Shown: piece after piece, positions 1 to 64,000 of the stretch
How the letters are laid out: each line of letters starts with the position of its first letter
How positions within the stretch are numbered: the first letter of the stretch is position 1
Origin: a virus
IMG/VR virus record: IMGVR_UViG_3300030099_005838
Length of the DNA stretch: 64,000 nucleotides
Reading direction: 5' to 3' (one strand)
Made by a program: the position numbers and the translations under genes
The notes under the pieces: model-generated
Databases searched by the model: none
Told to the model about the DNA's origin: nothing
The model's input: only the letters and a program-made list of their open reading frames with translations

Positions 1-10
1 TTTTAGTGCT

Positions 11-904
11 ATGCCAACTCTCAATGATGACGGAGCTCATGTTGGGGGAATAGTTGGCTTTCTTAGATCAATCGGTTATGCCATAAAGACAATTAGACCC
101 ACTCGTTGTGTGATAGTATTTGACGGGAAGGGTGGGTCTAACCGTCGCAAAAAAGTTTTTAGTGGATATAAAGCAAATAGGAATATGTCTAAGAGATTAA
201 ATAGGACATACGATTTCAATAGTAAAGAAGACGAACATCAATCTATGATGTTGCAGTTGACTAGAGTTATTGATTACTTAGAACAATTACCTATAACCAC
301 TATAACTATTGAAAACATAGAGGCTGATGATGGTATGGCCTATATCACAAAACAGATTCTAAAGACTTCTAAGATTGTATTGATGTCTACTGATAAAGAT
401 TTTTTACAATTAGTGAATCACAGAGTCTCAGTTTGGTCTCCAACCAAAAAGAAACTATACGACCCACCAAAGGTATTAGAGGACTATGGTATACCATCCC
501 ATAATTTCACTATCTACAGAGCGATAGATGGTGATAAATCTGATAACATAGATGGAGTTCGTGGTTGGGGATTGAAAACTATTCAAAAAAAATTACCACT
601 TTTACTCGAAGACAATATACTTAATATAGATGACATTATTAATGAAGACGAAAAGCTCAAAGAAGCAGAGGTTATATTAAAACGAAACTATGACTTAATG
701 CAGTTAGACGAGGTTGTGATAAGTTCATCAGCAAAAATCAAAATATTGGATAAAGTAAACGAACCAATTAATAGATTAAATAAGATACAATTTCAGAAGA
801 GATTCATAGAGGATAGACTATTTGCCACATTACCAAATATGGATAGTTGGTTAGTTCAATGCTTTGGTAAGTTAAATGAAATGGCTGGAAAAACAAATGG
901 GTAG
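11..904 (+). CDS. rnh: 5'-3' exonuclease / T4 RNase H (FEN-like); probably 5'-partial
   Basis: Motifs VFDGKGG, EADD, STDKD and GDKSDNIDGVRGWGLKT. The frame is open upstream of ATG 11, so the true start is probably before the window. Confidence 0.85.
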   Translation: MPTLNDDGAHVGGIVGFLRSIGYAIKTIRPTRCVIVFDGKGGSNRRKKVFSGYKANRNMSKRLNRTYDFNSKEDEHQSMMLQLTRVIDYLEQLPITTITIENIEADDGMAYITKQILKTSKIVLMSTDKDFLQLVNHRVSVWSPTKKKLYDPPKVLEDYGIPSHNFTIYRAIDGDKSDNIDGVRGWGLKTIQKKLPLLLEDNILNIDDIINEDEKLKEAEVILKRNYDLMQLDEVVISSSAKIKILDKVNEPINRLNKIQFQKRFIEDRLFATLPNMDSWLVQCFGKLNEMAGKTNG

Positions 905-1076
905 AAAAAGAAAATACAACTCAGAAGAGGAAAGAAAAGAAGCTCAAAGAAAATGGTCTATGGAATACTATTACAGAAATCAGGCTTTAGTTCAAGAGAA
1001 AGCAAGAGAAAGATATAGAAAGAAAAGAATAATGGAAATAAAAGAAAAACAAATTAAGGAATTATATGGTGAGTGA
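897..1076 (+). CDS. small basic hypothetical protein
   Basis: K/R-rich ORF (MGRKRKY...) overlapping its neighbours. Confidence 0.6.
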   Translation: MGRKRKYNSEEERKEAQRKWSMEYYYRNQALVQEKARERYRKKRIMEIKEKQIKELYGE

Positions 1077-2424
1077 AAATTTTACTCAGTATGGGCCTTC
1101 ATTTCAATCTAAGATAATATCATCATTATTATCAGACAACAAATTTATACAAACTATAAGTGATATATTAGAATCAAAATACTTCGATTCTGATGCTAAT
1201 AAATGGTTATCAAAAGAAATCAGTAAATACTTTATGGAGTTTAGAAAAGCTCCTACATTAGAAGTATTGAAAGTAAAAATCAATCAGATGGATGATGAGA
1301 TTCTGAAGGTATCAGTTGTGGAGAATTTGAAAGATTCTTGGAGAAATTTAGAAGCTACTGATTTGGATTTTGTAAAGCAAGAAACACTTTCGTTCTGTAA
1401 GAATCAGGTTTTGAAAGAAGCTATTACAGATGCTGTAGATTTGTTAGAACAGAAGAAGTATGATGATATAAAAGTTATTATAGATTCTGCTATGAAGGCT
1501 GGAAGTGAAAGAGATTTAGGACATGATTACATCATATCCTTAGAGGATAGACTTACAGAATCAGTTAGAGAAACCAAACCTACTCCGTGGGATGCTGTTA
1601 CAAACGTAATGGATGGTGGATTGGCTGGTGGTGAGTTAGGTGTATTAGTTGCACCTGCTGGTATTGGTAAGACTTGGTGTTTACAAGCTTTAGGTGCTCA
1701 CTTAGTCAGAGAAGGTAAAACAGTAGTTCATTACACTTTAGAGTTAAATGAGTCTTATGTTGGTTTAAGATATGATACTGTATTTAGTGGAACACCAACT
1801 GCTAACATAAAGTTCTATCAAGAAGATGTACAAAAAGTTATTGATGGTTTAAAGGGTAAATTAATAATCAAATACTATCCTACTCGTTCTGCGTCTGTTA
1901 ATACCCTATCTTCACATCTTAAACAAATGGAGATACAGGAAATAAAACCTGATGCTGTAATAGTTGATTATGCTGACATCCTGAAACCAACTACATTCTA
2001 TAAAGAGAAGAGACATGCAACTGGTGAGACTTATGAAAATCTAAGAGGACTTGCTGGTGAATTTGATATTCCAATATGGACTGCTTCACAGGCTAATCGT
2101 AGTTCGTTAGAAGAAGATGTAATCGATGCCACTAAAGTATCAGAGGATTATAGTAAGGTTATGACAGCGGATTTTGTTATGTCAGTTAGTCGTAAGGTTG
2201 AAGATAAAATTGCAAATACAGGTAGGTTTCATGTGATTAAAAATAGATTTGGTGTAGATGGTATTACCTTTCCAGCTAACATCAATACTAATACAGGTTT
2301 GATTGAAGTGCATGAGGCATCAACTGTTGGTGGAAAACAAGTACAAGGTAAAATGGATAATTCGGAAGAATACCTAAGAAAAACTTTATCACAAAAGTAT
2401 AAAGATTTGGCCGGATTCGAATAG
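1066..2424 (+). CDS. gp41: replicative DNA helicase (T4 gp41/DnaB-like)
   Basis: Walker A APAGIGKT, YTLE, IVDYAD, TASQANR and KNRFG motifs. Confidence 0.92.
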   Translation: MVSENFTQYGPSFQSKIISSLLSDNKFIQTISDILESKYFDSDANKWLSKEISKYFMEFRKAPTLEVLKVKINQMDDEILKVSVVENLKDSWRNLEATDLDFVKQETLSFCKNQVLKEAITDAVDLLEQKKYDDIKVIIDSAMKAGSERDLGHDYIISLEDRLTESVRETKPTPWDAVTNVMDGGLAGGELGVLVAPAGIGKTWCLQALGAHLVREGKTVVHYTLELNESYVGLRYDTVFSGTPTANIKFYQEDVQKVIDGLKGKLIIKYYPTRSASVNTLSSHLKQMEIQEIKPDAVIVDYADILKPTTFYKEKRHATGETYENLRGLAGEFDIPIWTASQANRSSLEEDVIDATKVSEDYSKVMTADFVMSVSRKVEDKIANTGRFHVIKNRFGVDGITFPANINTNTGLIEVHEASTVGGKQVQGKMDNSEEYLRKTLSQKYKDLAGFE

Positions 2425-2442
2425 GAATAGATAGTATATATA

Positions 2443-2451
2443 ATAATTATA
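2443..2451 (+). promoter_or_regulatory. putative late-promoter motif ATAnTTATA (ATAATTATA)
   Basis: Intergenic copy of the recurring motif, upstream of the RNR gene. Confidence 0.4.
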
Positions 2452-2481
2452 AATAGTTAAATTTGTTACTGAGGAGTTACT

Positions 2482-4491
2482 ATGGAAAAATTTAAGTTGT
2501 CAGACAACTTTGTTGCAAAATATAAAAGAAAGAAAGCACCTTTTGGTTTTAATGGATTGGGTGAGTTGGTTTATATGAGAACCTACTCAAGAATCAAAGA
2601 GAACGGAAAGAATGAAAGATGGTGGGAAACGGTTCAAAGGGTTGTGGAAGGAACTTATAATATGCAAATGAATTGGATTGAATCACATCAATTAGGGTGG
2701 AATCCGTGGCAGGCACAGAGGTCAGCTCAAGATATGTATGAGCGTATTTTTAACATGAAATTCTTACCTCCTGGTCGTGGACTGTGGGCGATGGGAACGC
2801 CAATCACAGAAGAAAAAGGTTTATATGCCGCCCTAAACAATTGTGCTTTCGTATCTACGAAAACACTAAAGGAAGATTATGCTAAACCTTTCTGTTTCCT
2901 TATGGATGCTAGTATGTTAGGTGTCGGTGTTGGATTTGATACCAAAGGTGCTGGAGAAATAGTAATCAAAGGTATACAAAAAGACAGAGATGAGCAGATA
3001 TATGAAATACCAGATACACGTGAGGGGTGGGTTGAATCTCTTAAATTATTATTAGAGAGTTACTTTCATGGACAGGCTCCAATCAAATTTGACTATTCAA
3101 AGATAAGAGGTGCAGGTGAACCCATTAGCGGGTTTGGTGGTGTTGCAAGTGGGCATGAACCATTATTAGAGGTACATGAAAGTATCAGAAAAGTATTAGA
3201 GGATAATAGTGGAGAACCAATTTCAATTACCACAATTGTAGACATAATGAACCTAATTGGTAAATGTGTTGTTGCTGGTAATGTTAGAAGGACTGCGGAA
3301 ATTGTATTTGGTGAGCCGGACTCAGAAGAATATTTGGATTTAAAAAACTATAAAGTAAATAAACACAGAGAGACATATGGATGGACATCTAATAATAGTA
3401 TATTCGCTGAATTGGGTATGGATTATACAGAAGCTGCCAAACGAATTGTGGATAATGGTGAGCCTGGATTTGCGTGGTTAGACAATATGAGAAAGTATTC
3501 TCGTATGAAGAATGGTGGTGATAACAAAGACCATAGAGTCGCTGGTGGAAATCCTTGTTTAGAACAATCATTGGAGAGTTATGAATTATGTTGTTTGGTA
3601 GAAACATTTCCAAACAACCATGATAGTTTTGAGGATTATGCAAGAACATTAAAATATGCATATCTATATGCGAAAACAGTTACATTGGGAAGAACCCATT
3701 GGGCGGACACCAATAGAGTTATGTTAAGAAACAGAAGAATTGGTTGTTCAGTAAGTGGTGTTGCTCAGTTTATTACAAATAGAGGTTTAGGAGAATTAAA
3801 GAATTGGTTAAATGGTGGATATGATGTTATACAGGAATGGGATAAACAATATTCAGATTGGTTTGCCGTTCCTAAGTCAATTAAGACAACATCCGTCAAA
3901 CCATCAGGTACAGTATCACTACTTGCAGGAGCGACTCCAGGATTACATTACCCTGAGAGTCGTTTTTACATTAGGAGAATAAGGTTATCCAAACATTCAG
4001 AATTGATTGGACCGATGGAAAAATCAGGTTATAAAATAGAACCAGCTTTTGGTTCAGAGGATACAACAATGGTTGTTGAAGTGCCGGTTGATGTGGGCGA
4101 GGGTATAAGAACTGCGGCTGAACTATCCATTTGGGAACAATTCAGTTTAGCCGCATTCTTACAAAGACATTGGGCTGACAATCAGGTAAGTTGTACCGTG
4201 ACATTTGATCCTGAAACAGAAGCAAATCAAATCGCTCCTTGTCTGAATTACTATCAGTATCATTTGAAAGGTATTAGTTTGTTACCACGACATGACTATG
4301 GTGCTTATCAACAGATGCCTTATGAGGCAATAGATGAGGAGACTTACAAAAAAGAAGTGAGTAAGTTGAGTAAACTATCTTTTGGTGTAATAAAAAATGA
4401 AGAAGCAGAAATCGATAAATTTTGTAACAATGATTCATGTGAAGTTATCCCAATGACAGGTGATAATGATGACCAAGATTACGCAAACTAA
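2482..4491 (+). CDS. nrdJ: class II (adenosylcobalamin-dependent) ribonucleotide reductase, monomeric RTPR type
   Basis: Motifs PPGRGLW, NNCAFV, GNVRRTAEI, NPCLEQ...CCLVE and TSVKPSGTVSLL, with a C-terminal CxxxxC. Confidence 0.92.
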   Translation: MEKFKLSDNFVAKYKRKKAPFGFNGLGELVYMRTYSRIKENGKNERWWETVQRVVEGTYNMQMNWIESHQLGWNPWQAQRSAQDMYERIFNMKFLPPGRGLWAMGTPITEEKGLYAALNNCAFVSTKTLKEDYAKPFCFLMDASMLGVGVGFDTKGAGEIVIKGIQKDRDEQIYEIPDTREGWVESLKLLLESYFHGQAPIKFDYSKIRGAGEPISGFGGVASGHEPLLEVHESIRKVLEDNSGEPISITTIVDIMNLIGKCVVAGNVRRTAEIVFGEPDSEEYLDLKNYKVNKHRETYGWTSNNSIFAELGMDYTEAAKRIVDNGEPGFAWLDNMRKYSRMKNGGDNKDHRVAGGNPCLEQSLESYELCCLVETFPNNHDSFEDYARTLKYAYLYAKTVTLGRTHWADTNRVMLRNRRIGCSVSGVAQFITNRGLGELKNWLNGGYDVIQEWDKQYSDWFAVPKSIKTTSVKPSGTVSLLAGATPGLHYPESRFYIRRIRLSKHSELIGPMEKSGYKIEPAFGSEDTTMVVEVPVDVGEGIRTAAELSIWEQFSLAAFLQRHWADNQVSCTVTFDPETEANQIAPCLNYYQYHLKGISLLPRHDYGAYQQMPYEAIDEETYKKEVSKLSKLSFGVIKNEEAEIDKFCNNDSCEVIPMTGDNDDQDYAN

Positions 4492-4545
4492 ATAATGAAA
4501 AACGGTTATAACAATCAAAAATATTCATATACTTACAAAAAGCGG

Positions 4546-4583
4546 ACAGGCAGACGGCACACCTGTAGAAAAATGTGCCTTTT
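4546..4583 (+). promoter_or_regulatory. putative H-type pseudoknot / attenuator in the leader of the TonB-dependent receptor gene
   Basis: ACAGG(4546-50) pairs with CCTGT(4562-66); GGCACA(4556-61) pairs with TGTGCC(4574-79); followed by TTTT. Confidence 0.5.
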
Positions 4584-4609
4584 CATTAATGAACAACAAG
4601 GAGATTACT

Positions 4610-7357
4610 ATGAGATATCGTAATCTAATCCTTTCAACAATAATGATGGTTGGAGTTGTCTTTGGACAAGTCGTAACCGGATTTGTTGGTGAAGGTGATA
4701 AACCACTTGTAGGAGCAAATGTTGTAGTAGAAGGTACGACTAAAGGTGGAGTTACCGATAGTGAGGGTAAATTCACTATCGATACTGGTGCTGGTACTTT
4801 TGATATAACAGCATCCTACATTGGATACATAACCCAAACTAAATCTGTTAGTGTTGGGGATATAGTGTCCAGCGTCAGTTTCAACTTAGAAATTGATGTT
4901 GTTGCACTATCGGCTTTAGAGGTTTTGGCTTCTCGAGCTGATGAAAAAACACCTGTTGCTTACACTACGGTGACTAAGGAAGAGATGGAAATTCGTCTTG
5001 GTTCACAAGATATTCCAATGTCTCTGAATATGACACCATCAGTATATGCGACTGGTCAAGGTGGTGGTGCGGGTGATGCTCGTATCAATGTTCGTGGATT
5101 CAACCAAAGAAACGTAGCCGTCATGATAAATGGTGTTCCCCAAAATGATATGGAGAACGGATGGGTGTATTGGTCTAATTGGGATGGGGTAGGAGATGCT
5201 ACCTCTTCAATTCAGATGCAAAGAGGTCTATCAGCCGTTAATCTCGCTACACCATCAATTGGTGGAACGATGAACATAATAACGGATCCTGCCTCTCTTG
5301 AAAAGGGTGGTAAGTTCAAACAAGAAACTGGTAATAACGGTTTCTTAAAAACAACCTTAAATTACAATACAGGTTTGATTGGTGATAAACTAGCATTAAG
5401 TGGAACAATAGTTCGTAAAACTGGTGATGGTTTAATCGATGGAACTTGGACAGATGCATGGGCCTACTATGTTGGTGGTTCATACGCTGTCAGTAATGAC
5501 CAAAGGTTTGAGTTATATGCAATTGGTGCTCCACAGAGACATGGACAGAACCTATACAAACAAAACATAGCTACTTACTCTCAAGAGTTAGCTGGTGATA
5601 TTGATGAGTATGATGTTTCAGCATTTGCAGATAGTGCAAAATTCGAAACTGAAGCTGGTAGGTTCTTCAACCAAAATTGGAACACTATTGATGAATCGTA
5701 CAAAGGCCAACAGTATTGGTATATGTATGGAGAAGGTGGATTATTCGGTGGTGGACTACAAGATCGTAAGATTGGTGGTTTACTGAACGAAAGAGAAAAC
5801 TTCTTTCATAAACCATTAGTCAACCTTAACCATTTCTATGATGTAAATGACCAAGTTAGAATAAGTTCTATCTTGTATTGGTCAGGTGGTTCTGGTGGTG
5901 GTACTGGTACTTACGGAAGTGTATCAAGACAACCCGCAGTTGAGGGCTCACCTTGGTATGCAAGTTCACCTTGGACATGGGATTGGAATGCTGAGATTGC
6001 TCAGAACTCTGCTAATGTAGATTCAACATGGTCAGAAACCGAAAACCGTTCTACAGGTATACTTCGTAATTCAATCAATAGGCAAAATACCTATGGTTTA
6101 ATTTCCAAACTAAACTATGATGTCAACGATGACCTGGAAGTTCAAGTTGGTATTGATTGGAGAACGGCTGGTATTGAACATGCTAGAGAAGTTCGTGATT
6201 TACTCGGTGGAGACTACTATGTAGACTATGCCGATGACAATGCACCAGATGGAAAGAAAGTTGGTTTAGGTGATATCATTGCCTACCATAACAATACTAC
6301 AGTTGATTGGTTCGGTGCTTTCGTACAAGGTAAATACGACATTCAGAAGTTCAACCTTTATGGTATGGGTGGGGTATCCACAATTGGATATTCCTATCAA
6401 GACCATTTTTCTGTTGGGAAGGAACTTGTAGAAGCTCCATCCATTACGACCTTTCAAGTAAAGGGTGGTGGTGTATTTAATCTTGATGATAGATTATCAG
6501 CATTTGCTAATCTTGGGTATGTTCAAAAACCACCAATTTTGGATAACGTGATTGATTATGATGGTAATGTTGCTACCAATCCTGATAATGAGAAGTTCAC
6601 ATCAGCTGAGGTTGGTGGTTCATACAGAAGTGACAAAGTTGCCGTAAAAGGTAGTTACTACAATACACAATGGAAAGATAGAAACCTAACTCGTAATGTG
6701 GAGACAGGTGCTGGTGATTCAGGTGATACTGATATCATTTATCTTACTGGTGTAAACCAAAGTCATACTGGTGTTGAGGTAGAAGCTAAAGTTGCCCTAC
6801 ACGAGATGGTTGATGTAGACTTTGCTTTCAGTAAAGGTAATTGGTTCTTCGATGGAGATGCCAAAGGTGATTACTTAGAACAAGAGTATAATGAAGATGG
6901 TCAGATTATCGGACAGATGACAACCGAATATGTCTATGCTCTTAATAATCTAAAAGTTGGTGATATGCCACAAACTGCTTATGTCGGTGGTCTAACACTA
7001 AAACCAATCAAAGGAATGAACATTCAAGGATTGTTAAAAGTCTATGATGACAATTACGCTGATTGGTCACCAGAATCTCGTGAGGTGACAGGTGATGAGG
7101 ATAGAGCACAAGTTTGGAAAGCTCCTGGCTATTCTAAATTGGACCTACACTTATCATACAAACTTCCAGAGATTGCAGGTTATGATGTGACCTTACATGG
7201 TCATGTCTTTAATGCACTTGATAATATATACGTTCAAGATGCTACAGATAACAGTAAGTACAATGGGTACGGTGATAAACTTCACTTAGCTCATAATGCT
7301 GAAGTATTCTTGGGAACACCAAGATACTACAACATAGGACTTAGTGTTAATTTCTAA
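4610..7357 (+). CDS. TonB-dependent outer-membrane receptor (CarboxypepD-reg-like N-domain, plug, beta-barrel)
   Basis: Signal peptide; motifs PLVGANVVVEGT...DSEGKF, NVRGF, VMINGVP and IQMQRG; C-terminal GLSVNF; SD AAGGAG before ATG 4610. Confidence 0.9.
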   Translation: MRYRNLILSTIMMVGVVFGQVVTGFVGEGDKPLVGANVVVEGTTKGGVTDSEGKFTIDTGAGTFDITASYIGYITQTKSVSVGDIVSSVSFNLEIDVVALSALEVLASRADEKTPVAYTTVTKEEMEIRLGSQDIPMSLNMTPSVYATGQGGGAGDARINVRGFNQRNVAVMINGVPQNDMENGWVYWSNWDGVGDATSSIQMQRGLSAVNLATPSIGGTMNIITDPASLEKGGKFKQETGNNGFLKTTLNYNTGLIGDKLALSGTIVRKTGDGLIDGTWTDAWAYYVGGSYAVSNDQRFELYAIGAPQRHGQNLYKQNIATYSQELAGDIDEYDVSAFADSAKFETEAGRFFNQNWNTIDESYKGQQYWYMYGEGGLFGGGLQDRKIGGLLNERENFFHKPLVNLNHFYDVNDQVRISSILYWSGGSGGGTGTYGSVSRQPAVEGSPWYASSPWTWDWNAEIAQNSANVDSTWSETENRSTGILRNSINRQNTYGLISKLNYDVNDDLEVQVGIDWRTAGIEHAREVRDLLGGDYYVDYADDNAPDGKKVGLGDIIAYHNNTTVDWFGAFVQGKYDIQKFNLYGMGGVSTIGYSYQDHFSVGKELVEAPSITTFQVKGGGVFNLDDRLSAFANLGYVQKPPILDNVIDYDGNVATNPDNEKFTSAEVGGSYRSDKVAVKGSYYNTQWKDRNLTRNVETGAGDSGDTDIIYLTGVNQSHTGVEVEAKVALHEMVDVDFAFSKGNWFFDGDAKGDYLEQEYNEDGQIIGQMTTEYVYALNNLKVGDMPQTAYVGGLTLKPIKGMNIQGLLKVYDDNYADWSPESREVTGDEDRAQVWKAPGYSKLDLHLSYKLPEIAGYDVTLHGHVFNALDNIYVQDATDNSKYNGYGDKLHLAHNAEVFLGTPRYYNIGLSVNF

Positions 7358-7368
7358 AATGATGACTT

Positions 7369-7395
7369 GGGGGATTGAAATATATCCCCCTTTTT
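7369..7395 (+). terminator. intrinsic terminator
   Basis: GGGGGAT-8nt-ATCCCCC followed by TTTTT, just after the receptor stop codon. Confidence 0.75.
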
Positions 7396-7408
7396 ATCAA
7401 AAAAATAC

Positions 7409-7437
7409 TTGACTTATTCATATTTTATTCGTAGCTT
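7409..7437 (+). promoter_or_regulatory. sigma70-like early promoter TTGACT-N17-TAGCTT
   Basis: One of 11 plus-strand copies; upstream of the PolB gene. Confidence 0.7.
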
Positions 7438-7469
7438 TAAACATGGAAAATGGGGATTTTACAACCTAA

Positions 7470-9968
7470 ATGTATCAGAATATTTATTTCGACCAAAGAA
7501 AACAACAAGTTCATATATGGGATGATGAAAAAGGTTATTTCGTACTACCATACAGAAAATATGCTTATGTGAAAGATAGGCTTGGTACTTACATATCTTT
7601 ATATGGAGATAAACTTAAAAAAATTAAAAAGTGGGATAACGAAACACCGAATCTATTCGAATCAGATGTACCACCTGAAACCAGAGTTTTAGTAGACCAA
7701 TACACAGATAGTGAAGAGACATCGAAAGGTCATGTGATTATGACAATTGATATTGAGGTTGAAGTTACCGATGGTTTTCCAGACATACATAAAGCGGATA
7801 ATAAAATAACTTCTATTGCTATACACTCTTCTTCAGATGACACCTATTATACCTTGGTACTAGACCCAAAAGATAATCTAAAATTAAAATCATATGACAA
7901 TGTTGAGATAGAAACATTTGAGAATGAGTTTGAACTGTTACAAAAATTTTATATGATTTACCTAAAGATAAAACCAACCATAATAACAGGCTGGAACATA
8001 GATGGTTTTGATATGCCTTATCTTTATAAAAGAAGTTCTAACATTGTTGGTAGTAACGTTGCTGATTTACTTTCACCAATTAGAATAGTCAATTGGAATA
8101 AACATAGGAAGAGGTATATGTTTGCTGGTGTTAGTTGTTTAGACTATCTGGCACTGTACAAACTTTTCACCTACACACAATTATCATCTTATAGATTGGA
8201 TGCTGTTGCTGAGTTTGAGTTGAGTGAGAATAAGATAGAGTATACTGGTACACTAAATGATTTATATGAGAATGATATAGATAAGTTTGTTGAATATAAT
8301 ATACATGATGTTCGTCTTGTCAAAAGATTAAATGATAAATTAGATTTTATCGAAATGGCTCGTGGTGTATGTCACGTAGGTCATGTTCCTTATGAAGATG
8401 TTTACTTTTCTTCTCGCTACTTAGAAGGTGCAATATTAGTCTACCTAAGAAAAATAGGTGTAGTTGCTCCTAACAAACCACCAAGACCTGAAAGGTTAGA
8501 GGGTGGAGATAAGTTCACAGGTGCTTATGTACAACCACCACAAAAGGGTAAACACGATTGGGTATTCGATTTAGATATTACTTCTATGTATCCATCAGTT
8601 ATTATGTCTTTAAATATCTCACCTGAAACAAAGATTGGTAAACTCGCTGGTTGGGATGCTGAGGAGTTTATAAGGGGAACTAAAAAGACATATACGTTGT
8701 TATCCAATGGTAGAGAAAAGGGGAGATTAACAGAAACAGAGTTAAAAGATTTCTTCGACAAAAATAATGTTTCGGTATCTTCTAATGGTGTATTATATAG
8801 AAATGATAAGCAAGGACTGATACCTGCACTACTATCGAAATGGTTTGATACTCGTGTAGAATACAGAAAGTTGATGAAGAAGTTCGGTGATGCAGGTGAT
8901 GAACAAAAGTATAGTTACTTCAAAAGTCGTCAGTTGATTCAAAAGGTTGTACTGAATTCGTTATACGGTGTGTTAGGTTTATCTGTGTTTAGATTCTATG
9001 ATTTAGATAATGCAGAAGCTACTACACTTACAGGTCAAGAACTAATCAAATTTACAAAGAAGATTGGTAACTTTTTTTACAACAATGCGTTAGAAACTAA
9101 TGATGAAGATTATTGTATTTACATAGATACTGATTCAGTATTCTATTCGGCTTTACCAATTGTACAAAAAAGATTTCCCAATAAGGAATTTACAGAAACC
9201 AGAATGAGTAAGATTATTTTGGATGTGGCTGATGAGATGCAGACATATCTGAATAAGTCTTATGATTATTTCGGTAAGAAGTTTCTAAACTTAGACAAAC
9301 ATAGGTTTGAGATAAAGCAGGAATTGATTGCTAAGAGTGGTTTGTTTATCGTAAAGAAACGATACGGCATGAAGATTATCAATGACAATGGAGTAAAGGT
9401 AAACAAACTGCATGTAAAAGGTTTGGACTTAGTTCGTAGCAACTTTCCAAAGGCTATGGGGCAGTTGTTAAAAGATGTGTTAGAAGATATACTTGCAAAC
9501 GTACCCAAAGATAAGATTGATGAAAGAATTATAAACTTCAAAGAGTCAATGAAATTAGTTGATTTTGATAAGATAGCGATGCCCACTGGTGTTAGAAATC
9601 TAAAAAAGTATAGTGCCGGAAAGAGTGGTAACTTCACTCAGTTTGCAAAAGGTTCACCAGCTCACGTTAAGGCAGCGATAAACTACAATGATTTAATGAA
9701 ACACTTTGGGGTATATGGAAAATACGAACCTATATCAGAAGCAGAAAAGATAAAATGGGTTTATCTAAAACAGAATGAATTAGGTTTAGAGTCTTGTGGA
9801 TATAAGGGTTACGATGATCCTCCACAAATAATAGACTTCATAAAAACTTTTATAGACCATAAGAAAATGTATTCACAAATGCTTGAGAAAAAGATAACAC
9901 TTTTTTATGAAACTTTAAAATGGAATGAACCAGTTAACAAAAAAACATCTATGGAAAGATTTTTTTAG
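7470..9968 (+). CDS. gp43: family B DNA polymerase (T4 gp43-like)
   Basis: Exonuclease motifs DIEVE, GWNIDGFD and YNIHDV; polymerase motifs DITSMYPS, KVVLNSLYG, YIDTDS and KKRY. Confidence 0.95.
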   Translation: MYQNIYFDQRKQQVHIWDDEKGYFVLPYRKYAYVKDRLGTYISLYGDKLKKIKKWDNETPNLFESDVPPETRVLVDQYTDSEETSKGHVIMTIDIEVEVTDGFPDIHKADNKITSIAIHSSSDDTYYTLVLDPKDNLKLKSYDNVEIETFENEFELLQKFYMIYLKIKPTIITGWNIDGFDMPYLYKRSSNIVGSNVADLLSPIRIVNWNKHRKRYMFAGVSCLDYLALYKLFTYTQLSSYRLDAVAEFELSENKIEYTGTLNDLYENDIDKFVEYNIHDVRLVKRLNDKLDFIEMARGVCHVGHVPYEDVYFSSRYLEGAILVYLRKIGVVAPNKPPRPERLEGGDKFTGAYVQPPQKGKHDWVFDLDITSMYPSVIMSLNISPETKIGKLAGWDAEEFIRGTKKTYTLLSNGREKGRLTETELKDFFDKNNVSVSSNGVLYRNDKQGLIPALLSKWFDTRVEYRKLMKKFGDAGDEQKYSYFKSRQLIQKVVLNSLYGVLGLSVFRFYDLDNAEATTLTGQELIKFTKKIGNFFYNNALETNDEDYCIYIDTDSVFYSALPIVQKRFPNKEFTETRMSKIILDVADEMQTYLNKSYDYFGKKFLNLDKHRFEIKQELIAKSGLFIVKKRYGMKIINDNGVKVNKLHVKGLDLVRSNFPKAMGQLLKDVLEDILANVPKDKIDERIINFKESMKLVDFDKIAMPTGVRNLKKYSAGKSGNFTQFAKGSPAHVKAAINYNDLMKHFGVYGKYEPISEAEKIKWVYLKQNELGLESCGYKGYDDPPQIIDFIKTFIDHKKMYSQMLEKKITLFYETLKWNEPVNKKTSMERFF

Positions 9969-9986
9969 TTTTGGGGATTTCAAACA

Positions 9987-9995
9987 ATAGTTATA
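9987..9995 (+). promoter_or_regulatory. putative late-promoter motif (ATAGTTATA)
   Basis: Intergenic variant upstream of the clamp gene. Confidence 0.35.
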
Positions 9996-10017
9996 ATTAA
10001 CATAGGAGAAATAGGTT

Positions 10018-10734
10018 ATGCAAAAAATAATGTTGAATAGGTTTATCGACAAATACTATTTGGGCGGTAATTGTTCATCAGTTGTTATTAAGAGCACAGG
10101 AAACCAATTGTCTACGAGATTTATTACGGGAGATAAAAATCTTCTTGGTGAGTTGAAGTTGGATGGATGGTCTTTTGATGAAATAGAAATGGGTGTGTAT
10201 AATACAGAACAGTTAGTTAAGTTACTTTCTGTATTGTCAGATAATATAGGGATGGACTTGATGAAGGTTGGTGATAAGGCAGTTTCACTTAAACTATCTG
10301 ATAGTAAATCAACTGTGAACTATATGCTCTCTGATTTGTCTGTTATTAATACACCACCGAACTTAAAAGAGATACCTAACTTTGAGTTGAAAATCAAAGT
10401 TGATTCCTCATTTATGAATAAGTTCATAGCTGGTAAGTCTGCACTTCCTGAGACAGATAACTTTACTATTATCACTACAGATAATGATTGTAAGGTTGTA
10501 ATTGGTTACGCTGAGATTAACACAAATCGTGTCACTCTTCCTGTTGAAACAGATGAAGTGAGTAAGATTGATAATGTTTCTTTCAACGCAAATCTTTTTA
10601 AAGATGTATTGGTTGCTAACAAAGAATGTGAAAGTGCAACCTTAGAAGTATCATCAGAAGGATTGGCCAGAATCAATTTTAAGATAGATGACTATGACGC
10701 AACATACTATCTTGTCGCTGAAACAGATGTGTAA
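10018..10734 (+). CDS. gp45: sliding clamp (gp45-like)
   Basis: 238 aa; lies between PolB and the clamp loader; C-terminal ...YYLVAE similar to T4-like clamps. Confidence 0.7.
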   Translation: MQKIMLNRFIDKYYLGGNCSSVVIKSTGNQLSTRFITGDKNLLGELKLDGWSFDEIEMGVYNTEQLVKLLSVLSDNIGMDLMKVGDKAVSLKLSDSKSTVNYMLSDLSVINTPPNLKEIPNFELKIKVDSSFMNKFIAGKSALPETDNFTIITTDNDCKVVIGYAEINTNRVTLPVETDEVSKIDNVSFNANLFKDVLVANKECESATLEVSSEGLARINFKIDDYDATYYLVAETDV

Positions 10735-11493
10735 ATGGAATCTTATGTAGATAAAACAAAAATATCTTTAAGGCCAGTTCACAAAAAACTGGCCAAAGAT
10801 ATGATTGTAAAAAATCACTACAGTAAAAAATTTTCTGCTTGTAGATATACGCTTGGTGTGTTTAATAAATCTACAGAACATAAGTTTTTTGGTGGTGAAA
10901 CAGAGGATTTTATAGGAGTCGCATGTTATGGGTTTCCGGTTGGTAGAAGAGTTATTGGTTCAATATTTAAAGAAGAAATTATAGAAAATAAAAATATCTT
11001 AGAGTTAAAAAGATTATTTATTCATGATGGATATGGAAAGAACATAGAGTCATATGTAATATCATCTTCATTTAAATGGTTGAAACAATATGCTACAGAC
11101 ATAAAAGTTCTGATATCATATGCTGATCCTGAACAGAGTCATGATGGTGCTATATATCAAGCTACAAATTGGATATATCAAGGTTGTGGTGATTTTCAAT
11201 TAGCACCAACATACTCACTCAGACTTGAAGAAGGTGGTGATTGGATGCATAGTAGAAATGTGTATTCTAAGTTTGGTTCAGCTGCACCTGAGAAGTTAAA
11301 GAAATCAATCGGTCATGATTTTTGGCTAAAGAAAGAAGCAAGTAAACATAGATACATTTATTTTCTTGGTAATAAAAAAGAAAATAGATACTTCAAAAAA
11401 ATGATGAAACATCCTATAATGGATTATCCTAAAAATTACAAACATGATGTTGAAATAACAAAAGTTGAGGTTAATAATACAAAATGGCAATAG
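10735..11493 (+). CDS. Mom-like (GNAT-fold) DNA modification enzyme, paralog 1
   Basis: ELKRLF...NIES...ISYADPEQSHDGAIYQATNWIYQG matches the Mu Mom-family pattern. Confidence 0.7.
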   Translation: MESYVDKTKISLRPVHKKLAKDMIVKNHYSKKFSACRYTLGVFNKSTEHKFFGGETEDFIGVACYGFPVGRRVIGSIFKEEIIENKNILELKRLFIHDGYGKNIESYVISSSFKWLKQYATDIKVLISYADPEQSHDGAIYQATNWIYQGCGDFQLAPTYSLRLEEGGDWMHSRNVYSKFGSAAPEKLKKSIGHDFWLKKEASKHRYIYFLGNKKENRYFKKMMKHPIMDYPKNYKHDVEITKVEVNNTKWQ

Positions 11494-12404
11494 AACATAG
11501 TTTATGGGTTGAGAAATACAGACCACTAGAGTTAGAAAATTATATTGGAAACGAACATCTAAAAAGTAAAGTAAGGATTTACTTGGAAAGTGGTGATATG
11601 CCCCACTTGTTATTGTTTGGTAGAGCTGGTACTGGTAAGACAACTCTTGCAAAGATGTTGGTAAATAGTATAGATTGTGATTATCTATACATAAATGCTT
11701 CAGATGAAAATAATGTAGAGACAGTTAGAACTAAAGTGAAGAACTTTGCCTCTACTATTGGATTCAAAGATATGAAGATTATAATATTAGACGAGTGTGA
11801 TTATATTACACCAAATGCTCAGGCTGCACTTCGTAATCTTATGGAAACATTCTCTAAACATTGTAGATTCATACTTACCTGTAATTTTGTAGAGAGGGTA
11901 ATAGACCCAATTCAAAGTCGTTGTCAATCATTTCAAATAATACCCCCTGATAGAAAAGATGTTGCACTACACCTAAGTCAAATACTGAAGAACGAAAATG
12001 TTACATTCAAAAATTCTGATATCGCTACAATAGTTAATGGTGGGTATCCTGATATCAGAAGAGTTATAAATGCAACACAAAGACAGGTTGTAGACGAAAA
12101 GTTAGTAATAGATAAACAATCTATGTTTGAAAATGATTATAAGATAACATTGATAGAGATTCTAAAAAAGGAAAACAAAAGAGAATCTTTCAAAAAAATA
12201 AGAAAACTTTTGGCGGATAGTAAAGTTACAGATTTCTCTGATGGGTTTAGACTATTATATGATACATTAGATGATTGGGCCGTAGGACATACTGCAGAAG
12301 TTATACTTACTCTTGCTGAAGGGCAAAGGGATGACATAGTTGTGGTGGATAAGGAAATAAACTTTATGGCTACAATGGTTAAAATACTAACAATAATTAA
12401 GTGA
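11484..12404 (+). CDS. gp44: clamp loader large subunit (gp44/RFC AAA+)
   Basis: Motifs WVEKYRP, GRAGTGKTT, INASDE, LDECD and SRC. Confidence 0.92.
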   Translation: MAIEHSLWVEKYRPLELENYIGNEHLKSKVRIYLESGDMPHLLLFGRAGTGKTTLAKMLVNSIDCDYLYINASDENNVETVRTKVKNFASTIGFKDMKIIILDECDYITPNAQAALRNLMETFSKHCRFILTCNFVERVIDPIQSRCQSFQIIPPDRKDVALHLSQILKNENVTFKNSDIATIVNGGYPDIRRVINATQRQVVDEKLVIDKQSMFENDYKITLIEILKKENKRESFKKIRKLLADSKVTDFSDGFRLLYDTLDDWAVGHTAEVILTLAEGQRDDIVVVDKEINFMATMVKILTIIK

Positions 12405-12411
12405 GGTTACT

Positions 12412-12657
12412 ATGAATATGAAACCACGAAAACCAATGCCACAACCAAAAGGACAAGTAGAATTAGATTTATCAGAAGCAGAAACTTTAAAATGTGATGA
12501 ATGTGGTAATTATACTTTTATACAAAGTTTTTTCCTAAAAAGAATTTCACCAATAGTTTCTCCCACAGGAAAAGAAACTATAGTACCAATACAAGCATTC
12601 GCATGTGGTAATTGTGGTAAAGTTCCTGATAATATGAAATCACAATTAGATGGCTAA
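12412..12657 (+). CDS. small Zn-ribbon protein
   Basis: CDEC...CGNC. Confidence 0.6.
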   Translation: MNMKPRKPMPQPKGQVELDLSEAETLKCDECGNYTFIQSFFLKRISPIVSPTGKETIVPIQAFACGNCGKVPDNMKSQLDG

Positions 12658-13087
12658 ATCATTATTCGACCATATCAAACAAATTACTGATGTACAGAAT
12701 CCTAACTATTGGGATGATATATCAGATGAAGATAAAAAGAGTTGGTCTAACTATATGGTAAATAGATTTTTGTCTATGAAAATGGATTGGATAGACATTG
12801 TTAACGAAGTTCAAAAGTATGATTTAGAACCAGAAATAGTTTACAAATTATATACTAACATATTTCCGAAAGGGAAACAATGGTTGAAGTATATTAAAGG
12901 AGATAAGAAAATGAAATATCCAAAGTGGGTTTACGAAATAGTTTCAAAACACTTACAATGTAGTATGAGAGAAGCTAGTGATGCTGTGGAGATGTATGAC
13001 ATATCACATGGTGGGCAATCAGAGTTAATAGATATACTTATGAAGTATGGTAAGACAGAACAGGAGTGTCGAAAGATAGGATTATGA
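12650..13087 (+). CDS. gp62: clamp loader small subunit (gp62-like)
   Basis: SLFDHIKQIT...YMVNRFLSM...KWLKYIK pattern; lies next to gp44. Confidence 0.65.
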   Translation: MAKSLFDHIKQITDVQNPNYWDDISDEDKKSWSNYMVNRFLSMKMDWIDIVNEVQKYDLEPEIVYKLYTNIFPKGKQWLKYIKGDKKMKYPKWVYEIVSKHLQCSMREASDAVEMYDISHGGQSELIDILMKYGKTEQECRKIGL

Positions 13088-13725
13088 GTGTAACTGATTT
13101 TACAGTTGAGTATACGAATAGAAAGGCTGTAAAGGGGTTTATTGAAAAACACCACTATTCACAAAATATTAATGGTATACAATCATATCATCATTTTGGT
13201 TTGTACACAGAGGGTAATTTTGGATTGCCCAAGATGATAGGTGCGATGTTATATGGTATTCCATCCATGCCAGCTACCGCTACCAAATACAATCCTATCA
13301 ATCCTGATAGATGTATGGAACTGAGAAGACTGGTTTGTATTGATGATACACCTAAGAATACAGAGAGTTATTTTGTTGGTAAAACTCTAAGGTGGTTGAA
13401 AGCGAATACTGATGTTGAAGTTGTGGTATCATTTGCAGACCAACACTATGGACATTCAGGTGTAATCTACAAAGCCAGTAACTTTGAATACTTAGGTGAA
13501 ACTTCTAAGGCCAGAATACTAATGGTTGATGGAAAAGAATATCATGCTAGGTCATTAAATCAAAAAGCGAGACCTTATGGTAGAGAATTGAAAAGAAGAT
13601 TCGATGAAGGTGATGAAAATATATTTTACATTTCCAGAAAACCAAAACATATTTATGTATACTATCTCAATAAAAAAATCAAAAGACAAATAAAAAAGCT
13701 TGACTTTATCAAAAATAATTCGTAG
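13084..13725 (+). CDS. Mom-like DNA modification enzyme, paralog 2
   Basis: ELRRLV...NTES...VSFADQHYGHSGVIYKASNFEYLG. Confidence 0.7.
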   Translation: MSVTDFTVEYTNRKAVKGFIEKHHYSQNINGIQSYHHFGLYTEGNFGLPKMIGAMLYGIPSMPATATKYNPINPDRCMELRRLVCIDDTPKNTESYFVGKTLRWLKANTDVEVVVSFADQHYGHSGVIYKASNFEYLGETSKARILMVDGKEYHARSLNQKARPYGRELKRRFDEGDENIFYISRKPKHIYVYYLNKKIKRQIKKLDFIKNNS

Positions 13726-13728
13726 CTT
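13700..13728 (+). promoter_or_regulatory. early promoter TTGACT-N17-TAGCTT
   Basis: Matches the repeated consensus. Confidence 0.7.
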
Positions 13729-13751
13729 TAATAGTTAAATCGAGGATAATA

Positions 13752-14135
13752 ATGAAAAATATAAAAGAATCTAAAAGTGTATCCTATACGGAAAGTGTAC
13801 ATCCTGTTGTAGAGCAGATGGAAAAGGAATGGCCAGAGATGACTGCAGAATTTAAAAGATTACAAAGAGAACAATATGAATTGTTCCTTAAAAAACAACA
13901 TGACTATGGTCCTGGTAATATCTCTGTAGGTACTATGTTGCAAACAACAGATGAAGTTCATTTAGCATTAACTGGTTTATGGTTTCGTATGAACGATAAG
14001 ATACAGAGACTTAAAAATATGTTGATGAGTAAAAGAGAATCTGCTGTTGATGAGCCTATGGAAGATGCTTACTTAGATGTGAGTAATTATGGCATTATGG
14101 CTACCATAGTTAAGAATGGTAAGTGGGGTAAATGA
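13752..14135 (+). CDS. DUF1599 / nucleotide-modification-associated all-alpha NTP-PPase-like protein
   Basis: KKQHDYG...RMNDKIQRL...EDAYLDVSNYGIM. Confidence 0.65.
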   Translation: MKNIKESKSVSYTESVHPVVEQMEKEWPEMTAEFKRLQREQYELFLKKQHDYGPGNISVGTMLQTTDEVHLALTGLWFRMNDKIQRLKNMLMSKRESAVDEPMEDAYLDVSNYGIMATIVKNGKWGK

Positions 14136-14758
14136 AAAACAAAGTTGTAATCTGTATACCTACATATGGAAGCGTGTCATCCTTACTATTCGGACAGTGG
14201 ATAGGATTATCAGCTTGGTGTGCTAAGAAAAATATACCAATCGTCACTATAGAAAACAGAACACATAATGATGCTAGAAATTGGTTGGCAACCGCTGGTG
14301 GTGGTTTTCAAAAGCCAAATCAATTGATTAATCAAGTCGATTCCATAATATGGATTGATTCAGACCAAGTGTTTAGTGTTGAAGATTTGAAAAAATTGAT
14401 AGATTGTGATGAAAAGTTTTGTACTGGCTGGTATTTAAAGGGTGAAACACCAATGGTTGCAAGATGGGATGAGGAGACATTCCTAAAAACAGGTACTATG
14501 GATTTTTTAACAAAAGAAGAATTGAATAAAGCTAATGGTAAATTAATAGAGGTGTCTTACTGTGGATTTGGGTTTACTAAAACTCATGTGGATTTGTTTA
14601 AGAATCTCACCTATCCATTTTTTACCAATAAAATCGTCCAAATAGGAGACTATAGAGAAAATGTTTCAGAAGATGCTAGTTTCTGCTTGGATGTGAGTGT
14701 TAAACCGAAAGTAATAACAGACCTAAAAGTAGGTCATTTAAAAGAGATGGTTATATAA
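14132..14758 (+). CDS. glycosyltransferase-like protein (GT-A fold)
   Basis: ICIPT, WIDSD (DxD), GFGF, SED and VGH motifs. Confidence 0.65.
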   Translation: MKNKVVICIPTYGSVSSLLFGQWIGLSAWCAKKNIPIVTIENRTHNDARNWLATAGGGFQKPNQLINQVDSIIWIDSDQVFSVEDLKKLIDCDEKFCTGWYLKGETPMVARWDEETFLKTGTMDFLTKEELNKANGKLIEVSYCGFGFTKTHVDLFKNLTYPFFTNKIVQIGDYRENVSEDASFCLDVSVKPKVITDLKVGHLKEMVI

Positions 14759-15595
14759 TTGAAAAAAATAAGTTATAGTCAATACTCATTGTGGAAACAA
14801 TGTCCTTATCAATGGAAATTACAGTACGTTGATGGTATTAGAGATTATACCGATAGTATTCACACTTTATTTGGAACTTCGATGCATGAAGTAATACAAG
14901 CATTCGTTACTGTAATGTATAATGATACCATCAAAGTTGCAGAACAGTTACCTCTTGAAGATATGTTGAGGACAAGAATGAAACGTAACTTCGAAGAAAT
15001 TGTTAAAGCCAATGGTGGAGAAATGTTCTGTACTGAGGGGGAAATGGTGGAATTTTACACGCATGGAGTACAGATACTAGATTTTCTTAAAAAGAGAAGG
15101 GCTCAGTATTTTAGTAAAAAAGGTTACGAATTATTAGGAATAGAAGTTCCCTTAAACTTTGAACTTTCTGATAATTTAAAGTTTGTAGGTTATATAGACT
15201 TAGTAATAAAAGATACGGTAAGAGATGTGATTAAAATTTATGATATCAAAACTTCAACTATGGGTTGGAATAAGTATATGAAAGCAGATATTAATAAAAC
15301 CGATCAGTTACTACTTTACAAACAATTCTATTCCAAACAGTTCAATCATCCTATCGAAAAGATTGAGGTTGAATACTTTATAGTAAAGCGGAAACTGTAT
15401 GAAAATTTAGACTTTCCACAAAAAAGAGTACAGAAGTTCGTACCTGCAAATGGGAAACCTAGTATGAACAAAATGATTAATAGATTCAAAGAATTCTTAG
15501 ATGAAACTTACGATGATAAAGGAGAATTTAAGAATGTTGATTACGAAAAGTGTGTTGGGAAGTGTAAAGCTTACAACAAATGTAAAGATTTATAA
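14759..15595 (+). CDS. PD-(D/E)XK nuclease (RecB/Cas4-like)
   Basis: SYSQYS...CPYQW, GYIDL and IYDIKT motifs, C-terminal Cys residues; TTG start. Confidence 0.8.
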   Translation: MKKISYSQYSLWKQCPYQWKLQYVDGIRDYTDSIHTLFGTSMHEVIQAFVTVMYNDTIKVAEQLPLEDMLRTRMKRNFEEIVKANGGEMFCTEGEMVEFYTHGVQILDFLKKRRAQYFSKKGYELLGIEVPLNFELSDNLKFVGYIDLVIKDTVRDVIKIYDIKTSTMGWNKYMKADINKTDQLLLYKQFYSKQFNHPIEKIEVEYFIVKRKLYENLDFPQKRVQKFVPANGKPSMNKMINRFKEFLDETYDDKGEFKNVDYEKCVGKCKAYNKCKDL

Positions 15596-15621
15596 TATTT
15601 ATTGATATAACGGAGATAACA

Positions 15622-16044
15622 ATGAAAGTCAATTTAAGAATGAACTTATCTGATTTTATAGATACAACTACAGAGGCCGAAGTTATGTCCAAATTAGAAA
15701 CAATACATAAGGATGCTATAAAATATTACTTAACATTATGGTATCCTGATGGTAAAATAAAACCTACAAGATTAAAGAAGTTCATACTTGATTACGAAAA
15801 GAGTCTTCATTTGAAAACTAATATAATAGTTGGCAGTGATTTGAAACCAAATCAATTTATTTGGTTTGATTTAACCAGTGAAGGTGGTATTTCTAATAAT
15901 CAATCGAGATTCGAGTACATCTATAAGGACAAAGAAAGTATGTTAGTTGGATTAGATGAGTTTCATAAGTGTGCCAAATTCTGTACATCAGAAAAACCAA
16001 GAAAACAAAAAAGGAATGATTATGAAAGTAGCGATAGTAGGTAG
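15622..16044 (+). CDS. hypothetical protein
   Basis: ORF with SD GGAG, downstream of ATATTTAT (15595-15602). Confidence 0.6.
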   Translation: MKVNLRMNLSDFIDTTTEAEVMSKLETIHKDAIKYYLTLWYPDGKIKPTRLKKFILDYEKSLHLKTNIIVGSDLKPNQFIWFDLTSEGGISNNQSRFEYIYKDKESMLVGLDEFHKCAKFCTSEKPRKQKRNDYESSDSR

Positions 16045-16423
16045 TAGGTCTTATACAAATAAAAGAAAGATACAAGAGTTTGTTTTTAAATTGCGAGAAA
16101 GATGGGGAGATGAATTAGAAATTGTAAGTGGTGGACAGAAAGAAGGAGCTGATGGATACGCTAAGAAGTATGCTTTAGAGTTTGACGTAAAGTATTCAGA
16201 GTTCCCACCTGCACACTACAGCCACAACATACATTGTGTACTGCCTAGATTTAGATATGGAAAAGCTTTTTACAAAAATAATTATCACAAAAGAAATGAA
16301 CAGATAGCAGAATACTGTGATAAAATGGTTGCATTCCTCCCGAAAAACATCATAACAAATGGAACAAAAAGTGCTCTGAATGAGGCTCAAAAATTAGGAA
16401 AAAAATTCGTGATAATTAACTAA
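16022..16423 (+). CDS. SLOG family (YspA/DUF2493-like) protein
   Basis: MKVAIVGSRSY...IVSGG...GAD...RNEQIAEY...GT. Confidence 0.7.
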   Translation: MKVAIVGSRSYTNKRKIQEFVFKLRERWGDELEIVSGGQKEGADGYAKKYALEFDVKYSEFPPAHYSHNIHCVLPRFRYGKAFYKNNYHKRNEQIAEYCDKMVAFLPKNIITNGTKSALNEAQKLGKKFVIIN

Positions 16424-16430
16424 TTCCTAT

Positions 16431-16439
16431 ATATTTATA
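16431..16439 (+). promoter_or_regulatory. putative late-promoter motif ATATTTATA
   Basis: Intergenic, about 24 nt before ATG 16463. Confidence 0.5.
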
Positions 16440-16462
16440 TATGTATATATGGAGTAAAAAAT

Positions 16463-16657
16463 ATGGAGAATGTTAAATTAACCTCTGTAAAGTTATTGAA
16501 AGATTTATATAAAAAATTTAAATTATCAACGCTAGATGATAACTTTACATTACAAAAGTTAGTAAATAGGTCTATGGATTTATACGTTCATAATCAAGAC
16601 TTTCAGAGACAAATAAATGAGTGGCAAAATTTGAAACCAAGCGGGAGTAAATTATGA
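16463..16657 (+). CDS. small protein, possible ribbon-helix-helix regulator
   Basis: TSVKLLKDLYKKFK...LQKLVNRSMDLY pattern. Confidence 0.45.
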   Translation: MENVKLTSVKLLKDLYKKFKLSTLDDNFTLQKLVNRSMDLYVHNQDFQRQINEWQNLKPSGSKL

Positions 16658-16908
16658 GTTTGAATTTTAGGGATGATTTAATCAAAGCTAGTGAGAAGCA
16701 TTTTGAGGCCCACATCGAAAAGCATCGAATAAATGTTGAAATATTACTTGAAAATGCAGCTGGTGTTGCCGAACATCCGGATATAATGGAAACTATAGAA
16801 AAAGAGTTAGCTATTATATCAGATTATGAAGATAAGCTGGAAGTTTTGAGAAAGTATTTTACTAGTGGTTGGGTAGCTGGAAAAAAGAAAGGGGTATTAA
16901 ATGGCTAA
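16654..16908 (+). CDS. conserved phage hypothetical protein
   Basis: Helical 84-aa ORF, translationally coupled to neighbours. Confidence 0.6.
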   Translation: MSLNFRDDLIKASEKHFEAHIEKHRINVEILLENAAGVAEHPDIMETIEKELAIISDYEDKLEVLRKYFTSGWVAGKKKGVLNG

Positions 16909-18292
16909 AAAGAAAATACTACTCTTATCAGATGATTTAAGAATGCATAGTGGTATCGCAACTATGTCTCGTACATTTGTTTTAGGCACTTTACAGCATT
17001 ACGATTGGGTTCAGGTTGGTGGTGCTATTAAACATCCTGAAGAAGGTAAGATTGTCGATATGAATGAATCAGTTAGAAAAGACACCGGTATAAAAGATGC
17101 GAGTTTAAGAGTTTATCCAATATCAGGTTATGGGAATCAAGAATTGTTACGAAATGTAATTGATAGAGAAAATCCAGATGCGATTTTACATTATACAGAT
17201 CCAAGATTTTGGGAGTGGTTATATCAAATGGAGCATGAGATAAGGCAACATATCCCTATATTTTACTATAATATTTGGGATGATTTACCCTATCCAATGT
17301 GGAATGAACCTTTTTATGAGAGTTGTGATTTGATTATGAACATTTCGAAACAGACAGTTAATATTGTGGATAATGTTTGCAAGGATAAACCACGCACCAA
17401 AACAGATAATACTTACATACCACATGGAATAAACTCAGATAATTTTTATCCAGTAGACAAAAATCATAAAGACTGGGGTGATTTTTTAAGTTTCAAGCGA
17501 AATGCTACTCATAATAAAGATTATGATTTTATAGTTTTTTGGAATAACAGAAACATTCGTAGGAAACTGCCAGGTGATGTTATTATGGCGTATAAAACTT
17601 TTTGTGATATGTTACCAAAAGAAAAATCAGAAAAATGTTTACTGATTATGCATACTGCACCAAGGGATGAAAATGGAACAGACTTACCAGCAGTTGTCGA
17701 AGCTGTATGTTCTGATTACGATGTGATATTCTCAACTGCAAAACTCAATGATAAAGACTTATGTTTTCTGTACAACGTTGCAGATGTAACAATTAATATG
17801 GCGTCTAATGAAGGATTTGGATTAGGAACTTGTGAATCATTAATGTGTGGTACACCAATATCAGTTAATGTTACTGGTGGATTACAAGACCAATGTGGAT
17901 TCAAATACAAGGGTAAATTACTAACTTACGAAGATTACAGTTGGGTACATTCATTGCATGACGCTAAGAAGTGGAAAGATAACTCTGATTTGACTTGGGG
18001 TGAATGGGCTAAACCAGTTTGGCCTTCTAATAGAAGTTTACAGGGTTCAATACCGACACCTTACATTTTTGACGATAGACCACGATTTGAAGACTTCGCA
18101 GATGTCATTAAGCAATGGTATGATATGGATTCGGAGGAGAGAAAGAGATGTGGTATGAAAGGGCATGAGTTTGTTATGAGTGATGATGCTATGATGAGTG
18201 CAAAGGCTATGTCTAATCTATTCATAGAACATATGGATAAAGGCATGGAAGAGTGGAAACCAAGAAAACGTTTTACAATGATAGAGGCTTAA
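16901..18292 (+). CDS. glycosyltransferase family 4 (GT-B)
   Basis: YIPHGI, NRNIRRK, YNVADV and EGFGLGTCESL motifs. Confidence 0.85.
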   Translation: MAKKKILLLSDDLRMHSGIATMSRTFVLGTLQHYDWVQVGGAIKHPEEGKIVDMNESVRKDTGIKDASLRVYPISGYGNQELLRNVIDRENPDAILHYTDPRFWEWLYQMEHEIRQHIPIFYYNIWDDLPYPMWNEPFYESCDLIMNISKQTVNIVDNVCKDKPRTKTDNTYIPHGINSDNFYPVDKNHKDWGDFLSFKRNATHNKDYDFIVFWNNRNIRRKLPGDVIMAYKTFCDMLPKEKSEKCLLIMHTAPRDENGTDLPAVVEAVCSDYDVIFSTAKLNDKDLCFLYNVADVTINMASNEGFGLGTCESLMCGTPISVNVTGGLQDQCGFKYKGKLLTYEDYSWVHSLHDAKKWKDNSDLTWGEWAKPVWPSNRSLQGSIPTPYIFDDRPRFEDFADVIKQWYDMDSEERKRCGMKGHEFVMSDDAMMSAKAMSNLFIEHMDKGMEEWKPRKRFTMIEA

Positions 18293-18293
18293 G

Positions 18294-19637
18294 ATGAAAC
18301 CATTAGTACTATTTACAGGTCCGGTTGTCACAAGAAGTGGTTATGGGGCACACGCAAGAGACTTAGTTAAGTCTTTGATAAAGATGGATAAATTCGAAAT
18401 ACATATTAATTCTTTGAGATGGGGAAACACACCCTGGAATGCTCTTAATCTTCAAAATGAAGAAGATAAACTTATCTTAGATAGGATATTGAAAGAACCG
18501 AATCTTCCAAGAGAACCAGATATTCATATTCAAGTCAGTATACCATCTGAGTTTACACCACTTGCAAAATATAATATTGGTGTTACAGCAGGTATGGAAA
18601 ATACTGCACCCGTACCATCTTGGGTTGATGGGATGAATAAGATGGATATGGTGATTTGTACTTCTAACTTTACTAAGAACACATTTAAAAAAGTTGTCTA
18701 TGAACAGATAGATAAAAATACAAATCAGAAAACAGGTGAGTTGAGAGTAGTTAAACCTATGGAAGTTTTGTTTGAGGGTGTCGATACCAACATATATAAA
18801 CAAACAAAGGAGTTCTCAAAAGATTTAGTAGATGAAATGAATATGATTAAAGAAAAGTTTTGTTTTCTTTATGTAGGACATTGGTTGCAGGGTGATTTGG
18901 GACAAGATAGAAAAGATACAGGTATGTTGGTTAAAACATTCCTCGAAAAATTTAAAAATATGAAAAGACCACCAGCTTTGATTATGAAAACTAGTTCGGC
19001 GACATTTTCCGTAATAGATAGAAGAGATATTTTAAAAAGAATAGATATGATAAAGAAATCTGTTAAAGGTAATTTACCACCGGTTTATTTATTACATGGA
19101 GATTTAGAAGACGAAGAGATGAATCAGTTATATAATCACCCAAAAGTTAAAGTAATGGTTACCTTTACAAAAGGTGAAGGATTTGGTCGTCCTCTATTAG
19201 AAGCCTCTATTGCGGCAAAACCCATAATAGCCTCTAATTGGAGTGGGCACTTAGATTTTCTAAATAAAAAACATAGTGTGCTATTACCAGGTAATCTAAC
19301 AAAAGTCCATAAATCTGCTTTACCGAAAGATTACTTAGTTGAAAATGCACAATGGTTTACCGTAAACTATCAATATGCCGCACAGATTATGATGGATATG
19401 TTTAAAAATTATAGAAAGTATACATTCAATGCTAAGAAACAATCAATGGTAAATAAAGGTAAATTTAGTTTAGAAAGTATGTCTAAAGTCTTTGAAAATA
19501 TATTGAATAAATACTTACCAAAATTTGAACAACAACCTCAGCCAGTCGATTTGAAACTACCTGATTTGAAATTAGTTGCAGATAAAGCACCGTTAAGAGC
19601 TGATGATATGAAACTTCCAAAATTAAAGAGGTCGTAA
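18294..19637 (+). CDS. glycosyltransferase family 4 (GT-B)
   Basis: SGYGAHAR and KGEGFGRPLLEA motifs. Confidence 0.85.
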   Translation: MKPLVLFTGPVVTRSGYGAHARDLVKSLIKMDKFEIHINSLRWGNTPWNALNLQNEEDKLILDRILKEPNLPREPDIHIQVSIPSEFTPLAKYNIGVTAGMENTAPVPSWVDGMNKMDMVICTSNFTKNTFKKVVYEQIDKNTNQKTGELRVVKPMEVLFEGVDTNIYKQTKEFSKDLVDEMNMIKEKFCFLYVGHWLQGDLGQDRKDTGMLVKTFLEKFKNMKRPPALIMKTSSATFSVIDRRDILKRIDMIKKSVKGNLPPVYLLHGDLEDEEMNQLYNHPKVKVMVTFTKGEGFGRPLLEASIAAKPIIASNWSGHLDFLNKKHSVLLPGNLTKVHKSALPKDYLVENAQWFTVNYQYAAQIMMDMFKNYRKYTFNAKKQSMVNKGKFSLESMSKVFENILNKYLPKFEQQPQPVDLKLPDLKLVADKAPLRADDMKLPKLKRS

Positions 19638-20101
19638 TGGAACATAAGACTAATTGTCCACTCTGTAAGGACTTACATAATAATTGCTTTGTAGAACAAA
19701 CAGAGGTTAAGGGAGAACCATTTGAATCATATCTTTGTTTTGGTTGTGGAATGACATCTAATTCTTATATGGCTATAGATAGTGAAAAACTTGAAACAAT
19801 GGTAAGTGGTAATACTCAATTAATGAATGACTTAAAAATTATCGATGAAGAAAGAGGATTAGTTTGGTTTCCCTCAGTAATTAATATGGGAGAAAAGGGA
19901 ATAATTTATCCAGATGGAAAACAAAATGATTGGTATTGGCATTATGCTCAAGTTGTCGATATACCTGAAGAAGAGAGAGAACAGTATGATGGGCATAGTA
20001 AGAGGTTAGACGTAGAAAATCCTCAGATATTCGGACAGTTTGAGTTTATGAAAGCATGTACTGCTATGGGTATAGTTAAAGATATGGGTCCTGAAGAATG
20101 A
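19637..20101 (+). CDS. hypothetical protein with Cys pairs
   Basis: CPLC...CFGC. Confidence 0.55.
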   Translation: MEHKTNCPLCKDLHNNCFVEQTEVKGEPFESYLCFGCGMTSNSYMAIDSEKLETMVSGNTQLMNDLKIIDEERGLVWFPSVINMGEKGIIYPDGKQNDWYWHYAQVVDIPEEEREQYDGHSKRLDVENPQIFGQFEFMKACTAMGIVKDMGPEE

Positions 20102-20559
20102 GAGACCAAACAACTTGGAATAAAATTCGGCCCGGTGATATCATATCATTTAGATATCCAACCAATGGTGTGCTTAAACTCAATACTATCTTAGTTTTTG
20201 CAATTAAAGCACCTGTACAAACTAAATCTGGTTCGAAAAAGCATTTGAGAGGTATGAAGATAGAAGAAAGAAACAGACCTTTTATTACACCAACTTGGAT
20301 TAGAGAGGTTACTAAGGTTGGAAATTTATCACTTATAAAAAAGACATCAAATACAGAAGCGATATTGAAATTATCAGTAGGTAGCTATCAGATAGGTGAA
20401 AGAACTGATGATACAGAGTTTACTAAACTAAGGGGTTTTTTATCTAAAACAAACTCTTATCGCACATATGATTTCGATATTGCGAGAAAATATCAAGTTT
20501 ACTTTGAACCCGTACAGGTTCCGGCTTCTATATTGAAGGAGTTAGCTGGTGAAGATTAG
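20098..20559 (+). CDS. hypothetical protein
   Basis: ORF with coupled start/stop overlaps. Confidence 0.55.
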   Translation: MRDQTTWNKIRPGDIISFRYPTNGVLKLNTILVFAIKAPVQTKSGSKKHLRGMKIEERNRPFITPTWIREVTKVGNLSLIKKTSNTEAILKLSVGSYQIGERTDDTEFTKLRGFLSKTNSYRTYDFDIARKYQVYFEPVQVPASILKELAGED

Positions 20560-22138
20560 TTACGGTATTACAGTTCATAATGAAGCTGACGAACTGAATA
20601 AGTTATTAGAAATATTAGTACATAAAACAGATAAAGAGGATGAGATAGTAATTTGTGTAGATGGTGAAGACGACGCGGTGAGATTTGTTCTTGATAGTTG
20701 TACACAGAAATATTCTAAGGATAAATTAATCAAGGTTTACCAAAGAAAGTTAGACAAAAATTTTGCAGAACATAAGAATTCAGTTATAGAAAATTCAACA
20801 GGTGATTATATTTTTCACATTGATGCGGATGAATATCCCCATGAAATATTACTACAACAACTAAAACAAATATTGAAAATGAATGACGTTGATTTAGTAT
20901 GGATACCTCGCGTGAATACCGTTGAAGGAATGACGCAACAAGATATACAAAAGTGGGGGTGGAGAATATCAGAAAAGAATTGGGTAAACTATCCTGATTA
21001 TCAAAGTAGGGTGTTTCGTAATCATAAAGATATTAGATGGACTAGACCATTACATGAACATATCGTTGGGGTAAAGACATATGCTCATCTACCACCACAT
21101 GAAGAGTTGAGTCTGTATCATCCAAAAACTATACAGAAACAAACTGAACAAAATATGTTTTACAATCAGAACTTCAGTAGCGATATGAATGTTAGGAATG
21201 GTGTAAAAAAAAACTTTGAACCGATTTCATTAGAATACTTTCTTAGTATGGAGGTTGCGAGTGGTGGCCCTTCTAAGGTAATACTGAACCGATATGACAA
21301 ACTCAAAACTGTAAAAGATGTTATTGAGTTTTATTCGAATAAAGATAATATAAAATTAGTAGAAAAAGAATTGAAACCAAATAACTGGCAGTATTTTAAT
21401 TGTATGCTAGCGGAGTTCAGACATAATGTCGCTGACCATCATCAGTTGGGTTGGGAAAACATGACTAAAGAATATTATGAATCACTTGACTTAATGACAG
21501 ATGAAGAGATAGAGGTATTCAACAAAACCAATCCAGTTGAGTTTGACAATGGTTTAATGAAGCATGGTTACCATAGAGGTTACGCTATGATTGGTAGATT
21601 AGTCGCAGGTAAACCTTACATACCATTGTATATGGAAAAAGAGAAGATATATAATATACCTTGGAAAAATGATAATAAGATTAGAATCAATAATCCTATA
21701 TATAATATCAGATGTCTCAACGAACTTAATGACTTGGATAAAAATGAATATTGTTTAACTCAATCTAGTATATTGTCATTGATGGGATTAAGACAAAATA
21801 ATGATGTTGATATTATTATCAGCTCTAAGTTGAGAAGTCGGTTAGGAATTGGCAATCAGTATGTGAAGAGGGGTAATATAGAAATATTCTCACCTAACTA
21901 CGATAAGTTTATGATTAATGGTGTCAAGAATGATGATGACTTAATCGAAAATTTTACATTCAAATTTGAAGGATATAAATTTTTAGAGCCAAGATTTTAT
22001 TTCAGTAGGAAACATAGGAACGATGAAAAAAATAGAAATGATTGGGAAGGTATAAGAAGGTTTTACAAAATGGAAACTTACAGAGGCTATCCATTTTCTA
22101 ATTGTAACATAGATAAATGGGGGTTTGAGTATCTATGA
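20549..22138 (+). CDS. GT2 glycosyltransferase fused to additional C-terminal domains
   Basis: ISYGITVHNE, HIDADE and PDYQSR motifs; C-terminal region has GLRQNNDVDIII (nucleotidyltransferase-like). Confidence 0.7.
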   Translation: MKISYGITVHNEADELNKLLEILVHKTDKEDEIVICVDGEDDAVRFVLDSCTQKYSKDKLIKVYQRKLDKNFAEHKNSVIENSTGDYIFHIDADEYPHEILLQQLKQILKMNDVDLVWIPRVNTVEGMTQQDIQKWGWRISEKNWVNYPDYQSRVFRNHKDIRWTRPLHEHIVGVKTYAHLPPHEELSLYHPKTIQKQTEQNMFYNQNFSSDMNVRNGVKKNFEPISLEYFLSMEVASGGPSKVILNRYDKLKTVKDVIEFYSNKDNIKLVEKELKPNNWQYFNCMLAEFRHNVADHHQLGWENMTKEYYESLDLMTDEEIEVFNKTNPVEFDNGLMKHGYHRGYAMIGRLVAGKPYIPLYMEKEKIYNIPWKNDNKIRINNPIYNIRCLNELNDLDKNEYCLTQSSILSLMGLRQNNDVDIIISSKLRSRLGIGNQYVKRGNIEIFSPNYDKFMINGVKNDDDLIENFTFKFEGYKFLEPRFYFSRKHRNDEKNRNDWEGIRRFYKMETYRGYPFSNCNIDKWGFEYL

Positions 22139-23703
22139 TAATATCACATAAACATAAGTTTATATTTATGAAAACCAGAAAGACAGCTGGTACAAGTATT
22201 CAAACTGCATTAACAGATATTTGTGGGCCTGATGATATTATATCCTCTGATATAGATACAGTTGGTAGAAACGAGAATAAATCTTGTTGGGATGGCCATC
22301 CACATCCACATCTTTGGGATGTAAGGAATTTGGTTGGTGAGGAGATATTTAACAGTTACTTCAAATTTGCATTCATAAGAAATCCATTCGATGTGACAGT
22401 TTCAAGATTCTTTTGGAATATTAAAGGTAAAGGGCAGAAAGGTTATGAATTAACAAAAGATGGATTCAACAAATGGATTGATAAATATACATCTCAATTT
22501 ATCTTTCATAAAGCCGAATACTTTCCTATTAACTTAGCATATCCTTTTTTGTATAGTCACAATTTTGTCAATCCAAACACATTCGAAAGAATAGGTCCTG
22601 ATATCAGAGAATTAGCATTTGATGTTGATTTTGTTGGTAGGTTTGAAAACTTAATCGATGATTTTGATTATGTGTGTGAAAGGTTGGGTTTAGGAAAGAT
22701 AAGTTTACCACAAAAGAAAACAGGTATGAGAGACAAAAGAGATTTCAGAGAAATGTATACTGATGAGTCTATGAAAAAAGTTGAGAATGTATTTGCAGAA
22801 GACTTACTAACTTTAGGATATTCATTTCAACAAGACCTAACCCTAAGTAAAAGAAGTGTTTTGATTGACAGAAACATATTTAAAGATTCAGACATAAATA
22901 TTAATGGTGCTAGTATAATCAAAGTACCAGATTGGTTGGAAAATCCATTAGGTAAATATTACCTATATTTTGCAAGTCATACAGGAAAGTACATTAGACT
23001 AGCATATTCGGATAACCTGATGGGTCCTTACTCTATCTATAGAGGTGGTAGCCTAAATATTAGTCAAACAAATTGTAAGAGTCATATCGCTAGTCCTGAT
23101 GTACATATAGATGGTGACAAAATATTAATGTACTATCACGGAGATTTAGAGAATGGACAAAAATCATTTCTATCTACATCCACAGATGGTATAAATTTTA
23201 AAACCGATAATAAGGTTTTAGGAGAGTTTTACTTTAGAGTATTTAAGTATAAAGATAAAGTATATTCTATTGCAAAAAATAAAAATGAGGATTCGGTGAT
23301 ATACCAATCAGATTCTTACAATGGTGAGTTTAAAAGAATATTTAATATATTACCTAACTCAAGACATACTGCCGTTCATCTAAAAGATGATTACCTCTAC
23401 ATATTTTATACAGTTGTAAAGGATGCACCTGAATCAATATACTATTGTAAACTAAAACTCTCAGAAAGTATAGAAGATTGGAAAGTAATTTCTAATAATC
23501 GTTTAACAATACCTCAATACAGATATGAAGGTGGTGGCTCTCAGATAATGCCAAGTAATTTTGGTTCAGCTACATTAAGATATGGTAATATACCATTAAA
23601 TGAATTGAGAGATCCATGTATTTTTGAAGATGATGATTTGTATTTGTTGTATACCTTTAGTGGGGAAGCAGGTATAGCTATAGGAAAATTAAATTATGAA
23701 TAA
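22135..23703 (+). CDS. sulfotransferase family 2 domain fused to a GH43-like beta-propeller
   Basis: IFMKTRKTAGTSI, FIRNPFD and VGRFENL; C-terminal half has YYLYFA, ASPDV and LRDP. Confidence 0.7.
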   Translation: MIISHKHKFIFMKTRKTAGTSIQTALTDICGPDDIISSDIDTVGRNENKSCWDGHPHPHLWDVRNLVGEEIFNSYFKFAFIRNPFDVTVSRFFWNIKGKGQKGYELTKDGFNKWIDKYTSQFIFHKAEYFPINLAYPFLYSHNFVNPNTFERIGPDIRELAFDVDFVGRFENLIDDFDYVCERLGLGKISLPQKKTGMRDKRDFREMYTDESMKKVENVFAEDLLTLGYSFQQDLTLSKRSVLIDRNIFKDSDININGASIIKVPDWLENPLGKYYLYFASHTGKYIRLAYSDNLMGPYSIYRGGSLNISQTNCKSHIASPDVHIDGDKILMYYHGDLENGQKSFLSTSTDGINFKTDNKVLGEFYFRVFKYKDKVYSIAKNKNEDSVIYQSDSYNGEFKRIFNILPNSRHTAVHLKDDYLYIFYTVVKDAPESIYYCKLKLSESIEDWKVISNNRLTIPQYRYEGGGSQIMPSNFGSATLRYGNIPLNELRDPCIFEDDDLYLLYTFSGEAGIAIGKLNYE

Positions 23704-24475
23704 TGTAGTGTTTCAGGTGAATATCAAAGGACATAGAGTTAAAAAAGAGTTTGAATACTCTACTAAATCTTGGGCAAATTGGTGTAAGAAGAATGATTAC
23801 TCTCACTTTGTCTTAGAAGAACCAATACAAAACTTAGAATATATGAATGCAAACTGGCATAAGTTCTATGTTTTAAGTATGTTAGAAAATGAAGGTATAG
23901 ACTACGAAAGTGTTTGTATTGTTGATGCAGATACAATAGTTCATCCAGATTGTCCTGATTTTTTCAAAATGGTTGGTGATAGATTTGGAGTCGTACAAAG
24001 TGATGGTTGTTATGAGTGGGTGAATCGTAGTATTAAAAAATATGGACAATATTTGTTTCCCGATATTGAATTAAGAACTTGGGAGTATTTCAATAGTGGG
24101 TTTATGGTATTAAATAAAAAACATTCAAAATTTTGTGAAGAGGTTTACAAGTTCTACCATAGTAATAGGGATAAACTAATATATGCTCAAAAGAATTTTT
24201 TAGTTGGAACAGACCAAACTCCCATAAATTTTTTGACGAGAAAATTGAATATCGATTTGAAATGGTTACCAAATGCATACAATCTACATGACCCGTATAG
24301 AAAAGGTTTATTATGTATAAAGAATATTAATTGGTTATTCGATCATGTACCTGATAGATTAGACGATTTATTTAACTCAGGTTGGGTTTATCACTTCAAT
24401 GCAGTACCACAAAATCCTATGGGTAGAGATGCTGGTTATTGGATGAAGAGAACATTTGAGGAGTTATACAAATGA
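23696..24475 (+). CDS. GT8-like glycosyltransferase
   Basis: VDAD, YFNSG, DQT...N and HFN motifs. Confidence 0.7.
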   Translation: MNNVVFQVNIKGHRVKKEFEYSTKSWANWCKKNDYSHFVLEEPIQNLEYMNANWHKFYVLSMLENEGIDYESVCIVDADTIVHPDCPDFFKMVGDRFGVVQSDGCYEWVNRSIKKYGQYLFPDIELRTWEYFNSGFMVLNKKHSKFCEEVYKFYHSNRDKLIYAQKNFLVGTDQTPINFLTRKLNIDLKWLPNAYNLHDPYRKGLLCIKNINWLFDHVPDRLDDLFNSGWVYHFNAVPQNPMGRDAGYWMKRTFEELYK

Positions 24476-25383
24476 AAGTTGTATTTTTTTCAGAAAGTCA
24501 AATCAGAGGTAAAGTTCCAAGAACATTTGAGAATGCTAGAACAGAATATGCTTGGTCTATTGCATTAGATGCAGAGTGGTGTCCGATAGGAGAAGAACCA
24601 TTAGGTAAGTATGATTTAGGTATTGTAATTATACCAAAAAACAATCCAAATATTGATATTACTAAACTTAGAAAGTGGTGCGGTAAAATAGCAGTAATGC
24701 AAGAAGGTCCAAATTGGTATTTCCAGGATTATACTATTGATAAACAATTTCATTACTACAATACATTGATGAGTGCTGATTGTGTTTATTGTCACAATGA
24801 AAGTGATGTAGATTACTATTTTGGATTAGGATGTAAAGATGTAAGAGTGATGAGAAGTTTGATGATTACTGATGGTTTAGTTCCACGAAGTGAGTGTGGA
24901 AATGGAACAATTATTGGTGGTAATTTTGTAAGTTGGTATGGTGGTTTTGATTCATATATAGTGGCTAGGAGAATAGGTAATTCCATTTGGGCACCATCTA
25001 TGGGTAGGAAACAAGAGCAAGAAGACATGATAGAAGATATTAACTATATGTCATATATGAGTTGGAGAGATTGGATTACAGCACTTGGTCAGTTTAACAT
25101 TGGAATTCATTTGATGAGAACACATGCCGCAGGAACATTTGCAATGAATTGTGCATTTCATGAGATACCTTGTATTGGTTACAAAGGATTAGATACACAG
25201 GAAATATTACATCCACTTACTACAGTAGATGTTGGAGACCTAAAAACTGCAAATGGAATTGCTAAAAAACTTAGAGATGATGAAAAATTCTATAAACTAT
25301 GTAGTCATACAATTAGAAAAAGATTTAAAGGATATTATACAGAAGACGCTTGGAAGGAAAATTGGAAGGTTACAAACAAATGA
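24472..25383 (+). CDS. putative glycosyltransferase (GT-B-like)
   Basis: GTFAMNCAFHEIPCIG motif; cluster context. Confidence 0.5.
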   Translation: MKVVFFSESQIRGKVPRTFENARTEYAWSIALDAEWCPIGEEPLGKYDLGIVIIPKNNPNIDITKLRKWCGKIAVMQEGPNWYFQDYTIDKQFHYYNTLMSADCVYCHNESDVDYYFGLGCKDVRVMRSLMITDGLVPRSECGNGTIIGGNFVSWYGGFDSYIVARRIGNSIWAPSMGRKQEQEDMIEDINYMSYMSWRDWITALGQFNIGIHLMRTHAAGTFAMNCAFHEIPCIGYKGLDTQEILHPLTTVDVGDLKTANGIAKKLRDDEKFYKLCSHTIRKRFKGYYTEDAWKENWKVTNK

Positions 25384-26312
25384 AAGTTTTCTTCCGAATA
25401 ACTAACAATCAAATATACCCTATCGAAAGAGAACATTTGGGTTTTTCATCTAAAAATCCAGCTTACATACCAGATGATTATTTAGACAAAAAAGAATTTG
25501 TGATTATGAGAACTTGTCACGGTATAGGTGATTGGTGTATTATATCGGCGATACCAAGACTACTTAAACAAAAGTATTCTGATTGTAAAATCTATATACC
25601 TTCTAGTAAAATGTTGAAAGGTATGTTCGGTGGTATGTTAAATAATTGGGGATATGGCACATTTGATGCGAGTACAATTTCCAAAGTTGTATTCGAAAAT
25701 AACCCCTATGTTGATGCATTTATAGATGAATATTATGGTGAGATATTTCATGACCACTACAAAATATTTGATAACGATAATGATGAGATACCTCTTACTG
25801 AACAAATGATGAGATTTTGGCAGTTAAAAGATAGTGAGATGGTTGATACGACACCAGACTTTTATCCAACAAAAAAAGAAGAAGAATTCAAAATAAAATT
25901 TAATTTAGAACATAAGTTAGATAATTATTCTTATATATCAGTTTCATCTACATTTGAAACTACATCTAATGCTGAGTTGTTAATAAATAAAATAAAACAA
26001 AAAGATACCGATAATATGAAATGGTTATACTATGGTGAAGTTCCTCTCAAAGAATCCAAGTTAAGTTTTTTGAATGGAATCGAAATAAAGCCTATGAATC
26101 TAACCATAAGGGAACAACAGACTTTGAAGATAAATGCAAAATATAATTTTGGTAACGAAACTGGCATGAATCTTTGGACACCTAAATATTCCAAAACCTA
26201 TGTTATAGGAAATAAATCATATGGTCCGGTTCACGGTGGAAAGAATGAAGGTAAGCTAAGAAAGAGACCATTTAAAAGTGGAAATTTCATTAACAAAGTG
26301 GAGTATTTATGA
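25380..26312 (+). CDS. putative glycosyltransferase (GT9-like)
   Basis: HGIGDW and FENNPYVD resemble heptosyltransferase-like N-termini. Confidence 0.45.
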   Translation: MKVFFRITNNQIYPIEREHLGFSSKNPAYIPDDYLDKKEFVIMRTCHGIGDWCIISAIPRLLKQKYSDCKIYIPSSKMLKGMFGGMLNNWGYGTFDASTISKVVFENNPYVDAFIDEYYGEIFHDHYKIFDNDNDEIPLTEQMMRFWQLKDSEMVDTTPDFYPTKKEEEFKIKFNLEHKLDNYSYISVSSTFETTSNAELLINKIKQKDTDNMKWLYYGEVPLKESKLSFLNGIEIKPMNLTIREQQTLKINAKYNFGNETGMNLWTPKYSKTYVIGNKSYGPVHGGKNEGKLRKRPFKSGNFINKVEYL

Positions 26313-26617
26313 GATATTGTTTCGATATTGATGGGACTATATGTACAACAGATTGCGAGTATAAGGATGCTGAACCATATACAGAGGTTATTGAATGGAT
26401 AAATAAAAAATATGATGAGGGACATCATATACAACTCTACACATCAAGAGGAACTTCTTCAGGTATAGATTGGTTTGATTTTACATTGAAACAGATTGAA
26501 GGCTGGGGTGTAAAATATAATGGTTTGAAATTAGGTAAACCTGCTTATGACTTATTTGTAGATGATAGAGCGATGAACAATAAAGATTGGTATAAAAAAG
26601 AAGGAATCAAAATTTGA
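26309..26617 (+). CDS. HAD-family capsule biosynthesis phosphatase
   Basis: FDIDGT, YTSRG, GKP and VDDRA motifs. Confidence 0.8.
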   Translation: MRYCFDIDGTICTTDCEYKDAEPYTEVIEWINKKYDEGHHIQLYTSRGTSSGIDWFDFTLKQIEGWGVKYNGLKLGKPAYDLFVDDRAMNNKDWYKKEGIKI

Positions 26618-27567
26618 ACATATTGATTTCTTGTGCTGGTGGGCCAGCAGCTGTCGGTATAATCAAATCCGTAGCTGAATTCAATGATAGTACACACAAA
26701 GTTGTTGCAATAGATTGTGATGAACTTTCAGTTGGTTTTCATTTAGCAGATAAAAGTTATGTTGTTCCCTTTTCAGTTGAGGATGATTTTTGGAAGGAAG
26801 TTCTCAAAGTTATTAGATATGAGAAAATAGATTTAGTAATACCTACAGGTGATGCAGACATTGTTCACTTTTCCAAAAACAAAAATGTTTTAAGAAAAAT
26901 GGGTGTTACTGTTTTTATGTCAGACTATAAGACTATTAAGATTTGTCAAGATAAACTCCTGTTTTACAAATATCTCGTTAAGAATGGATTAGAAAGTCTT
27001 CTACCCAAAACATCAACAGATTACAGAAAAATTGATTTACCAATACTTTGTAAGCCAAAAAGAGGTAGTGGTAGCAGGGGTATAGAATTGTGGGAAACAG
27101 AGTCTCAAATAAAAGAGTTGGATAAAATAGAAAATCTACATTATAGTAGTGATTACATATTTCAAGAATACCTACCAGGTAATGAATACACAATCGATGT
27201 TTTATGTGATTTGAAAGGTGAGATACTATCTATAGTACCAAGGAAAAGACTACAGATAAAAGCTGGTATATCCTCTAAAGGTAAAATAATTAGAGACAAA
27301 ATCATAGAAGATAGTTGTAGAATACTGTGTAAAAAACTTGGAGTGAAAGGGCCTGTTTGTATTCAGATGAAAGAAGATATAAATGGTACGCCAAAGTTTG
27401 TGGAAATAAATCCACGTGTAGGTGGTGGTACTTATTTTGCTACTCTCGCAGGTGTTAACTTTATGAAAATAATTTTGGATATGATGAATAACGATGATAT
27501 TTATATAGAGGAGCCTAAAGAAATAACGGTTTTAAGGTATTACGAAGAGGTTGTAGTAAGTGAGTAA
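26614..27567 (+). CDS. ATP-grasp protein
   Basis: ICQDK, KPKRGSGSRG, QEYLPG.EYTID and EINPR.GGG motifs. Confidence 0.85.
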   Translation: MNILISCAGGPAAVGIIKSVAEFNDSTHKVVAIDCDELSVGFHLADKSYVVPFSVEDDFWKEVLKVIRYEKIDLVIPTGDADIVHFSKNKNVLRKMGVTVFMSDYKTIKICQDKLLFYKYLVKNGLESLLPKTSTDYRKIDLPILCKPKRGSGSRGIELWETESQIKELDKIENLHYSSDYIFQEYLPGNEYTIDVLCDLKGEILSIVPRKRLQIKAGISSKGKIIRDKIIEDSCRILCKKLGVKGPVCIQMKEDINGTPKFVEINPRVGGGTYFATLAGVNFMKIILDMMNNDDIYIEEPKEITVLRYYEEVVVSE

Positions 27568-28186
27568 ATTTTTGAATTTAGATAACGTTCTATGTTTATC
27601 ACCACATCCTGATGATGTGGAATATGGTATGTTAGGTAGCATAATTAAACATAAAGATACTAATTTTCACATAATGGTATTCTCAATTGGTGGTGATTTT
27701 GATGTTTCGTCTAATAAGAGTAGGCAAACTGAATGCCAGGTTATTTGGGATAAGTTAGACAATGTTACTGGTACTTTTTTATATGATACACACTTATCAG
27801 TATTAACAGAGGATGAGTTAGTAAACAAAGTAGACAATTTTAATCACAACACTCAAACCAAATGGGATGCAATATTCTGTCCACCTAAAGAAGACTCTCA
27901 TTTCGAACACAAAATGATTAATTCAATAGTACCAGCTTGTGTAAGAAGATTGGATTGTGGAATCATAGATTATAGAACACCAAGCACATTAGAAAATTGG
28001 ATACCTAATTTATATGTTGAGGTAGATATAGAAGAAAAGTCAGAGTTGTTAAAATCATTTGAATCACAATCAAACAAATCTTTTTTTAATAAAGGCCCTT
28101 TAGAAGTATTCCATACAAATTATAATTGTAAAAAAAGAGGGATAGATTTCGTAGAAACTTACAGAATAGAGAGACTATATGATTAA
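27560..28186 (+). CDS. PIG-L/LmbE family deacetylase
   Basis: SPHPDDVE and DSHFEH motifs. Confidence 0.8.
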   Translation: MSKFLNLDNVLCLSPHPDDVEYGMLGSIIKHKDTNFHIMVFSIGGDFDVSSNKSRQTECQVIWDKLDNVTGTFLYDTHLSVLTEDELVNKVDNFNHNTQTKWDAIFCPPKEDSHFEHKMINSIVPACVRRLDCGIIDYRTPSTLENWIPNLYVEVDIEEKSELLKSFESQSNKSFFNKGPLEVFHTNYNCKKRGIDFVETYRIERLYD

Positions 28187-29138
28187 CAAAAGAATTATGA
28201 TTATCGGTGGTACGGGAGCGTTAGGAAAACAACTTACTGAAAGATGGAAGGTAGGTAATGAGATACTAATATTTTCCAGAAACGAACACAAGCAAGAGGA
28301 AATGAAAAGAACGTATCCTGATGCACTATATCGTATAGGAGATGTAAAAGATAAAGAATCAATACTAAGAAGTATGTATGAATTCCAACCCAATATTATT
28401 GTTAATACCGCCGCACTTAAAACAGTTTGGGTTGCACAAGACAATCCATACGAATCAATACAGACTAATATCATAGGACATCAGTATCTAATAGATTGTG
28501 TTAGGGAATGTAGACATCAAATAGAGTCTCTAATGTTTATATCAACAGACAAAGCTTGTAGTCCTGTGAATGTGTATGGTATGAGTAAGAGTATAGCAGA
28601 ACAAATGTATGTAAACTTTGCAAAACAGCAATCGGATATCAAAGTTGCACTTTGTCGTTATGGTAATGTTTTAGATTCAACTGGTTCACTAATACCTGTT
28701 TTCAAAGATATGATTGAGAGAGGTGTTCAGAGTTTACCAATTACAAACTATGATATGACGAGGTTTTTGATAACTCTGAATGAGGCGATTGATTTGATTG
28801 AATGGTCGTATCAATCACCGGATTCACATGGAAAGATAATTGTTCCTAAATTACCATCTATGAAAATTGTAGATTTTGCTAGTGCCATTGCAACATCGAT
28901 GAGTGAATCAGGAATGAAATTTCATAAGATACCAATCAGAGATGGTGAAAAGCTTCACGAGGAGATGATAAGTTCCATAGAAATGCAGAGAGTAGAGGAT
29001 ACAGAGTCAGATAAATATCTGTCAATAGGTTACAAAAGAATTAATGAGGACTACAATCATAAACCTTTGAATTCTAAGTTTCATCTCATAGATAGTGATG
29101 AGGCGTTTATGTTTTTAGTTAATAAGGGAGTGTTATGA
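28179..29138 (+). CDS. UDP-GlcNAc 4,6-dehydratase (FnlA/CapE/PseB-like)
   Basis: GGTGALG, AALK, STDKA, YGMSK and RYGNV motifs. Confidence 0.85.
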   Translation: MINKRIMIIGGTGALGKQLTERWKVGNEILIFSRNEHKQEEMKRTYPDALYRIGDVKDKESILRSMYEFQPNIIVNTAALKTVWVAQDNPYESIQTNIIGHQYLIDCVRECRHQIESLMFISTDKACSPVNVYGMSKSIAEQMYVNFAKQQSDIKVALCRYGNVLDSTGSLIPVFKDMIERGVQSLPITNYDMTRFLITLNEAIDLIEWSYQSPDSHGKIIVPKLPSMKIVDFASAIATSMSESGMKFHKIPIRDGEKLHEEMISSIEMQRVEDTESDKYLSIGYKRINEDYNHKPLNSKFHLIDSDEAFMFLVNKGVL

Positions 29139-30220
29139 AAGTAGGTATTACGGGCTCTAACGGTTTCATAGGATATCACCTATGGGTTCATCTAAAATAT
29201 TTAACTAAACCGATTGATAATTTAGAAGTAATTAGATTAAGTAGAGATTTAAAAGAAGTCAGTAAGTGTGATTTAGTGGTTCATTTAGCAGAAAAAAATA
29301 GAGGTGATGAAGATGAGATATATCATAATAATATATCATCTGCTAGTACATTAGCATCTGTAATGAATGGCAATCAACGAATATTATATGCTTCCTCAAT
29401 ACATGAAGATGATGATTCAGTATTCGGTAGATATAGAAAAGAAAATAAGAAGATGTTTAAGAGTTGGGCAAAATCTACTGGTGGTTCATTTTCATCATTG
29501 AGAATACCCAATGTCTTTGGCCCATTCTGTAAACCAAATTATAACTCTTTTATTGCAACATTCTGTCACAAACTAATAAACAATGAGGAGATACAGGCTA
29601 ACTCTAATGAGGTTGATTTGGTGTATGTTCAAAACTTATGTAAGCAAATTGTAGAAATCATAAGGGGAAAAGGTAATGAGGAAAGTTACACCATAGAATC
29701 AGATGTTAGATATAGTGTTCAGTATGTTTTAACTAAACTTTCTATGTTCAAAAAAAGATATGTTGATAATAATGTAATACCAGACATACATAAACCATAT
29801 AATACATTTGAATTAGATTTATTCAACACATTTAGGTCACATCTAACCAACAGATTAGTCACTATGGATAGTAATTCAGATGATAGGGGATACTTATCTG
29901 AAACTATAAAAACTGATGCGGGTGGACAATCATTCTTTTCAACCACTAAACCAGGTTACATCAGAGGACAACATTTTCATATGAGAAAATTGGAAAGATT
30001 TTGTGTTCTGAAAGGTAACGCTGATATAAATCTGAGGAAGATTGGAACGGATGAAATAATAACTTACAAAGTCTCAGGTGATAAAACACAGTATATAGAT
30101 ATGCCATTATTTTACACCCATAATATCACACCAGCTGATGAAAAGGAAATAATAACGTTGTTTTGGACTAATGAATTGTTAGACAAAAACGATACAGATA
30201 CTTATTGGGAAGATGTATAA
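29135..30220 (+). CDS. FnlB/CapF-like SDR plus cupin bifunctional enzyme
   Basis: GSNGFIG, PNVFG..CKPNYNS, DDRG, RGQHFH..K.ERF and THNI motifs. Confidence 0.85.
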   Translation: MKVGITGSNGFIGYHLWVHLKYLTKPIDNLEVIRLSRDLKEVSKCDLVVHLAEKNRGDEDEIYHNNISSASTLASVMNGNQRILYASSIHEDDDSVFGRYRKENKKMFKSWAKSTGGSFSSLRIPNVFGPFCKPNYNSFIATFCHKLINNEEIQANSNEVDLVYVQNLCKQIVEIIRGKGNEESYTIESDVRYSVQYVLTKLSMFKKRYVDNNVIPDIHKPYNTFELDLFNTFRSHLTNRLVTMDSNSDDRGYLSETIKTDAGGQSFFSTTKPGYIRGQHFHMRKLERFCVLKGNADINLRKIGTDEIITYKVSGDKTQYIDMPLFYTHNITPADEKEIITLFWTNELLDKNDTDTYWEDV

Positions 30221-31961
30221 AAAAATATCAATCGAAGAAATAAACAACGTAGAGTGTGAAACTGTCTTAGACAAATGGGGTAGGATTGCATACGGTGTTA
30301 ATCAATCACGCAAAGTCTTATATGATAGAAAGAGAAACCTATACTACAAAATATTCGATAAAGAATACTGTCGTAGAGACAATTTTATAACAGCTGTCGA
30401 AAAGGGTTACTTCAGAGAGGTCGCACCTGCTCTTCTATCACTAATAGTAGATGGTGATGATATAGTAGGTTATATTTGTGAAGGTGGAGAGACATTAACT
30501 ACACCCAATTCTATTCATACATTGCAAGAAAAACTATTGGAGTTAGTAGATGATACTAAACTATTCTATTATGATTTAGTGCCACAAAATATAGTCGTAA
30601 TGAGAAACACTGGAAAACTAAGTCTCATTGATTTAGAGAGTGTGTATCATATAGATGAGCTATACAGAATAGATAAACATAAGGCGGTAGTAAAACCAGT
30701 TGAATATTTCAAAGAATTAGAAAAGAAATGGAGAGAAAACATGGATAAGGTTATAAGTTTTATACAACCTAGCAGAAATAACTTAAAATATCTAAAGTGG
30801 AGTTATGACTCTATCAGAAAGAATTTAGGATACCGACATGAGATATGTTGGGCCGATGATTTCTCTGATGATGGAACTTGGGAATGGATGCAGGAGATAG
30901 CAGAAAAAGATAAGAATGTAAAAATACATAGAAATGATGGGCCAACCAGATTAGGACACACAATACTCTATGATACGTTAATAAATGATTATGCAACTAA
31001 TGATATTGTTATGATATACCATGCTGATATGTATGCGTGTCCAAAATTAGATGAAGAGATACTTAAATATTTAGAACCAGGTAAGGTGGTTAGTGCAACT
31101 CGTATAGAACCACCATTACATCCTGATGGCCCTGAAAAAATACTAAAGGATTTTGGTATAGAACCTGAAGAATTTGATGAGTTTGGTTTAATGAGATTCT
31201 TAGACGAAGGGGTGGACTACAGTAAGAAACCTACTAATGGTATATTTGCACCTTGGGCGATATATAAGGAAGACTTCCAATTCATAGGTGGACATGACCC
31301 GTTGTATGCTCCACAATCTAAAGAAGACTCTGATATATTCAATCGATTCAAATTAGCTGGGTATGAGTTTATTCAAACGTGGAGAGGGTTTGTGTACCAT
31401 ATGACTTGTAGAGGTAGTAGATTTAAAGATGGTGCTATGAGAAATCCAGCCGGGCAGGTTTTTATGAAGGGTAGAGAATCATCAGAATGGTTAGCTCAGA
31501 ATCTAAGAAGCACTCGTAATTTTATCCGTAAATGGGGACATATGGTGCAACATGACCACTTACTACATCCTGTCATACCACCTAAATATGATATAGCTTT
31601 TGTTGCATATCGTTGTAGTAAAAAGATACTTTATGAGCTAGAACCTTGGTGTAGTGTCATTTATCTAGACCTAAGTGATTCGGATGGTATGACTGAATAT
31701 AGACGTGAGGAACAACCAAACACATCATTTGATTTAGATAAAAGAATTAAATTATATGGTAACAGCACCATATCAGAGTTACATGACATATGTGTCGAAT
31801 TTGATGCAGATAAACTAACGCCAGAGAACTTTCAGACTATCGTTAACCTATCAGCTATAATTCAAAATAGCGGACAGATAGGAGTTATGCAACATGATAT
31901 ATTCAAATTTTTCATAAAATCTTTGGATACTTATGAAAAAGATTTAATTTTAGTCAAATAA
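30213..31961 (+). CDS. kinase-like domain fused to GT2 glycosyltransferase
   Basis: YDLVPQNI...IDLE in the N-domain; WADDFSDDGT, HADM, ED and YH in the C-domain. Confidence 0.7.
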   Translation: MYKKISIEEINNVECETVLDKWGRIAYGVNQSRKVLYDRKRNLYYKIFDKEYCRRDNFITAVEKGYFREVAPALLSLIVDGDDIVGYICEGGETLTTPNSIHTLQEKLLELVDDTKLFYYDLVPQNIVVMRNTGKLSLIDLESVYHIDELYRIDKHKAVVKPVEYFKELEKKWRENMDKVISFIQPSRNNLKYLKWSYDSIRKNLGYRHEICWADDFSDDGTWEWMQEIAEKDKNVKIHRNDGPTRLGHTILYDTLINDYATNDIVMIYHADMYACPKLDEEILKYLEPGKVVSATRIEPPLHPDGPEKILKDFGIEPEEFDEFGLMRFLDEGVDYSKKPTNGIFAPWAIYKEDFQFIGGHDPLYAPQSKEDSDIFNRFKLAGYEFIQTWRGFVYHMTCRGSRFKDGAMRNPAGQVFMKGRESSEWLAQNLRSTRNFIRKWGHMVQHDHLLHPVIPPKYDIAFVAYRCSKKILYELEPWCSVIYLDLSDSDGMTEYRREEQPNTSFDLDKRIKLYGNSTISELHDICVEFDADKLTPENFQTIVNLSAIIQNSGQIGVMQHDIFKFFIKSLDTYEKDLILVK

Positions 31962-31977
31962 ATATATATATATTATT

Positions 31978-32211
31978 ATGATGTATTACATATTATTCAA
32001 CGAAAATTCCGAAGATTTATGGGATGAAAATACATTAGGAGAGGAGTCCTTTGGTACATTCTATACCGGATTAGGTTACATTGCACTGAATAAAATCGTA
32101 CAAACAGAGCCAGAGTTGTTAGCAAGCATCAAGATTAAAGATGAGCAGGGAAGGGATTATTCGGTGACAGAATTTTTAGATAGTTTACAAAAATGGAAAA
32201 TAATCACTTGA
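31978..32211 (+). CDS. hypothetical protein
   Basis: ORF track. Confidence 0.55.
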   Translation: MMYYILFNENSEDLWDENTLGEESFGTFYTGLGYIALNKIVQTEPELLASIKIKDEQGRDYSVTEFLDSLQKWKIIT

Positions 32212-32236
32212 CTTTATCAAATATTATGTGTAGCTT
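32208..32236 (+). promoter_or_regulatory. early promoter TTGACT-N17-TAGCTT
   Basis: Consensus match followed by SD AAGGAG. Confidence 0.7.
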
Positions 32237-32249
32237 AAGGAGTTATTAA

Positions 32250-32423
32250 ATGGCTAAATATGATTATTATGAAGACCTAGAAGAACAGGCGTATCAAGAT
32301 AGTATAACACCCAAGAAAAAACCAAAGAAACAAAAAAAGAATTGGAGTGAAGATGTATCTAAAAAAAAGTTTGATTATCGTAAAAAAGATAATAAGTATA
32401 GTAACAATCCTAAACGTATTTAA
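32250..32423 (+). CDS. 57-aa acidic-then-basic protein (not in ORF track)
   Basis: Directly follows the promoter and SD AAGGAG; MAKYDYYEDLEE...PKRI. Confidence 0.55.
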   Translation: MAKYDYYEDLEEQAYQDSITPKKKPKKQKKNWSEDVSKKKFDYRKKDNKYSNNPKRI

Positions 32424-32994
32424 TGCATGTGAATCAAAGTTAGAGCCATATTCTCACGAAGAGTATACCTATAATCCACCAGAGATTGATTATGAGATTA
32501 CTCACAATGATACGATTGAAGACGATATAGTAGAGGATACGCTTTCTAAATTACAATTCGAAGTATTAACAGATTTGGAAATGGATTCTAATGGTTACTA
32601 CAGATTACAAATAGATACTACAAATTGGCAGACTCTATATAGATTTAGTGGTAGAGTAACGAGAGATAGTCTACCATGTAGGGTTATAGAGTTTGGATGG
32701 TATTCAGCTCATCATTGGATAATAGGTGATACTTTAGGATATGTTATTGCTAATAATGGTTTATCCGATGATATGGTTTACGTTGGGTACGACACAACAT
32801 ATTTGACTTGGTTCAATGGGTTCGAAGTACCAATAGTAAATGGCAGTTCTTACTCTAATGATGATGGAGAAGTCAATACTATGATTGCACCAGTTCAAAC
32901 TATGATTGGAGATACCATAAACATATCTTATGGTTTTTGGGATAATTGGAGATTAGAAGAGACACGAGGTTTCTTTGAAATTATTTTAGATTAA
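32353..32994 (+). CDS. putative lipoprotein
   Basis: Hydrophobic leader ending ...VFNAC; SD GGAG. Confidence 0.6.
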   Translation: MYLKKSLIIVKKIISIVTILNVFNACESKLEPYSHEEYTYNPPEIDYEITHNDTIEDDIVEDTLSKLQFEVLTDLEMDSNGYYRLQIDTTNWQTLYRFSGRVTRDSLPCRVIEFGWYSAHHWIIGDTLGYVIANNGLSDDMVYVGYDTTYLTWFNGFEVPIVNGSSYSNDDGEVNTMIAPVQTMIGDTINISYGFWDNWRLEETRGFFEIILD

Positions 32995-33004
32995 GGAGTT
33001 AATT

Positions 33005-33202
33005 ATGGAAAAACTTATTAGAGAGGTTTTGGATAAATATAATAGTGGTAGGAAGAAGTTGCCTAACCAAGATTTAGCCAGATTAATAGTCGCTCACATT
33101 AGGGTTGGTATCGATGGTAAAAAAGGTTGGTTCTTAGATTTAAGTGATTATGATGGACAATATGATAGGGAGCGTGAACTTATAGCCGAGTATGAAAGAT
33201 GA
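33005..33202 (+). CDS. hypothetical protein
   Basis: SD AAGGAG. Confidence 0.6.
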   Translation: MEKLIREVLDKYNSGRKKLPNQDLARLIVAHIRVGIDGKKGWFLDLSDYDGQYDRERELIAEYER

Positions 33203-33504
33203 AATGGGTATTGGTTAATAGATTTGATGAGATAGTTGATACTGTTGATATAGCTAGTGGGGTGGGAGTTAGTGGTGCAAAGACTTATTTCAGAAAAAGG
33301 AAGGAGATGAAAACAGAAGATTTTGATAAGCTATGGAAGGTGATGAGTAAAACAGAGTATGATAGGATATTCAAAAATAATTTACTAAATAGACAGATGG
33401 ATAAACGTAAGTACGAATGGTGGAAAGATGAGGAAACCTATTTAGATATTGAAGCACCAATTACTAAAAGTGGAGAAAGTAATGGCGGGAAAACAAAAGG
33501 GTAG
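33199..33504 (+). CDS. hypothetical protein
   Basis: ATGA overlap with upstream gene. Confidence 0.55.
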   Translation: MKWVLVNRFDEIVDTVDIASGVGVSGAKTYFRKRKEMKTEDFDKLWKVMSKTEYDRIFKNNLLNRQMDKRKYEWWKDEETYLDIEAPITKSGESNGGKTKG

Positions 33505-33673
33505 GAGAAGACACCTATCACCATCTCAGGAAAAAGAACTTGAGATGTTAGCAACAGAGATAGAGGCCGAAGCTATACAGATGAAGATAGATTATGAGGA
33601 TAATCCTTCAGAAGAAAGTGGTAGTGTAATATATGTACATCAGAATGCAGATATTTTGAAGGAAGAAGAATAA
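33480..33673 (+). CDS. hypothetical protein
   Basis: ORF; likely start MAGKQ. Confidence 0.5.
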
Positions 33674-33679
33674 TATTAT

Positions 33680-34141
33680 ATGCCAAGAATAAGAAGAACA
33701 TTGGGAATTAAGACAAGAAAGTTTGATGAACAGACTTTCGAAAATAATTTCAGATTTCCACCAAAACCTGATTCCTATTACGATGTAAAAGAAAAGGGTA
33801 TTTGCAGGTGGTGTGATGGTGTAATAAATAATGAAAGGGGTGAGAGAAATATGAGGGCTAGTTGGCATCCCGATTGTAGTGAAGAGTTTCTAATGTACTA
33901 TAATTCTAAACATATTAGAAAGTATATCAGACAAAGAGATTACTGCGAATGTGCTGAATGTGGTGAATATGACCCAAGATTTCAAATAGACCACATAAGA
34001 CCATTGTATGAGCAAAAGTACAAACAACCACATGAGGTTGATTGGTCATATTGGGATGAAAAGAATTTACAAACCTTATGTCGAAAATGTCATAAGGAAA
34101 AAACAAAAACAGATATGGAAAATCTCAGGAGCATGAAATGA
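33680..34141 (+). CDS. HNH endonuclease
   Basis: CAEC...IDHIRP...NLQTLCRKCH. Confidence 0.8.
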   Translation: MPRIRRTLGIKTRKFDEQTFENNFRFPPKPDSYYDVKEKGICRWCDGVINNERGERNMRASWHPDCSEEFLMYYNSKHIRKYIRQRDYCECAECGEYDPRFQIDHIRPLYEQKYKQPHEVDWSYWDEKNLQTLCRKCHKEKTKTDMENLRSMK

Positions 34142-34359
34142 TAATAACAACATTGGGATGGCTTTGGATAGGTATATTAGTCGGTTCTACAGCTGGTTTA
34201 GTGTGGTCTACTATACATTATACGAAAAAGATAGGTACTTTAGAAGATGAAATAAAAACCCTTAGAGGGACTAGAAATGTACTGAAGGATGAGTTAATTA
34301 AATTAAATAATTCACCTAAACCCAAGCCAAGAAGTAGACGAAAGGGATATAAAAAATAG
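34138..34359 (+). CDS. small membrane protein (TM plus coiled coil)
   Basis: N-terminal hydrophobic helix. Confidence 0.55.
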   Translation: MIITTLGWLWIGILVGSTAGLVWSTIHYTKKIGTLEDEIKTLRGTRNVLKDELIKLNNSPKPKPRSRRKGYKK

Positions 34360-34367
34360 TATATAAT

Positions 34368-34376
34368 ATATTTATA
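34368..34376 (+). promoter_or_regulatory. putative late-promoter motif ATATTTATA
   Basis: Intergenic, before GTG 34400. Confidence 0.5.
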
Positions 34377-34399
34377 TGTAACTGAAATGGAGATTCCAA

Positions 34400-34681
34400 G
34401 TGAATGCAAATGATAGAAAAGAGTTTGAGATAGTACATCTAAAGATAGACGAACTCAAAAAAGACATTACTGAACTAAAGATTGAGATGGGTAAACAACA
34501 CTCAAAGACAGATGAATCTCTAAGTTTTATAAAAGAAAACCTATTTAATCCAAATCAAGGATTATGGGCTGAAACCAAATTAAATAGTCAATTCAGAGAG
34601 AACTCACAGAAGTGGAGAGGGATAGTCGGTACGGGATTTGTCGGATTGTTCCTCAAACAGTTGTGGGATATGATGAGTTGA
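34400..34681 (+). CDS. coiled-coil protein with C-terminal TM helix
   Basis: SD GGAG; C-terminal GIVGTGFVGLFL. Confidence 0.6.
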   Translation: MNANDRKEFEIVHLKIDELKKDITELKIEMGKQHSKTDESLSFIKENLFNPNQGLWAETKLNSQFRENSQKWRGIVGTGFVGLFLKQLWDMMS

Positions 34682-34961
34682 AGACGTGTGAATACGTGTA
34701 TCGCTTGACATCGTTGACACATGGTAAAATCTTCTAACGAAGATTTCACAGAATAGGGTTATATCAGCCTCCCCCATTTTCATTAGGTTTTCCAAAAAAT
34801 CCCCATCCTTTTTTGCAATTTTTCAATCGATTAATCGGAAGACAGCTAAGAGATTTAGGTGATTGAAAAAAATATCCCATTGGATTAGATTTAGCCTAAT
34901 ATTTTGAAATACAACTTATATTTATCATAAAGGGAATGAGCCCTTTAGTAACCCATTAGTT

Positions 34962-35267
34962 GTGAGAGAAAGAATGTTATTGAATATACTGCTTAGTTCG
35001 TTATTATTCATCACCAAAGAACCCGAGGTTATCAAACCCATTGAGATTAAACCCGATGATGTGAGCCCATCCCAAATCGGTTTAGCCATAGTGGAGTTTG
35101 TAATAGATAAGCAGGGTGAGGTCGGTGAGGTTTTAATCATAGATACATTTGATTTGAAGATAATCCCCCTATTGGAAGAAGCTGTTCGAAGGATGGAGTT
35201 CGAACCAGGTATGCAGAATGGTAGGCCTGTAGAGGTGAGGTATAGGTTGCCAATAGAATTCAAATAG
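34962..35267 (+). CDS. tonB: TonB C-terminal domain (energy transducer) protein
   Basis: VEFVIDKQGEV...EAVRRMEFEPGMQNGRPVEVRYRLPIEF. Confidence 0.75.
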   Translation: MRERMLLNILLSSLLFITKEPEVIKPIEIKPDDVSPSQIGLAIVEFVIDKQGEVGEVLIIDTFDLKIIPLLEEAVRRMEFEPGMQNGRPVEVRYRLPIEFK

Positions 35268-35326
35268 ATGTGGAAATCTTTTTATATGCCAGAGGGTTCT
35301 GAAATCTGAGGAAGTGAAGAGATTTG

Positions 35327-35361
35327 ATTGGGGGGAGGGGATGAACCGAGCTCCCCCCAAT
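35327..35361. terminator. 11-bp GC-rich hairpin (ATTGGGGGGAG/CTCCCCCCAAT)
   Basis: Perfect inverted repeat downstream of tonB; no clear U-tract. Confidence 0.45.
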
Positions 35362-35670
35362 TATCACCCCATTACACTACTTATATATAAGAAGGTTACA
35401 TTGGATTCAGAACCAATGGAGAGAGCCCATCGAAACCATATTAGTGCTTTTACTCATTTTATTACCATTGGCCTACCTATGGTGGAAGGAATCCTAACCG
35501 AAATCCCCTTTGACACACCTTAACCCATTCTTACCCACTTTTTGACACTATCACCTATTTATTATTAGAAGATATTGGTTATTATATACTACGTGTATGT
35601 CTTTATGACATATTTTTTTAGCCAAGCATTTTAATAAACTGTGTGTGTCATATTGTCAGGAGGTGATGAG

Positions 35671-36186
35671 ATGCCGAAGAACTTAAGCAAGGATAGGATG
35701 GTTTGGGCCATTAATGAGACTACTTCTATGAGGCAAGCGGCTGTGTTATTAGGGGTAGCCTATAATACTTTTAAAAAGTATGCTAAGATGTATGAGCTGT
35801 GGAAACCCAATATGGATGGGCCTAGAGCTAAAAGTGGTCTTCCACGTGGCTTTAAGCCGGTGGAGATAGCCGATATACTCTCCGGTAAGAACCCCGATTA
35901 CTCCACAGCTAAGTTACAGTATAGGTTGGTTCGGGAGGGTTATCTGGAGGAGTGTTGTAGCAACTGTGGATATGATGAATACCGGCCGGCTGATATGACC
36001 AAGCCACTCCAATTAGACTATCTGGATGATGATTCTACCAATAAGGAATTTAGTAATCTCCGATTATTATGCTATAACTGTTATTATCTACTGAAATTGA
36101 ACCGAAATGAGCCCGCTGTACCCTCGAATGTGAAGACTTTTACCGAAGCAATTAACAAAGCCTTCTCCACCGACCCAACTGAGTAG
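35671..36186 (+). CDS. HTH plus degenerate HNH-like Zn-binding protein
   Basis: SMRQAAVLLGVAYNTFKKYA helix-turn-helix; CSNC...LQLDYLDDD..N...NLRLLCYNCY; SD GGAGGTG. Confidence 0.65.
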   Translation: MPKNLSKDRMVWAINETTSMRQAAVLLGVAYNTFKKYAKMYELWKPNMDGPRAKSGLPRGFKPVEIADILSGKNPDYSTAKLQYRLVREGYLEECCSNCGYDEYRPADMTKPLQLDYLDDDSTNKEFSNLRLLCYNCYYLLKLNRNEPAVPSNVKTFTEAINKAFSTDPTE

Positions 36187-36210
36187 CGAATCCCAATCTC
36201 AATACCCCTA

Positions 36211-36240
36211 AGCTTAACGCATTTTTGCCATATAAGTCAA
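36211..36240 (-). promoter_or_regulatory. minus-strand promoter TTGACT-N18-TAAGCT
   Basis: Reverse complement reads gaaaagacTTGACT...TAAGCTtagggg, with the same flanks as the + strand copies. Confidence 0.5.
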
Positions 36241-36334
36241 GTCTTTTCTTCAAAAAACCCTATATTTTATGCGGCGTATCGACTGCACGCGGCTAATTAA
36301 TTGAAAAAAAATGAAAAAAAAGTGAAAAAAACCC

Positions 36335-36363
36335 TTGACTTTTAGCTTATTTCTTCGTAGCTT
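36335..36363 (+). promoter_or_regulatory. early promoter TTGACT-N17-TAGCTT
   Basis: Consensus match with an A-rich UP element. Confidence 0.7.
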
Positions 36364-36369
36364 AAGGGG

Positions 36370-36587
36370 TAATGATTAAGGAAATGATAATGAATTAGTG
36401 AGAAAAGATTTAAAGAGAACACTTTGGCTAAGACTTAATCTCTTCGCAGTGTTCTCTGAGTGGGGCTAGGGTTAAGAGCCACTGCCTGTCATTTTGTCTG
36501 ACATCTGGCGCCCCAAAGATTTACTTGTGTTGTTGGTTAGGTGTGGCTGAGAGGTTTCCTCCTTATTCCCTCTCAGCCACTTTTTTT
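36370..36587 (+). ncRNA. putative structured small RNA (~215 nt)
   Basis: Lies between a promoter and a terminator; longest ORF seen at its 5' end is 8 codons; stems at 36414-23/36448-57 and 36461-66/36510-15. Confidence 0.5.
36543..36587 (+). terminator. intrinsic terminator with 12-bp stem and CCTCCTTA-containing loop
   Basis: GTGGCTGAGAGG/CCTCTCAGCCAC followed by T7. Confidence 0.85.
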
Positions 36588-36629
36588 ATTAACTCGGTTA
36601 GCTAAAATATATTTTGCTACGCAAACCTA

Positions 36630-36638
36630 ATATTTATA
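36630..36638 (+). promoter_or_regulatory. putative late-promoter motif ATATTTATA
   Basis: 3 nt before ATG 36642 (would give a leaderless mRNA). Confidence 0.45.
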
Positions 36639-36641
36639 TAT

Positions 36642-36830
36642 ATGAAAGACTTTAAACGATTACAGACACTTATCAACCAGATGGAGACGGACCTCATCAT
36701 GCTCTATCAGAGCGGGGAGGTGCTTGAGTTCATGGAAGAGGACCCCGAGTACATAGCAGTATCGATGGTTAGTCTAATACTGGATAGGGAGCACTTCCTA
36801 CAGCTAGGTATGGTGGTGGGGGAGGCATGA
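36642..36830 (+). CDS. hypothetical protein
   Basis: ORF track. Confidence 0.5.
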   Translation: MKDFKRLQTLINQMETDLIMLYQSGEVLEFMEEDPEYIAVSMVSLILDREHFLQLGMVVGEA

Positions 36831-37007
36831 CAGAGTGACAGAGCTGGGGGCCATGCCGTAGCATTAAGTCGTTAATCGCGAGCAGGTGACAATATGTCAC
36901 ACGCTCATGCTGAAGCGTATATAGAGGCTAAATTTTTTTCCCTATAGTAATTGATAAAACTTTCGTATCATAATGATAAAAAATAATCAGCGTATTAGAA
37001 GGAGAGT

Positions 37008-37271
37008 ATGATGAGTAAATTAAATGATTTCATGCTACAATGGGGTGTGGATAAGTTTCTACACTTTATGGCTGGAGCTGCTATTTTCGCTATCACAGGA
37101 TCTTGGATAGTTCTATTGGTTGTTAGCTTTGGAAAGGAATTGTACGACAGGTACAATGGAACAAGCGGTTGGAATAATTGGGATGCATTGGCAACTATCG
37201 CAGGTGGGGTGGTTGCATTTATCGGACAATGGGTTTGGAACTACCTACCCTATACAGAATATCTTATGTAG
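37008..37271 (+). CDS. small membrane protein
   Basis: DKFLHF...KELYD...DALAT with hydrophobic helices; SD AAGGAG. Confidence 0.65.
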   Translation: MMSKLNDFMLQWGVDKFLHFMAGAAIFAITGSWIVLLVVSFGKELYDRYNGTSGWNNWDALATIAGGVVAFIGQWVWNYLPYTEYLM

Positions 37272-37272
37272 A

Positions 37273-37437
37273 ATGATGTGGTTTAGGATTAAGGCATATG
37301 AAAGGGATATCGGACGTAACATTACCTTCTGGCTATGGGGTGATGGTGAGGAGCATATCAGAAGTATTTTATCCGATAGGGATAACATTACAGATATAGA
37401 GTATATAGAAGAGGCCACACCAGACTTTATAGATTAA
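37273..37437 (+). CDS. hypothetical protein
   Basis: Likely start MMWFRIK. Confidence 0.45.
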   Translation: MMWFRIKAYERDIGRNITFWLWGDGEEHIRSILSDRDNITDIEYIEEATPDFID

Positions 37438-37468
37438 AAATAATTACCTTCTTTTCCCCACCTATCTG

Positions 37469-37477
37469 ATATTTATA
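37469..37477 (+). promoter_or_regulatory. putative late-promoter motif ATATTTATA
   Basis: 5 nt before ATG 37483. Confidence 0.45.
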
Positions 37478-37482
37478 TATGT

Positions 37483-39198
37483 ATGCAAGGTTATATAAGT
37501 AATTCAGATTTACATATAGGATTAATAGATAAGAAGTATTCCAAGCCGGTTAGGGCTTTAATCCATAGGTTTCTTCGCCCTTATCCTACAGGTATGGAGT
37601 ATATCCGAAGATTAGATCAGGAGTATAAGATTATAGAGCAAAAGGGTTTTGTATCCACGTTCCACAGGGTAAGAGATTTATTAGAGTTGATTAAGAACCA
37701 AAATATTCCACACGTTCTCAGGGGTTCTGCCGCAAGTTCGTTAGTCTGTTATCAATTAGGAATTAGCGATATCGACCCCATCCAAGAGAAGATACCATTA
37801 ACTCGATTTATGAACTGGTGCAGGGATACCCAACCTGATATCGATTTAGACGTTCCTCATTTCATTCGGGATAATTTGATAGAGCAGTTCCATGAGATAC
37901 ACCCTAACAAGGTCGCACGTATAAGCAATAAGGTGATGTACAAACCAAAGTCCGCGATGAGGGAAGCCATTCGGAAGTTTGGTTACCGTAAGTTTCTTCC
38001 ACGTAGGTACAAACTTTCCGATATCTTTCCCGACCCTTATGTTCGAAAAAACGTTCAACACTACGCGAAATCTCTCGTCGGTAAACAACGACAATGGTCG
38101 CTTCACTGCGGAGGTTTAATCGTTTTTAACGACAAAGTACCGAATGAGCTTTGGTTGAAACCTGAAAGAAGACAAATCCTATTGGACAAGTATGATGTTG
38201 AGGAACAGAATTTAATAAAGATAGATTTACTATGTAACAGAGGATTGTCACAGTTGTGGTCGTTGAGTTCCATGCCTGTATCGGAATATCCAAAGGACGA
38301 TAGGTTGGCTTCTGAACTGTTATGCAGGGGAGAGGTTATAGGGCTTACACAGAGTGAGAGCCGTACTATGAGAAAAACCATATTGGCTCTACAGCCTAAG
38401 AATGTATACGATGTTGCATTGGCTCTAGCCTTAATCAGACCAGCTGCAGCTGATGGTGGTAGAAAGGCAGCTTACTTTCGTAGTGGTGGTAAGGGTAAGA
38501 GACAGATAATAACCGATGAAGATGCTATAGAATACATCTCTGATAGCTTAGGATGTTCTATGGATTTTGCTGATAAGTATAGACGAGGATGGAGTAAACA
38601 ACAGCCTGATATTATGGATGAGTTCCTAAACAGATTGCAGGGTAAGCGAGATAGTGGTGAACAATCTGATATAATTACTGAGTTGAGACATTCACCCAAG
38701 TATAGTTATTGCAGAGGACATGCTTTATCTTACGGACAATTGGTATGGGCATTGGCTTATTGGAAAGCCAGAGAACCACAGAAGTTTTGGATAGCCACTA
38801 TTAAGAATTGTAATTCATCTTACCGCAGATGGGTGCATAGAAGACAAAGTATATTAGCTGGTAATTATCTGTATAATGGTAAGCAAGGTACACCGATGTT
38901 TCAGTTTGAGAAAACAGGCTGGTGGGATGGTGCTGATTTTCTGTCAAATGATTTCGGTTGTGAGGATGCTGATGGTGTAACTTACTTTAGTGGAGTTGTT
39001 GCAAATAGTAGAACCATATATAGATTTAAAAAGAAGTTGATACTTATGAGTATAGGAGTTGGTAATAATCAGTACAGAGATTTGATAATAGATAAGAGAA
39101 TATTTAAAGGTGGAAAGAGATGGAATTTTATCGAAGGCTGTGGAATTACCAAAAGACAATTTAACTCTGAATATATAGAAGTATCACACTTATTATGA
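37483..39198 (+). CDS. minimal family C DNA polymerase (DnaE-like, lacking PHP domain)
   Basis: RGSAASSL, PDIDLD, HCGG, KIDLL and YSYCRGHALSY...AYWKA motifs; 571 aa. Confidence 0.85.
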   Translation: MQGYISNSDLHIGLIDKKYSKPVRALIHRFLRPYPTGMEYIRRLDQEYKIIEQKGFVSTFHRVRDLLELIKNQNIPHVLRGSAASSLVCYQLGISDIDPIQEKIPLTRFMNWCRDTQPDIDLDVPHFIRDNLIEQFHEIHPNKVARISNKVMYKPKSAMREAIRKFGYRKFLPRRYKLSDIFPDPYVRKNVQHYAKSLVGKQRQWSLHCGGLIVFNDKVPNELWLKPERRQILLDKYDVEEQNLIKIDLLCNRGLSQLWSLSSMPVSEYPKDDRLASELLCRGEVIGLTQSESRTMRKTILALQPKNVYDVALALALIRPAAADGGRKAAYFRSGGKGKRQIITDEDAIEYISDSLGCSMDFADKYRRGWSKQQPDIMDEFLNRLQGKRDSGEQSDIITELRHSPKYSYCRGHALSYGQLVWALAYWKAREPQKFWIATIKNCNSSYRRWVHRRQSILAGNYLYNGKQGTPMFQFEKTGWWDGADFLSNDFGCEDADGVTYFSGVVANSRTIYRFKKKLILMSIGVGNNQYRDLIIDKRIFKGGKRWNFIEGCGITKRQFNSEYIEVSHLL

Positions 39199-39338
39199 AA
39201 CTAAAGTACAGAATATTAGAATGGTTGCGTAAAATAAAAGTAAAGAAGAAAACTAAAACAGTTTATGTTTACAGCGATGATGTCTGCCGCACTGATTCAA
39301 ATAATAAACCCTACAAAATAAAAATCAAAAAAGATTAG
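39195..39338 (+). CDS. 47-aa basic hypothetical protein (not in ORF track)
   Basis: ATGA overlap with the dnaE-like stop codon. Confidence 0.35.
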   Translation: MKLKYRILEWLRKIKVKKKTKTVYVYSDDVCRTDSNNKPYKIKIKKD

Positions 39339-39346
39339 AAAAAGAC

Positions 39347-39376
39347 TTGACTCGTATTGCATTTTTGTTATAGCTT
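39347..39376 (+). promoter_or_regulatory. early promoter TTGACT-N18-TAGCTT
   Basis: Consensus match. Confidence 0.7.
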
Positions 39377-39402
39377 AAGGCATAATAAAAAAGGAATATT
39401 TA

Positions 39403-39744
39403 ATGAACGAAACAATTTATTTTAGAGACCATATAATCGGTGTTGAGGAACTAGACCCGCCTTTTAGAGAAGTTCCTTTCTTTCAGCTGATGGATGAGTT
39501 TTGTAATGACTATGATGATAGAAATTACTGTGAGAACTTCGCTGTGGTTTGGAATCAAGTAGACGAGGAACTTCACGTTCAACAGATATACAACCATGAT
39601 ACTGGTGAGATTTATTGGGAAGATAATTTTCCTGAACTTGAAGGTTGTGGGATGGCACCAGGTGGTAGGGATTGGACTATAGGTGATGAGATAATTTACT
39701 GTAGTCTTCTAATGTGGGGTGAGATGGAACAAACAATTGCGTAA
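39403..39744 (+). CDS. acidic hypothetical early protein
   Basis: Promoter plus SD AAGGA. Confidence 0.6.
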   Translation: MNETIYFRDHIIGVEELDPPFREVPFFQLMDEFCNDYDDRNYCENFAVVWNQVDEELHVQQIYNHDTGEIYWEDNFPELEGCGMAPGGRDWTIGDEIIYCSLLMWGEMEQTIA

Positions 39745-39761
39745 AAAAATTAAAAAAAGAC

Positions 39762-39791
39762 TTGACTCGTATTGCAATTTTGTATTAGCTT
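39762..39791 (+). promoter_or_regulatory. early promoter TTGACT-N18-TAGCTT
   Basis: Near-copy of the 39347 promoter. Confidence 0.7.
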
Positions 39792-39796
39792 AAGGC

Positions 39797-40039
39797 ATGA
39801 TAAATGAGGAAAATATGAAAAACATAATCAAATTAGAAAGTATCGGAACTGCATTAAATATGAAAACCGGCATGACTCATCCGATAAATGCTGACGGTAC
39901 TATTGACTTTGATGAGGGAATGGCAGAACACATTCTTTATGACACAGGTGGTTTTGATGAGGATGGTTTTGAATTGTATGACTTGGCTGATTTAGAGGAT
40001 AGGGAAGTCATCGAAGAATATTTAGAAACAACAAAGTAA
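39797..40039 (+). CDS. hypothetical early protein
   Basis: ORF after promoter. Confidence 0.55.
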   Translation: MINEENMKNIIKLESIGTALNMKTGMTHPINADGTIDFDEGMAEHILYDTGGFDEDGFELYDLADLEDREVIEEYLETTK

Positions 40040-40051
40040 AAGGAAAAAATA

Positions 40052-40423
40052 ATGGCTTATATGAATCAAGAAAAGAAAAAAGAGTTAGCTCCAAATATTA
40101 AAAAGGCTTTGAAAAAGCATAATATGAAAGGTACACTTAGTGTCGATAACTATTCTACTTTAAGGTTGACTCTTCAATCTGGTCCTATTGACTTCAAGTA
40201 CATTGGGCAAGATGGTGAGACTATCAGACATATAAATGAGTATTGGTATAAAGACCACTTCAAAGATAATCCTGAAGCACTTGCTTTCTTATCAGAGGTG
40301 ATTCCAGCGATGAATAATGGAAACCATGATAACTCTGATATAATGACAGATTACTTTGATGTCGGTTGGTATATTTCTGTTAACCTTGGTAAGTGGGATA
40401 AACCTTATATAGTTAATGCGTAA
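40052..40423 (+). CDS. conserved phage early protein
   Basis: MAYMNQEKKKELAP...DIMTDYFDVGWY; SD AAGGA. Confidence 0.65.
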   Translation: MAYMNQEKKKELAPNIKKALKKHNMKGTLSVDNYSTLRLTLQSGPIDFKYIGQDGETIRHINEYWYKDHFKDNPEALAFLSEVIPAMNNGNHDNSDIMTDYFDVGWYISVNLGKWDKPYIVNA

Positions 40424-40841
40424 TAAGGAAAGATTCAAAAAAGAGATTAGGGCTCTTAGAACCGTACTTATGGATGAGCACTACTGTAAATCTTTAGGTA
40501 GTTTTCATACATTTGTAGCTGATATGCATGTAGCATTAGTATCTGATAGAAGGATTACAGATAAGATGCAAGGTAGTATCCAAAAAATTATTAATAACTA
40601 TCATAGGTTAAATCAGCCTGATATTAGGACAAAGAGATTACAGATTATGGATAAGATGGATATGTTGTCCAAAAAATTAGAGCAGTGTGATTACCACAAG
40701 TTATATAGGATGGAAAAGCAGGAAGTCATAGATAGTATGAAGAGGTGGGCATCAAGAACAGGTAAGTTGACTAAAGGACAGATGGTATATTGTAATAAAC
40801 TTTTTAAACAATTCAATAAAAAAATTCAAAAAAGACCTTGA
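40416..40841 (+). CDS. hypothetical protein
   Basis: ORF track. Confidence 0.55.
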   Translation: MRNKERFKKEIRALRTVLMDEHYCKSLGSFHTFVADMHVALVSDRRITDKMQGSIQKIINNYHRLNQPDIRTKRLQIMDKMDMLSKKLEQCDYHKLYRMEKQEVIDSMKRWASRTGKLTKGQMVYCNKLFKQFNKKIQKRP

Positions 40842-40869
40842 CTTTTAGCAAAAGTTTTTGTAGCTTTAG
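40837..40869 (+). repeat. 33-nt promoter cassette, copy 1 (TTGACT-N17-TAGCTT)
   Basis: Identical to 41104-41136. Confidence 0.85.
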
Positions 40870-40892
40870 ATGTTAAATAAAGGGAATAAATA

Positions 40893-41096
40893 ATGGAAAC
40901 ATATCAAATCAATGGAATAACAGTTCGTGGAGAAATCAAGTGGACTAGAATTGGAGAGCCAGTGGATATGGATAATGACTACGAGATGGCTAGGGTTTAT
41001 GGAATGGATAAGGCCGGTAGAGGGTATTGTGCCATAGGATATATCGAAGACGGTCTCATAGATGACATCGTTGATGAAACTTTTGAAATACTTTAA
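40893..41096 (+). CDS. hypothetical early protein
   Basis: Follows the promoter cassette. Confidence 0.6.
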   Translation: METYQINGITVRGEIKWTRIGEPVDMDNDYEMARVYGMDKAGRGYCAIGYIEDGLIDDIVDETFEIL

Positions 41097-41103
41097 AAAA
41101 GTA

Positions 41104-41136
41104 CTTGACTTTTAGCAAAAGTTTTTGTAGCTTTAG
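41104..41136 (+). repeat. 33-nt promoter cassette, copy 2
   Basis: cttgacttttagcaaaagtttttgtagctttag. Confidence 0.85.
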
Positions 41137-41159
41137 CCGTTAAATAAAGGGAAAAAATA

Positions 41160-41303
41160 ATGAAAACAATTTTTGAAGAAATACAAAATGATATGGATGA
41201 GTTCTTCGCAGAGATAGATGCTATCATCGGTAGGGAACCTGAGATGACAGATGAAGAAGCTGAACACTTGGAAATGAAAGCGGAGTTGGCTTATGGAATT
41301 TAA
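41160..41303 (+). CDS. 47-aa acidic early protein (not in ORF track)
   Basis: Follows the promoter cassette and AAGGG; MKTIFEEIQNDMDEFF... Confidence 0.55.
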   Translation: MKTIFEEIQNDMDEFFAEIDAIIGREPEMTDEEAEHLEMKAELAYGI

Positions 41304-41649
41304 TCAGGCCATAGATAAATTACTTGTAGGGATTGGTGATGACTATACCAGATGGTCTTCACCATTGAAAACTGATGAGCAGGGTATGGTTGATATTAAG
41401 ACTAAGATGATCGCTGAGTTTAGAGATAATATTAAAATTAGGAATGGTAAGAAGTATGTAAAAGTTATCACCGGTTCTTCTGTTTGGGGTTTTATTGCTA
41501 AAGACGATGGAGTTCACAAAGGTATACCACATAAGAAAGGCGATGTCTTCAAAGCCGCTGGTTGGGCAGCTCCGGCCAAATGGGCTAGAGGAAGTATTTT
41601 TGACACTAACACAAATTGGTTCAGATGGACTGGGCCTAATTACTTATAA
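41293..41649 (+). CDS. conserved T4-like phage hypothetical protein
   Basis: KYVKVI...VWGFI...GDVFKAAGWAAPAK..RGSIF. Confidence 0.65.
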   Translation: MEFNQAIDKLLVGIGDDYTRWSSPLKTDEQGMVDIKTKMIAEFRDNIKIRNGKKYVKVITGSSVWGFIAKDDGVHKGIPHKKGDVFKAAGWAAPAKWARGSIFDTNTNWFRWTGPNYL

Positions 41650-41659
41650 GGAGTAAAGT

Positions 41660-41854
41660 ATGATAAATCCAAAAGATGAAGCCATCTTAGATATGATGGC
41701 TGATGAAATCGAAGTCAGTAACGAACTAATCGCTGATAACAGCGACTACGTTGATTATCTTCTCAATGAGAGGAAGGATGGTTACTCAGGTGATTATGAG
41801 TCATCTGATGTATTAGAGTTTGATGAAACTGATGACGAATGGTATCTTGACTAA
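41660..41854 (+). CDS. acidic hypothetical protein
   Basis: SD AAGGAG. Confidence 0.55.
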   Translation: MINPKDEAILDMMADEIEVSNELIADNSDYVDYLLNERKDGYSGDYESSDVLEFDETDDEWYLD

Positions 41855-41873
41855 AAAATATCTAAAAAAAGAC

Positions 41874-41903
41874 TTGACTTGTATTGCAATTCTTTTGTAG
41901 CTT
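41874..41903 (+). promoter_or_regulatory. early promoter TTGACT-N18-TAGCTT
   Basis: Consensus match. Confidence 0.7.
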
Positions 41904-41926
41904 TAAACGTAATGAAAAGGAAAAAT

Positions 41927-42169
41927 ATGATACACGAATTAGTTCACGAAACAGTAAACATTAAAGGATGGGACATAGTTGGTTCTATCGATTGGACAGT
42001 TGGTAATGAAACCGAATTACCATTTGAAGATCATCAACCTGATAAGACATTACATTACATCAATGGATATGATAAGGCTGGAACATCAGTTAGTTGTATC
42101 GGTGAAGTAGTTGATGGTAAAGTTGTAGATGTATTTTTTGATTATTTAATTGCTAAATATAATAAATAA
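41927..42169 (+). CDS. hypothetical early protein
   Basis: SD AAGGA; weakly resembles 40893-41096. Confidence 0.55.
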   Translation: MIHELVHETVNIKGWDIVGSIDWTVGNETELPFEDHQPDKTLHYINGYDKAGTSVSCIGEVVDGKVVDVFFDYLIAKYNK

Positions 42170-42183
42170 AGGAGTCAGTTAAT

Positions 42184-42453
42184 ATGACATATGTGTATGA
42201 ATATGTTGTCGGTAATGACAACGTTAAAGTGGAGTACTGTTTTAGCAGTGTTTCAGACTCAATCAAAGTGGTTGAGATGTGGGTTAATGATAAATTCCAC
42301 AGAGTGAATTGGATGAGTCCAGAAGGTAATAAGGCTTTGATGACTAGGTTGGAAGCCGATATGGAGAATAGGATGTGTGGTACTTTGGATGATGTAACCG
42401 TTGGAACTGAAATTGATTTAGATAGAGATATACCGGAGATTGCAATTGCTTAA
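42184..42453 (+). CDS. hypothetical protein
   Basis: SD AAGGAG. Confidence 0.55.
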   Translation: MTYVYEYVVGNDNVKVEYCFSSVSDSIKVVEMWVNDKFHRVNWMSPEGNKALMTRLEADMENRMCGTLDDVTVGTEIDLDRDIPEIAIA

Positions 42454-42682
42454 AGAAATATTAGATAGGCTTGTAGATATAGAAGGTCAGTTAGATGACG
42501 CTTACTACAACCTGCCTGAGTATGATGCTAACTCAGAAGGTAAGGGTTATATAGATGGTGCAAGGTGTGACTTGTACCATCTAAAAGATGAGATAGAAAA
42601 AACTATCTTAGAAAGCCAAAAAGAAAATGTATCACTAGATGAGGTAATGAATACATCACCGACATTAGCCAAATTATTATAA
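42440..42682 (+). CDS. hypothetical protein
   Basis: ORF track. Confidence 0.5.
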   Translation: MQLLKEILDRLVDIEGQLDDAYYNLPEYDANSEGKGYIDGARCDLYHLKDEIEKTILESQKENVSLDEVMNTSPTLAKLL

Positions 42683-42900
42683 TGAATCTATTAGAGAAAA
42701 TAATAGACACTTTCGATGGAGTTATTATTGAAGATAACCAATGGACTGTGGATGGTTCTAATGGCAAACGGTATATCGTAGAGTGGGATAAGTATAATAA
42801 AAAATACAGTTGTCAATGTAAGGGTTATATTTATAGAAAGAAATGCAGACACATTACAGAACTATCAGAATCTTTTAGGAGACATTATGCAGTTAGATAA
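42682..42900 (+). CDS. SWIM zinc-finger protein
   Basis: CQC...KCRH (CxC-Xn-CxH). Confidence 0.75.
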   Translation: MNLLEKIIDTFDGVIIEDNQWTVDGSNGKRYIVEWDKYNKKYSCQCKGYIYRKKCRHITELSESFRRHYAVR

Positions 42901-43186
42901 TATAGACCACGTTGCTATACAAGTTACACACATAGCTAGAGGTGTAGCTTTTTATAAAAAGAATTTCAATTGTGAAGTAGAATATGAAGACCAATCTTGG
43001 GCCTTACTAAAATTTAAAAACACAAAACTAGCTTTAGTATTACCTGCAGAACACCCGCCACATATTGCAATTATAGATGATGAATTAGAAGGTGGAGATG
43101 TACATAGGGATGGTAGCCGTTCTAAATACGAACATGATGGCTATGGGAATATGGTAGAAATAATTACTTATAAGGATGTAAAATGA
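42887..43186 (+). CDS. VOC/glyoxalase superfamily protein
   Basis: IDHVAIQV...FYKKNF...HIA...DGYGNMVEI. Confidence 0.8.
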   Translation: MQLDNIDHVAIQVTHIARGVAFYKKNFNCEVEYEDQSWALLKFKNTKLALVLPAEHPPHIAIIDDELEGGDVHRDGSRSKYEHDGYGNMVEIITYKDVK

Positions 43187-43362
43187 AAGATAAAATAAAG
43201 ATAAACGATGTTGTTGAATTTAAGGCAACTTCACTTGGAAAGGGAACTATAATTTCTGTACCTAATGAAGATACTCATATGTATACCGTTAGGCTAGGGG
43301 TACAGGATATAAATGGTAAACATATAAGTTGTACAGAACATTACTTTAAGGTGGTTGAATGA
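43183..43362 (+). CDS. 59-aa hypothetical protein (not in ORF track)
   Basis: ATGA overlaps at both ends. Confidence 0.5.
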   Translation: MKDKIKINDVVEFKATSLGKGTIISVPNEDTHMYTVRLGVQDINGKHISCTEHYFKVVE

Positions 43363-43571
43363 TTGAAATTCAAAAGAATAGAAGAGAGACTATCAGAATC
43401 TCTGAATCAGAATATGAAGGCCATAAGTTTATTGATTTAAGAATTTGGTATGATGATAATGGAGAAATGAAACCTACAAAAAAAGGTATATCATTCAATC
43501 CTAATATTGCAAAAGAAGTTATCGAAGGAATACTAAAAACGGTAGAGGAGTCAGATTGGAAAAACTTCTAA
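43359..43571 (+). CDS. PC4/YdbC-like ssDNA-binding protein
   Basis: EYEGHKFIDLRIWY...KPTKKGISF. Confidence 0.8.
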   Translation: MIEIQKNRRETIRISESEYEGHKFIDLRIWYDDNGEMKPTKKGISFNPNIAKEVIEGILKTVEESDWKNF

Positions 43572-43915
43572 CCAACAAATTGTATTTGGCTATCCTAGCA
43601 CAAATCATCGGTGGTATAATCGCTTTCTTTCAGTTACAAGGTTGGGTTGTTTGGCCGGATAAACCGTTTCTGAAATCTATATGGTGGTTGTACCTAACAA
43701 GTATTATTATAGCACCATTATTCTTTTGGAGTACAAAATGGTCTTACGACCACTTTGGTGCTTTTTGGAATATGAGGTTAGCTGGATTTGGTATTAGTAC
43801 AATAATATTTGGTTTACTGGCGTGGAGCCTGATAGGTGAAATACCAACAATAAAAACTATGATTAGTCTCTTACTAGCATTAGCTATAATCTTAATACAA
43901 ATTAGTAATCTTTAA
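43556..43915 (+). CDS. 4-TM membrane protein (possible DMT/SMR fold)
   Basis: Four hydrophobic segments. Confidence 0.55.
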   Translation: MEKLLTNKLYLAILAQIIGGIIAFFQLQGWVVWPDKPFLKSIWWLYLTSIIIAPLFFWSTKWSYDHFGAFWNMRLAGFGISTIIFGLLAWSLIGEIPTIKTMISLLLALAIILIQISNL

Positions 43916-43926
43916 GGAGAATTGAA

Positions 43927-44322
43927 ATGAAAACTATATCTAAAATACACATCATAATTGCGGTACTTGCTTTCATATTTGGAACTCAACTCAAAGGACA
44001 GACATTCAATTATAACACAGTTTCAGACTTTGAATTGAAACCGATGCCACCTGAATTAGTCCCATACCAGATTGTGCCACTAGACCCTGTACCTGATTGT
44101 AGACTAGAAATGGGTATTGAATTAATATATCCCCAAAGTATTATGAATCTACCAGAGCCACAAAGAGAGGAAACATTAGAAATTATTTATAAAAGAGTGG
44201 CATTTGAGATATCGAATCCTGAGAAATCTGCTGGTTTATTTCAGATTGATGGACGGATGTATCATTTAATCAGAATACCTTATACAGGTGCTTCTAACTT
44301 TTGGGGTTGGGAATATGATTGA
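43927..44322 (+). CDS. secreted hypothetical protein
   Basis: Signal-peptide-like N-terminus; SD AAGGAG. Confidence 0.55.
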   Translation: MKTISKIHIIIAVLAFIFGTQLKGQTFNYNTVSDFELKPMPPELVPYQIVPLDPVPDCRLEMGIELIYPQSIMNLPEPQREETLEIIYKRVAFEISNPEKSAGLFQIDGRMYHLIRIPYTGASNFWGWEYD

Positions 44323-44629
44323 GTATATTTTATTAGGAGTATTTGCTCCGATAATTTTAAACCTTATGCATATGATTATTGGATTATATGTGGTGACACA
44401 ACGTGGTAATATGATGTCGTTAGGATTTACAGGTATGGGTTTTCTAACTAAGACAGTAGCTATGTTATTCTTAACATGGCTGGGTGTTGGTTATTTGAAT
44501 ATGGACTTTAGAATATTTATTCCGTTACTAACATTCTTTTGGTTTTTTACTCACATGGTGGAAGCATTTGTCATACAGCATTATATGAAAGAAAATGTTC
44601 CAAAAGAATTACAAAGGATACAGATATGA
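44315..44629 (+). CDS. membrane protein (possibly AtpI-like)
   Basis: Four hydrophobic helices, about 104 aa. Confidence 0.45.
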   Translation: MIEYILLGVFAPIILNLMHMIIGLYVVTQRGNMMSLGFTGMGFLTKTVAMLFLTWLGVGYLNMDFRIFIPLLTFFWFFTHMVEAFVIQHYMKENVPKELQRIQI

Positions 44630-44690
44630 TTTATTTACTTTTAGGAATTTTAATACTTATACTAATAATGCAAATAAGGAATGGTTGGAA

Positions 44691-44981
44691 ATGAAAATAA
44701 GTTTAATGCAGAGACATTTATTCAACGACTCAAAACCAATGATTCAACTTTGGGGTCCTGATGCTGAGAAGGAACATCATATGCATCAGAGTGCTGACAA
44801 ATGGGTTCAATGGGATGAGTGTGATTTAAGTGATTCACCACCATATAGATTACCTGGTAGTATGACAGCACATGGTAAGTTCCCAACTTATAAATATGAG
44901 GAGTTACCAACGACATTCAAAGATACCAATGGTGAGGAACACGAGATAGAGGATATAATAGCATATAAGAGTAGTAAATGA
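44691..44981 (+). CDS. hypothetical protein
   Basis: Likely start MKISLMQ. Confidence 0.5.
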   Translation: MKISLMQRHLFNDSKPMIQLWGPDAEKEHHMHQSADKWVQWDECDLSDSPPYRLPGSMTAHGKFPTYKYEELPTTFKDTNGEEHEIEDIIAYKSSK

Positions 44982-45172
44982 AACAAATAAGACATAGTAA
45001 ATTACCAATCACCTTAATATCAGATGACCATCTCACAACAGATTTTCTGAAGGCTATTCAGATACAGATGGAGGAATACAGTTGGGATGATTGGATTGAT
45101 GAAAATGGTAATTGGTTTACATTTTGGAATAAACCAAACCCTAAACAATTGGAGCTGTTTGATGAACTATAA
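44978..45172 (+). CDS. hypothetical protein
   Basis: ORF track. Confidence 0.5.
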   Translation: MKQIRHSKLPITLISDDHLTTDFLKAIQIQMEEYSWDDWIDENGNWFTFWNKPNPKQLELFDEL

Positions 45173-45426
45173 AGATGTAATGGACTTATGGTATGTTTGG
45201 ATGCCAGTTCTGATAATTATTATAAAATATGTTAAAGGTATAGTGGATAGTTGGAATGATTAAGCTGTGGAATTCAGGTTGGTGGTTAAGATTTCAATTT
45301 CGTCCATTTTGGGTAAAGTTTATGGAATGGAGGATAGGTAGGCAATCTGAAAAGTTTGCAAAGGAATTGAAGAAAAAAAATTACAAACCACGACAACCGT
45401 GGGATGTAGGGATATGGAGATAGAAT

Positions 45427-45750
45427 GTGGCGTATAATTACTTTAAAGGCATACCAGAGTTACCTGAGTATGCAAGAGAAAAAAGAAAAAGACCACCGAT
45501 GGTTGCAGTTGTTGATGAGGATAATTGTACAGGATGTCAAGCCTGTGTTCCTTTTTGTCCTGTGGATTGTATCGAACCAGTCGCTTCTGATAAGTATGAA
45601 TGGCCAGTCATTCCACCAGTACAAGTCAGATTTAATGAATGCACTGGATGTCAGGTATGTGCAAGAGTGTGTACCAAGTTTACATGGGATGCTATAAGGA
45701 TGTTTAAAACCGATAAATTCGAAGAGTTTTACCAATTTGAGGTAGATTAA
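45427..45750 (+). CDS. 2x[4Fe-4S] ferredoxin
   Basis: CTGCQACVPFCP and CTGCQVCARVC. Confidence 0.85.
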   Translation: MAYNYFKGIPELPEYAREKRKRPPMVAVVDEDNCTGCQACVPFCPVDCIEPVASDKYEWPVIPPVQVRFNECTGCQVCARVCTKFTWDAIRMFKTDKFEEFYQFEVD

Positions 45751-46046
45751 TGAAATCAAAAGTTATATTATTATTTTTATTTTTTATTGGCTGTAATGAT
45801 GAATCACTAAAGCCCACAACTTATGAAATAAAAGATGAGGTTACCGGAGAAATTTATCTATTACGAAAAAAACCTAAATTGAAAAAGAGTATAGTGTACT
45901 GTACCAAGAGAAAAGAAAATGTTGTAGTTTGGGTAAATTGGCATGTCAATCAAACTCCTGAATACACTTACAGAGTTGATTCATATAAAAATTACTTAGA
46001 AAAGAATTGGGTTGAACAACATTATGGATATGATATAGCCCCATGA
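45750..46046 (+). CDS. putative lipoprotein
   Basis: MKSKVILLFLFFIGC lipobox-like leader. Confidence 0.55.
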   Translation: MKSKVILLFLFFIGCNDESLKPTTYEIKDEVTGEIYLLRKKPKLKKSIVYCTKRKENVVVWVNWHVNQTPEYTYRVDSYKNYLEKNWVEQHYGYDIAP

Positions 46047-46540
46047 AAAAACTAATTTGTTTATTAATATTATTTTGTTGTGATGGAAGGGTAGAAGATA
46101 CTAATGAGGCAAAAGTAATAGTCACCATGCTCAGAGTTAATAGAATAGAAATATTGGATAACCTATGGATAACACCTTATCCATTATGGGGACATTTAGA
46201 ATCGGTTCACACGCCTGTTGAAAGATTAGTTGTTCATTGGTGGTGTAACTTGTATTGGGATGAGAATGATTCAAGTGGACATTATAGATTACTACCCAAC
46301 AGAAGAACCAAAGCAATATGGTATGATAACTTTGGTAACAGAGATACGATGGATGTAAATGTGGATACTCTTAGATGGATAACAGATAGATATTCTACCG
46401 TTGATAGTTTAGGATATTTTCACAATACGCTGATGCCAGTTAGGGTAATGCAAGATAAAGGATCAGGTAGTGAGATGAAACTGTATTGGAGTATTGAGAA
46501 TACTTTGATAGATTCTCAAGAAATTTTTTTAATGGATTAA
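46043..46540 (+). CDS. putative lipoprotein
   Basis: MKKLICLLILFCC leader; weak similarity to 32353-32994. Confidence 0.55.
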   Translation: MKKLICLLILFCCDGRVEDTNEAKVIVTMLRVNRIEILDNLWITPYPLWGHLESVHTPVERLVVHWWCNLYWDENDSSGHYRLLPNRRTKAIWYDNFGNRDTMDVNVDTLRWITDRYSTVDSLGYFHNTLMPVRVMQDKGSGSEMKLYWSIENTLIDSQEIFLMD

Positions 46541-46628
46541 CATAGGAGTTAAAAATGACATTAGGATTAGGAATAGCAGCGGCAATATTATTCTTGACAT
46601 TTTGGTTGTACAGAGATGATTTGAGGAA

Positions 46629-46868
46629 TTGGTAATGAAAGACTTTCCACAAAAAGAAGCATATATATTATTTGGCGACCAACTGAATAAAATTATGAAG
46701 TGTTTGTATATTCTGAAAAGTAGAAATAACGACATTGATGGTTTATCACGTTTTATCGAACAGCTAGAGACTATGCCATCATACGATGATATGCTTAGTA
46801 AGTTTGAAGATCCAGATGATGATTTAGAAGATCTTTTGAATGGTTTCGGATTAACATTACCAGATTGA
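46629..46868 (+). CDS. hypothetical protein
   Basis: ORF track. Confidence 0.55.
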   Translation: MVMKDFPQKEAYILFGDQLNKIMKCLYILKSRNNDIDGLSRFIEQLETMPSYDDMLSKFEDPDDDLEDLLNGFGLTLPD

Positions 46869-47065
46869 TTATGAAGAAGAAATTAGAACATGAAATAGAT
46901 TCTACAATAGTTGATTTGATAATGGAACATTATAATATACAATCTTTTAGTGGTTTGAAGGAAAACTTAACTGGTAAAGAGTTCGACAAAATAATAGAGG
47001 TTGCAAAAGAAATGTATTATATGGATATGTTGAAGAGTGTTAAACATAACATGCCACGAAGCTGA
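46865..47065 (+). CDS. hypothetical protein
   Basis: ORF track. Confidence 0.5.
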   Translation: MIMKKKLEHEIDSTIVDLIMEHYNIQSFSGLKENLTGKEFDKIIEVAKEMYYMDMLKSVKHNMPRS

Positions 47066-47135
47066 TGTATTATTTACTAAAGATAAAATGGCTTGTTGAA
47101 GATATAATTAATTTTGTATATCAGGCTCTACAACT

Positions 47136-47144
47136 ATACTTATA
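47136..47144 (+). promoter_or_regulatory. putative late-promoter variant ATACTTATA
   Basis: Intergenic, upstream of dUTPase. Confidence 0.4.
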
Positions 47145-47198
47145 TAGTAGACATTTAAAAATGAGAATTGAAAAAAATAACTTTGGGAGAAGAGAGGA

Positions 47199-47678
47199 AT
47201 GGTAAATCTTAATATAAAAATAATAGACGAGTCAGTAAGAAGATACTATGACACAAGTAAAGGTTGGTCACATGTAAGAAAAAGAAAACCTGAAGGCTAT
47301 AAAGGTGATGCCGGTTTTGATTTGTATTTTCCCGACCAACATTTAATCTGTGCTCACGAAACTGTATTGATACCATTAGGTATTGCAGGAGAGATGACAG
47401 ATGAATATGTACCAATCAGTTACTATGTTACACCAAGAAGTAGCATTTATAAAACACCAATTAGAATGGCTAACTCAATCGGTGTTATGGATAGTGGATA
47501 TCGTGGTGAGTATATGGTGCCTGTTGATAATAATTCTGATGAAGATTATATGATTAAACCTGGTGAAAGACTGTTTCAAGTGATTCATCCTTTACTAATA
47601 CCATTCACTACAAAAATAGTCGATAGACTATCAAAATCAGAAAGAGGTGAAGGTGGATTTGGGAGTACCGGTAAATGA
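47199..47678 (+). CDS. dut: trimeric dUTPase
   Basis: GDAGFDL, PRSS, GVMDSGYRGE, RLFQ and RGEGGFGSTG motifs. Confidence 0.93.
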   Translation: MVNLNIKIIDESVRRYYDTSKGWSHVRKRKPEGYKGDAGFDLYFPDQHLICAHETVLIPLGIAGEMTDEYVPISYYVTPRSSIYKTPIRMANSIGVMDSGYRGEYMVPVDNNSDEDYMIKPGERLFQVIHPLLIPFTTKIVDRLSKSERGEGGFGSTGK

Positions 47679-47843
47679 GTAATGAAGTACTTGCAATAAT
47701 CATAGCCATAATAATTATGGTGCCGACAATATTGTTTTACGAACTTATTATAGTTAGAAACTATGCTGATAAGTTTTTACCACCAACGATATTGAGTTTG
47801 TTCTCAAATGGAAACCCAAGAAACTTAGATGAGAAAAAGAAGA

Positions 47844-48089
47844 ATGGATAACCAACTACAAGAATTACTAACAATCACTATGGAAGAGTGTGGTGAATTA
47901 ATTCAAGCATGTAGTAAAGCCATACGATGTGATGATTATCATATGAATGAAAAGCTCATTGAAGAGATTGGTGATGTTATGTGTATGATTGAATTATTAC
48001 AACAATATGATTTGGTCTCTTATCAAGAAATAGATGAGAGAGTAATAGAGAAAAGAAAGAAACTAGAAAAATGGAGTAATTTAATATGA
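47844..48089 (+). CDS. MazG-like nucleotide pyrophosphohydrolase
   Basis: EECGELIQA..K...EEIGDV. Confidence 0.75.
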   Translation: MDNQLQELLTITMEECGELIQACSKAIRCDDYHMNEKLIEEIGDVMCMIELLQQYDLVSYQEIDERVIEKRKKLEKWSNLI

Positions 48090-49027
48090 ATATAGGTTAT
48101 GCTTGTATTAATATGCAATTGTCGTATCCACAAAAGTATGGTGGTAAAGAAAAAGGTGTGAAGCCAATCACTACGGGCCGTAGCATGATTAAACGAACTT
48201 TTGAGTCTAAGGGTTTAGATTATGCTAATGAACTTACTTTGGCTAATGTTATGGATTTGAACAGAATTATTGATTGGAACATACTTAATGGTTACAAATT
48301 TTTCCGTATGACATCAGGTCTTGCACCATGGAAATCGGAATACGAATGGGATGACTTGGAAGATATATCTACAATCAGAACTTACTTACGTTCTGCAGGT
48401 ATTAAATGTGAGACTCATAACGTAAGGATTACATCCCATCCTGGTCCTTTCAATGTATTGACTTCCCCACATGAACACGTTGTAGAAAATTGTATTTCCG
48501 ATTTAACCGATCATGGAGATACTTTTGATATGATGAATCTGAGTCGTACACCCTACAACAAAATTAACATTCACATTGGTGGAGCATATGGAGATAAACC
48601 AAAATCAATGGAAAGATTCTGTAAGAACTTCGAAAGGTTACCAGAATCAGTTCAGAGTAGGTTAACAGTTGAGAATGACGACAAAGCATCAATGTATTCA
48701 GTAAAGGAGTTATATGATGGAATATATAAACGTATCGGTATTCCTATTGTTTTCGATTATCATCACCACAAGTTCTGTACAGGTGACTTATCAGAAAAAC
48801 AAGCTTTGGAGTTGGCTTGTTCTACTTGGCCCAAAGGTATTACACCAGTTGTCCACTATAGCGAAAGTCGGAGTAAGGAACGACTTGACGAATCAATTAG
48901 ACCCCAAGCACATTCTGATTATGTTTACGAGTATATTGATACTTATGGTAATGATGTTGATATTATGATTGAAGCAAAACACAAAGAGTTAGCTGTTCAG
49001 AGATACAAAGAGTTACATTTAAACTAA
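48086..49027 (+). CDS. uvsE: UV damage endonuclease (UvdE/UvsE)
   Basis: NIGYACIN, FFRMTS, HPGPF, INIHIGG, LTVENDD, VFDYHHH, HSD and MIEAK.KE motifs. Confidence 0.92.
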   Translation: MNIGYACINMQLSYPQKYGGKEKGVKPITTGRSMIKRTFESKGLDYANELTLANVMDLNRIIDWNILNGYKFFRMTSGLAPWKSEYEWDDLEDISTIRTYLRSAGIKCETHNVRITSHPGPFNVLTSPHEHVVENCISDLTDHGDTFDMMNLSRTPYNKINIHIGGAYGDKPKSMERFCKNFERLPESVQSRLTVENDDKASMYSVKELYDGIYKRIGIPIVFDYHHHKFCTGDLSEKQALELACSTWPKGITPVVHYSESRSKERLDESIRPQAHSDYVYEYIDTYGNDVDIMIEAKHKELAVQRYKELHLN

Positions 49028-49045
49028 TAATTTTTCAGTTTCTTC

Positions 49046-49054
49046 ATATTTATA
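49046..49054 (+). promoter_or_regulatory. putative late-promoter motif ATATTTATA
   Basis: At the head of the internal-protein cluster. Confidence 0.5.
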
Positions 49055-49067
49055 ATTGTATAGATTT

Positions 49068-50303
49068 ATGGAGATTACTGTGACCAAAAATGAATTTAGA
49101 AATTTAGTTGTATCTGAACTGAGAGATTATTTAGAAGCTAAAATGAGTTCAGAAGAAACTAAAGTCCTACAGTTTCTAATCAAGCATGGTGCCAACCCAA
49201 AAGAAGCAGAAAAAGATGTAAAGAAACATTTCAAAAATGCTAAAAGAATTTGGAAGGGTTCTACCCCAGCAAAACTTGCAAATAAAATCTCCTTTTTGGC
49301 CGCCAACGAATCCATTACAGAATCTCACCATGATAGAAAGGAAGGTAAGATGGCTAAGTATGATGCCAAAGAAATAGCAGAAGATTCACTTGCAGTCTTC
49401 AAAATGATAGATAAAGATATGGACTTACCCGAATGGTTAGAAGCTAAGATTACAAAGTCGGCTGACTATATGAACTCAGTAAAAGACTATCTAACCCACC
49501 ATATGAAAAGTGATGATAATGAGAATCAGTCTCAAAACGAAGATATGAAAAATACCTATAATATGATGAAGTCTGTTCGTAAAGGACCTAAAGTCGGACC
49601 TTGGGATATCATTGTAAGTAAAAATAACAAAGTAGTAAAAAGAGTACTTGTAAAAAATCTAAAAGAGATACCAGCGGAAATGTCTGATTTGAGAGATAAG
49701 TACCCAAACCATGTTATCGGTATAGAATCTAAAGCAGGTAAGATAGTTTACAGAGAAGGAACCTGTGGTTATGGAGTAGATGGTAAGTTAGGTGAAGAAC
49801 CAGCAGGCCCACATTTATTAAATAAAAGAAGATTACTAAAGTCTAAGAAGTTTGATTTAGATGAGGCTTGTCAAAAAGGATATATGACACATCCAACACG
49901 TAAGACTAAGATTATGTTTGGTAAGAGATATAGGAATTGTGTTAAGAAAGAAGGAGTTGATACTACAGTTACCTTAGAACAGCTAGAACAAATTGCAGAT
50001 AATATTTGTGTAAATTGTGGCGACTTTACAAATGAAAATTTAAGAAAGTGGTTCAAACAGAAATGGGTGAATATCGGAAAGAAAAAGAAGGGTGGTGGGC
50101 ATCCACCGTGCGGTACAAGTGGAAAGAAAAGAGGATATGCTAAATGTGTACCAGCAGCAAAAGCTGCTCGTATGACTAAGAAACAAAAAGCAAGTGCTAC
50201 CCGTAGAAAAAGAGCGGCACAGAATAAAGCAAATAGAGGTGGTAAACAATCGGCTGGACAGGGTAAGAAACCGATATACGTTTCTACAAAACCGAAGAAA
50301 TAA
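49068..50303 (+). CDS. modular basic polyprotein (putative internal head protein precursor)
   Basis: Short modules separated by hydrophobic-x-E sites; C-terminal LRKWFKQKWVNIG...CVPAAKAARM module. Confidence 0.6.
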   Translation: MEITVTKNEFRNLVVSELRDYLEAKMSSEETKVLQFLIKHGANPKEAEKDVKKHFKNAKRIWKGSTPAKLANKISFLAANESITESHHDRKEGKMAKYDAKEIAEDSLAVFKMIDKDMDLPEWLEAKITKSADYMNSVKDYLTHHMKSDDNENQSQNEDMKNTYNMMKSVRKGPKVGPWDIIVSKNNKVVKRVLVKNLKEIPAEMSDLRDKYPNHVIGIESKAGKIVYREGTCGYGVDGKLGEEPAGPHLLNKRRLLKSKKFDLDEACQKGYMTHPTRKTKIMFGKRYRNCVKKEGVDTTVTLEQLEQIADNICVNCGDFTNENLRKWFKQKWVNIGKKKKGGGHPPCGTSGKKRGYAKCVPAAKAARMTKKQKASATRRKRAAQNKANRGGKQSAGQGKKPIYVSTKPKK

Positions 50304-50304
50304 A

Positions 50305-50748
50305 ATGATTAAATTAAAAGACTTATTATACGAACAAGAGGTTGATAAAGATTCATCACATAAAATACCCGATCATTTTGGTAGTGGAAAAGAGATAACC
50401 GTAAAAGGTTATAAAACTAATCATTTTGATATATGTGCATCCGCCGTTGAACTATTCACCAAATTGGATAAAGTTGAAGATGAGGAAGCAACAGAATACA
50501 TAATCGAGGCAGCTAAGGGTATGGACCATATATTTGAGATGGAAAAAGCTGTGGTGAGAAAGGAAGCATTAAATCACGACCCAATCAAGCATGGTATAGA
50601 ATTAACAAATACGGTTTCGTTTCAGTTAGGTTATGTAGCAAAAATCACAGGTGAAGATTTTATGAAGGAAACTTTATTTATACCAGCCCATATAATGGTA
50701 ATGATTGAGAGACAGGATACTATAAAAATAGAGAAAGAAAATGATTAA
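50305..50748 (+). CDS. MIKLKDLLYE-leader protein
   Basis: Shared 10-aa leader; start inferred at 50305. Confidence 0.6.
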   Translation: MIKLKDLLYEQEVDKDSSHKIPDHFGSGKEITVKGYKTNHFDICASAVELFTKLDKVEDEEATEYIIEAAKGMDHIFEMEKAVVRKEALNHDPIKHGIELTNTVSFQLGYVAKITGEDFMKETLFIPAHIMVMIERQDTIKIEKEND

Positions 50749-51244
50749 ATTAAAAAGTTTATTAGTAGAACAGCCTATCGTAGAGGAAGCCGGTGTCTTC
50801 AAAAACAAAGATGCTGATAAGTATCTAAAAGAACTTTTGGATATGTTGGGTGAGGAGACTTATAAAAGTGATAAGGAGTATGGTTGGTATGATGTTACAC
50901 TCAAAGATCCATACTATGTAAAAAAATTGGACAAGGTGTATATAATAGATGAGTCAATACCACATTCGTTTCCAGCAGACCATAGGGATTTCTGTTACTC
51001 ACAGTATACCGTACCTGAGTGGAAACCGAAGGATGGACAACATACAATAGACACTCAGTTATTTGAGGACTTTGCCAAAGTAACAGGTTCGATAATTATA
51101 GATGGGCTGAAGGGAACTGTTACGGCAAGGTGTGGTGATTTGGTGGCAAATGATGTCACAATAAATTTTGTTCTTGATGTAGTCAAAGGAAAGATTGATG
51201 CTTCAAGAGATGAGTATAAAAAGAGAATATTAGCAACGAGGTAA
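50741..51244 (+). CDS. MIKLKSLLVE-leader protein
   Basis: Shared 10-aa leader. Confidence 0.6.
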   Translation: MIKLKSLLVEQPIVEEAGVFKNKDADKYLKELLDMLGEETYKSDKEYGWYDVTLKDPYYVKKLDKVYIIDESIPHSFPADHRDFCYSQYTVPEWKPKDGQHTIDTQLFEDFAKVTGSIIIDGLKGTVTARCGDLVANDVTINFVLDVVKGKIDASRDEYKKRILATR

Positions 51245-51246
51245 TT

Positions 51247-51555
51247 ATGGATAAATATAATAAATCAGTACAACATCAATGATTCCACCATGCTACTTGG
51301 GGGGACTCCAAGTATAAAAAAGAAGGTGTGGGAAAAGTAATGTGGCATTCACTCACAGAAGATGGACAAGTAGAAGTGGTGAATATACAATTTGGAAAAA
51401 ACTTTTATGAGAATGTAAGTGTGAAACATTTAAAACCTATCAAAATGGAAGCACATGGACATCCTGCAGAAAAAGAAAAGAAGGTGAAGAAAAAGCCTAA
51501 TAATGAAGTAAAGGAAATTGTAATCAATGGAACTAAGTACCGCCCGGTTAAATGA
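51247..51555 (+). CDS. His-rich protein with in-frame TGA (51280-82): candidate selenoprotein, or pseudogene
   Basis: SD GAGGT before ATG 51247; reads MDKYNKSVQHQ*FHHATWG... in frame with track ORF 51328-51555; hairpin begins 11 nt after the TGA. Confidence 0.5.
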
Positions 51556-53158
51556 AAAATGGAGCAAGAAATACAAAAAGAGTATTGATTGTAATAACCC
51601 AAAAGGATTTAGTCAGAAAGCACATTGTGCTGGAAGAAAGAAGAAGGAGAATGTAATGAGTTCAAAGTTAGAAGAGTTGGTAGGTAAAAGACTTACAGAG
51701 GAACAGTTCGATGAAGCTGCAGGTAAGAAGGATGCTTGTTACTATAAGGTAAAGGCTCGTTACGATGTATGGCCTTCGGCATATGCAAGTGGAGCACTTG
51801 TAAAGTGTCGTAAGGTTGGTGCAAAGAATTGGGGTAATTCAAAGAAAGAAGGTGTGAATGAAGCTAGTATGGAATTAAACAAACTCAAAGACGCAATCAA
51901 AATGTTTCAAAAGAAAATTGAGAAGCAAGGTAGAGTTACTAATGCAAGAGATGAAGAACACCTATCCAACTTAATTAAACTTTACAAGCAAATGGGTGGT
52001 AAAGGTGTAAAAGAAGGTGTCAATGAACAGAGTTGGCATAAAGATTTCAAAGGATATAGTGATAAAGAACTAAAAGTTATTTCTAAATTTATTATGTTGA
52101 ATGATAAAGGTATTGATGGTGTTATCAAAATGTCTAAGAAAAAAGATTTTAAACCTTTGATAAAAAAAATGGCACAGAAAGGATTACACGAAGGTTTAGA
52201 TGATTTGAAAGCCTTACCAAAAGATTTGAAGAAAAGTATTAAAAAGAATAGGGAAGAAAATGTAAATGAAGCTAGAGACCCTATTATAGATAAGATGGAT
52301 AGAAAAACAAAAATCACCTTTTCTAAAAGTTTGAGTCCAAGACTAAATCACTTAAAAGGTAAGACACTTACAGTTGTTAAAAAAGGTATTAATCTTTTCA
52401 ACGTATTACCTGATGGAGCTAAGTATAATCCAGCAAATGTCAGAACGATAGAAGCACCAGTGCTTTTGAGAATGATGAAGAATAGAGCCATAACAAAAAT
52501 TATTGATGGTAAAGGTAAGGTTCTTCATAATGTCAAAGAAGGTGTAATCAAAGAAAATCCAGCGGCAATAGCAGCTGCACAAAGAATGGTTGTACAGAAT
52601 AAGTCAGGTAATAAGATATCTGTAAATACTGCACGTCAATCTTCTTATGCACAAAAAGACCCTTCTACTCATAAGAAAGCCAAAAGTATGTTTCAGAGAA
52701 TCAAAGATAAATTTAAAAAGAAAGAATCCGTAGATGAAGCCAGAGGAACTTGTTGGGTAGGATACCAACAAAAAGGTATGAAGGAAAAGAATGGTAGAAT
52801 GGTGCCTAATTGTGTAAAAGAAATCTATGAAATTTATTATGAAGAAAATGGAGAAGGGCACGGATACACATTTGAACATATTAAGGAAAATGATTTAAAT
52901 GAAGCTGAATACCAAGGTAGAAAGGTAAAGTTAGGAAAGATAATGCAGGGTGATGTAAAGAAGTTCAAAGTGTATGTAAAAAATCCTAAAGGTAATGTAG
53001 TTAAGGTTAACTTCGGACAAGGTGGTGGTGCTAAAGGTGGAACTATGAGAATCAGAAAATCCAATCCTAAGGCAAGAGCTAATTTTAGAGCAAGACATAA
53101 TTGTGATAACCCAGGGCCAAGACATAAGGCCAGATATTGGAGCTGTAGAAAATGGTAA
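51527..53158 (+). CDS. modular basic polyprotein (putative internal head protein precursor)
   Basis: Modules KWSKKYKKSIDC.., KKDACYYKVKARY.., CWVGY..VPNCV and EAEYQGRKVKL..YWSCRKW, separated by LNE/FDE/VNE/VDE sites. Confidence 0.65.
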   Translation: MELSTARLNEKWSKKYKKSIDCNNPKGFSQKAHCAGRKKKENVMSSKLEELVGKRLTEEQFDEAAGKKDACYYKVKARYDVWPSAYASGALVKCRKVGAKNWGNSKKEGVNEASMELNKLKDAIKMFQKKIEKQGRVTNARDEEHLSNLIKLYKQMGGKGVKEGVNEQSWHKDFKGYSDKELKVISKFIMLNDKGIDGVIKMSKKKDFKPLIKKMAQKGLHEGLDDLKALPKDLKKSIKKNREENVNEARDPIIDKMDRKTKITFSKSLSPRLNHLKGKTLTVVKKGINLFNVLPDGAKYNPANVRTIEAPVLLRMMKNRAITKIIDGKGKVLHNVKEGVIKENPAAIAAAQRMVVQNKSGNKISVNTARQSSYAQKDPSTHKKAKSMFQRIKDKFKKKESVDEARGTCWVGYQQKGMKEKNGRMVPNCVKEIYEIYYEENGEGHGYTFEHIKENDLNEAEYQGRKVKLGKIMQGDVKKFKVYVKNPKGNVVKVNFGQGGGAKGGTMRIRKSNPKARANFRARHNCDNPGPRHKARYWSCRKW

Positions 53159-53421
53159 AGTTAAAAGAATTAATCGAAGAAGAATTATTAAACGAAGCAT
53201 CTAATGTAAAAGGTAAGATGATGACTCTACTAAAAAAAGATTTTAAAATCGTACATGATGGTTTTGTCGGTAATGTAATTGACTCGCCTGATTTAACTGA
53301 TGAGGAAAAATATCAAGCATTTGGTAAGTTTAGAAAAATGATGGATACGGCTCGTTCTAATTATGTGAGTGCAGTGATGAAAGCAACTAAACCATTTGAT
53401 AAAAAATTGACTGGAAGGTAA
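53152..53421 (+). CDS. MVKLKELIEE-leader protein
   Basis: Shared leader. Confidence 0.6.
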   Translation: MVKLKELIEEELLNEASNVKGKMMTLLKKDFKIVHDGFVGNVIDSPDLTDEEKYQAFGKFRKMMDTARSNYVSAVMKATKPFDKKLTGR

Positions 53422-53894
53422 TGATTAAACTGAAAGAACTACTAAAAGAAGCACCTCAGATTAAGAAGGTAAAAAATGTTTCCGTACAATACTTTGGTGC
53501 AGAGTATGCTGGTGAGATGGCTTTCTCAGGATACTTTAGAAAGGCATGGTTGTACGAAAAAGATAATGGTGAATGGTTTGCTATAGTGATTACCAAAAAT
53601 AAGAATAGGTATCAGATTGAATTAGGCAAACACAAAAATAAATTAAGTGCGGATAAGGCAGCAGAAAAAATCATTAAAAGAAATCTTAACAAATTTGAAT
53701 CCGTAAATGAAAAGATGAATCCAAGAAGATACTCTGAGATAAAAGGACAGGCTAGGTATCTTGCTATGGAAATGAAATCTTTAAACAAAGCTATCAGAAC
53801 TCAAAATGATAAAGATTTAGTAGATAGTATAGATTACATATTAGGTAAAGCAAAAATGATGAAAGAAATTTTAACGGATAAGAGATATGATTAA
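53421..53894 (+). CDS. MIKLKELLKE-leader protein
   Basis: Shared leader; internal VNE site. Confidence 0.6.
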   Translation: MIKLKELLKEAPQIKKVKNVSVQYFGAEYAGEMAFSGYFRKAWLYEKDNGEWFAIVITKNKNRYQIELGKHKNKLSADKAAEKIIKRNLNKFESVNEKMNPRRYSEIKGQARYLAMEMKSLNKAIRTQNDKDLVDSIDYILGKAKMMKEILTDKRYD

Positions 53895-54261
53895 ACTAAA
53901 AGACTTATTATTAGAAAAGAAATTAACTGATAAAGACATCAATGTTGGTGACGCATATCATAGAAAGACGCATGTTGGTTATGTGGTTAATTTTGTATAT
54001 GGTAAAAATAGTTATGGTAGTTGGACAACAATAGAATATCAATTTAAACCACAATACGGAAACCCAGAATTTATGGGAGTAGGCTTTGGATCTGCTGAGG
54101 CTATTAATGGATGGGGTAAATGGCCAAAGGTTAAAGTTACTTCTAAAATGAAAAAGGAAATGATTAAGACTTTGCAAGATAAGAATTCAGAAGAGGTGGA
54201 TGTATTAAAAAGAAATGATTTACGATTATCCAATGTATTGAGTTGGGTTAAGAGATTATAA
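53887..54261 (+). CDS. MIKLKDLLLE-leader protein
   Basis: Shared leader. Confidence 0.6.
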   Translation: MIKLKDLLLEKKLTDKDINVGDAYHRKTHVGYVVNFVYGKNSYGSWTTIEYQFKPQYGNPEFMGVGFGSAEAINGWGKWPKVKVTSKMKKEMIKTLQDKNSEEVDVLKRNDLRLSNVLSWVKRL

Positions 54262-54285
54262 TAAAATCACAGCACGACATAGATA

Positions 54286-54525
54286 GTGGACTCAAAAATA
54301 AAGGATAAGTTAATATCCCTCAAAAGTAAAGGACCTGTAAAAGGTTTACCAGAAGATGTAGCTAAGGCCGTAGATACATTTATAAAACAAGCAATAATAG
54401 TTGGAGAGTATGAATTAGATTACCTACCACATCAGTATGTAGAAAATCTTTTGAAAACCTTATCCAAATATCCTGAGTATAATGTTTTAACGCTTCAACT
54501 AATAAACATATTAAATAGAGATTAA
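54286..54525 (+). CDS. hypothetical protein
   Basis: ORF track. Confidence 0.5.
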   Translation: MDSKIKDKLISLKSKGPVKGLPEDVAKAVDTFIKQAIIVGEYELDYLPHQYVENLLKTLSKYPEYNVLTLQLINILNRD

Positions 54526-54540
54526 ACCATAGTATATATT

Positions 54541-54549
54541 ATATTTATA
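54541..54549 (+). promoter_or_regulatory. putative late-promoter motif ATATTTATA
   Basis: Upstream of phoH. Confidence 0.5.
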
Positions 54550-54599
54550 GTTAAAGGTAGAACCTCAGTTTTTAACTATAAACATAAGGAGATATCACT

Positions 54600-55430
54600 A
54601 TGGATAAATCCAAGGTAAAGACGGTTACTCAAGTCAAGTCTAATCAACCCTGTGAAAACAAACGACAAGCTCTGTCACAAATCAAAAGAATAGATTGGAG
54701 ATCATTAGAGTTCAGAACACCTAATCAAAAAGGTTTCTATCATACTATTAGTAGAAATGATGTCACTTTTTCAGTAGGGCCAGCGGGTTGTGGTAAGACA
54801 TTTTTAGCTACACATTATGCGTTAAAAAATCTCGCAAAAGGTAAGTATGATAAGATGGTAATCACTAAACCGCTTGTGGAAGTGGATGGTGAAAAGATGG
54901 GATATTTACCTGGAGATATAGATGAAAAGACAGCACCTTACATGATGTCATTATATTATAATATGGAACAGATAATTGGTAAGCAAAGATTGGAAGTTCT
55001 GAAGAAAGCTGGTGTGGTGCAAGTGATACCATTAGCTTATATGAGAGGTTTAACATTGACTGATAGTATAGTTGTATTAGATGAGGCTCAGAATGCAACA
55101 CCTGCACAAATAAAAACTTTCATAACCCGTATTGGTAGTGGAAGTAAATACATAGTTTGTGGGGATTTAATGCAGTCTGATATTAGAAAAGAAAATGGTT
55201 TAGAAGATTCAATAAAGAGATTTACAGGAATAAGAAGAGTTGGATTCAGTCAGTTTGATTTAGAAGATGTTGTTAGGCATCCTATAGTTGCAGAACTATT
55301 AGAAAGATATCAAGATGATTATGAGTTAGGTTCATTATCTGCAGAAGAAACTCTTTCTATGTGGATACAGAAACAAACATTTGATGAACCACAGATTAAT
55401 AATAGATACTTTTACAAAATCAGGAATTAG
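54600..55430 (+). CDS. phoH: PhoH-like ATPase
   Basis: GPAGCGKT, GYLPGD, LAYMRG, DEAQN, GDLMQSD and VVRHP motifs. Confidence 0.93.
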   Translation: MDKSKVKTVTQVKSNQPCENKRQALSQIKRIDWRSLEFRTPNQKGFYHTISRNDVTFSVGPAGCGKTFLATHYALKNLAKGKYDKMVITKPLVEVDGEKMGYLPGDIDEKTAPYMMSLYYNMEQIIGKQRLEVLKKAGVVQVIPLAYMRGLTLTDSIVVLDEAQNATPAQIKTFITRIGSGSKYIVCGDLMQSDIRKENGLEDSIKRFTGIRRVGFSQFDLEDVVRHPIVAELLERYQDDYELGSLSAEETLSMWIQKQTFDEPQINNRYFYKIRN

Positions 55431-55653
55431 TATGAAAGTTATGTACGCAAAAAGAGTTCCACCTGGTGATAGGTGGAAGATAGAAAATGATGTATACGAT
55501 TCTCTCACAGAATGTTTGAATCAAATATTCTTAACCGAAGGTGTCACAACTTTTGAAGTTGATGCCGGCAAGGGAGAAATATTTATTGATGATGGTAAGG
55601 AAGCTCCTAAGCCACCACCTAAGACTTGGGACTTATACGGAGAAAAAGAATGA
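55431..55653 (+). CDS. hypothetical protein
   Basis: Likely MKVMYAKRVPPGDRW...; start approximate. Confidence 0.5.
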
Positions 55654-55889
55654 AAGATAACGTAGTATATAATAATGCAGATAATATGGTAATGGTTAAA
55701 ACTAATGGTGATGAGATTAATGTGATATGTAATACTGAAAAACAGATAGATCAAGTAGTGAAAAAATTATCTACAGATACCTGTTTATTATCTGGCTATG
55801 AAGAATGGGATAAAGGAAAAGATAAAAAATGGATTTTAAAATTTTTGGTATGTGATCCAGAGTATGAATTAATACCTGAGCTAAACTAA
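55650..55889 (+). CDS. hypothetical protein
   Basis: Likely start MKDNVV (ATGA overlap). Confidence 0.5.
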   Translation: MKDNVVYNNADNMVMVKTNGDEINVICNTEKQIDQVVKKLSTDTCLLSGYEEWDKGKDKKWILKFLVCDPEYELIPELN

Positions 55890-55904
55890 TTTTTTATCGA
55901 ACTG

Positions 55905-55913
55905 ATATTTATA
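55905..55913 (+). promoter_or_regulatory. putative late-promoter motif ATATTTATA
   Basis: At the head of the envelope-protein operon. Confidence 0.5.
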
Positions 55914-55945
55914 ATTGTAATAATGTTTCAAACAAGGAGACTAAA

Positions 55946-56161
55946 ATGAAAAACGTATTTAAATTAATATTGTCATTAGTAATTATGTTTGGTGCTGTTC
56001 CAACAGTTCAAGCTGTTCCAGCTCAAGCATGTGAGATGACTTGTGAAATGGCATGTGCTGATGAAGATATTAAAAAGAAGAAAAAGAAGAAAAAGAAAGT
56101 AGGTGGAAAAGGAAAGAAAAAGAAGAAGGGATTCTTTTCCAAAGTATTCGGGAGTAAATAA
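55946..56161 (+). CDS. secreted peptide with CEMTCEMAC and poly-Lys tail
   Basis: Signal peptide ending ...VQA; K9 and K5 runs; SD AAGGAG. Confidence 0.6.
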   Translation: MKNVFKLILSLVIMFGAVPTVQAVPAQACEMTCEMACADEDIKKKKKKKKKVGGKGKKKKKGFFSKVFGSK

Positions 56162-56454
56162 TGAACAATCCATTAACTAAACTATATAGTTGGCAAGTAA
56201 ATAGTGGACAGTTAGATGGATGGACATCTTACCATTTAGCGGCTGGTTTATTTATAGCAAAAGTCGCTCAATGGTTAGGTGCTTCTGATTTGTGGGCAGT
56301 TCTTTGGGTTCTAATAATCGGTGTTGCCTGGGAAATATTTGAGGTATACATCGAAGGTATGGAAGAAACTTATGGCACACGAAAGAAGTGGGCTTGGAAT
56401 ACAGCGGCTGATATTATTGTAGAAGTCGGTGCGGCTTGGTGGATGGTATTGTAA
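56161..56454 (+). CDS. small membrane protein
   Basis: Three hydrophobic helices; SYHL...WEIFE...ADI. Confidence 0.6.
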   Translation: MNNPLTKLYSWQVNSGQLDGWTSYHLAAGLFIAKVAQWLGASDLWAVLWVLIIGVAWEIFEVYIEGMEETYGTRKKWAWNTAADIIVEVGAAWWMVL

Positions 56455-56528
56455 TGTGTGACTGTAAGGATTGTACGCCAAAGCCTGATGGTAAGTGTTT
56501 AGAAAGTTGTGAATGTGATTCTTGTTAA
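56454..56528 (+). CDS. 24-aa Cys-rich metallothionein-like peptide
   Basis: MCDCKDCTPKPDGKCLESCECDSC (7 Cys); TAATG coupling to the upstream gene. Confidence 0.5.
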   Translation: MCDCKDCTPKPDGKCLESCECDSC

Positions 56529-56543
56529 CTTTAGGAGAAAACA

Positions 56544-57830
56544 ATGTTAAAAAAACTTATGATGGGTTTACTATTAACTACATCATTACTTAGTCAAAAT
56601 ATAATTGGAGACTTTTTTAAGTATTCTACTGCATATGCAAGTTTCAGTTTGAATGCTCCACGATATCAAGACGATAGATTTGCTATCATAGGAGGATTAA
56701 GTACAGGACAGTTAGAAATCAGTAGGGATAAGAGGGAATTAAAGCCTGACTTTCAGACATCATTTGGTTTAAGAAAGATTGGTAGATTCCAATACGAACC
56801 AAAAAGAGGTGTAAAGTCTGCTGGTAAAGGTGGTACTTGGTACGATGGTTCAGAACAGAATGCTAATGAAAGTGCCACATTTGGTCCTGTTAAAGGTTGG
56901 GAGTATTTAATAAAGTTGTCAGAAGGTAGACAATGGGGCAATGATTATGTTAATAGAGAATTTTGGTTAAGATACATTGGTGATTATTTGATGGCAAAAG
57001 TTGGTGTTACTGAATTAGGGCTAGAAGATATCAAATATACACAAGGTGATATTAGACTTCATCTAACACCTGAAGCACTTAATGACAAATTTCACTTATC
57101 AGTTGGTGTAAAACATAGACAACATCCAGTATATGGATTTGACGCAATGGTATTGGATACGACTTGGTATAGAGGTGAATGGTGGAAGTTTGCTGAGAAA
57201 GCATTTGGTATAGATGATAATGCTTGGTTCACACAGGAGTATTATGAAAACGGAGATTTAGATGTCCAATTGTACGAGTTAGATCCTGAGACTGGAGAAC
57301 TGAGACCAATCGAAGGTGGTGGTCCTTTTTGGAATGATGATGGTAGATTTGTCGGAGTAGACTGGCTTTGGAGAGATGTTGACGGTAGAATATTTGCTTA
57401 TACGGATAGAGAGTATTTCTTATATCATTTTCCTGGTATGTTAGAAGAATACATCGGTGAAGTCAAGAAAAGTTTGGGTAGTCAAAATGAAACCTCATTA
57501 GTATTGGGTATTGATTTTTATCACTACGGTGAAAATTGGTGGTTACATACTTGGGGTAATTGGTTACCTTATCACTACGGACATACAACACATGCATATC
57601 ACAATGCAGCCCATTATAGAAAACACAAAGATGATGGTGGTAAACCGCATGAGTTTATGTTTATGGACAAAATGTGGCATAGTTGGAATGATTACGATAT
57701 GGGAGCAATATTTGGAGTAAAGATAAAAGATAATCTTGGAGTCTTTGCTGAAGGAAGATATTTGTATTATTGGGAACGGCCAGCATACGATATCAAATTA
57801 GGAATTAATTATCAATTTATGGGATTTTAA
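56544..57830 (+). CDS. putative outer-membrane beta-barrel protein
   Basis: Signal peptide, aromatic-rich, C-terminal GINYQFMGF. Confidence 0.6.
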   Translation: MLKKLMMGLLLTTSLLSQNIIGDFFKYSTAYASFSLNAPRYQDDRFAIIGGLSTGQLEISRDKRELKPDFQTSFGLRKIGRFQYEPKRGVKSAGKGGTWYDGSEQNANESATFGPVKGWEYLIKLSEGRQWGNDYVNREFWLRYIGDYLMAKVGVTELGLEDIKYTQGDIRLHLTPEALNDKFHLSVGVKHRQHPVYGFDAMVLDTTWYRGEWWKFAEKAFGIDDNAWFTQEYYENGDLDVQLYELDPETGELRPIEGGGPFWNDDGRFVGVDWLWRDVDGRIFAYTDREYFLYHFPGMLEEYIGEVKKSLGSQNETSLVLGIDFYHYGENWWLHTWGNWLPYHYGHTTHAYHNAAHYRKHKDDGGKPHEFMFMDKMWHSWNDYDMGAIFGVKIKDNLGVFAEGRYLYYWERPAYDIKLGINYQFMGF

Positions 57831-57831
57831 G

Positions 57832-58440
57832 ATGACACACGAGGAAATATACAATACAGTAAGAATGATTTGCGGTTCACTACTAATGGTAGGAATATTA
57901 ATAATACCAAGTTGTGAAGATGAAATAGTAGAAGAAGAAATAGTTTTAGAACCATCCATGCAACTTTGGGTAAATGGTGATTATATCGATCCATATACTT
58001 ATTACGCACAAATAAATACTTATGGTGAAAAAGTTTTAGGTGATGATGGTAAGATTAAAAAACTATTTGTTCTGCATTTACAAAGAGAAGTAGGTAGAGT
58101 TTTACCAGAGTTAGAACATTATGCTGGTATATGGTATGATGAAGATGGGGAAGATAATGCTATGTTAATTGATCCTGGTTTATATTTGAACTACGGCCCG
58201 ACAGATACATTGTCTCACACAAGAGAACAAACAATGAATATGGAGATTATCGGTAGCTTTGATTACACAGAATTTGCTCAATCAGAAATATACATCAATA
58301 ATGACAATAAAATTTCTGGTATGGCAAACGGTAAATTTTACAACCCATATAGAGATGAGATGCAGATTGGCTTATTAATTTTTGAAAACATAGAAATAGG
58401 AACAGATCCAGACGCAACATTTTATACTGGTGAGAATTAA
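57832..58440 (+). CDS. putative lipoprotein
   Basis: Leader ending ...IIPSC. Confidence 0.55.
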   Translation: MTHEEIYNTVRMICGSLLMVGILIIPSCEDEIVEEEIVLEPSMQLWVNGDYIDPYTYYAQINTYGEKVLGDDGKIKKLFVLHLQREVGRVLPELEHYAGIWYDEDGEDNAMLIDPGLYLNYGPTDTLSHTREQTMNMEIIGSFDYTEFAQSEIYINNDNKISGMANGKFYNPYRDEMQIGLLIFENIEIGTDPDATFYTGEN

Positions 58441-58443
58441 ATA

Positions 58444-59079
58444 ATGAATGGTGATATCAAAATAGGTAAGTTATTATGTGATGAAGATATAATCACTAAA
58501 AGACAATTGAACAAAGCATTGCAGGCTCAAGTAAAGGGTGATAAACGCACGATTGGTGAAATTTTAGTTGATTTGGGTTTTTGTGATTTTGATGATATTA
58601 CCAACGCCTTACTAAACCACGATTCTGATACCACGCATCATGAAGAAAAAACAGAAGAAATACATTCTGAACCAGAACCAGTTGTCGAAGAACCAAAAGA
58701 AGAACCAAAGAAAAAAGAATCAATAGAACTGAGTGAAGATAAGGTATTGGATACTAAATTCACGTTATCTGTACAAACAATGATTGCGGCTGGTACAGGT
58801 TTGGCATCATTGATTGGTATGTGGTATGCCTTACAAGCAGAAATAGAAGAGGCAAAAGAGTTACCAGCCATTGACATAGAAAAGATTTTTTCAGATGAGT
58901 ATCCATCTAAACCCGAAGGTCATAACTGGCCTCGATCTTATGAACAGTATAAAACACAAGTAGGCCAGCTCCAGGAAGATATGGATGAAGTATTTGAACA
59001 GTTGGAGGAATATGAAGAAACCATAGATGAGTTGGAAAAACAGGTAACTAATTTAAGGGTAAAAGTAGGGAGTAAGTAA
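58444..59079 (+). CDS. MshEN-like N-domain, TM helix and coiled coil
   Basis: KIGKLL...IITKRQLNKALQAQ...RTIGEILVDLG. Confidence 0.6.
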   Translation: MNGDIKIGKLLCDEDIITKRQLNKALQAQVKGDKRTIGEILVDLGFCDFDDITNALLNHDSDTTHHEEKTEEIHSEPEPVVEEPKEEPKKKESIELSEDKVLDTKFTLSVQTMIAAGTGLASLIGMWYALQAEIEEAKELPAIDIEKIFSDEYPSKPEGHNWPRSYEQYKTQVGQLQEDMDEVFEQLEEYEETIDELEKQVTNLRVKVGSK

Positions 59080-59453
59080 TGAAGTATTTAACAGCGTTGT
59101 TAATATTACTGTCTGTCACATTAGCACAAGTTAATGACAAGAACTTTAAAGAGAAGATTAATGGCGGTATAGTCGTAGCCGTCTTTACATCCGAATGGCA
59201 GGAACAAGAATTAGATAAGAAAGTATTGAAGGGAGTTAGTGGATATCAGGATTGTGAAATTATTTATGTCGCTAGCGAACAAGCAAAAAAGGTTACGAAA
59301 AAACTGAGATTTAGAAACTTCCCATCGATTGCCCTATTCTTTGACGGAAGTAAAAAGGAAACTTGGAAAGCTGATATGGATGGTGAGGTTGACTGTTCCT
59401 CAAAGGATATAAAAGATGCTATTGATGATATGTTGGCTGAAGATGTATTCTAA
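59079..59453 (+). CDS. secreted thioredoxin-fold protein lacking CxxC
   Basis: VNDKNFKEKI...VVAVFTSEW...RNFPSIALFFDG. Confidence 0.65.
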   Translation: MKYLTALLILLSVTLAQVNDKNFKEKINGGIVVAVFTSEWQEQELDKKVLKGVSGYQDCEIIYVASEQAKKVTKKLRFRNFPSIALFFDGSKKETWKADMDGEVDCSSKDIKDAIDDMLAEDVF

Positions 59454-59488
59454 TGATACAACAATAGTGTAACAGGTGTAACATTTTG

Positions 59489-59517
59489 AAAACCTCACTT
59501 TTTAGTGGGGTTTTTTG
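59489..59517 (+). terminator. intrinsic terminator
   Basis: AAAACCTCAC-loop-GTGGGGTTTT followed by a T tract. Confidence 0.65.
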
Positions 59518-59650
59518 TTGCGTACTCTAAGTAGTTAGTATACAATAATTTAAAAAACTAATAAGAAAAAAATAAAAAAGTTTTCTATATTGCAAAGTTT
59601 GGTACAGTTATTGTACATATATAGGTAAATAACTAAATAGGAGAACTGAA

Positions 59651-60277
59651 ATGTTCAAAACAATCAAACGATATCTAAAGAGCACGAATGGTAACTCGTT
59701 GGCTGAATTTGCTGTAACAACAGCTATGATGGCTACACTTGCTACTACTGCTGCACCTAAATTTTCTGGTGTTGGTGAAGGTGCTAAAGAGAAAAAGACA
59801 ATGGCTGATATTGATAAAATTGTCAAATCTGCTAATAACTTTTATAACGCTAAAGTAACTGAAGAAGGTCGTGGAAGATTTCCAGGTCAGGTTAAGTATG
59901 ATGAGGGTGTTGGTGGATATGCTTCCGACTCACTTATAGTATCTGGTTTAGGTGGTTTCACTTCTTATGAATCATCAGAGGGTTCTAATTGGGTTTCTGT
60001 ATTTGGTACAACAACTACAGGTGCTCTAGCTCCAAGTGGTCATAACATTGATGTTTCAGAAGACGATAACAAAGATGGTTCGTTCGATCCTTCCATTGGT
60101 GCTGAAGAATTCTTAGACCAATTTGGTGGTAACCCAATCAAGACACCATTTCAGGATGGTCATTACATCTATGCGGTAATCGCTGGTGGTGGAAGTGGTT
60201 CATCTTCTTATTCACCAATCTTGTATGTTGCTGATTTAGAAAACCCATCAAACTTCTTTAAGAAGTTACAGCCGTAG
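59651..60277 (+). CDS. type IV pilin-like protein (atypical GNSLAEF cleavage site)
   Basis: G|NSLAE + hydrophobic helix + PKF. Confidence 0.65.
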   Translation: MFKTIKRYLKSTNGNSLAEFAVTTAMMATLATTAAPKFSGVGEGAKEKKTMADIDKIVKSANNFYNAKVTEEGRGRFPGQVKYDEGVGGYASDSLIVSGLGGFTSYESSEGSNWVSVFGTTTTGALAPSGHNIDVSEDDNKDGSFDPSIGAEEFLDQFGGNPIKTPFQDGHYIYAVIAGGGSGSSSYSPILYVADLENPSNFFKKLQP

Positions 60278-60287
60278 GAGATACAAA

Positions 60288-60713
60288 ATGAAAAATCAGA
60301 AAGGATTTACTCTAATAGAACTTATTATGGTTACGATCATTTTAGGTATTTTAGCCGCTGTTGCTATTCCTCGATATATGACATCGGTTACGAAAGCAGA
60401 AGAAGCGGCTGAAGATGCGGTGATTAGTGCAATCAAAGCTGGTTTAGAAACATATGCTGTAGAACAACTTATGGATAATGGTCGTAGAAGTTGGCCTGAT
60501 AATCCGTGGGATGCTTTAGAAACTAAACCTGCTGGATACACTACAGATGCTACTGATGCAGATGTCGATGGAGAGTGGACATACAATACCACTTCCAAAA
60601 AAATCACACATCAGCGTGGTGATAACTCTCGTGTAGGTTGGCTATATGATGAAGGTACACAAACAGGAGACAATGCTGCTGTTGGTACACTTGGTGCAAG
60701 AGCTGATTTGTAG
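60288..60713 (+). CDS. type IV pilin
   Basis: KG|FTLIELIMVTIILGILAAVAIPRY. Confidence 0.9.
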   Translation: MKNQKGFTLIELIMVTIILGILAAVAIPRYMTSVTKAEEAAEDAVISAIKAGLETYAVEQLMDNGRRSWPDNPWDALETKPAGYTTDATDADVDGEWTYNTTSKKITHQRGDNSRVGWLYDEGTQTGDNAAVGTLGARADL

Positions 60714-60722
60714 GAGTTAACT

Positions 60723-61163
60723 ATGAGAAACTCTAAAGGGTTTACTCTGATAGAGTTAGTCGTAACTATAGCTTTAGTGGGGATACTCGTTGGTTCGGTT
60801 ATCCCCACTTTTCATAGGGCGGTAAATGAAACTCAGATATCAGTAAACATATCCAATATGACAATCATAAAACAATCATTTATGCAATATTATTATGATA
60901 ATCATATGAGCGGTAATCCACACTTTCCACAATTACCACAAGATAGCCTAATGAATGCTACATACCGACAAACTGTATTAGGAGATGGTAGAACACCTGA
61001 TATGCTGTTTAGTGGAGATTTACCTTATAATACAAATCAAAAGCCTTATATTTATTATTGGGAAAACGATACGTTAAATGGATATGTAACTAAGCGTATC
61101 ATAATAAAAGATACAGATCCTGATAGTCCATCTTTTGAAAAAGAAGTGGTTGGAGAAATTTAG
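60723..61163 (+). CDS. type IV pilin / pseudopilin
   Basis: KG|FTLIELVVTIALVGIL...IPTF. Confidence 0.88.
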   Translation: MRNSKGFTLIELVVTIALVGILVGSVIPTFHRAVNETQISVNISNMTIIKQSFMQYYYDNHMSGNPHFPQLPQDSLMNATYRQTVLGDGRTPDMLFSGDLPYNTNQKPYIYYWENDTLNGYVTKRIIIKDTDPDSPSFEKEVVGEI

Positions 61164-61558
61164 TGAGTAAAGGCTTTACACTAATAGAAATATTAGTTGT
61201 AATTCTTTTAATTGGTATAATGAGTGCGGTAGCTGTACCGAGGTTTGAGAAGAGAATTGAATTAGAAGAATTGAAACACGAAAAGAAATTCACATATACA
61301 TTGTGGGAAGAGTTGGAAGTATATGCAAAGAAACAATATGAATTGACAGGTGAACAAAGTTGGCCTGAACATCCATTATCTGTTTTAGGTAGAACAAGAA
61401 ATATAATAGTCACTTATGATTTAGGAATACCTGATGAAGACAATGAGTGGCAATTTGATGGAATTAATCTATACCATAGGAGAATGAATAATGAAATCTG
61501 GTATTACCAATATGATCCCAATACTTTTTTTCTTTCTGAACATCCAAGTAAGTTATAG
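61163..61558 (+). CDS. type IV pilin / pseudopilin
   Basis: KG|FTLIEILVVILLIGIMSAVAVPRF. Confidence 0.88.
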   Translation: MSKGFTLIEILVVILLIGIMSAVAVPRFEKRIELEELKHEKKFTYTLWEELEVYAKKQYELTGEQSWPEHPLSVLGRTRNIIVTYDLGIPDEDNEWQFDGINLYHRRMNNEIWYYQYDPNTFFLSEHPSKL

Positions 61559-61880
61559 TGATACTACTGATTTCGAATTAGACTTAGATGTCATGTGGGA
61601 AAATACGGTATGGGAAGAAATACAAGATGTAGTAGATGTAGGTTATGAGGTTGAGAAAGTAACACCCGTAGCTGGTGTTCGTGGAGCAGAAGCAGAGGAT
61701 GAAGCTCTAGCATTATTATATTATAGAAAGAGTATGAAAGGATTATCTCTTTTAGATTTACAAAAGGCTTATGGTAAGTTAGTTAATAGAAGAGAAATCA
61801 TGATTAAGGATGGAGTAGATACTAAAAAAATAGATGGTTTCATTATTACATTAAGAGGAAAAATACAAAAAAAGTCTTGA
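61512..61880 (+). CDS. secreted hypothetical protein
   Basis: MIPILFFFLNIQVSYS signal-like leader; VAGVRGAE motif. Confidence 0.5.
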   Translation: MIPILFFFLNIQVSYSDTTDFELDLDVMWENTVWEEIQDVVDVGYEVEKVTPVAGVRGAEAEDEALALLYYRKSMKGLSLLDLQKAYGKLVNRREIMIKDGVDTKKIDGFIITLRGKIQKKS

Positions 61881-61906
61881 CTTGCATTACATTTATTTTG
61901 TAGCTT
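61877..61906 (+). promoter_or_regulatory. early promoter TTGACT-N18-TAGCTT
   Basis: Consensus match; ATG 6 nt after the -10 (leaderless). Confidence 0.7.
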
Positions 61907-61912
61907 TACTAT

Positions 61913-62437
61913 ATGAATAAATGTAAAAAATGTCAGGTTGAAATGGACAAACATCGTCTCCACTTGGGTTACTCAGAATGTGTTGAGTGTTCAAGTGTAA
62001 AGAAATATGTGTCTCATACTATATATCCACACAAAACAGGTGCTTGGGTACAACCAGTTTCGGAAGAACAATCAGAAAATTTAAGTAGGTTAGATAGAAG
62101 AGGCGTTGGTGGTTCTAAGAAAGCAAAAGGTGTTTTTGCAGATAAGAGTTGGGATAGATTTTTGGAGAACTATTTAAATCCAAAACCACCTAAAAAGAAA
62201 CATGAACCCAAGCCCATAGTGAATATCTTTATTCCTGTAAAACAGGCTATGAAAAAAGTTATCAATGAATTCGATAGTCGTGGATATGAATCTGCTTGTC
62301 AACTTACACAATCACTTTATTCCGAAGATAAAATTAGTCTTATCAGTAAATCAAAAATCATAAATGAATTATCAAGTCTACAGATGATGACAACTAAACA
62401 GAGAAAATTTATGAAAAAACTTCAAAATATTCCTTGA
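61913..62437 (+). CDS. protein with N-terminal DksA/TraR-like C4 zinc finger
   Basis: CKKC...RL.LG...CVEC. Confidence 0.6.
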   Translation: MNKCKKCQVEMDKHRLHLGYSECVECSSVKKYVSHTIYPHKTGAWVQPVSEEQSENLSRLDRRGVGGSKKAKGVFADKSWDRFLENYLNPKPPKKKHEPKPIVNIFIPVKQAMKKVINEFDSRGYESACQLTQSLYSEDKISLISKSKIINELSSLQMMTTKQRKFMKKLQNIP

Positions 62438-62463
62438 CTCGTGTTGCAATTTATTCGTAGCTT
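62434..62463 (+). promoter_or_regulatory. early promoter TTGACT-N18-TAGCTT
   Basis: Consensus match. Confidence 0.7.
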
Positions 62464-62486
62464 AACATATCAATTAAAGGGAAAAT

Positions 62487-64000
62487 ATGACAAAGATAAA
62501 ACACAATTTTAATCCGATGGCTTTACGAGAGAGACACTCTGCAAGTTCTCGGACTAACAACTATTCATCTTTTTGGTTAGATGAAGGTTGGGATACCACC
62601 GGTTCTATCTTCGATGATGAAGAGAAGAAAAAAGGTGTAGACTTAATTGCATTGGCCTCTTATCGTAGAGCCATCAGTAATTTTGTTTCTATTGTAACCG
62701 GTGAGTCTGATATCAAAGTTACTTTTAATTCACATGGGGATAGCTATACTGACGGCAAGTCAGTTGTTATCTCTTCTAAACTAGATGATAAACTATTTGA
62801 CTCAACTGTTGGTTTGGCACTTCACGAAGGTTCTCACATCAAACTATCAGATTTTGATTTTCTAAAAAATCTTACTGGTCACATACCAAACACTATAGTC
62901 GACCAATCGAATAAGCTTGGTACTGAATATTTTACAGATGTTAAAAACCTACTTAACTATGTAGAGGATAGGAGAATTGATTACTTCGTATTCTCAAATT
63001 CACCTGGTTATAAGGGTTACTATCATTCAATGTATGACAAGTATTTTCATTCAAAAGTAATTGATAAGGCTCTCCTGACTACTGAATACACTTCATTAGA
63101 TTTAGATTCCTATATGTTTAGAATTATCAATCTTACTAATAAGAATTCAGACTTAGATGCTTTACCAGGTTTGAGAAAGATATACAACACTATCTTTAGT
63201 AAAGTAAAAACCTTATCTTCAACGAGTGAGTCTTTCTACATTGCTTGTAAAGTTTATCAAATTATTTTAGATAACATCACCCCAAAGTCAAAAATTGATG
63301 GTAATCAAGTTCCACAACCTTCTGATGATGGTAATGGTAATGAGTCTTTAGATTCCTCTGGTAATAGTAATGATACCAAAGATTCATCTGAAGAATCTGT
63401 TTCTCAATCTCAACAATCTTCTGATAAACCAGAATTATCAGATGCTCAAAAAAAACAACTTGAGAATGCAATTAGAAAACAAAAGAAATTTATGGATGGT
63501 GATATTCAAAAGAAAAAGTTGACTAAGAAAGATAAAGCAGCTATGGATACTGTTGAATCAGCCGGTATGAGTTATGTTGATGTCGCCGGTGTTACTGATA
63601 GATGGACTGGTAAAAAAACCCCCACTAAGGTTTTGATGGTAAAAAAGTTTAACAAAGCATTGGCTGAGTCTGATACAATCGGTATGATTTCTAATCCATC
63701 ATATGCTTGGTATCGTGAAGAAAACAAAGAAGCGGTCGATAAGGGTTTGGTTATGGGAACTATCTTAGGTAGAAAGCTTCAGGTTCGTGGTGAGTCTCGT
63801 GAGACTAAGTGGTCCAGAAAAGATAGTGGTAGAATTGATAAGAGATTGATTGCAGAGTTAGGTTTTGGTAATGATAGAATTTTTCACACTTCTTTTGTAG
63901 AACAGTATTCAGATGCTTTTCTTCACATCTCAGTTGATGCTAGTGGTTCGATGGGCGGAGATAAGTGGAGAAATACTCAAACTGCAGTAGTCGCAATTGC
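62487..64000 (+). CDS. HExxH metallopeptidase-like plus VWA domain protein (CobT-like), 3'-partial
   Basis: Manual translation: YTDGK, LALHEGSH, VEDRRID, low-complexity S/D linker, VDASGSMG (MIDAS motif); no stop codon in the window. Confidence 0.8.
   Translation, partial: MTKIKHNFNPMALRERHSASSRTNNYSSFWLDEGWDTTGSIFDDEEKKKGVDLIALASYRRAISNFVSIVTGESDIKVTFNSHGDSYTDGKSVVISSKLDDKLFDSTVGLALHEGSHIKLSDFDFLKNLTGHIPNTIVDQSNKLGTEYFTDVKNLLNYVEDRRIDYFVFSNSPGYKGYYHSMYDKYFHSKVIDKALLTTEYTSLDLDSYMFRIINLTNKNSDLDALPGLRKIYNTIFSKVKTLSSTSESFYIACKVYQIILDNITPKSKIDGNQVPQPSDDGNGNESLDSSGNSNDTKDSSEESVSQSQQSSDKPELSDAQKKQLENAIRKQKKFMDGDIQKKKLTKKDKAAMDTVESAGMSYVDVAGVTDRWTGKKTPTKVLMVKKFNKALAESDTIGMISNPSYAWYREENKEAVDKGLVMGTILGRKLQVRGESRETKWSRKDSGRIDKRLIAELGFGNDRIFHTSFVEQYSDAFLHISVDASGSMGGDKWRNTQTAVVAI

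Follow-up and report, generated by a model that had tools for sequence, protein, structure and literature searches.

At positions 36335–36587 of the window (the whole stretch of 64,000 nucleotides that was analyzed, from IMG/VR virus record IMGVR_UViG_3300030099_005838), we describe what appears to be an autonomous non-coding transcription unit in an uncultured marine phage, within which, as the comparison with relatives indicates, evolution preserves a 55-base RNA module and not the anti-Shine–Dalgarno-like loop of the terminator. The anatomy of this unit is directly observed and its transcription is predicted. The module is short, its RNA fold is very strongly backed by comparison, and it is seen in both strand orders and in many genomic settings across uncultured marine phages. 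Considering its absence from Rfam 15, from the deposited phage genomes, from essentially all bacterial genomes, and from the literature that was searched, it would constitute an uncatalogued, phage-specific RNA family, a newness that concerns the RNA family only, and it is conceivable that an unpublished or unindexed description exists.

A predicted small-RNA unit between two phage genes

The window is phage-like, with 33% G+C and essentially all of its genes on the + strand, and its family B DNA polymerase shares at most 46.5% identity with that of any deposited phage. Nucleotide BLAST against deposited phages, both with the locus and with the surrounding 15 kb, returned no match, and the uncultured relatives compared here (loci designated L001 and so forth) were drawn from IMG/VR through the neighboring proteins and through exact DNA patterns. 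The RNA unit is housed in a 455-nt gap between a 181-aa gene and a conserved 62-aa gene (table 1). The original prediction had described in this gap an early promoter, ~215 nt devoid of a convincing open reading frame (ORF) with two folded domains, and a terminator with a large loop, and each of these features was found in its place when the sequence was read directly.

The promoter, from which transcription is predicted to start at ~36368–36371, belongs to a repeated family of the phage itself (A-tract-CTTGACT-N17-(G)TAGCTT), with ~11 copies in the window, mostly located ~20 nt ahead of a Shine–Dalgarno (SD) sequence and a start codon. Because this family recurs ~11 times, the promoter is not a chance match, and the claim made for it is borne out; a search of the window for the 15-mer AAAAACCCTTGACTT with up to three mismatches returned 15 matches against 3.8 expected. 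Its assignment to the early phase of infection is our inference. In L012, an extra copy of the promoter–leader cassette lies just upstream of the RNA and drives a small ORF.

Table 1. Features of the predicted RNA unit, of its conserved module, and of the two flanking genes (positions in the window)
Feature	Position	Strand	Description
Upstream gene, 181 aa	35641–36186	+	weak HTH match (HTH_psq, below cut-off) and Cys-rich, HNH-like C-terminal half
Promoter	36303–36363	+	phased A-tracts, -35 TTGACT (36335–36340), 17-nt spacer, -10 TAGCTT (36358–36363)
Leader	36378–36398	+	SD-like AAGGAA and five-codon start–stop mini-ORF ATG ATA ATG AAT TAG (36384–36398)
Hairpin 1	36414–36457	+	10-bp outer stem, inner 4-bp stem, 7-nt loop; -17.2 kcal/mol, z = -4.4
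Conserved module, type A topology	36461–36515	+	covariance model R1, 67.1 bits, E = 1e-15; sole copy in the window
Module P1	36461–36465 / 36511–36515	+	covarying helix
Module core CUAGGGUUAAGAGCCACUG	36466–36484	+	contains P2 mini-hairpin GGUU-AAG-AGCC (36470–36480)
Module P3	36487–36491 / 36499–36503	+	covarying helix, 7-nt loop
Module CUGGCG	36505–36510	+	the window's version of the CUGGAG strand
Spacer, single-stranded	36515–36542	+	starts with AAAGAUUUAC
Intrinsic terminator	36543–36587	+	stem 36543–36554 / 36569–36580 (12 bp), loop 36555–36568 (14 nt) UUUCCUCCUUAUUC, U7 36581–36587
Downstream gene, conserved, 62 aa	36642–36830	+	no SD; 5′ leader directly includes the module in L078 and L123, without an intervening terminator

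The mini-ORF of the leader would be a vestigial start–stop frame forming part of the putative RNA unit: the 5′ end of the homologous RNAs carries an AUG-NNN-stop of two to four codons in eight of the nine relatives read (L012, L014, L015, L001, L078, L113, L118, and L123), and an 8-codon frame takes its place in L017. The 10-bp stem of the original prediction corresponds to hairpin 1, which is more stable than its shuffles. In L014 and L016, the position of hairpin 1 is the site of a first copy of the module, and its apical sequence, shared without change by the window and L113, has a single substitution (A to G) in L012. Further downstream, the spacer sequence is one that we take to fit the RNase E preference (RN|WUU), and variants of AAAGA(A/U)UUA recur between the structured modules of related RNAs. 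The unit ends in a G+C-rich stem directly followed by a U-tract, that is, a Rho-independent terminator (-22.8 kcal/mol, z = -6.2, 0 of 200 shuffles as good), as had been proposed. Since its 14-nt loop exceeds the 3–8 nt usual for terminator loops, this hairpin was not listed by a terminator scan.

Regarding coding potential, the ~215 nt of the unit hold no conserved ORF. Small ORFs of 23, 26, and 29 aa were considered and rejected, because they are broken by a 2-nt and a 1-nt indel in the body of the L012 RNA, which is 94% identical to that of the window, and by a replacement in L014. The GGAGG of the minus strand was likewise rejected as an SD sequence, no start codon being found after it. 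A search for tRNAs and tmRNAs retrieved none in the window or in nine related loci, except an ordinary tRNA-Cys elsewhere in L001. The family promoter, the strong terminator, the lack of a conserved ORF, and folded domains conserved with covariation support the part of the original prediction that posited a stand-alone small RNA gene.

Corresponding units are present in L014 and in L015/L016 (75% and 66% identical to the window RNA, respectively), albeit with two copies of the second domain. Longer RNAs, of ~300–500 nt, were found at the same or similar places in L001, L017, L105, L113, L118, L004, and L126; they share the module and the AAAGA(A/U)UUA spacer, and several of them harbor a T-arm-like GGGGUUCGAAUCCCC. 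BLAST of the RNA against the related loci revealed a stretch of 22–27 nt that is conserved even in distant relatives. Reading these larger RNAs as tmRNA- or tRNA-like, from a GGGGCUGA... segment and the T-arm-like sequence, was tried and rejected, as the acceptor pairing is missing and neither ARAGORN nor Rfam backs it.

A conserved module with two strand orders

The second domain of the original prediction proved to be the conserved module itself, which we found in two circular permutations, each of fixed architecture. In type A, the form of the window, the order is P1(5′) – CUAGGGUUAAGAGCCACUG – NN – P3 hairpin – N – CUGGAG – P1(3′), and in type B it is P3(5′) – N – CUGGAG – P1 hairpin – CUAGGGUUAAGAGCCACUG – NN – P3(3′), with a P1 loop that is often GNRA or UUCG. 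A P2 mini-hairpin, GGUU-NAG-AGCC, forms inside the long core strand. The minimal type B form spans ~50 nt, and a minimal construct of 46–50 nt could be studied without cultivating the phage.

The helices of the module covary. In a set of 53 distinct copies, canonical pairing holds for 168 of 169 instances of the four junction-proximal P1 pairs and for 44–52 of the 53 copies at each of those of P3, with four to six pair types per position in both helices. The G6–C14 pair of P2 is G-C in 36 of these copies, A-U in 16, and G-U in 1, and is never mismatched, under a search pattern that allowed all four combinations. In the metagenome set, the 97 verified copies among the matches listed divide at this pair into 64 G-C and 33 A-U with 0 mismatches, A-C being confined, again among the matches listed, to 19 context-free matches. 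At the level of the alignments, from which covariance models were built, 93.4% of positions are paired in type B and 96.6% in type A, with a covariation of 0.600 (against 0.195 in shuffles, 0/500) and 0.589 (against 0.194, 0/500), respectively, and pairing falls to 29–59% when the partners are slid by one to three columns. Because the four junction-proximal pairs of P1 and P3 include G-U and never A-C, and because U7–G13 is invariant, the fold belongs to the strand predicted to be transcribed, the one on which the genes of the window lie. The ~25 nucleotides of the junction and the fold thus appear to be under strong selection; the core hardly changes between phages that share 25–57% protein identity, an invariance that is overstated by construction, since the scan patterns fixed most core positions.

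The exact 17-mer CTAGGGTTAAGAGCCAC was detected in 32 IMG/VR contigs. The degenerate core CTARGRTTNAGAGYCACYG was retrieved from 76 viral contigs of IMG/VR and from at least 120 contigs of metagenomes, most of them with marine names; the strict helix rules were passed by 97 of the 117 distinct metagenome copies among the matches listed. Across 185,579 bacterial and archaeal genomes, the same 17-mer yielded nine matches, namely eight context-free chance matches and one phage contig binned into a MAG, and because the exact core is practically absent from these genomes, the module would be phage-specific. None of 50,697 deposited phage genomes carries the module, and a BLAST of type B against deposited phages was discarded as yielding chance matches only (Staphylococcus phage tail genes, E = 1). 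A pattern search of five large contigs gave a single copy in each of four and none in the fifth; one of the four, that of L077, has in addition a near-core variant copy.

From a genomic context perspective, the module has no fixed neighbor: the commonest flanking protein family is found at 21 of 86 loci at most. At ~20 loci, a gp32-type SSB gene and a RecA/UvsX gene flank the module, which occupies their spacer 45–70 nt before the RecA/UvsX start. At other loci, it lies 45–75 nt after consensus TTGACA-N17-TATAAT promoters and 16–35 nt before small acidic early genes. In L056, L107, and L112, tandem arrays of two to three copies with a 48–49-nt period stand right behind a consensus promoter and are followed by another conserved RNA. 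Multi-module RNAs adjoin tRNA-like T-arms, and the module directly adjoins the ends of tRNA-like RNAs in L096, L099, L129, and L004. The gp32–RecA/UvsX phages are related to that of the window, their 5′–3′ exonuclease after RecA being 57% identical to the product of the first gene of the window; the window's own gp32–RecA spacer, if it exists, would fall just upstream of the window.

The HTH/HNH-like gene upstream of the unit is a syntenic neighbor of the RNA in the lineage of the window only. Its 181-aa protein is encoded at 41 loci, few of which have the module according to covariance-model searches. A tie between the module and this gene was hence rejected, the 36 more distant of these loci (L018–L053) having no copy in these searches except a partial one in L019, and their proximity appears to be lineage synteny only.

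As to whether this fold is already known, the window has no match in Rfam 15 at gathering score, the best one (L20_leader, 21.9 bits against a cut-off of 58.7) being driven by the terminator. At E ≤ 1–10, nothing relevant was retrieved for the window region, for the type B loci L056/L061, or for L001, L004, L016, L017, L019, and L113; the families without a match include ykkC, YrlA, abiF, hammerhead, twister, pistol, hatchet, GOLLD, ROOL, and IMES. Resemblances to ykkC (CUAGGGUUCCG), to RNase P CR-III (GGUAAGAGC), and to 16S helices were not borne out by covariance models and are considered coincidental. In 8.4 million full texts, the core string turned up solely as chance matches to primers, and a topical literature search found no description of the motif.

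Possible roles of the module and of the terminator loop

We tentatively propose that the module is a compact, pre-folded RNA that would bind one conserved partner, most likely a protein or machine of the host or else a conserved protein of the phage, and that it would act in trans as a decoy, an inhibitor, or a handle. What would matter is then its early and abundant production, and the promoters that serve the modules are strong and probably early. An action in trans would explain why the embedding of the module varies so freely from phage to phage, being a stand-alone RNA, a 5′ leader, an intergenic spacer, or a tandem array, with either strand order. The existence of both permutations, the promoter-proximal tandem arrays, the single copy by pattern in four of the five large contigs, the lack of a common neighbor family, and the near-invariant core are in line with this proposal, of which the partner and the effect are the most conjectural elements; a role in cis is equally compatible with the location of the module in a 5′ leader in L078, L123, and many other phages, which counts against it.

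The CUGGAG / CUAGGGUUAAGAGCCACUG module could be an unrecognized class of small catalytic RNA, or else a natural aptamer that disables a conserved host factor such as a defense nuclease, an RNase, the RNA polymerase, or the ribosome, a conjecture that we hold to be rather unlikely as it stands. Motifs with a comparable signature have earlier proved to be ribozymes, riboswitches, or protein-capturing RNAs, and if the conjecture were true, it would imply a new phage-specific class of functional RNA that is abundant in the ocean.

We are doubtful of the narrower possibility that the module is a new small self-cleaving ribozyme class, or an obligatory RNase processing site, that cuts phage transcripts at defined places. 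Such cuts could release modules from multi-domain RNAs, separate the gp32 from the RecA/UvsX messages, or trim the 5′ leaders of early genes. Self-cleavage would suit a compact multi-helix junction with ~25 near-invariant nucleotides that is naturally permuted, sometimes repeated in tandem, enriched in phage intergenic regions with unrelated neighbors, and directly adjacent to the ends of tRNA-like RNAs at the four loci cited above. However, short inputs in both topologies match no Rfam 15 ribozyme model even at a threshold of E ≤ 10, the sequence offers no legible cleavage-site signature, and the module is practically absent from cellular genomes, where known ribozyme classes also occur.

It seems improbable, in turn, that the entire unit serves as a cis-regulatory leader for the 62-aa gene, in which the module would be a sensor of a ligand or protein, or a put-type element that modifies RNA polymerase, and in which the hairpin and its U7 would be an attenuator. 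The succession of promoter, structured element, terminator, and gene is the classical attenuator order, the module of L078 and L123 does belong directly to the 5′ leader of the 62-aa gene, elsewhere the module shortly precedes RecA/UvsX or early-gene starts, and the 5′ strand of the terminator, GUGGCU, can pair with AGCCAC of the core into a weak 6-bp alternative, as read from the sequence. Nevertheless, no alternative pairing is conserved among the relatives, the hairpin of L015/L016 is devoid of a U-tract, the SDs of the downstream genes lie outside the module, and tandem arrays heading non-coding RNAs do not fit a sensor. The genes downstream of the module (RecA/UvsX, small acidic proteins, and the 62-aa protein) are also functionally unrelated, and no expression platform is conserved. 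Finally, we know of no riboswitch class without bacterial representatives, whereas the module has practically no bacterial copies.

The original prediction had placed the function of the RNA elsewhere, in a terminator loop that would display the sequence of the 3′ end of 16S rRNA and titrate AAGGAGG-type ribosome-binding sites, thereby shutting off or reprogramming translation. If correct, this would describe a phage RNA that attacks translation initiation globally, a scenario that comparative evidence argues against and that we deem highly improbable. The anti-SD-like 8-mer is indeed present in the loop: CCTCCTTA occurs as a single copy in the window, at 36558–36565, when 2.0 copies are expected, and one such 8-mer in 64 kb is not in itself surprising. 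In favor of the scenario, CCUCCUUA is exact, the loop is unpaired in both the MFE and the centroid folds and is unusually long for a terminator, and the absence of AAGGAGG from the gene strand of the phage would let its own messages escape.

The comparison of the eight distinct syntenic loci with the module ahead of the 62-aa gene points in another direction. Only the window, L012, and L014 display CCUCC, and their terminators are essentially identical (that of L014 has one C-to-U change, giving a G-U pair). CCUCC is missing from the homologous hairpin of the next relatives, L015/L016, where the loop UUUGGUUAUUC (UUU-GG-UUAUUC) retains the flanks of the window's loop but lacks CCUCC, where a GAGA/UCUC segment is deleted from both strands in a compensated manner, and where no U-tract follows. 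In L017 and L105, CCUCC is base-paired within the 3′ strand of a G/C stem, and in L078 and L123 there is no terminator hairpin at all. The expectation of a conserved loop over covarying stems, by which the original prediction had proposed to be judged, is thus contradicted by a loop that varies among these loci.

The search for targets leads to the same assessment. In the window, GAATAAGGAGGAAA with up to three mismatches has 15 matches against 17.2 expected, so that complementarity to phage messages does not extend beyond chance. No AAGGAGG occurs on the gene-bearing strand anywhere in the window, nor on the other strand except for the loop itself; because it is missing from both strands, its depletion looks compositional. 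A single sRNA species would, moreover, presumably face competition from the anti-SD of every ribosome. The proposed sequestration of AAGGAGG sites is consequently not supported by a loop that varies and has no extended phage targets. The terminator would simply end the transcript, its anti-SD-like loop being, from this comparison, a recent and lineage-restricted feature. At 14 nt, the loop is of unusual size, and L016 has the same flanks (UUU...UUAUUC). Because terminator loops of 11–14 nt with shared flanks are unusual, we keep a small probability that the loop may have some lineage-specific function of its own.

Least credible of all is that the conserved sequence is a DNA-level origin, packaging site, or protein-binding site in a low-coding region, as its 17–19-nt core, although almost invariant, is accompanied by helices that covary with many pair types and with G-U but not A-C, which indicates a strand-specific fold, and occupies unrelated genomic contexts that include 5′ leaders and tandem arrays right after promoters.

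Comparison with known RNAs

The putative unit resembles S. aureus RNAIII and sRNAs of the RsaE/RoxS type with C-rich loops in being a small, terminator-ended RNA with an SD-complementary, pyrimidine-rich hairpin loop. In those RNAs, however, the C-rich motif is conserved, whereas here it is displayed at three of eight syntenic loci, in a terminator loop for which no targets were found in the window. The small stable RNAs rnaC and rnaD of T4 are, like the RNAs described here, small, stable-looking phage RNAs orphan of function, and those of the relatives of the window adjoin tRNA-like structures; unlike the unit of the window, which has its own promoter and terminator, rnaC and rnaD lie in a tRNA cluster and are processed like tRNAs. 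To our knowledge, the module has no sequence relationship with them.

With respect to repeated RNA elements, the CsrB/RsmZ sponges, the Y RNAs and YrlA with Ro60, and the ToxI-type antitoxins likewise rely on a small structured unit that is repeated, sometimes in tandem behind a strong promoter, and YrlA further recalls the relatives in which the module is attached to tRNA-like domains. The module departs from CsrB/RsmZ in having no GGA-loop motif. It departs from Y RNA/YrlA in that neither TROVE/Ro60 (PF05731) nor TerD (PF02342) genes are present in the contigs of five relatives (26–73% complete) and RF02553 is not matched. As for type III toxin–antitoxin systems, of which a phage "pseudo-ToxI" is known to mimic the RNA antitoxin (PMC3475682), tandem arrays are present in L056, L107, and L112, no toxin gene is adjacent, Rfam abiF is not matched, and at the exact-core level no bacterial counterpart was retrieved.

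The sequence-level resemblance to hammerhead types I–III and to twister P1/P3/P5 lies in a compact junction of helices around an invariant core, two natural strand orders, tandem copies, and a frequent location in phage intergenic DNA without a fixed neighbor, traits that are typical of hammerhead and twister. The module differs from them in that its core sequence is unrelated, it matches no Rfam model, and it is nearly absent from cells.

Finally, put of phage HK022 is a cis-acting antitermination RNA that binds RNA polymerase. It has no sequence similarity to the module, which in the window precedes a strong terminator that apparently ends the unit, and we know of no tandem arrays or permutation of put. 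Like the module, put is nevertheless a short two-helix RNA located just downstream of early promoters, and by analogy, the extreme conservation of the core would be explained if the partner of the module were as conserved as RNA polymerase.

Shine-Dalgarno usage and TonB-related genes

In the 64-kb window, AAGGAGG is found in 1 copy against 7.7 expected, and this sole copy lies on the strand complementary to the RNA gene, opposite its terminator loop. The Shine-Dalgarno sequences used by the phage are of the AAGGA / AAAGGGAA type. With regard to gene content, the phage carries genes for a SusC-like TonB-dependent receptor, harboring CarboxypepD_reg and Plug domains, and for a short TonB C-terminal-domain protein (see table); a TonB_C gene is also present alongside at the loci in which the conserved module lies between the gp32-type SSB and RecA/UvsX genes.

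Elements flanking the RNA gene

In the close relative L012, an additional, near-identical promoter–leader cassette followed by a small ORF is inserted immediately upstream of the RNA gene, so that the promoter cassette resembles a unit that moves or duplicates. In the window itself, the -35 region of the promoter recurs on the minus strand (GAAAAGACTTGACTT), pointing away from the RNA promoter, and transcription from this copy would be antisense to the upstream 181-aa gene. The start of the 62-aa gene, which lacks a Shine-Dalgarno sequence, is immediately preceded by two conserved elements that may constitute a late promoter or operator: a near-palindrome rich in A/T (UAGCUAAAAUAUAUUUUGCUA) and an element resembling TATTTATA. 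Both are also kept in four relatives.

Loops, adjoining RNAs, and spacers of the module

A second conserved loop, UUCCUGGCGAUAGAGUU, caps the P3 hairpin in several copies of the module and, in the L001 RNA, the 3' hairpin as well, and AUAGAG is recurrent in the P3 loops of the copies located between gp32 and RecA. In relatives, the module lies immediately 5' or 3' of bigger RNAs that display covarying stems (e.g., CGUAGU/ACUACG vs CUGACC/GGUCAG) and contain a T-arm-like element, GGGGUUCGAAUCCCC, and that neither ARAGORN nor Rfam recognized. On unrelated contigs, tandem arrays of the module are followed by another conserved RNA-like segment, ACAAAGGGUUGAAACCCGCAAG...AAGUCGC.AGCAUAGUU.

Locations of the features discussed, in the window and in related uncultured loci (L-numbers); (-), minus strand
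Feature	Window	Relatives
SusC-like receptor gene	4589-7357	
TonB C-terminal-domain gene	34962-35267	
Copy of -35 region	36234-36248 (-)	
Additional cassette and small ORF		L012:2590-2800 (aligned to window 36320)
Near-palindrome and TATTTATA-like element	within 36596-36641	L001; L017; L078; L123
P3-cap loop UUCCUGGCGAUAGAGUU		L004:1765-1795; L126; L078:2505-2530(-); L123:10770-10800; L001:2395-2425
Bigger RNAs		L004:1810-1990; L017:3385-3560; L105:2030-2210; L113:390-570; L099:1270-1470(-)
RNA-like segment after tandem arrays		L107:1-110(-); L077:8605-8700; L242
AAAGA(A/U)UUA spacer	36405-36413; 36515-36524	L113; L118; L078; L017

Between structured modules, the spacer AAAGA(A/U)UUA is recurrent. 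RNase E has a preference for RN|WUU, which this spacer fits, and it might mark processing sites.

What the first reader, a model, noticed from the sequence alone, without database searches (positions are those of the whole stretch)
51247..51555. Candidate phage-encoded selenoprotein: in-frame UGA plus SECIS-like hairpin
Seen: SD GAGGT before ATG 51247 opens MDKYNKSVQHQ-UGA(51280-82)-FHHATWGDSKYKKEGVGKVMWHSLTEDG..., in frame with track ORF 51328. Exactly 11 nt after the UGA a hairpin begins: TACTTGG(51294-300) pairs with CCAAGTA(51308-14), with a G-led apical loop about 20 nt from the UGA. Established: the E. coli fdhF SECIS starts 11 nt downstream of UGA, and the general bacterial SECIS model has a G at the start of the loop. 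Inference: the H-x-U-x-H-H context resembles a Cys metal-ligand position, so Sec could be inserted by the host SelB machinery into a putative virion-internal protein.
Basis: partly seen in the sequence, partly recalled or inferred. Interest (0 to 1): 0.85.

Follow-up and report, generated by a model that had tools for sequence, protein, structure and literature searches.

The report
Phage-encoded selenoprotein gene with SECIS hairpin
A small gene of an uncultured marine phage has a conserved in-frame UGA followed by a conserved RNA hairpin, and relatives have cysteine at that site, so it very probably encodes selenocysteine; I found no published bacteriophage selenoprotein.

Summary
ATG 51247, in-frame TGA 51280-82 and a 9-bp hairpin at 51294-51314 are all present.

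The Sec interpretation passes the standard comparative tests:
- All 107 family loci read at DNA level carry TGA. None has TGG, TGT or TGC. One extra contig has AGA.
- Codons on both sides of the TGA are under purifying selection in its frame (dN/dS 0.07 and 0.12). No in-frame start lies between the TGA and GTG 51328.
- Distant homologs share a motif H-x-[Cys or TGA]-x-x-H. It is Cys in about 24 proteins, including cultured cyanophages. It is TGA in all 5 other subfamilies read at DNA level.
- Each TGA subfamily has a different hairpin at the same place, with the apical loop 18-20 nt after the UGA and mostly G-led. These hairpins are more stable than synonymous recoding predicts. Cys forms lack them.
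- TGA is an ordinary stop in 27 of 89 window genes, so this is not code 4.

A trap: database homologs show "W" here only because they were called under code 4.

The probable host phylum, Marinimicrobia (inferred from a phage TonB-receptor gene), carries selA, selB, a Sec-containing selD and tRNA-Sec. The host link, selenium incorporation and the protein's function are unproven.

The earlier notes of this scan that I was shown on this genome do not mention this gene.

The parts
51238..51242 (+). Shine-Dalgarno-like GAGGT, 4 nt before the start codon; it overlaps the TAA stop of the upstream 167-aa gene
   Evidence: Relatives in other gene contexts also have AGGAG/GGAG before the same ATG.
51247..51555 (+). 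Full coding sequence of the candidate selenoprotein: 102 residues, Sec at position 12, own stop TGA 51553-55
   Evidence: dN/dS in this frame is 0.068 (codons 2-11), 0.122 (13-27) and 0.147 (28-70); the other frames give >1.
51280..51282 (+). In-frame UGA, proposed Sec codon (residue 12)
   Evidence: TGA in 44 of 44 loci and 63 of 63 further metagenome loci. The column is Cys or TGA in distant homologs.
51294..51314 (+). SECIS-like hairpin: stem 51294-51302 with 51306-51314, apical loop GGA 51303-51305, loop starting 20 nt after the UGA
   Evidence: Synonymous sites are constrained: Thr17 ACT 31/31, Gly19 GGG 31/31, Lys22 AAG 28/31 against 81% AAA elsewhere in the gene.
51328..51555 (+). The 75-aa ORF that standard-code gene callers report; it is the C-terminal three quarters of the real gene
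   Evidence: GTG 51328 is an internal conserved Val codon (EGVGKV). ATG 51340 is not conserved in relatives.

Best explanation
The gene at 51247-51555 encodes a 102-residue selenoprotein. Translation starts at ATG 51247. UGA at codon 12 is decoded as selenocysteine by the host's SelB bound to GTP and Sec-tRNA(Sec). SelB is recruited by the in-ORF hairpin at 51294-51314, which acts as a bacterial-type SECIS. Ribosomes that fail to recode release an 11-residue peptide. The product is a small SH3/KOW-like beta-barrel. Its N-terminal strand carries H-x-U-x-x-H, and with H34 and the C-terminal H-x-H this probably forms a metal-binding or redox-active centre. Shown here: conservation of the UGA, coding selection on both sides of it, Sec/Cys pairing among homologs, and a UGA-linked hairpin. 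Inferred: SelB dependence, the host (Marinimicrobia/SAR406), the metal or redox role, and any virion-internal location.
For: (1) TGA is present in all 44 family loci found with a pattern that allowed any codon. It is also present in 63 of 63 further metagenome members.
(2) Pairwise dN/dS is 0.068 before the TGA and 0.122 between the TGA and GTG 51328, with pS about 0.55. Both other frames give >1. The window and its relatives show no in-frame ATG/GTG/TTG between the TGA and that GTG.
(3) A profile search of 1.84 billion representatives found homologs with the motif [VI]-x-H-x-[C or W]-x-x-H. About 24 have Cys. All five 'W' proteins checked translate only with TGA=W, and that W is the TGA. Cultured cyanophages S-RIM14 and S-RIM4 have H-D-C at this site.
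(4) Six TGA subfamilies have stems of different sequence starting +10 to +17 from the T of TGA (five at +13 to +17; the sixth, subfamily F, is best as a bulged stem), with apical loops 18-20 nt after the UGA (GGA, GGUCU, GUC, GUU, AGUU, CGUGA). Nine Cys-form loci have no hairpin or a weak one.
(5) Synonymous-codon shuffles give P <0.0005 to 0.017 for six of seven Sec hairpins, against 0.13-1.0 for six Cys forms.
(6) The loop distance fits the published bacterial SECIS range of 16-37 nt (PMC10778597).
(7) With the Sec/Cys column masked, all 17 Sec rows fall in one supported clade (98/94). The UGA has therefore been kept through deep divergence.
(8) The window's TonB-dependent receptor is 50-67% identical to copies on large Marinimicrobia contigs. 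Five of five such genomes have a selA-selB operon, a selD with one in-frame TGA, and a tRNA-Sec match (above Rfam's gathering score in four). SelB is over the curated cut-off in 71 of 101 genomes of that phylum.
Against: There is no direct evidence of selenium incorporation.
The host is inferred from one host-like gene.
One family member lies on a contig binned with a Pelagibacter MAG, and SelB was not found in 81 genomes of that order.
The Sec context H-x-U-x-x-H has no partner Cys (no CxxU or UxxC), which from my own knowledge is atypical for redox selenoproteins.
One contig has AGA (Arg) in place of TGA.
No Rfam family matches the hairpin.
Within the close family there is no two-sided covariation, and the 5' arm is invariant, partly because my search pattern fixed it.
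For the window sequence alone, the hairpin is unremarkable against dinucleotide shuffles.
Confidence: 0.8

Rival explanations
1. Programmed or leaky UGA readthrough by a near-cognate tRNA (Trp, or Cys/Arg). The hairpin stimulates readthrough or merely reflects the protein sequence. The UGA acts as an attenuator that keeps the full-length protein rare.
For: Both sides of the UGA are translated in frame, which any readthrough mechanism explains. UGA read by tRNA-Trp gives the Q-beta A1 protein (my own knowledge). One variant has AGA, a single-base neighbour of TGA.
Against: Not one TGG occurs among 107 family loci or in five other subfamilies. The homologous residue is Cys and sits in a conserved H-x-C-x-x-H motif, so the residue's identity matters. 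The hairpins sit at SECIS distance and are absent from Cys forms.
Confidence: 0.1
2. The UGA terminates an 11-codon leader ORF and the real protein starts downstream (GTG 51328 or ATG 51340). Alternatively the gene is a 5'-truncated pseudogene or the TGA is an assembly error.
For: Standard gene callers report a 71-79 aa product in several assemblies.
Against: Codons 13-27 have dN/dS 0.12 in the TGA frame and no in-frame start. ATG 51340 is not conserved. The motif H10-x-U12-x-x-H15 spans the UGA and aligns with H-x-C-x-x-H in Cys forms. The TGA recurs in over 100 independent assemblies.
Confidence: 0.04
3. The phage or its host reads every TGA as a sense codon (genetic code 4 or 25).
For: Public protein databases hold this family translated with W at the site.
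Against: That W comes from code-4 gene calling on short contigs. The same records also read the gene's own TGA stop as W. In the window 27 of 89 genes end in TGA, including ATGA overlaps, and readthrough gives only junk extensions. There is no tRNA in the window or in 21 related loci.
Confidence: 0.02

Closest known systems
Bacterial selenoprotein genes with an in-ORF SECIS (for example E. coli fdhF; Sec-containing selD of the candidate hosts)
   Same: In-frame UGA. Hairpin starting 11-14 nt after it, with the apical loop 18-20 nt downstream and mostly G-led. Cys-containing homologs at the same column. In the Marinimicrobia selD genes the first hairpin after the UGA also starts at +15, and one has the loop GGA.
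   Different: The gene is carried by a phage, not a cell. The protein family is unannotated, with no Pfam or PHROG hit. The Sec context is His-rich (H-x-U-x-x-H) rather than CxxU or UxxC. SelB binding is untested.
Poxvirus glutathione peroxidase selenoproteins (molluscum contagiosum, fowlpox)
   Same: Virus-encoded selenoproteins that depend on the host's Sec machinery. The fowlpox SECIS also lies in the coding region (PMC8310308).
   Different: Those are eukaryotic viruses with captured cellular GPx genes and eukaryotic SECIS/SBP2 machinery. This is a phage-specific family using a bacterial-type hairpin.
Cys-form homologous domain in T4-like cyanophages (S-RIM14 AOO13287 residues 295-356, S-RIM4 QBQ75067, S-SSM2, S-ShM2, Syn9 gp185 region)
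   Same: The same small barrel domain with H-D-C, then H-[TS]-L-x-E-[DE]-G, then H-E-H.
   Different: The codon is TGT or TGC. There is no comparable hairpin. The domain is embedded in 570-690 aa low-complexity proteins rather than standing alone.
Stop-codon recoded phages (code 4 or code 15 phages of the gut)
   Same: An in-frame stop codon inside a phage gene.
   Different: Here a single codon in a single gene is affected. TGA remains the normal stop in the rest of the window. No suppressor tRNA was found.

Membership tests
Bacterial-type selenoprotein gene (Sec-UGA plus SECIS) | In-frame UGA conserved among orthologs, with coding conservation on both sides | tested here: met
   TGA in 44/44 and 63/63 loci. 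dN/dS 0.068 and 0.122 on the two flanks in frame.
Bacterial-type selenoprotein gene (Sec-UGA plus SECIS) | Homologs with Cys aligned to the UGA | tested here: met
   About 24 Cys forms with H-x-C-x-x-H. TGT/TGC confirmed in L001, L002 and L146-L152.
Bacterial-type selenoprotein gene (Sec-UGA plus SECIS) | Stem-loop just downstream of the UGA, apical loop 16-37 nt from it, G at the start of the loop | tested here: met
   The loop starts 18-20 nt after the UGA in six subfamilies whose stems differ. G is in the first two loop positions in all seven hairpin types, counting the bulged fold of subfamily F. Synonymous-shuffle P is <=0.017 in six of seven types. Cys forms lack the hairpin. The published range is in PMC10778597.
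Bacterial-type selenoprotein gene (Sec-UGA plus SECIS) | Compensatory base changes that support the stem | tested here: inconclusive
   Within family A the stem is 93% paired, with only one-sided G-C/G-U and U-A/U-G changes; the 5' arm was fixed by my search pattern. GCA>GCG co-occurs with TAT>CGA and extends the stem. Between subfamilies the stems differ completely but were not aligned column by column.
Bacterial-type selenoprotein gene (Sec-UGA plus SECIS) | Host has SelA, SelB, SelD and tRNA-Sec | tested here: inconclusive
   The candidate host phylum has all four, but the host is only inferred from TonB-receptor similarity. Pelagibacterales, the label of one MAG bin that holds a family contig, showed no SelB in 81 genomes.
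Bacterial-type selenoprotein gene (Sec-UGA plus SECIS) | Selenium actually incorporated (75Se labelling or MS) | not testable with these tools
   Needs a wet experiment or metaproteomic spectra.
Bacterial-type selenoprotein gene (Sec-UGA plus SECIS) | Match to a curated SECIS RNA family | tested here: inconclusive
   No SECIS hit in Rfam 15 at E<=10 over 51100-51700. From my own knowledge, bacterial SECIS elements are short and family-specific, so a blank says little.
Programmed UGA readthrough (Q-beta A1 type) | Sense-codon variants (TGG) tolerated at the site; identity of the inserted residue unimportant | tested here: not met
   0 TGG in 107 family loci and in 10 loci of the other subfamilies. 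The column is Cys in homologs.
Genome-wide TGA reassignment (code 4 or 25) | TGA not used as a stop; many in-frame TGAs | tested here: not met
   27 of 89 window genes end in TGA. Only this gene has a convincing in-frame TGA.
SH3/KOW/Tudor-like small beta-barrel | Five-stranded barrel fold | tested here: inconclusive
   AlphaFold2 model with pLDDT about 80-88 for residues 8-72. The best VIA Z is 5.4 (NusG KOW), rmsd 2.4 over 51 residues. Foldseek gives E about 1 for the integrase C-terminal domain and Tudor domains. This is below the level that separates kinship from a common arrangement.

The most novel reading that the evidence does not exclude
This is the first bacteriophage-encoded selenoprotein family. 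Several unrelated groups of large marine phages have kept a Sec codon and a matching SECIS hairpin through deep divergence. They therefore depend on the host's SelB/tRNA-Sec system and on selenium supply. The Sec forms part of a new His-rich Sec/His metal or redox centre, possibly in a protein packaged in the capsid. The gene would also mark phages of Sec-using hosts such as SAR406, for which no cultured phage is known to me.
Probability: 0.65. Interest if true: 0.88.

Novelty: new member of a known kind. Interest (0 to 1): 0.8.

Why it matters
In the papers I could search, the only viral selenoproteins described are two poxvirus glutathione peroxidases (PMC8310308). A 2026 review of prokaryotic selenoproteomes does not contain the words phage or virus. 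A marine trace-element survey reports few viral sequences among selenoprotein families (PMC9402790).

If confirmed, this family would matter in five ways:
- Phages can exploit bacterial Sec recoding.
- Phage fitness would be tied to host selenium metabolism.
- It would add a selenoprotein family with an unusual His-rich Sec site.
- It would give a sequence marker for linking uncultured phages to Sec-capable hosts.
- It exposes an annotation trap. Standard callers truncate the gene. Code-4 calling on short contigs writes Trp at the Sec site, which hides the family from Sec/Cys screens.

Tried and rejected
(1) My first reading was that homologs have Trp, so Sec was refuted. I dropped this once the DNA showed TGA in every case. 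The 'W' is code-4 translation.
(2) Rfam scan of 51100-51700: only chance snoRNA/miRNA rows and no SECIS.
(3) tRNA or tmRNA: none in the window or in 21 loci. No tRNA-Sec in 5 phage records.
(4) Pfam on this protein and seven neighbours: no family at E<=0.01.
(5) Foldseek against the PDB: nothing at E<=0.001. For the Cys homolog P0092 it returned only viral hypothetical clusters at score 0.81.
(6) The search for related loci with the distant alignment A3 had no usable conserved stretch.
(7) tblastn of P0129 against cultured phages: no match. No cultured phage carries a TGA form.
(8) The new selenoprotein families GOS_A and GOS_B of the 2008 GOS study are different sequences, and the motif strings of this family are absent from that paper's supplements.
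(9) A second host-like gene (30213-31961) hit only contigs that look like misbinned phage, so it added nothing on the host.
(10) The window's TonB receptor and polB are absent from subfamily-B contigs. Those contigs are another phage group, which does not bear on the host.
(11) No whole genome is held for this window.
(12) A scan for other in-frame-TGA genes in the window found none convincing.

Full report
**Observation**

- GAGGT at 51238-42 precedes ATG 51247.
- Eleven sense codons (MDKYNKSVQHQ) lead to TGA at 51280-82.
- The frame then continues FHHATWGDSKYKKEGVGKVMW... into the ORF that a standard-code listing starts at GTG 51328 and ends at 51555.
- Eleven nt after the TGA a hairpin begins. 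RNAfold pairs 51294-51302 with 51306-51314 (9 bp, one G-U) around the loop GGA.
- For this single sequence the fold is not unusual against dinucleotide shuffles (z -0.75).

The window is a densely packed phage region. Almost all long ORFs lie on the + strand, and GC is 34%. It carries a DnaB-like helicase, a ribonucleotide reductase, a family-B DNA polymerase and glycosyltransferases. The nearest cultured relative is only 46% identical in polB.

**A false start worth recording**

A search of 5.8 billion proteins returned about 60 homologs. Most were 99-107 aa long and read MDKYNKSVQHQ-W-FHHATWG. That looked like a refutation, with Trp rather than Cys at the site.

The DNA says otherwise.
- Nine loci behind the 'short' homologs all carry the same ATG, the same 11 codons and TGA.
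- A scan of IMG/VR with a pattern that allowed TGG returned 34 loci. A second scan that left the codon free returned the same 34. Every one has TGA.
- The database 'W' comes from genes called under code 4 on short contigs. Those records also read the gene's own TGA stop as W ('...KWKEVE').
- The single exception found is one 1.1-kb contig with AGA.

**The UGA is translated through**

I compared 31 distinct family sequences.
- Pairwise dN/dS is 0.068 for codons 2-11, 0.122 for codons 13-27 and 0.147 for codons 28-70. Synonymous divergence is about 0.55.
- The two other frames give values above 1.
- The window and its relatives show no in-frame ATG, GTG or TTG between the TGA and the GTG at codon 28.
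- ATG 51340 is peculiar to this window.

Both flanks are therefore read in the TGA frame as one polypeptide. That excludes a nonsense allele, a leader-ORF arrangement and an assembly error.

It is not a reassigned code either. In the window 27 of 89 genes end in TGA, including this one. No other gene has a convincing in-frame TGA. No tRNA is present.

**Sec/Cys pairing**

A profile search of 1.84 billion representatives found 104 relatives. Aligned, they share [VI]-x-H-x-[C or 'W']-x-x-H, then G-x-V, H-[ST]-L-x-E-x-G and a C-terminal H-x-H.
- About 24 have Cys at this column.
- All five divergent 'W' proteins I looked up translate only with TGA=W, and the W in the motif is that TGA.
- A further subfamily (AHN-TGA-ATHMEWK) carries TGA on five IMG/VR contigs of 65-168 kb.
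- Cultured cyanophages have H-D-C at this site: S-RIM14, with S-SSM2 and S-ShM2 matched over the same stretch, and S-RIM4.

With the Sec/Cys column masked, a tree puts all 17 Sec rows in one supported clade (98/94) together with 4 Cys rows. The alignment is short, so the number of Sec/Cys switches (one to three) is not resolved.

**The hairpin goes with the UGA**

- Six TGA subfamilies have stems of unrelated sequence: ACUUGGGG, AGUGGAA, AAGUUGAA, AAAGCUG, CUGUACAC, and a bulged GGGCAUCCC.
- Five start +13 to +17 from the T of TGA. The sixth (subfamily F) starts at +10/+11 and is best drawn as a bulged stem.
- Their apical loops begin 18-20 nt after the UGA: GGA, GGUCU, GUC, GUU, AGUU, CGUGA. 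The published range for bacterial SECIS elements is 16-37 nt (PMC10778597).
- Nine Cys-form loci have no hairpin there or only a weak one.
- I recoded the downstream 17 codons with synonymous codons drawn from the window's usage. That gave a hairpin as stable as the real one in fewer than 1 in 2000 trials for the window. The other Sec representatives gave P 0.0045-0.017, and 0.12 for the bulged one. Six Cys forms gave 0.13-1.0.
- Synonymous sites in the stem are frozen: Thr17 ACT 31/31, Gly19 GGG 31/31, Lys22 AAG 28/31, in a gene that otherwise uses AAA 81% of the time.

There is a caveat. Within the close family the stem is 93% paired, but the changes are only one-sided (G-C/G-U). The 5' arm was largely fixed by my search pattern, so classic covariation is not shown within the family. 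Rfam has no match.

**Host machinery**

No genome is held for the window. The window's 922-aa TonB-dependent receptor (4589-7357) has about 80 close relatives. Nearly all lie in Marinimicrobia/SAR406 genomes, many on contigs of 100-570 kb, at 50-67% identity. The 72% top hit sits on a contig that also carries another phage gene of this window, so it is probably a misbinned phage.

- Five of five such genomes have an adjacent selA-selB pair above the curated cut-offs.
- All five have a selD with one in-frame TGA (SHGSG-U-ACK).
- All five have a tRNA-Sec match, four of them above Rfam's gathering score.
- SelB is found in 71 of 101 sampled genomes of that phylum.
- It is found in none of 81 genomes of the order of a 'Pelagibacter' MAG in which one family contig was binned.
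- The phages carry no tRNA-Sec of their own in the five records searched.

The host link is an inference from one gene. It is the weakest step.

**The protein**

- AlphaFold2 gives a confident small beta-barrel for residues 8-72 (pLDDT about 80-88) and a disordered Lys-rich tail.
- The best structural matches are KOW, SH3 and Tudor barrels at Z about 5, or Foldseek E about 1. These are too weak to claim kinship.
- No Pfam family matches.
- Invariant or near-invariant residues are G29, V31, H34, L36, E38, G40, H70 and H72, plus H10, U/C12 and H15 in the forms that have the N-terminal strand.

One Sec/Cys with four or five His suggests a metal or redox site. I could not measure distances in the model, so this remains inference.

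Distant members start with leaders such as MKITKSKLKQIIKEE. These resemble the MIKLKxLLxE leaders of the neighbouring window genes. In locus L039 the domain runs in frame into such a leader. In other contigs it is fused to the 'DVWPSAYA' domain that opens the next window gene.

**Comparison and novelty**

Mechanistically this looks like an ordinary bacterial selenoprotein gene with an in-ORF SECIS. Three things are new: the carrier (phages of at least two unrelated groups), the protein family, and the His-rich Sec context.

- Among the papers my searches returned, the only viral selenoproteins described are poxvirus GPx homologs (PMC8310308).
- A 2026 review of prokaryotic selenoproteomes does not mention phages.
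- A marine survey notes few viral sequences among selenoprotein families (PMC9402790).
- The new families of the 2008 GOS study are different proteins.

This library does not cover subscription journals, so I cannot prove that nobody has reported it.

**Verdict**

I put Sec decoding at about 0.8, readthrough by a standard tRNA at about 0.1, and everything else at 0.1 or less. Function and host remain open. The decisive tests are a Sec-containing peptide by mass spectrometry and selB-, selenium- and hairpin-dependent reporter expression.

Noticed in passing
window 4589-7357: The phage carries a full-length TonB-dependent receptor. It is 50-67% identical to copies on large Marinimicrobia/SAR406 contigs, which points to a SAR406 host. 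The 72% best hit ('Flavobacteriales NAT55' contig NZWA01000089.1) also carries a homolog of window gene 30213-31961, so it is probably a misbinned relative of this phage.
   Followed up: partly
window 50302-54261 and L039 (about 3700-3990, - strand): Five neighbouring genes start MIKLK(D/E/S)LLxE or MVKLKELIEE. In L039 the Sec domain continues in frame into '...KKESK-MIKLKDLIKEGG'. Distant Sec/Cys homologs begin with similar leaders (MKITKSKLKQIIKEE). This fits a set of leader-tagged or protease-separated modules.
   Followed up: partly
public protein databases (P0002-P0050 and others): This family is stored translated under code 4, with W at the Sec codon and at the gene's own TGA stop. Otherwise it is stored truncated to 61-79 aa. 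Either form hides it from Sec/Cys screens and can mislead a homology check.
   Followed up: yes
window 51527-53158: The next gene overlaps the selenoprotein gene by 29 nt, and the overlap is conserved in relatives. Its N-terminal 'DACYYKVKARYDVWPSAYASGALVKCRK' block is shared at 72-82% DNA identity with many cyanophages. A separate 3' segment (about 52871-53158) matches two Pelagibacter phages at 72%. A related block is fused to the Sec domain in some metagenomic homologs. No Pfam family matches.
   Followed up: no
L141-L145 (Marinimicrobia selD): In all five candidate-host genomes selD is itself a selenoprotein gene (SHGSG-TGA-ACK). Two hairpins follow the UGA. The second (GCCCAGGUUCUGGGU and variants) shows compensatory changes between genomes.
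   Followed up: partly
L158 (NHHP01000001.1, 'Pelagibacter sp. TMED166'); L159 and L161 ('bacterium TMED198'): Contigs of 12-72 kb in these MAGs carry homologs of this phage's genes. They look like phage contigs binned with AT-rich bacterial genomes.
   Followed up: no
L162 (Ga0163111_10497584), bases 334-336: This is the single family member with AGA (Arg) in place of the TGA. The downstream hairpin is intact. It may be a sequencing error or a natural Arg variant.
   Followed up: partly
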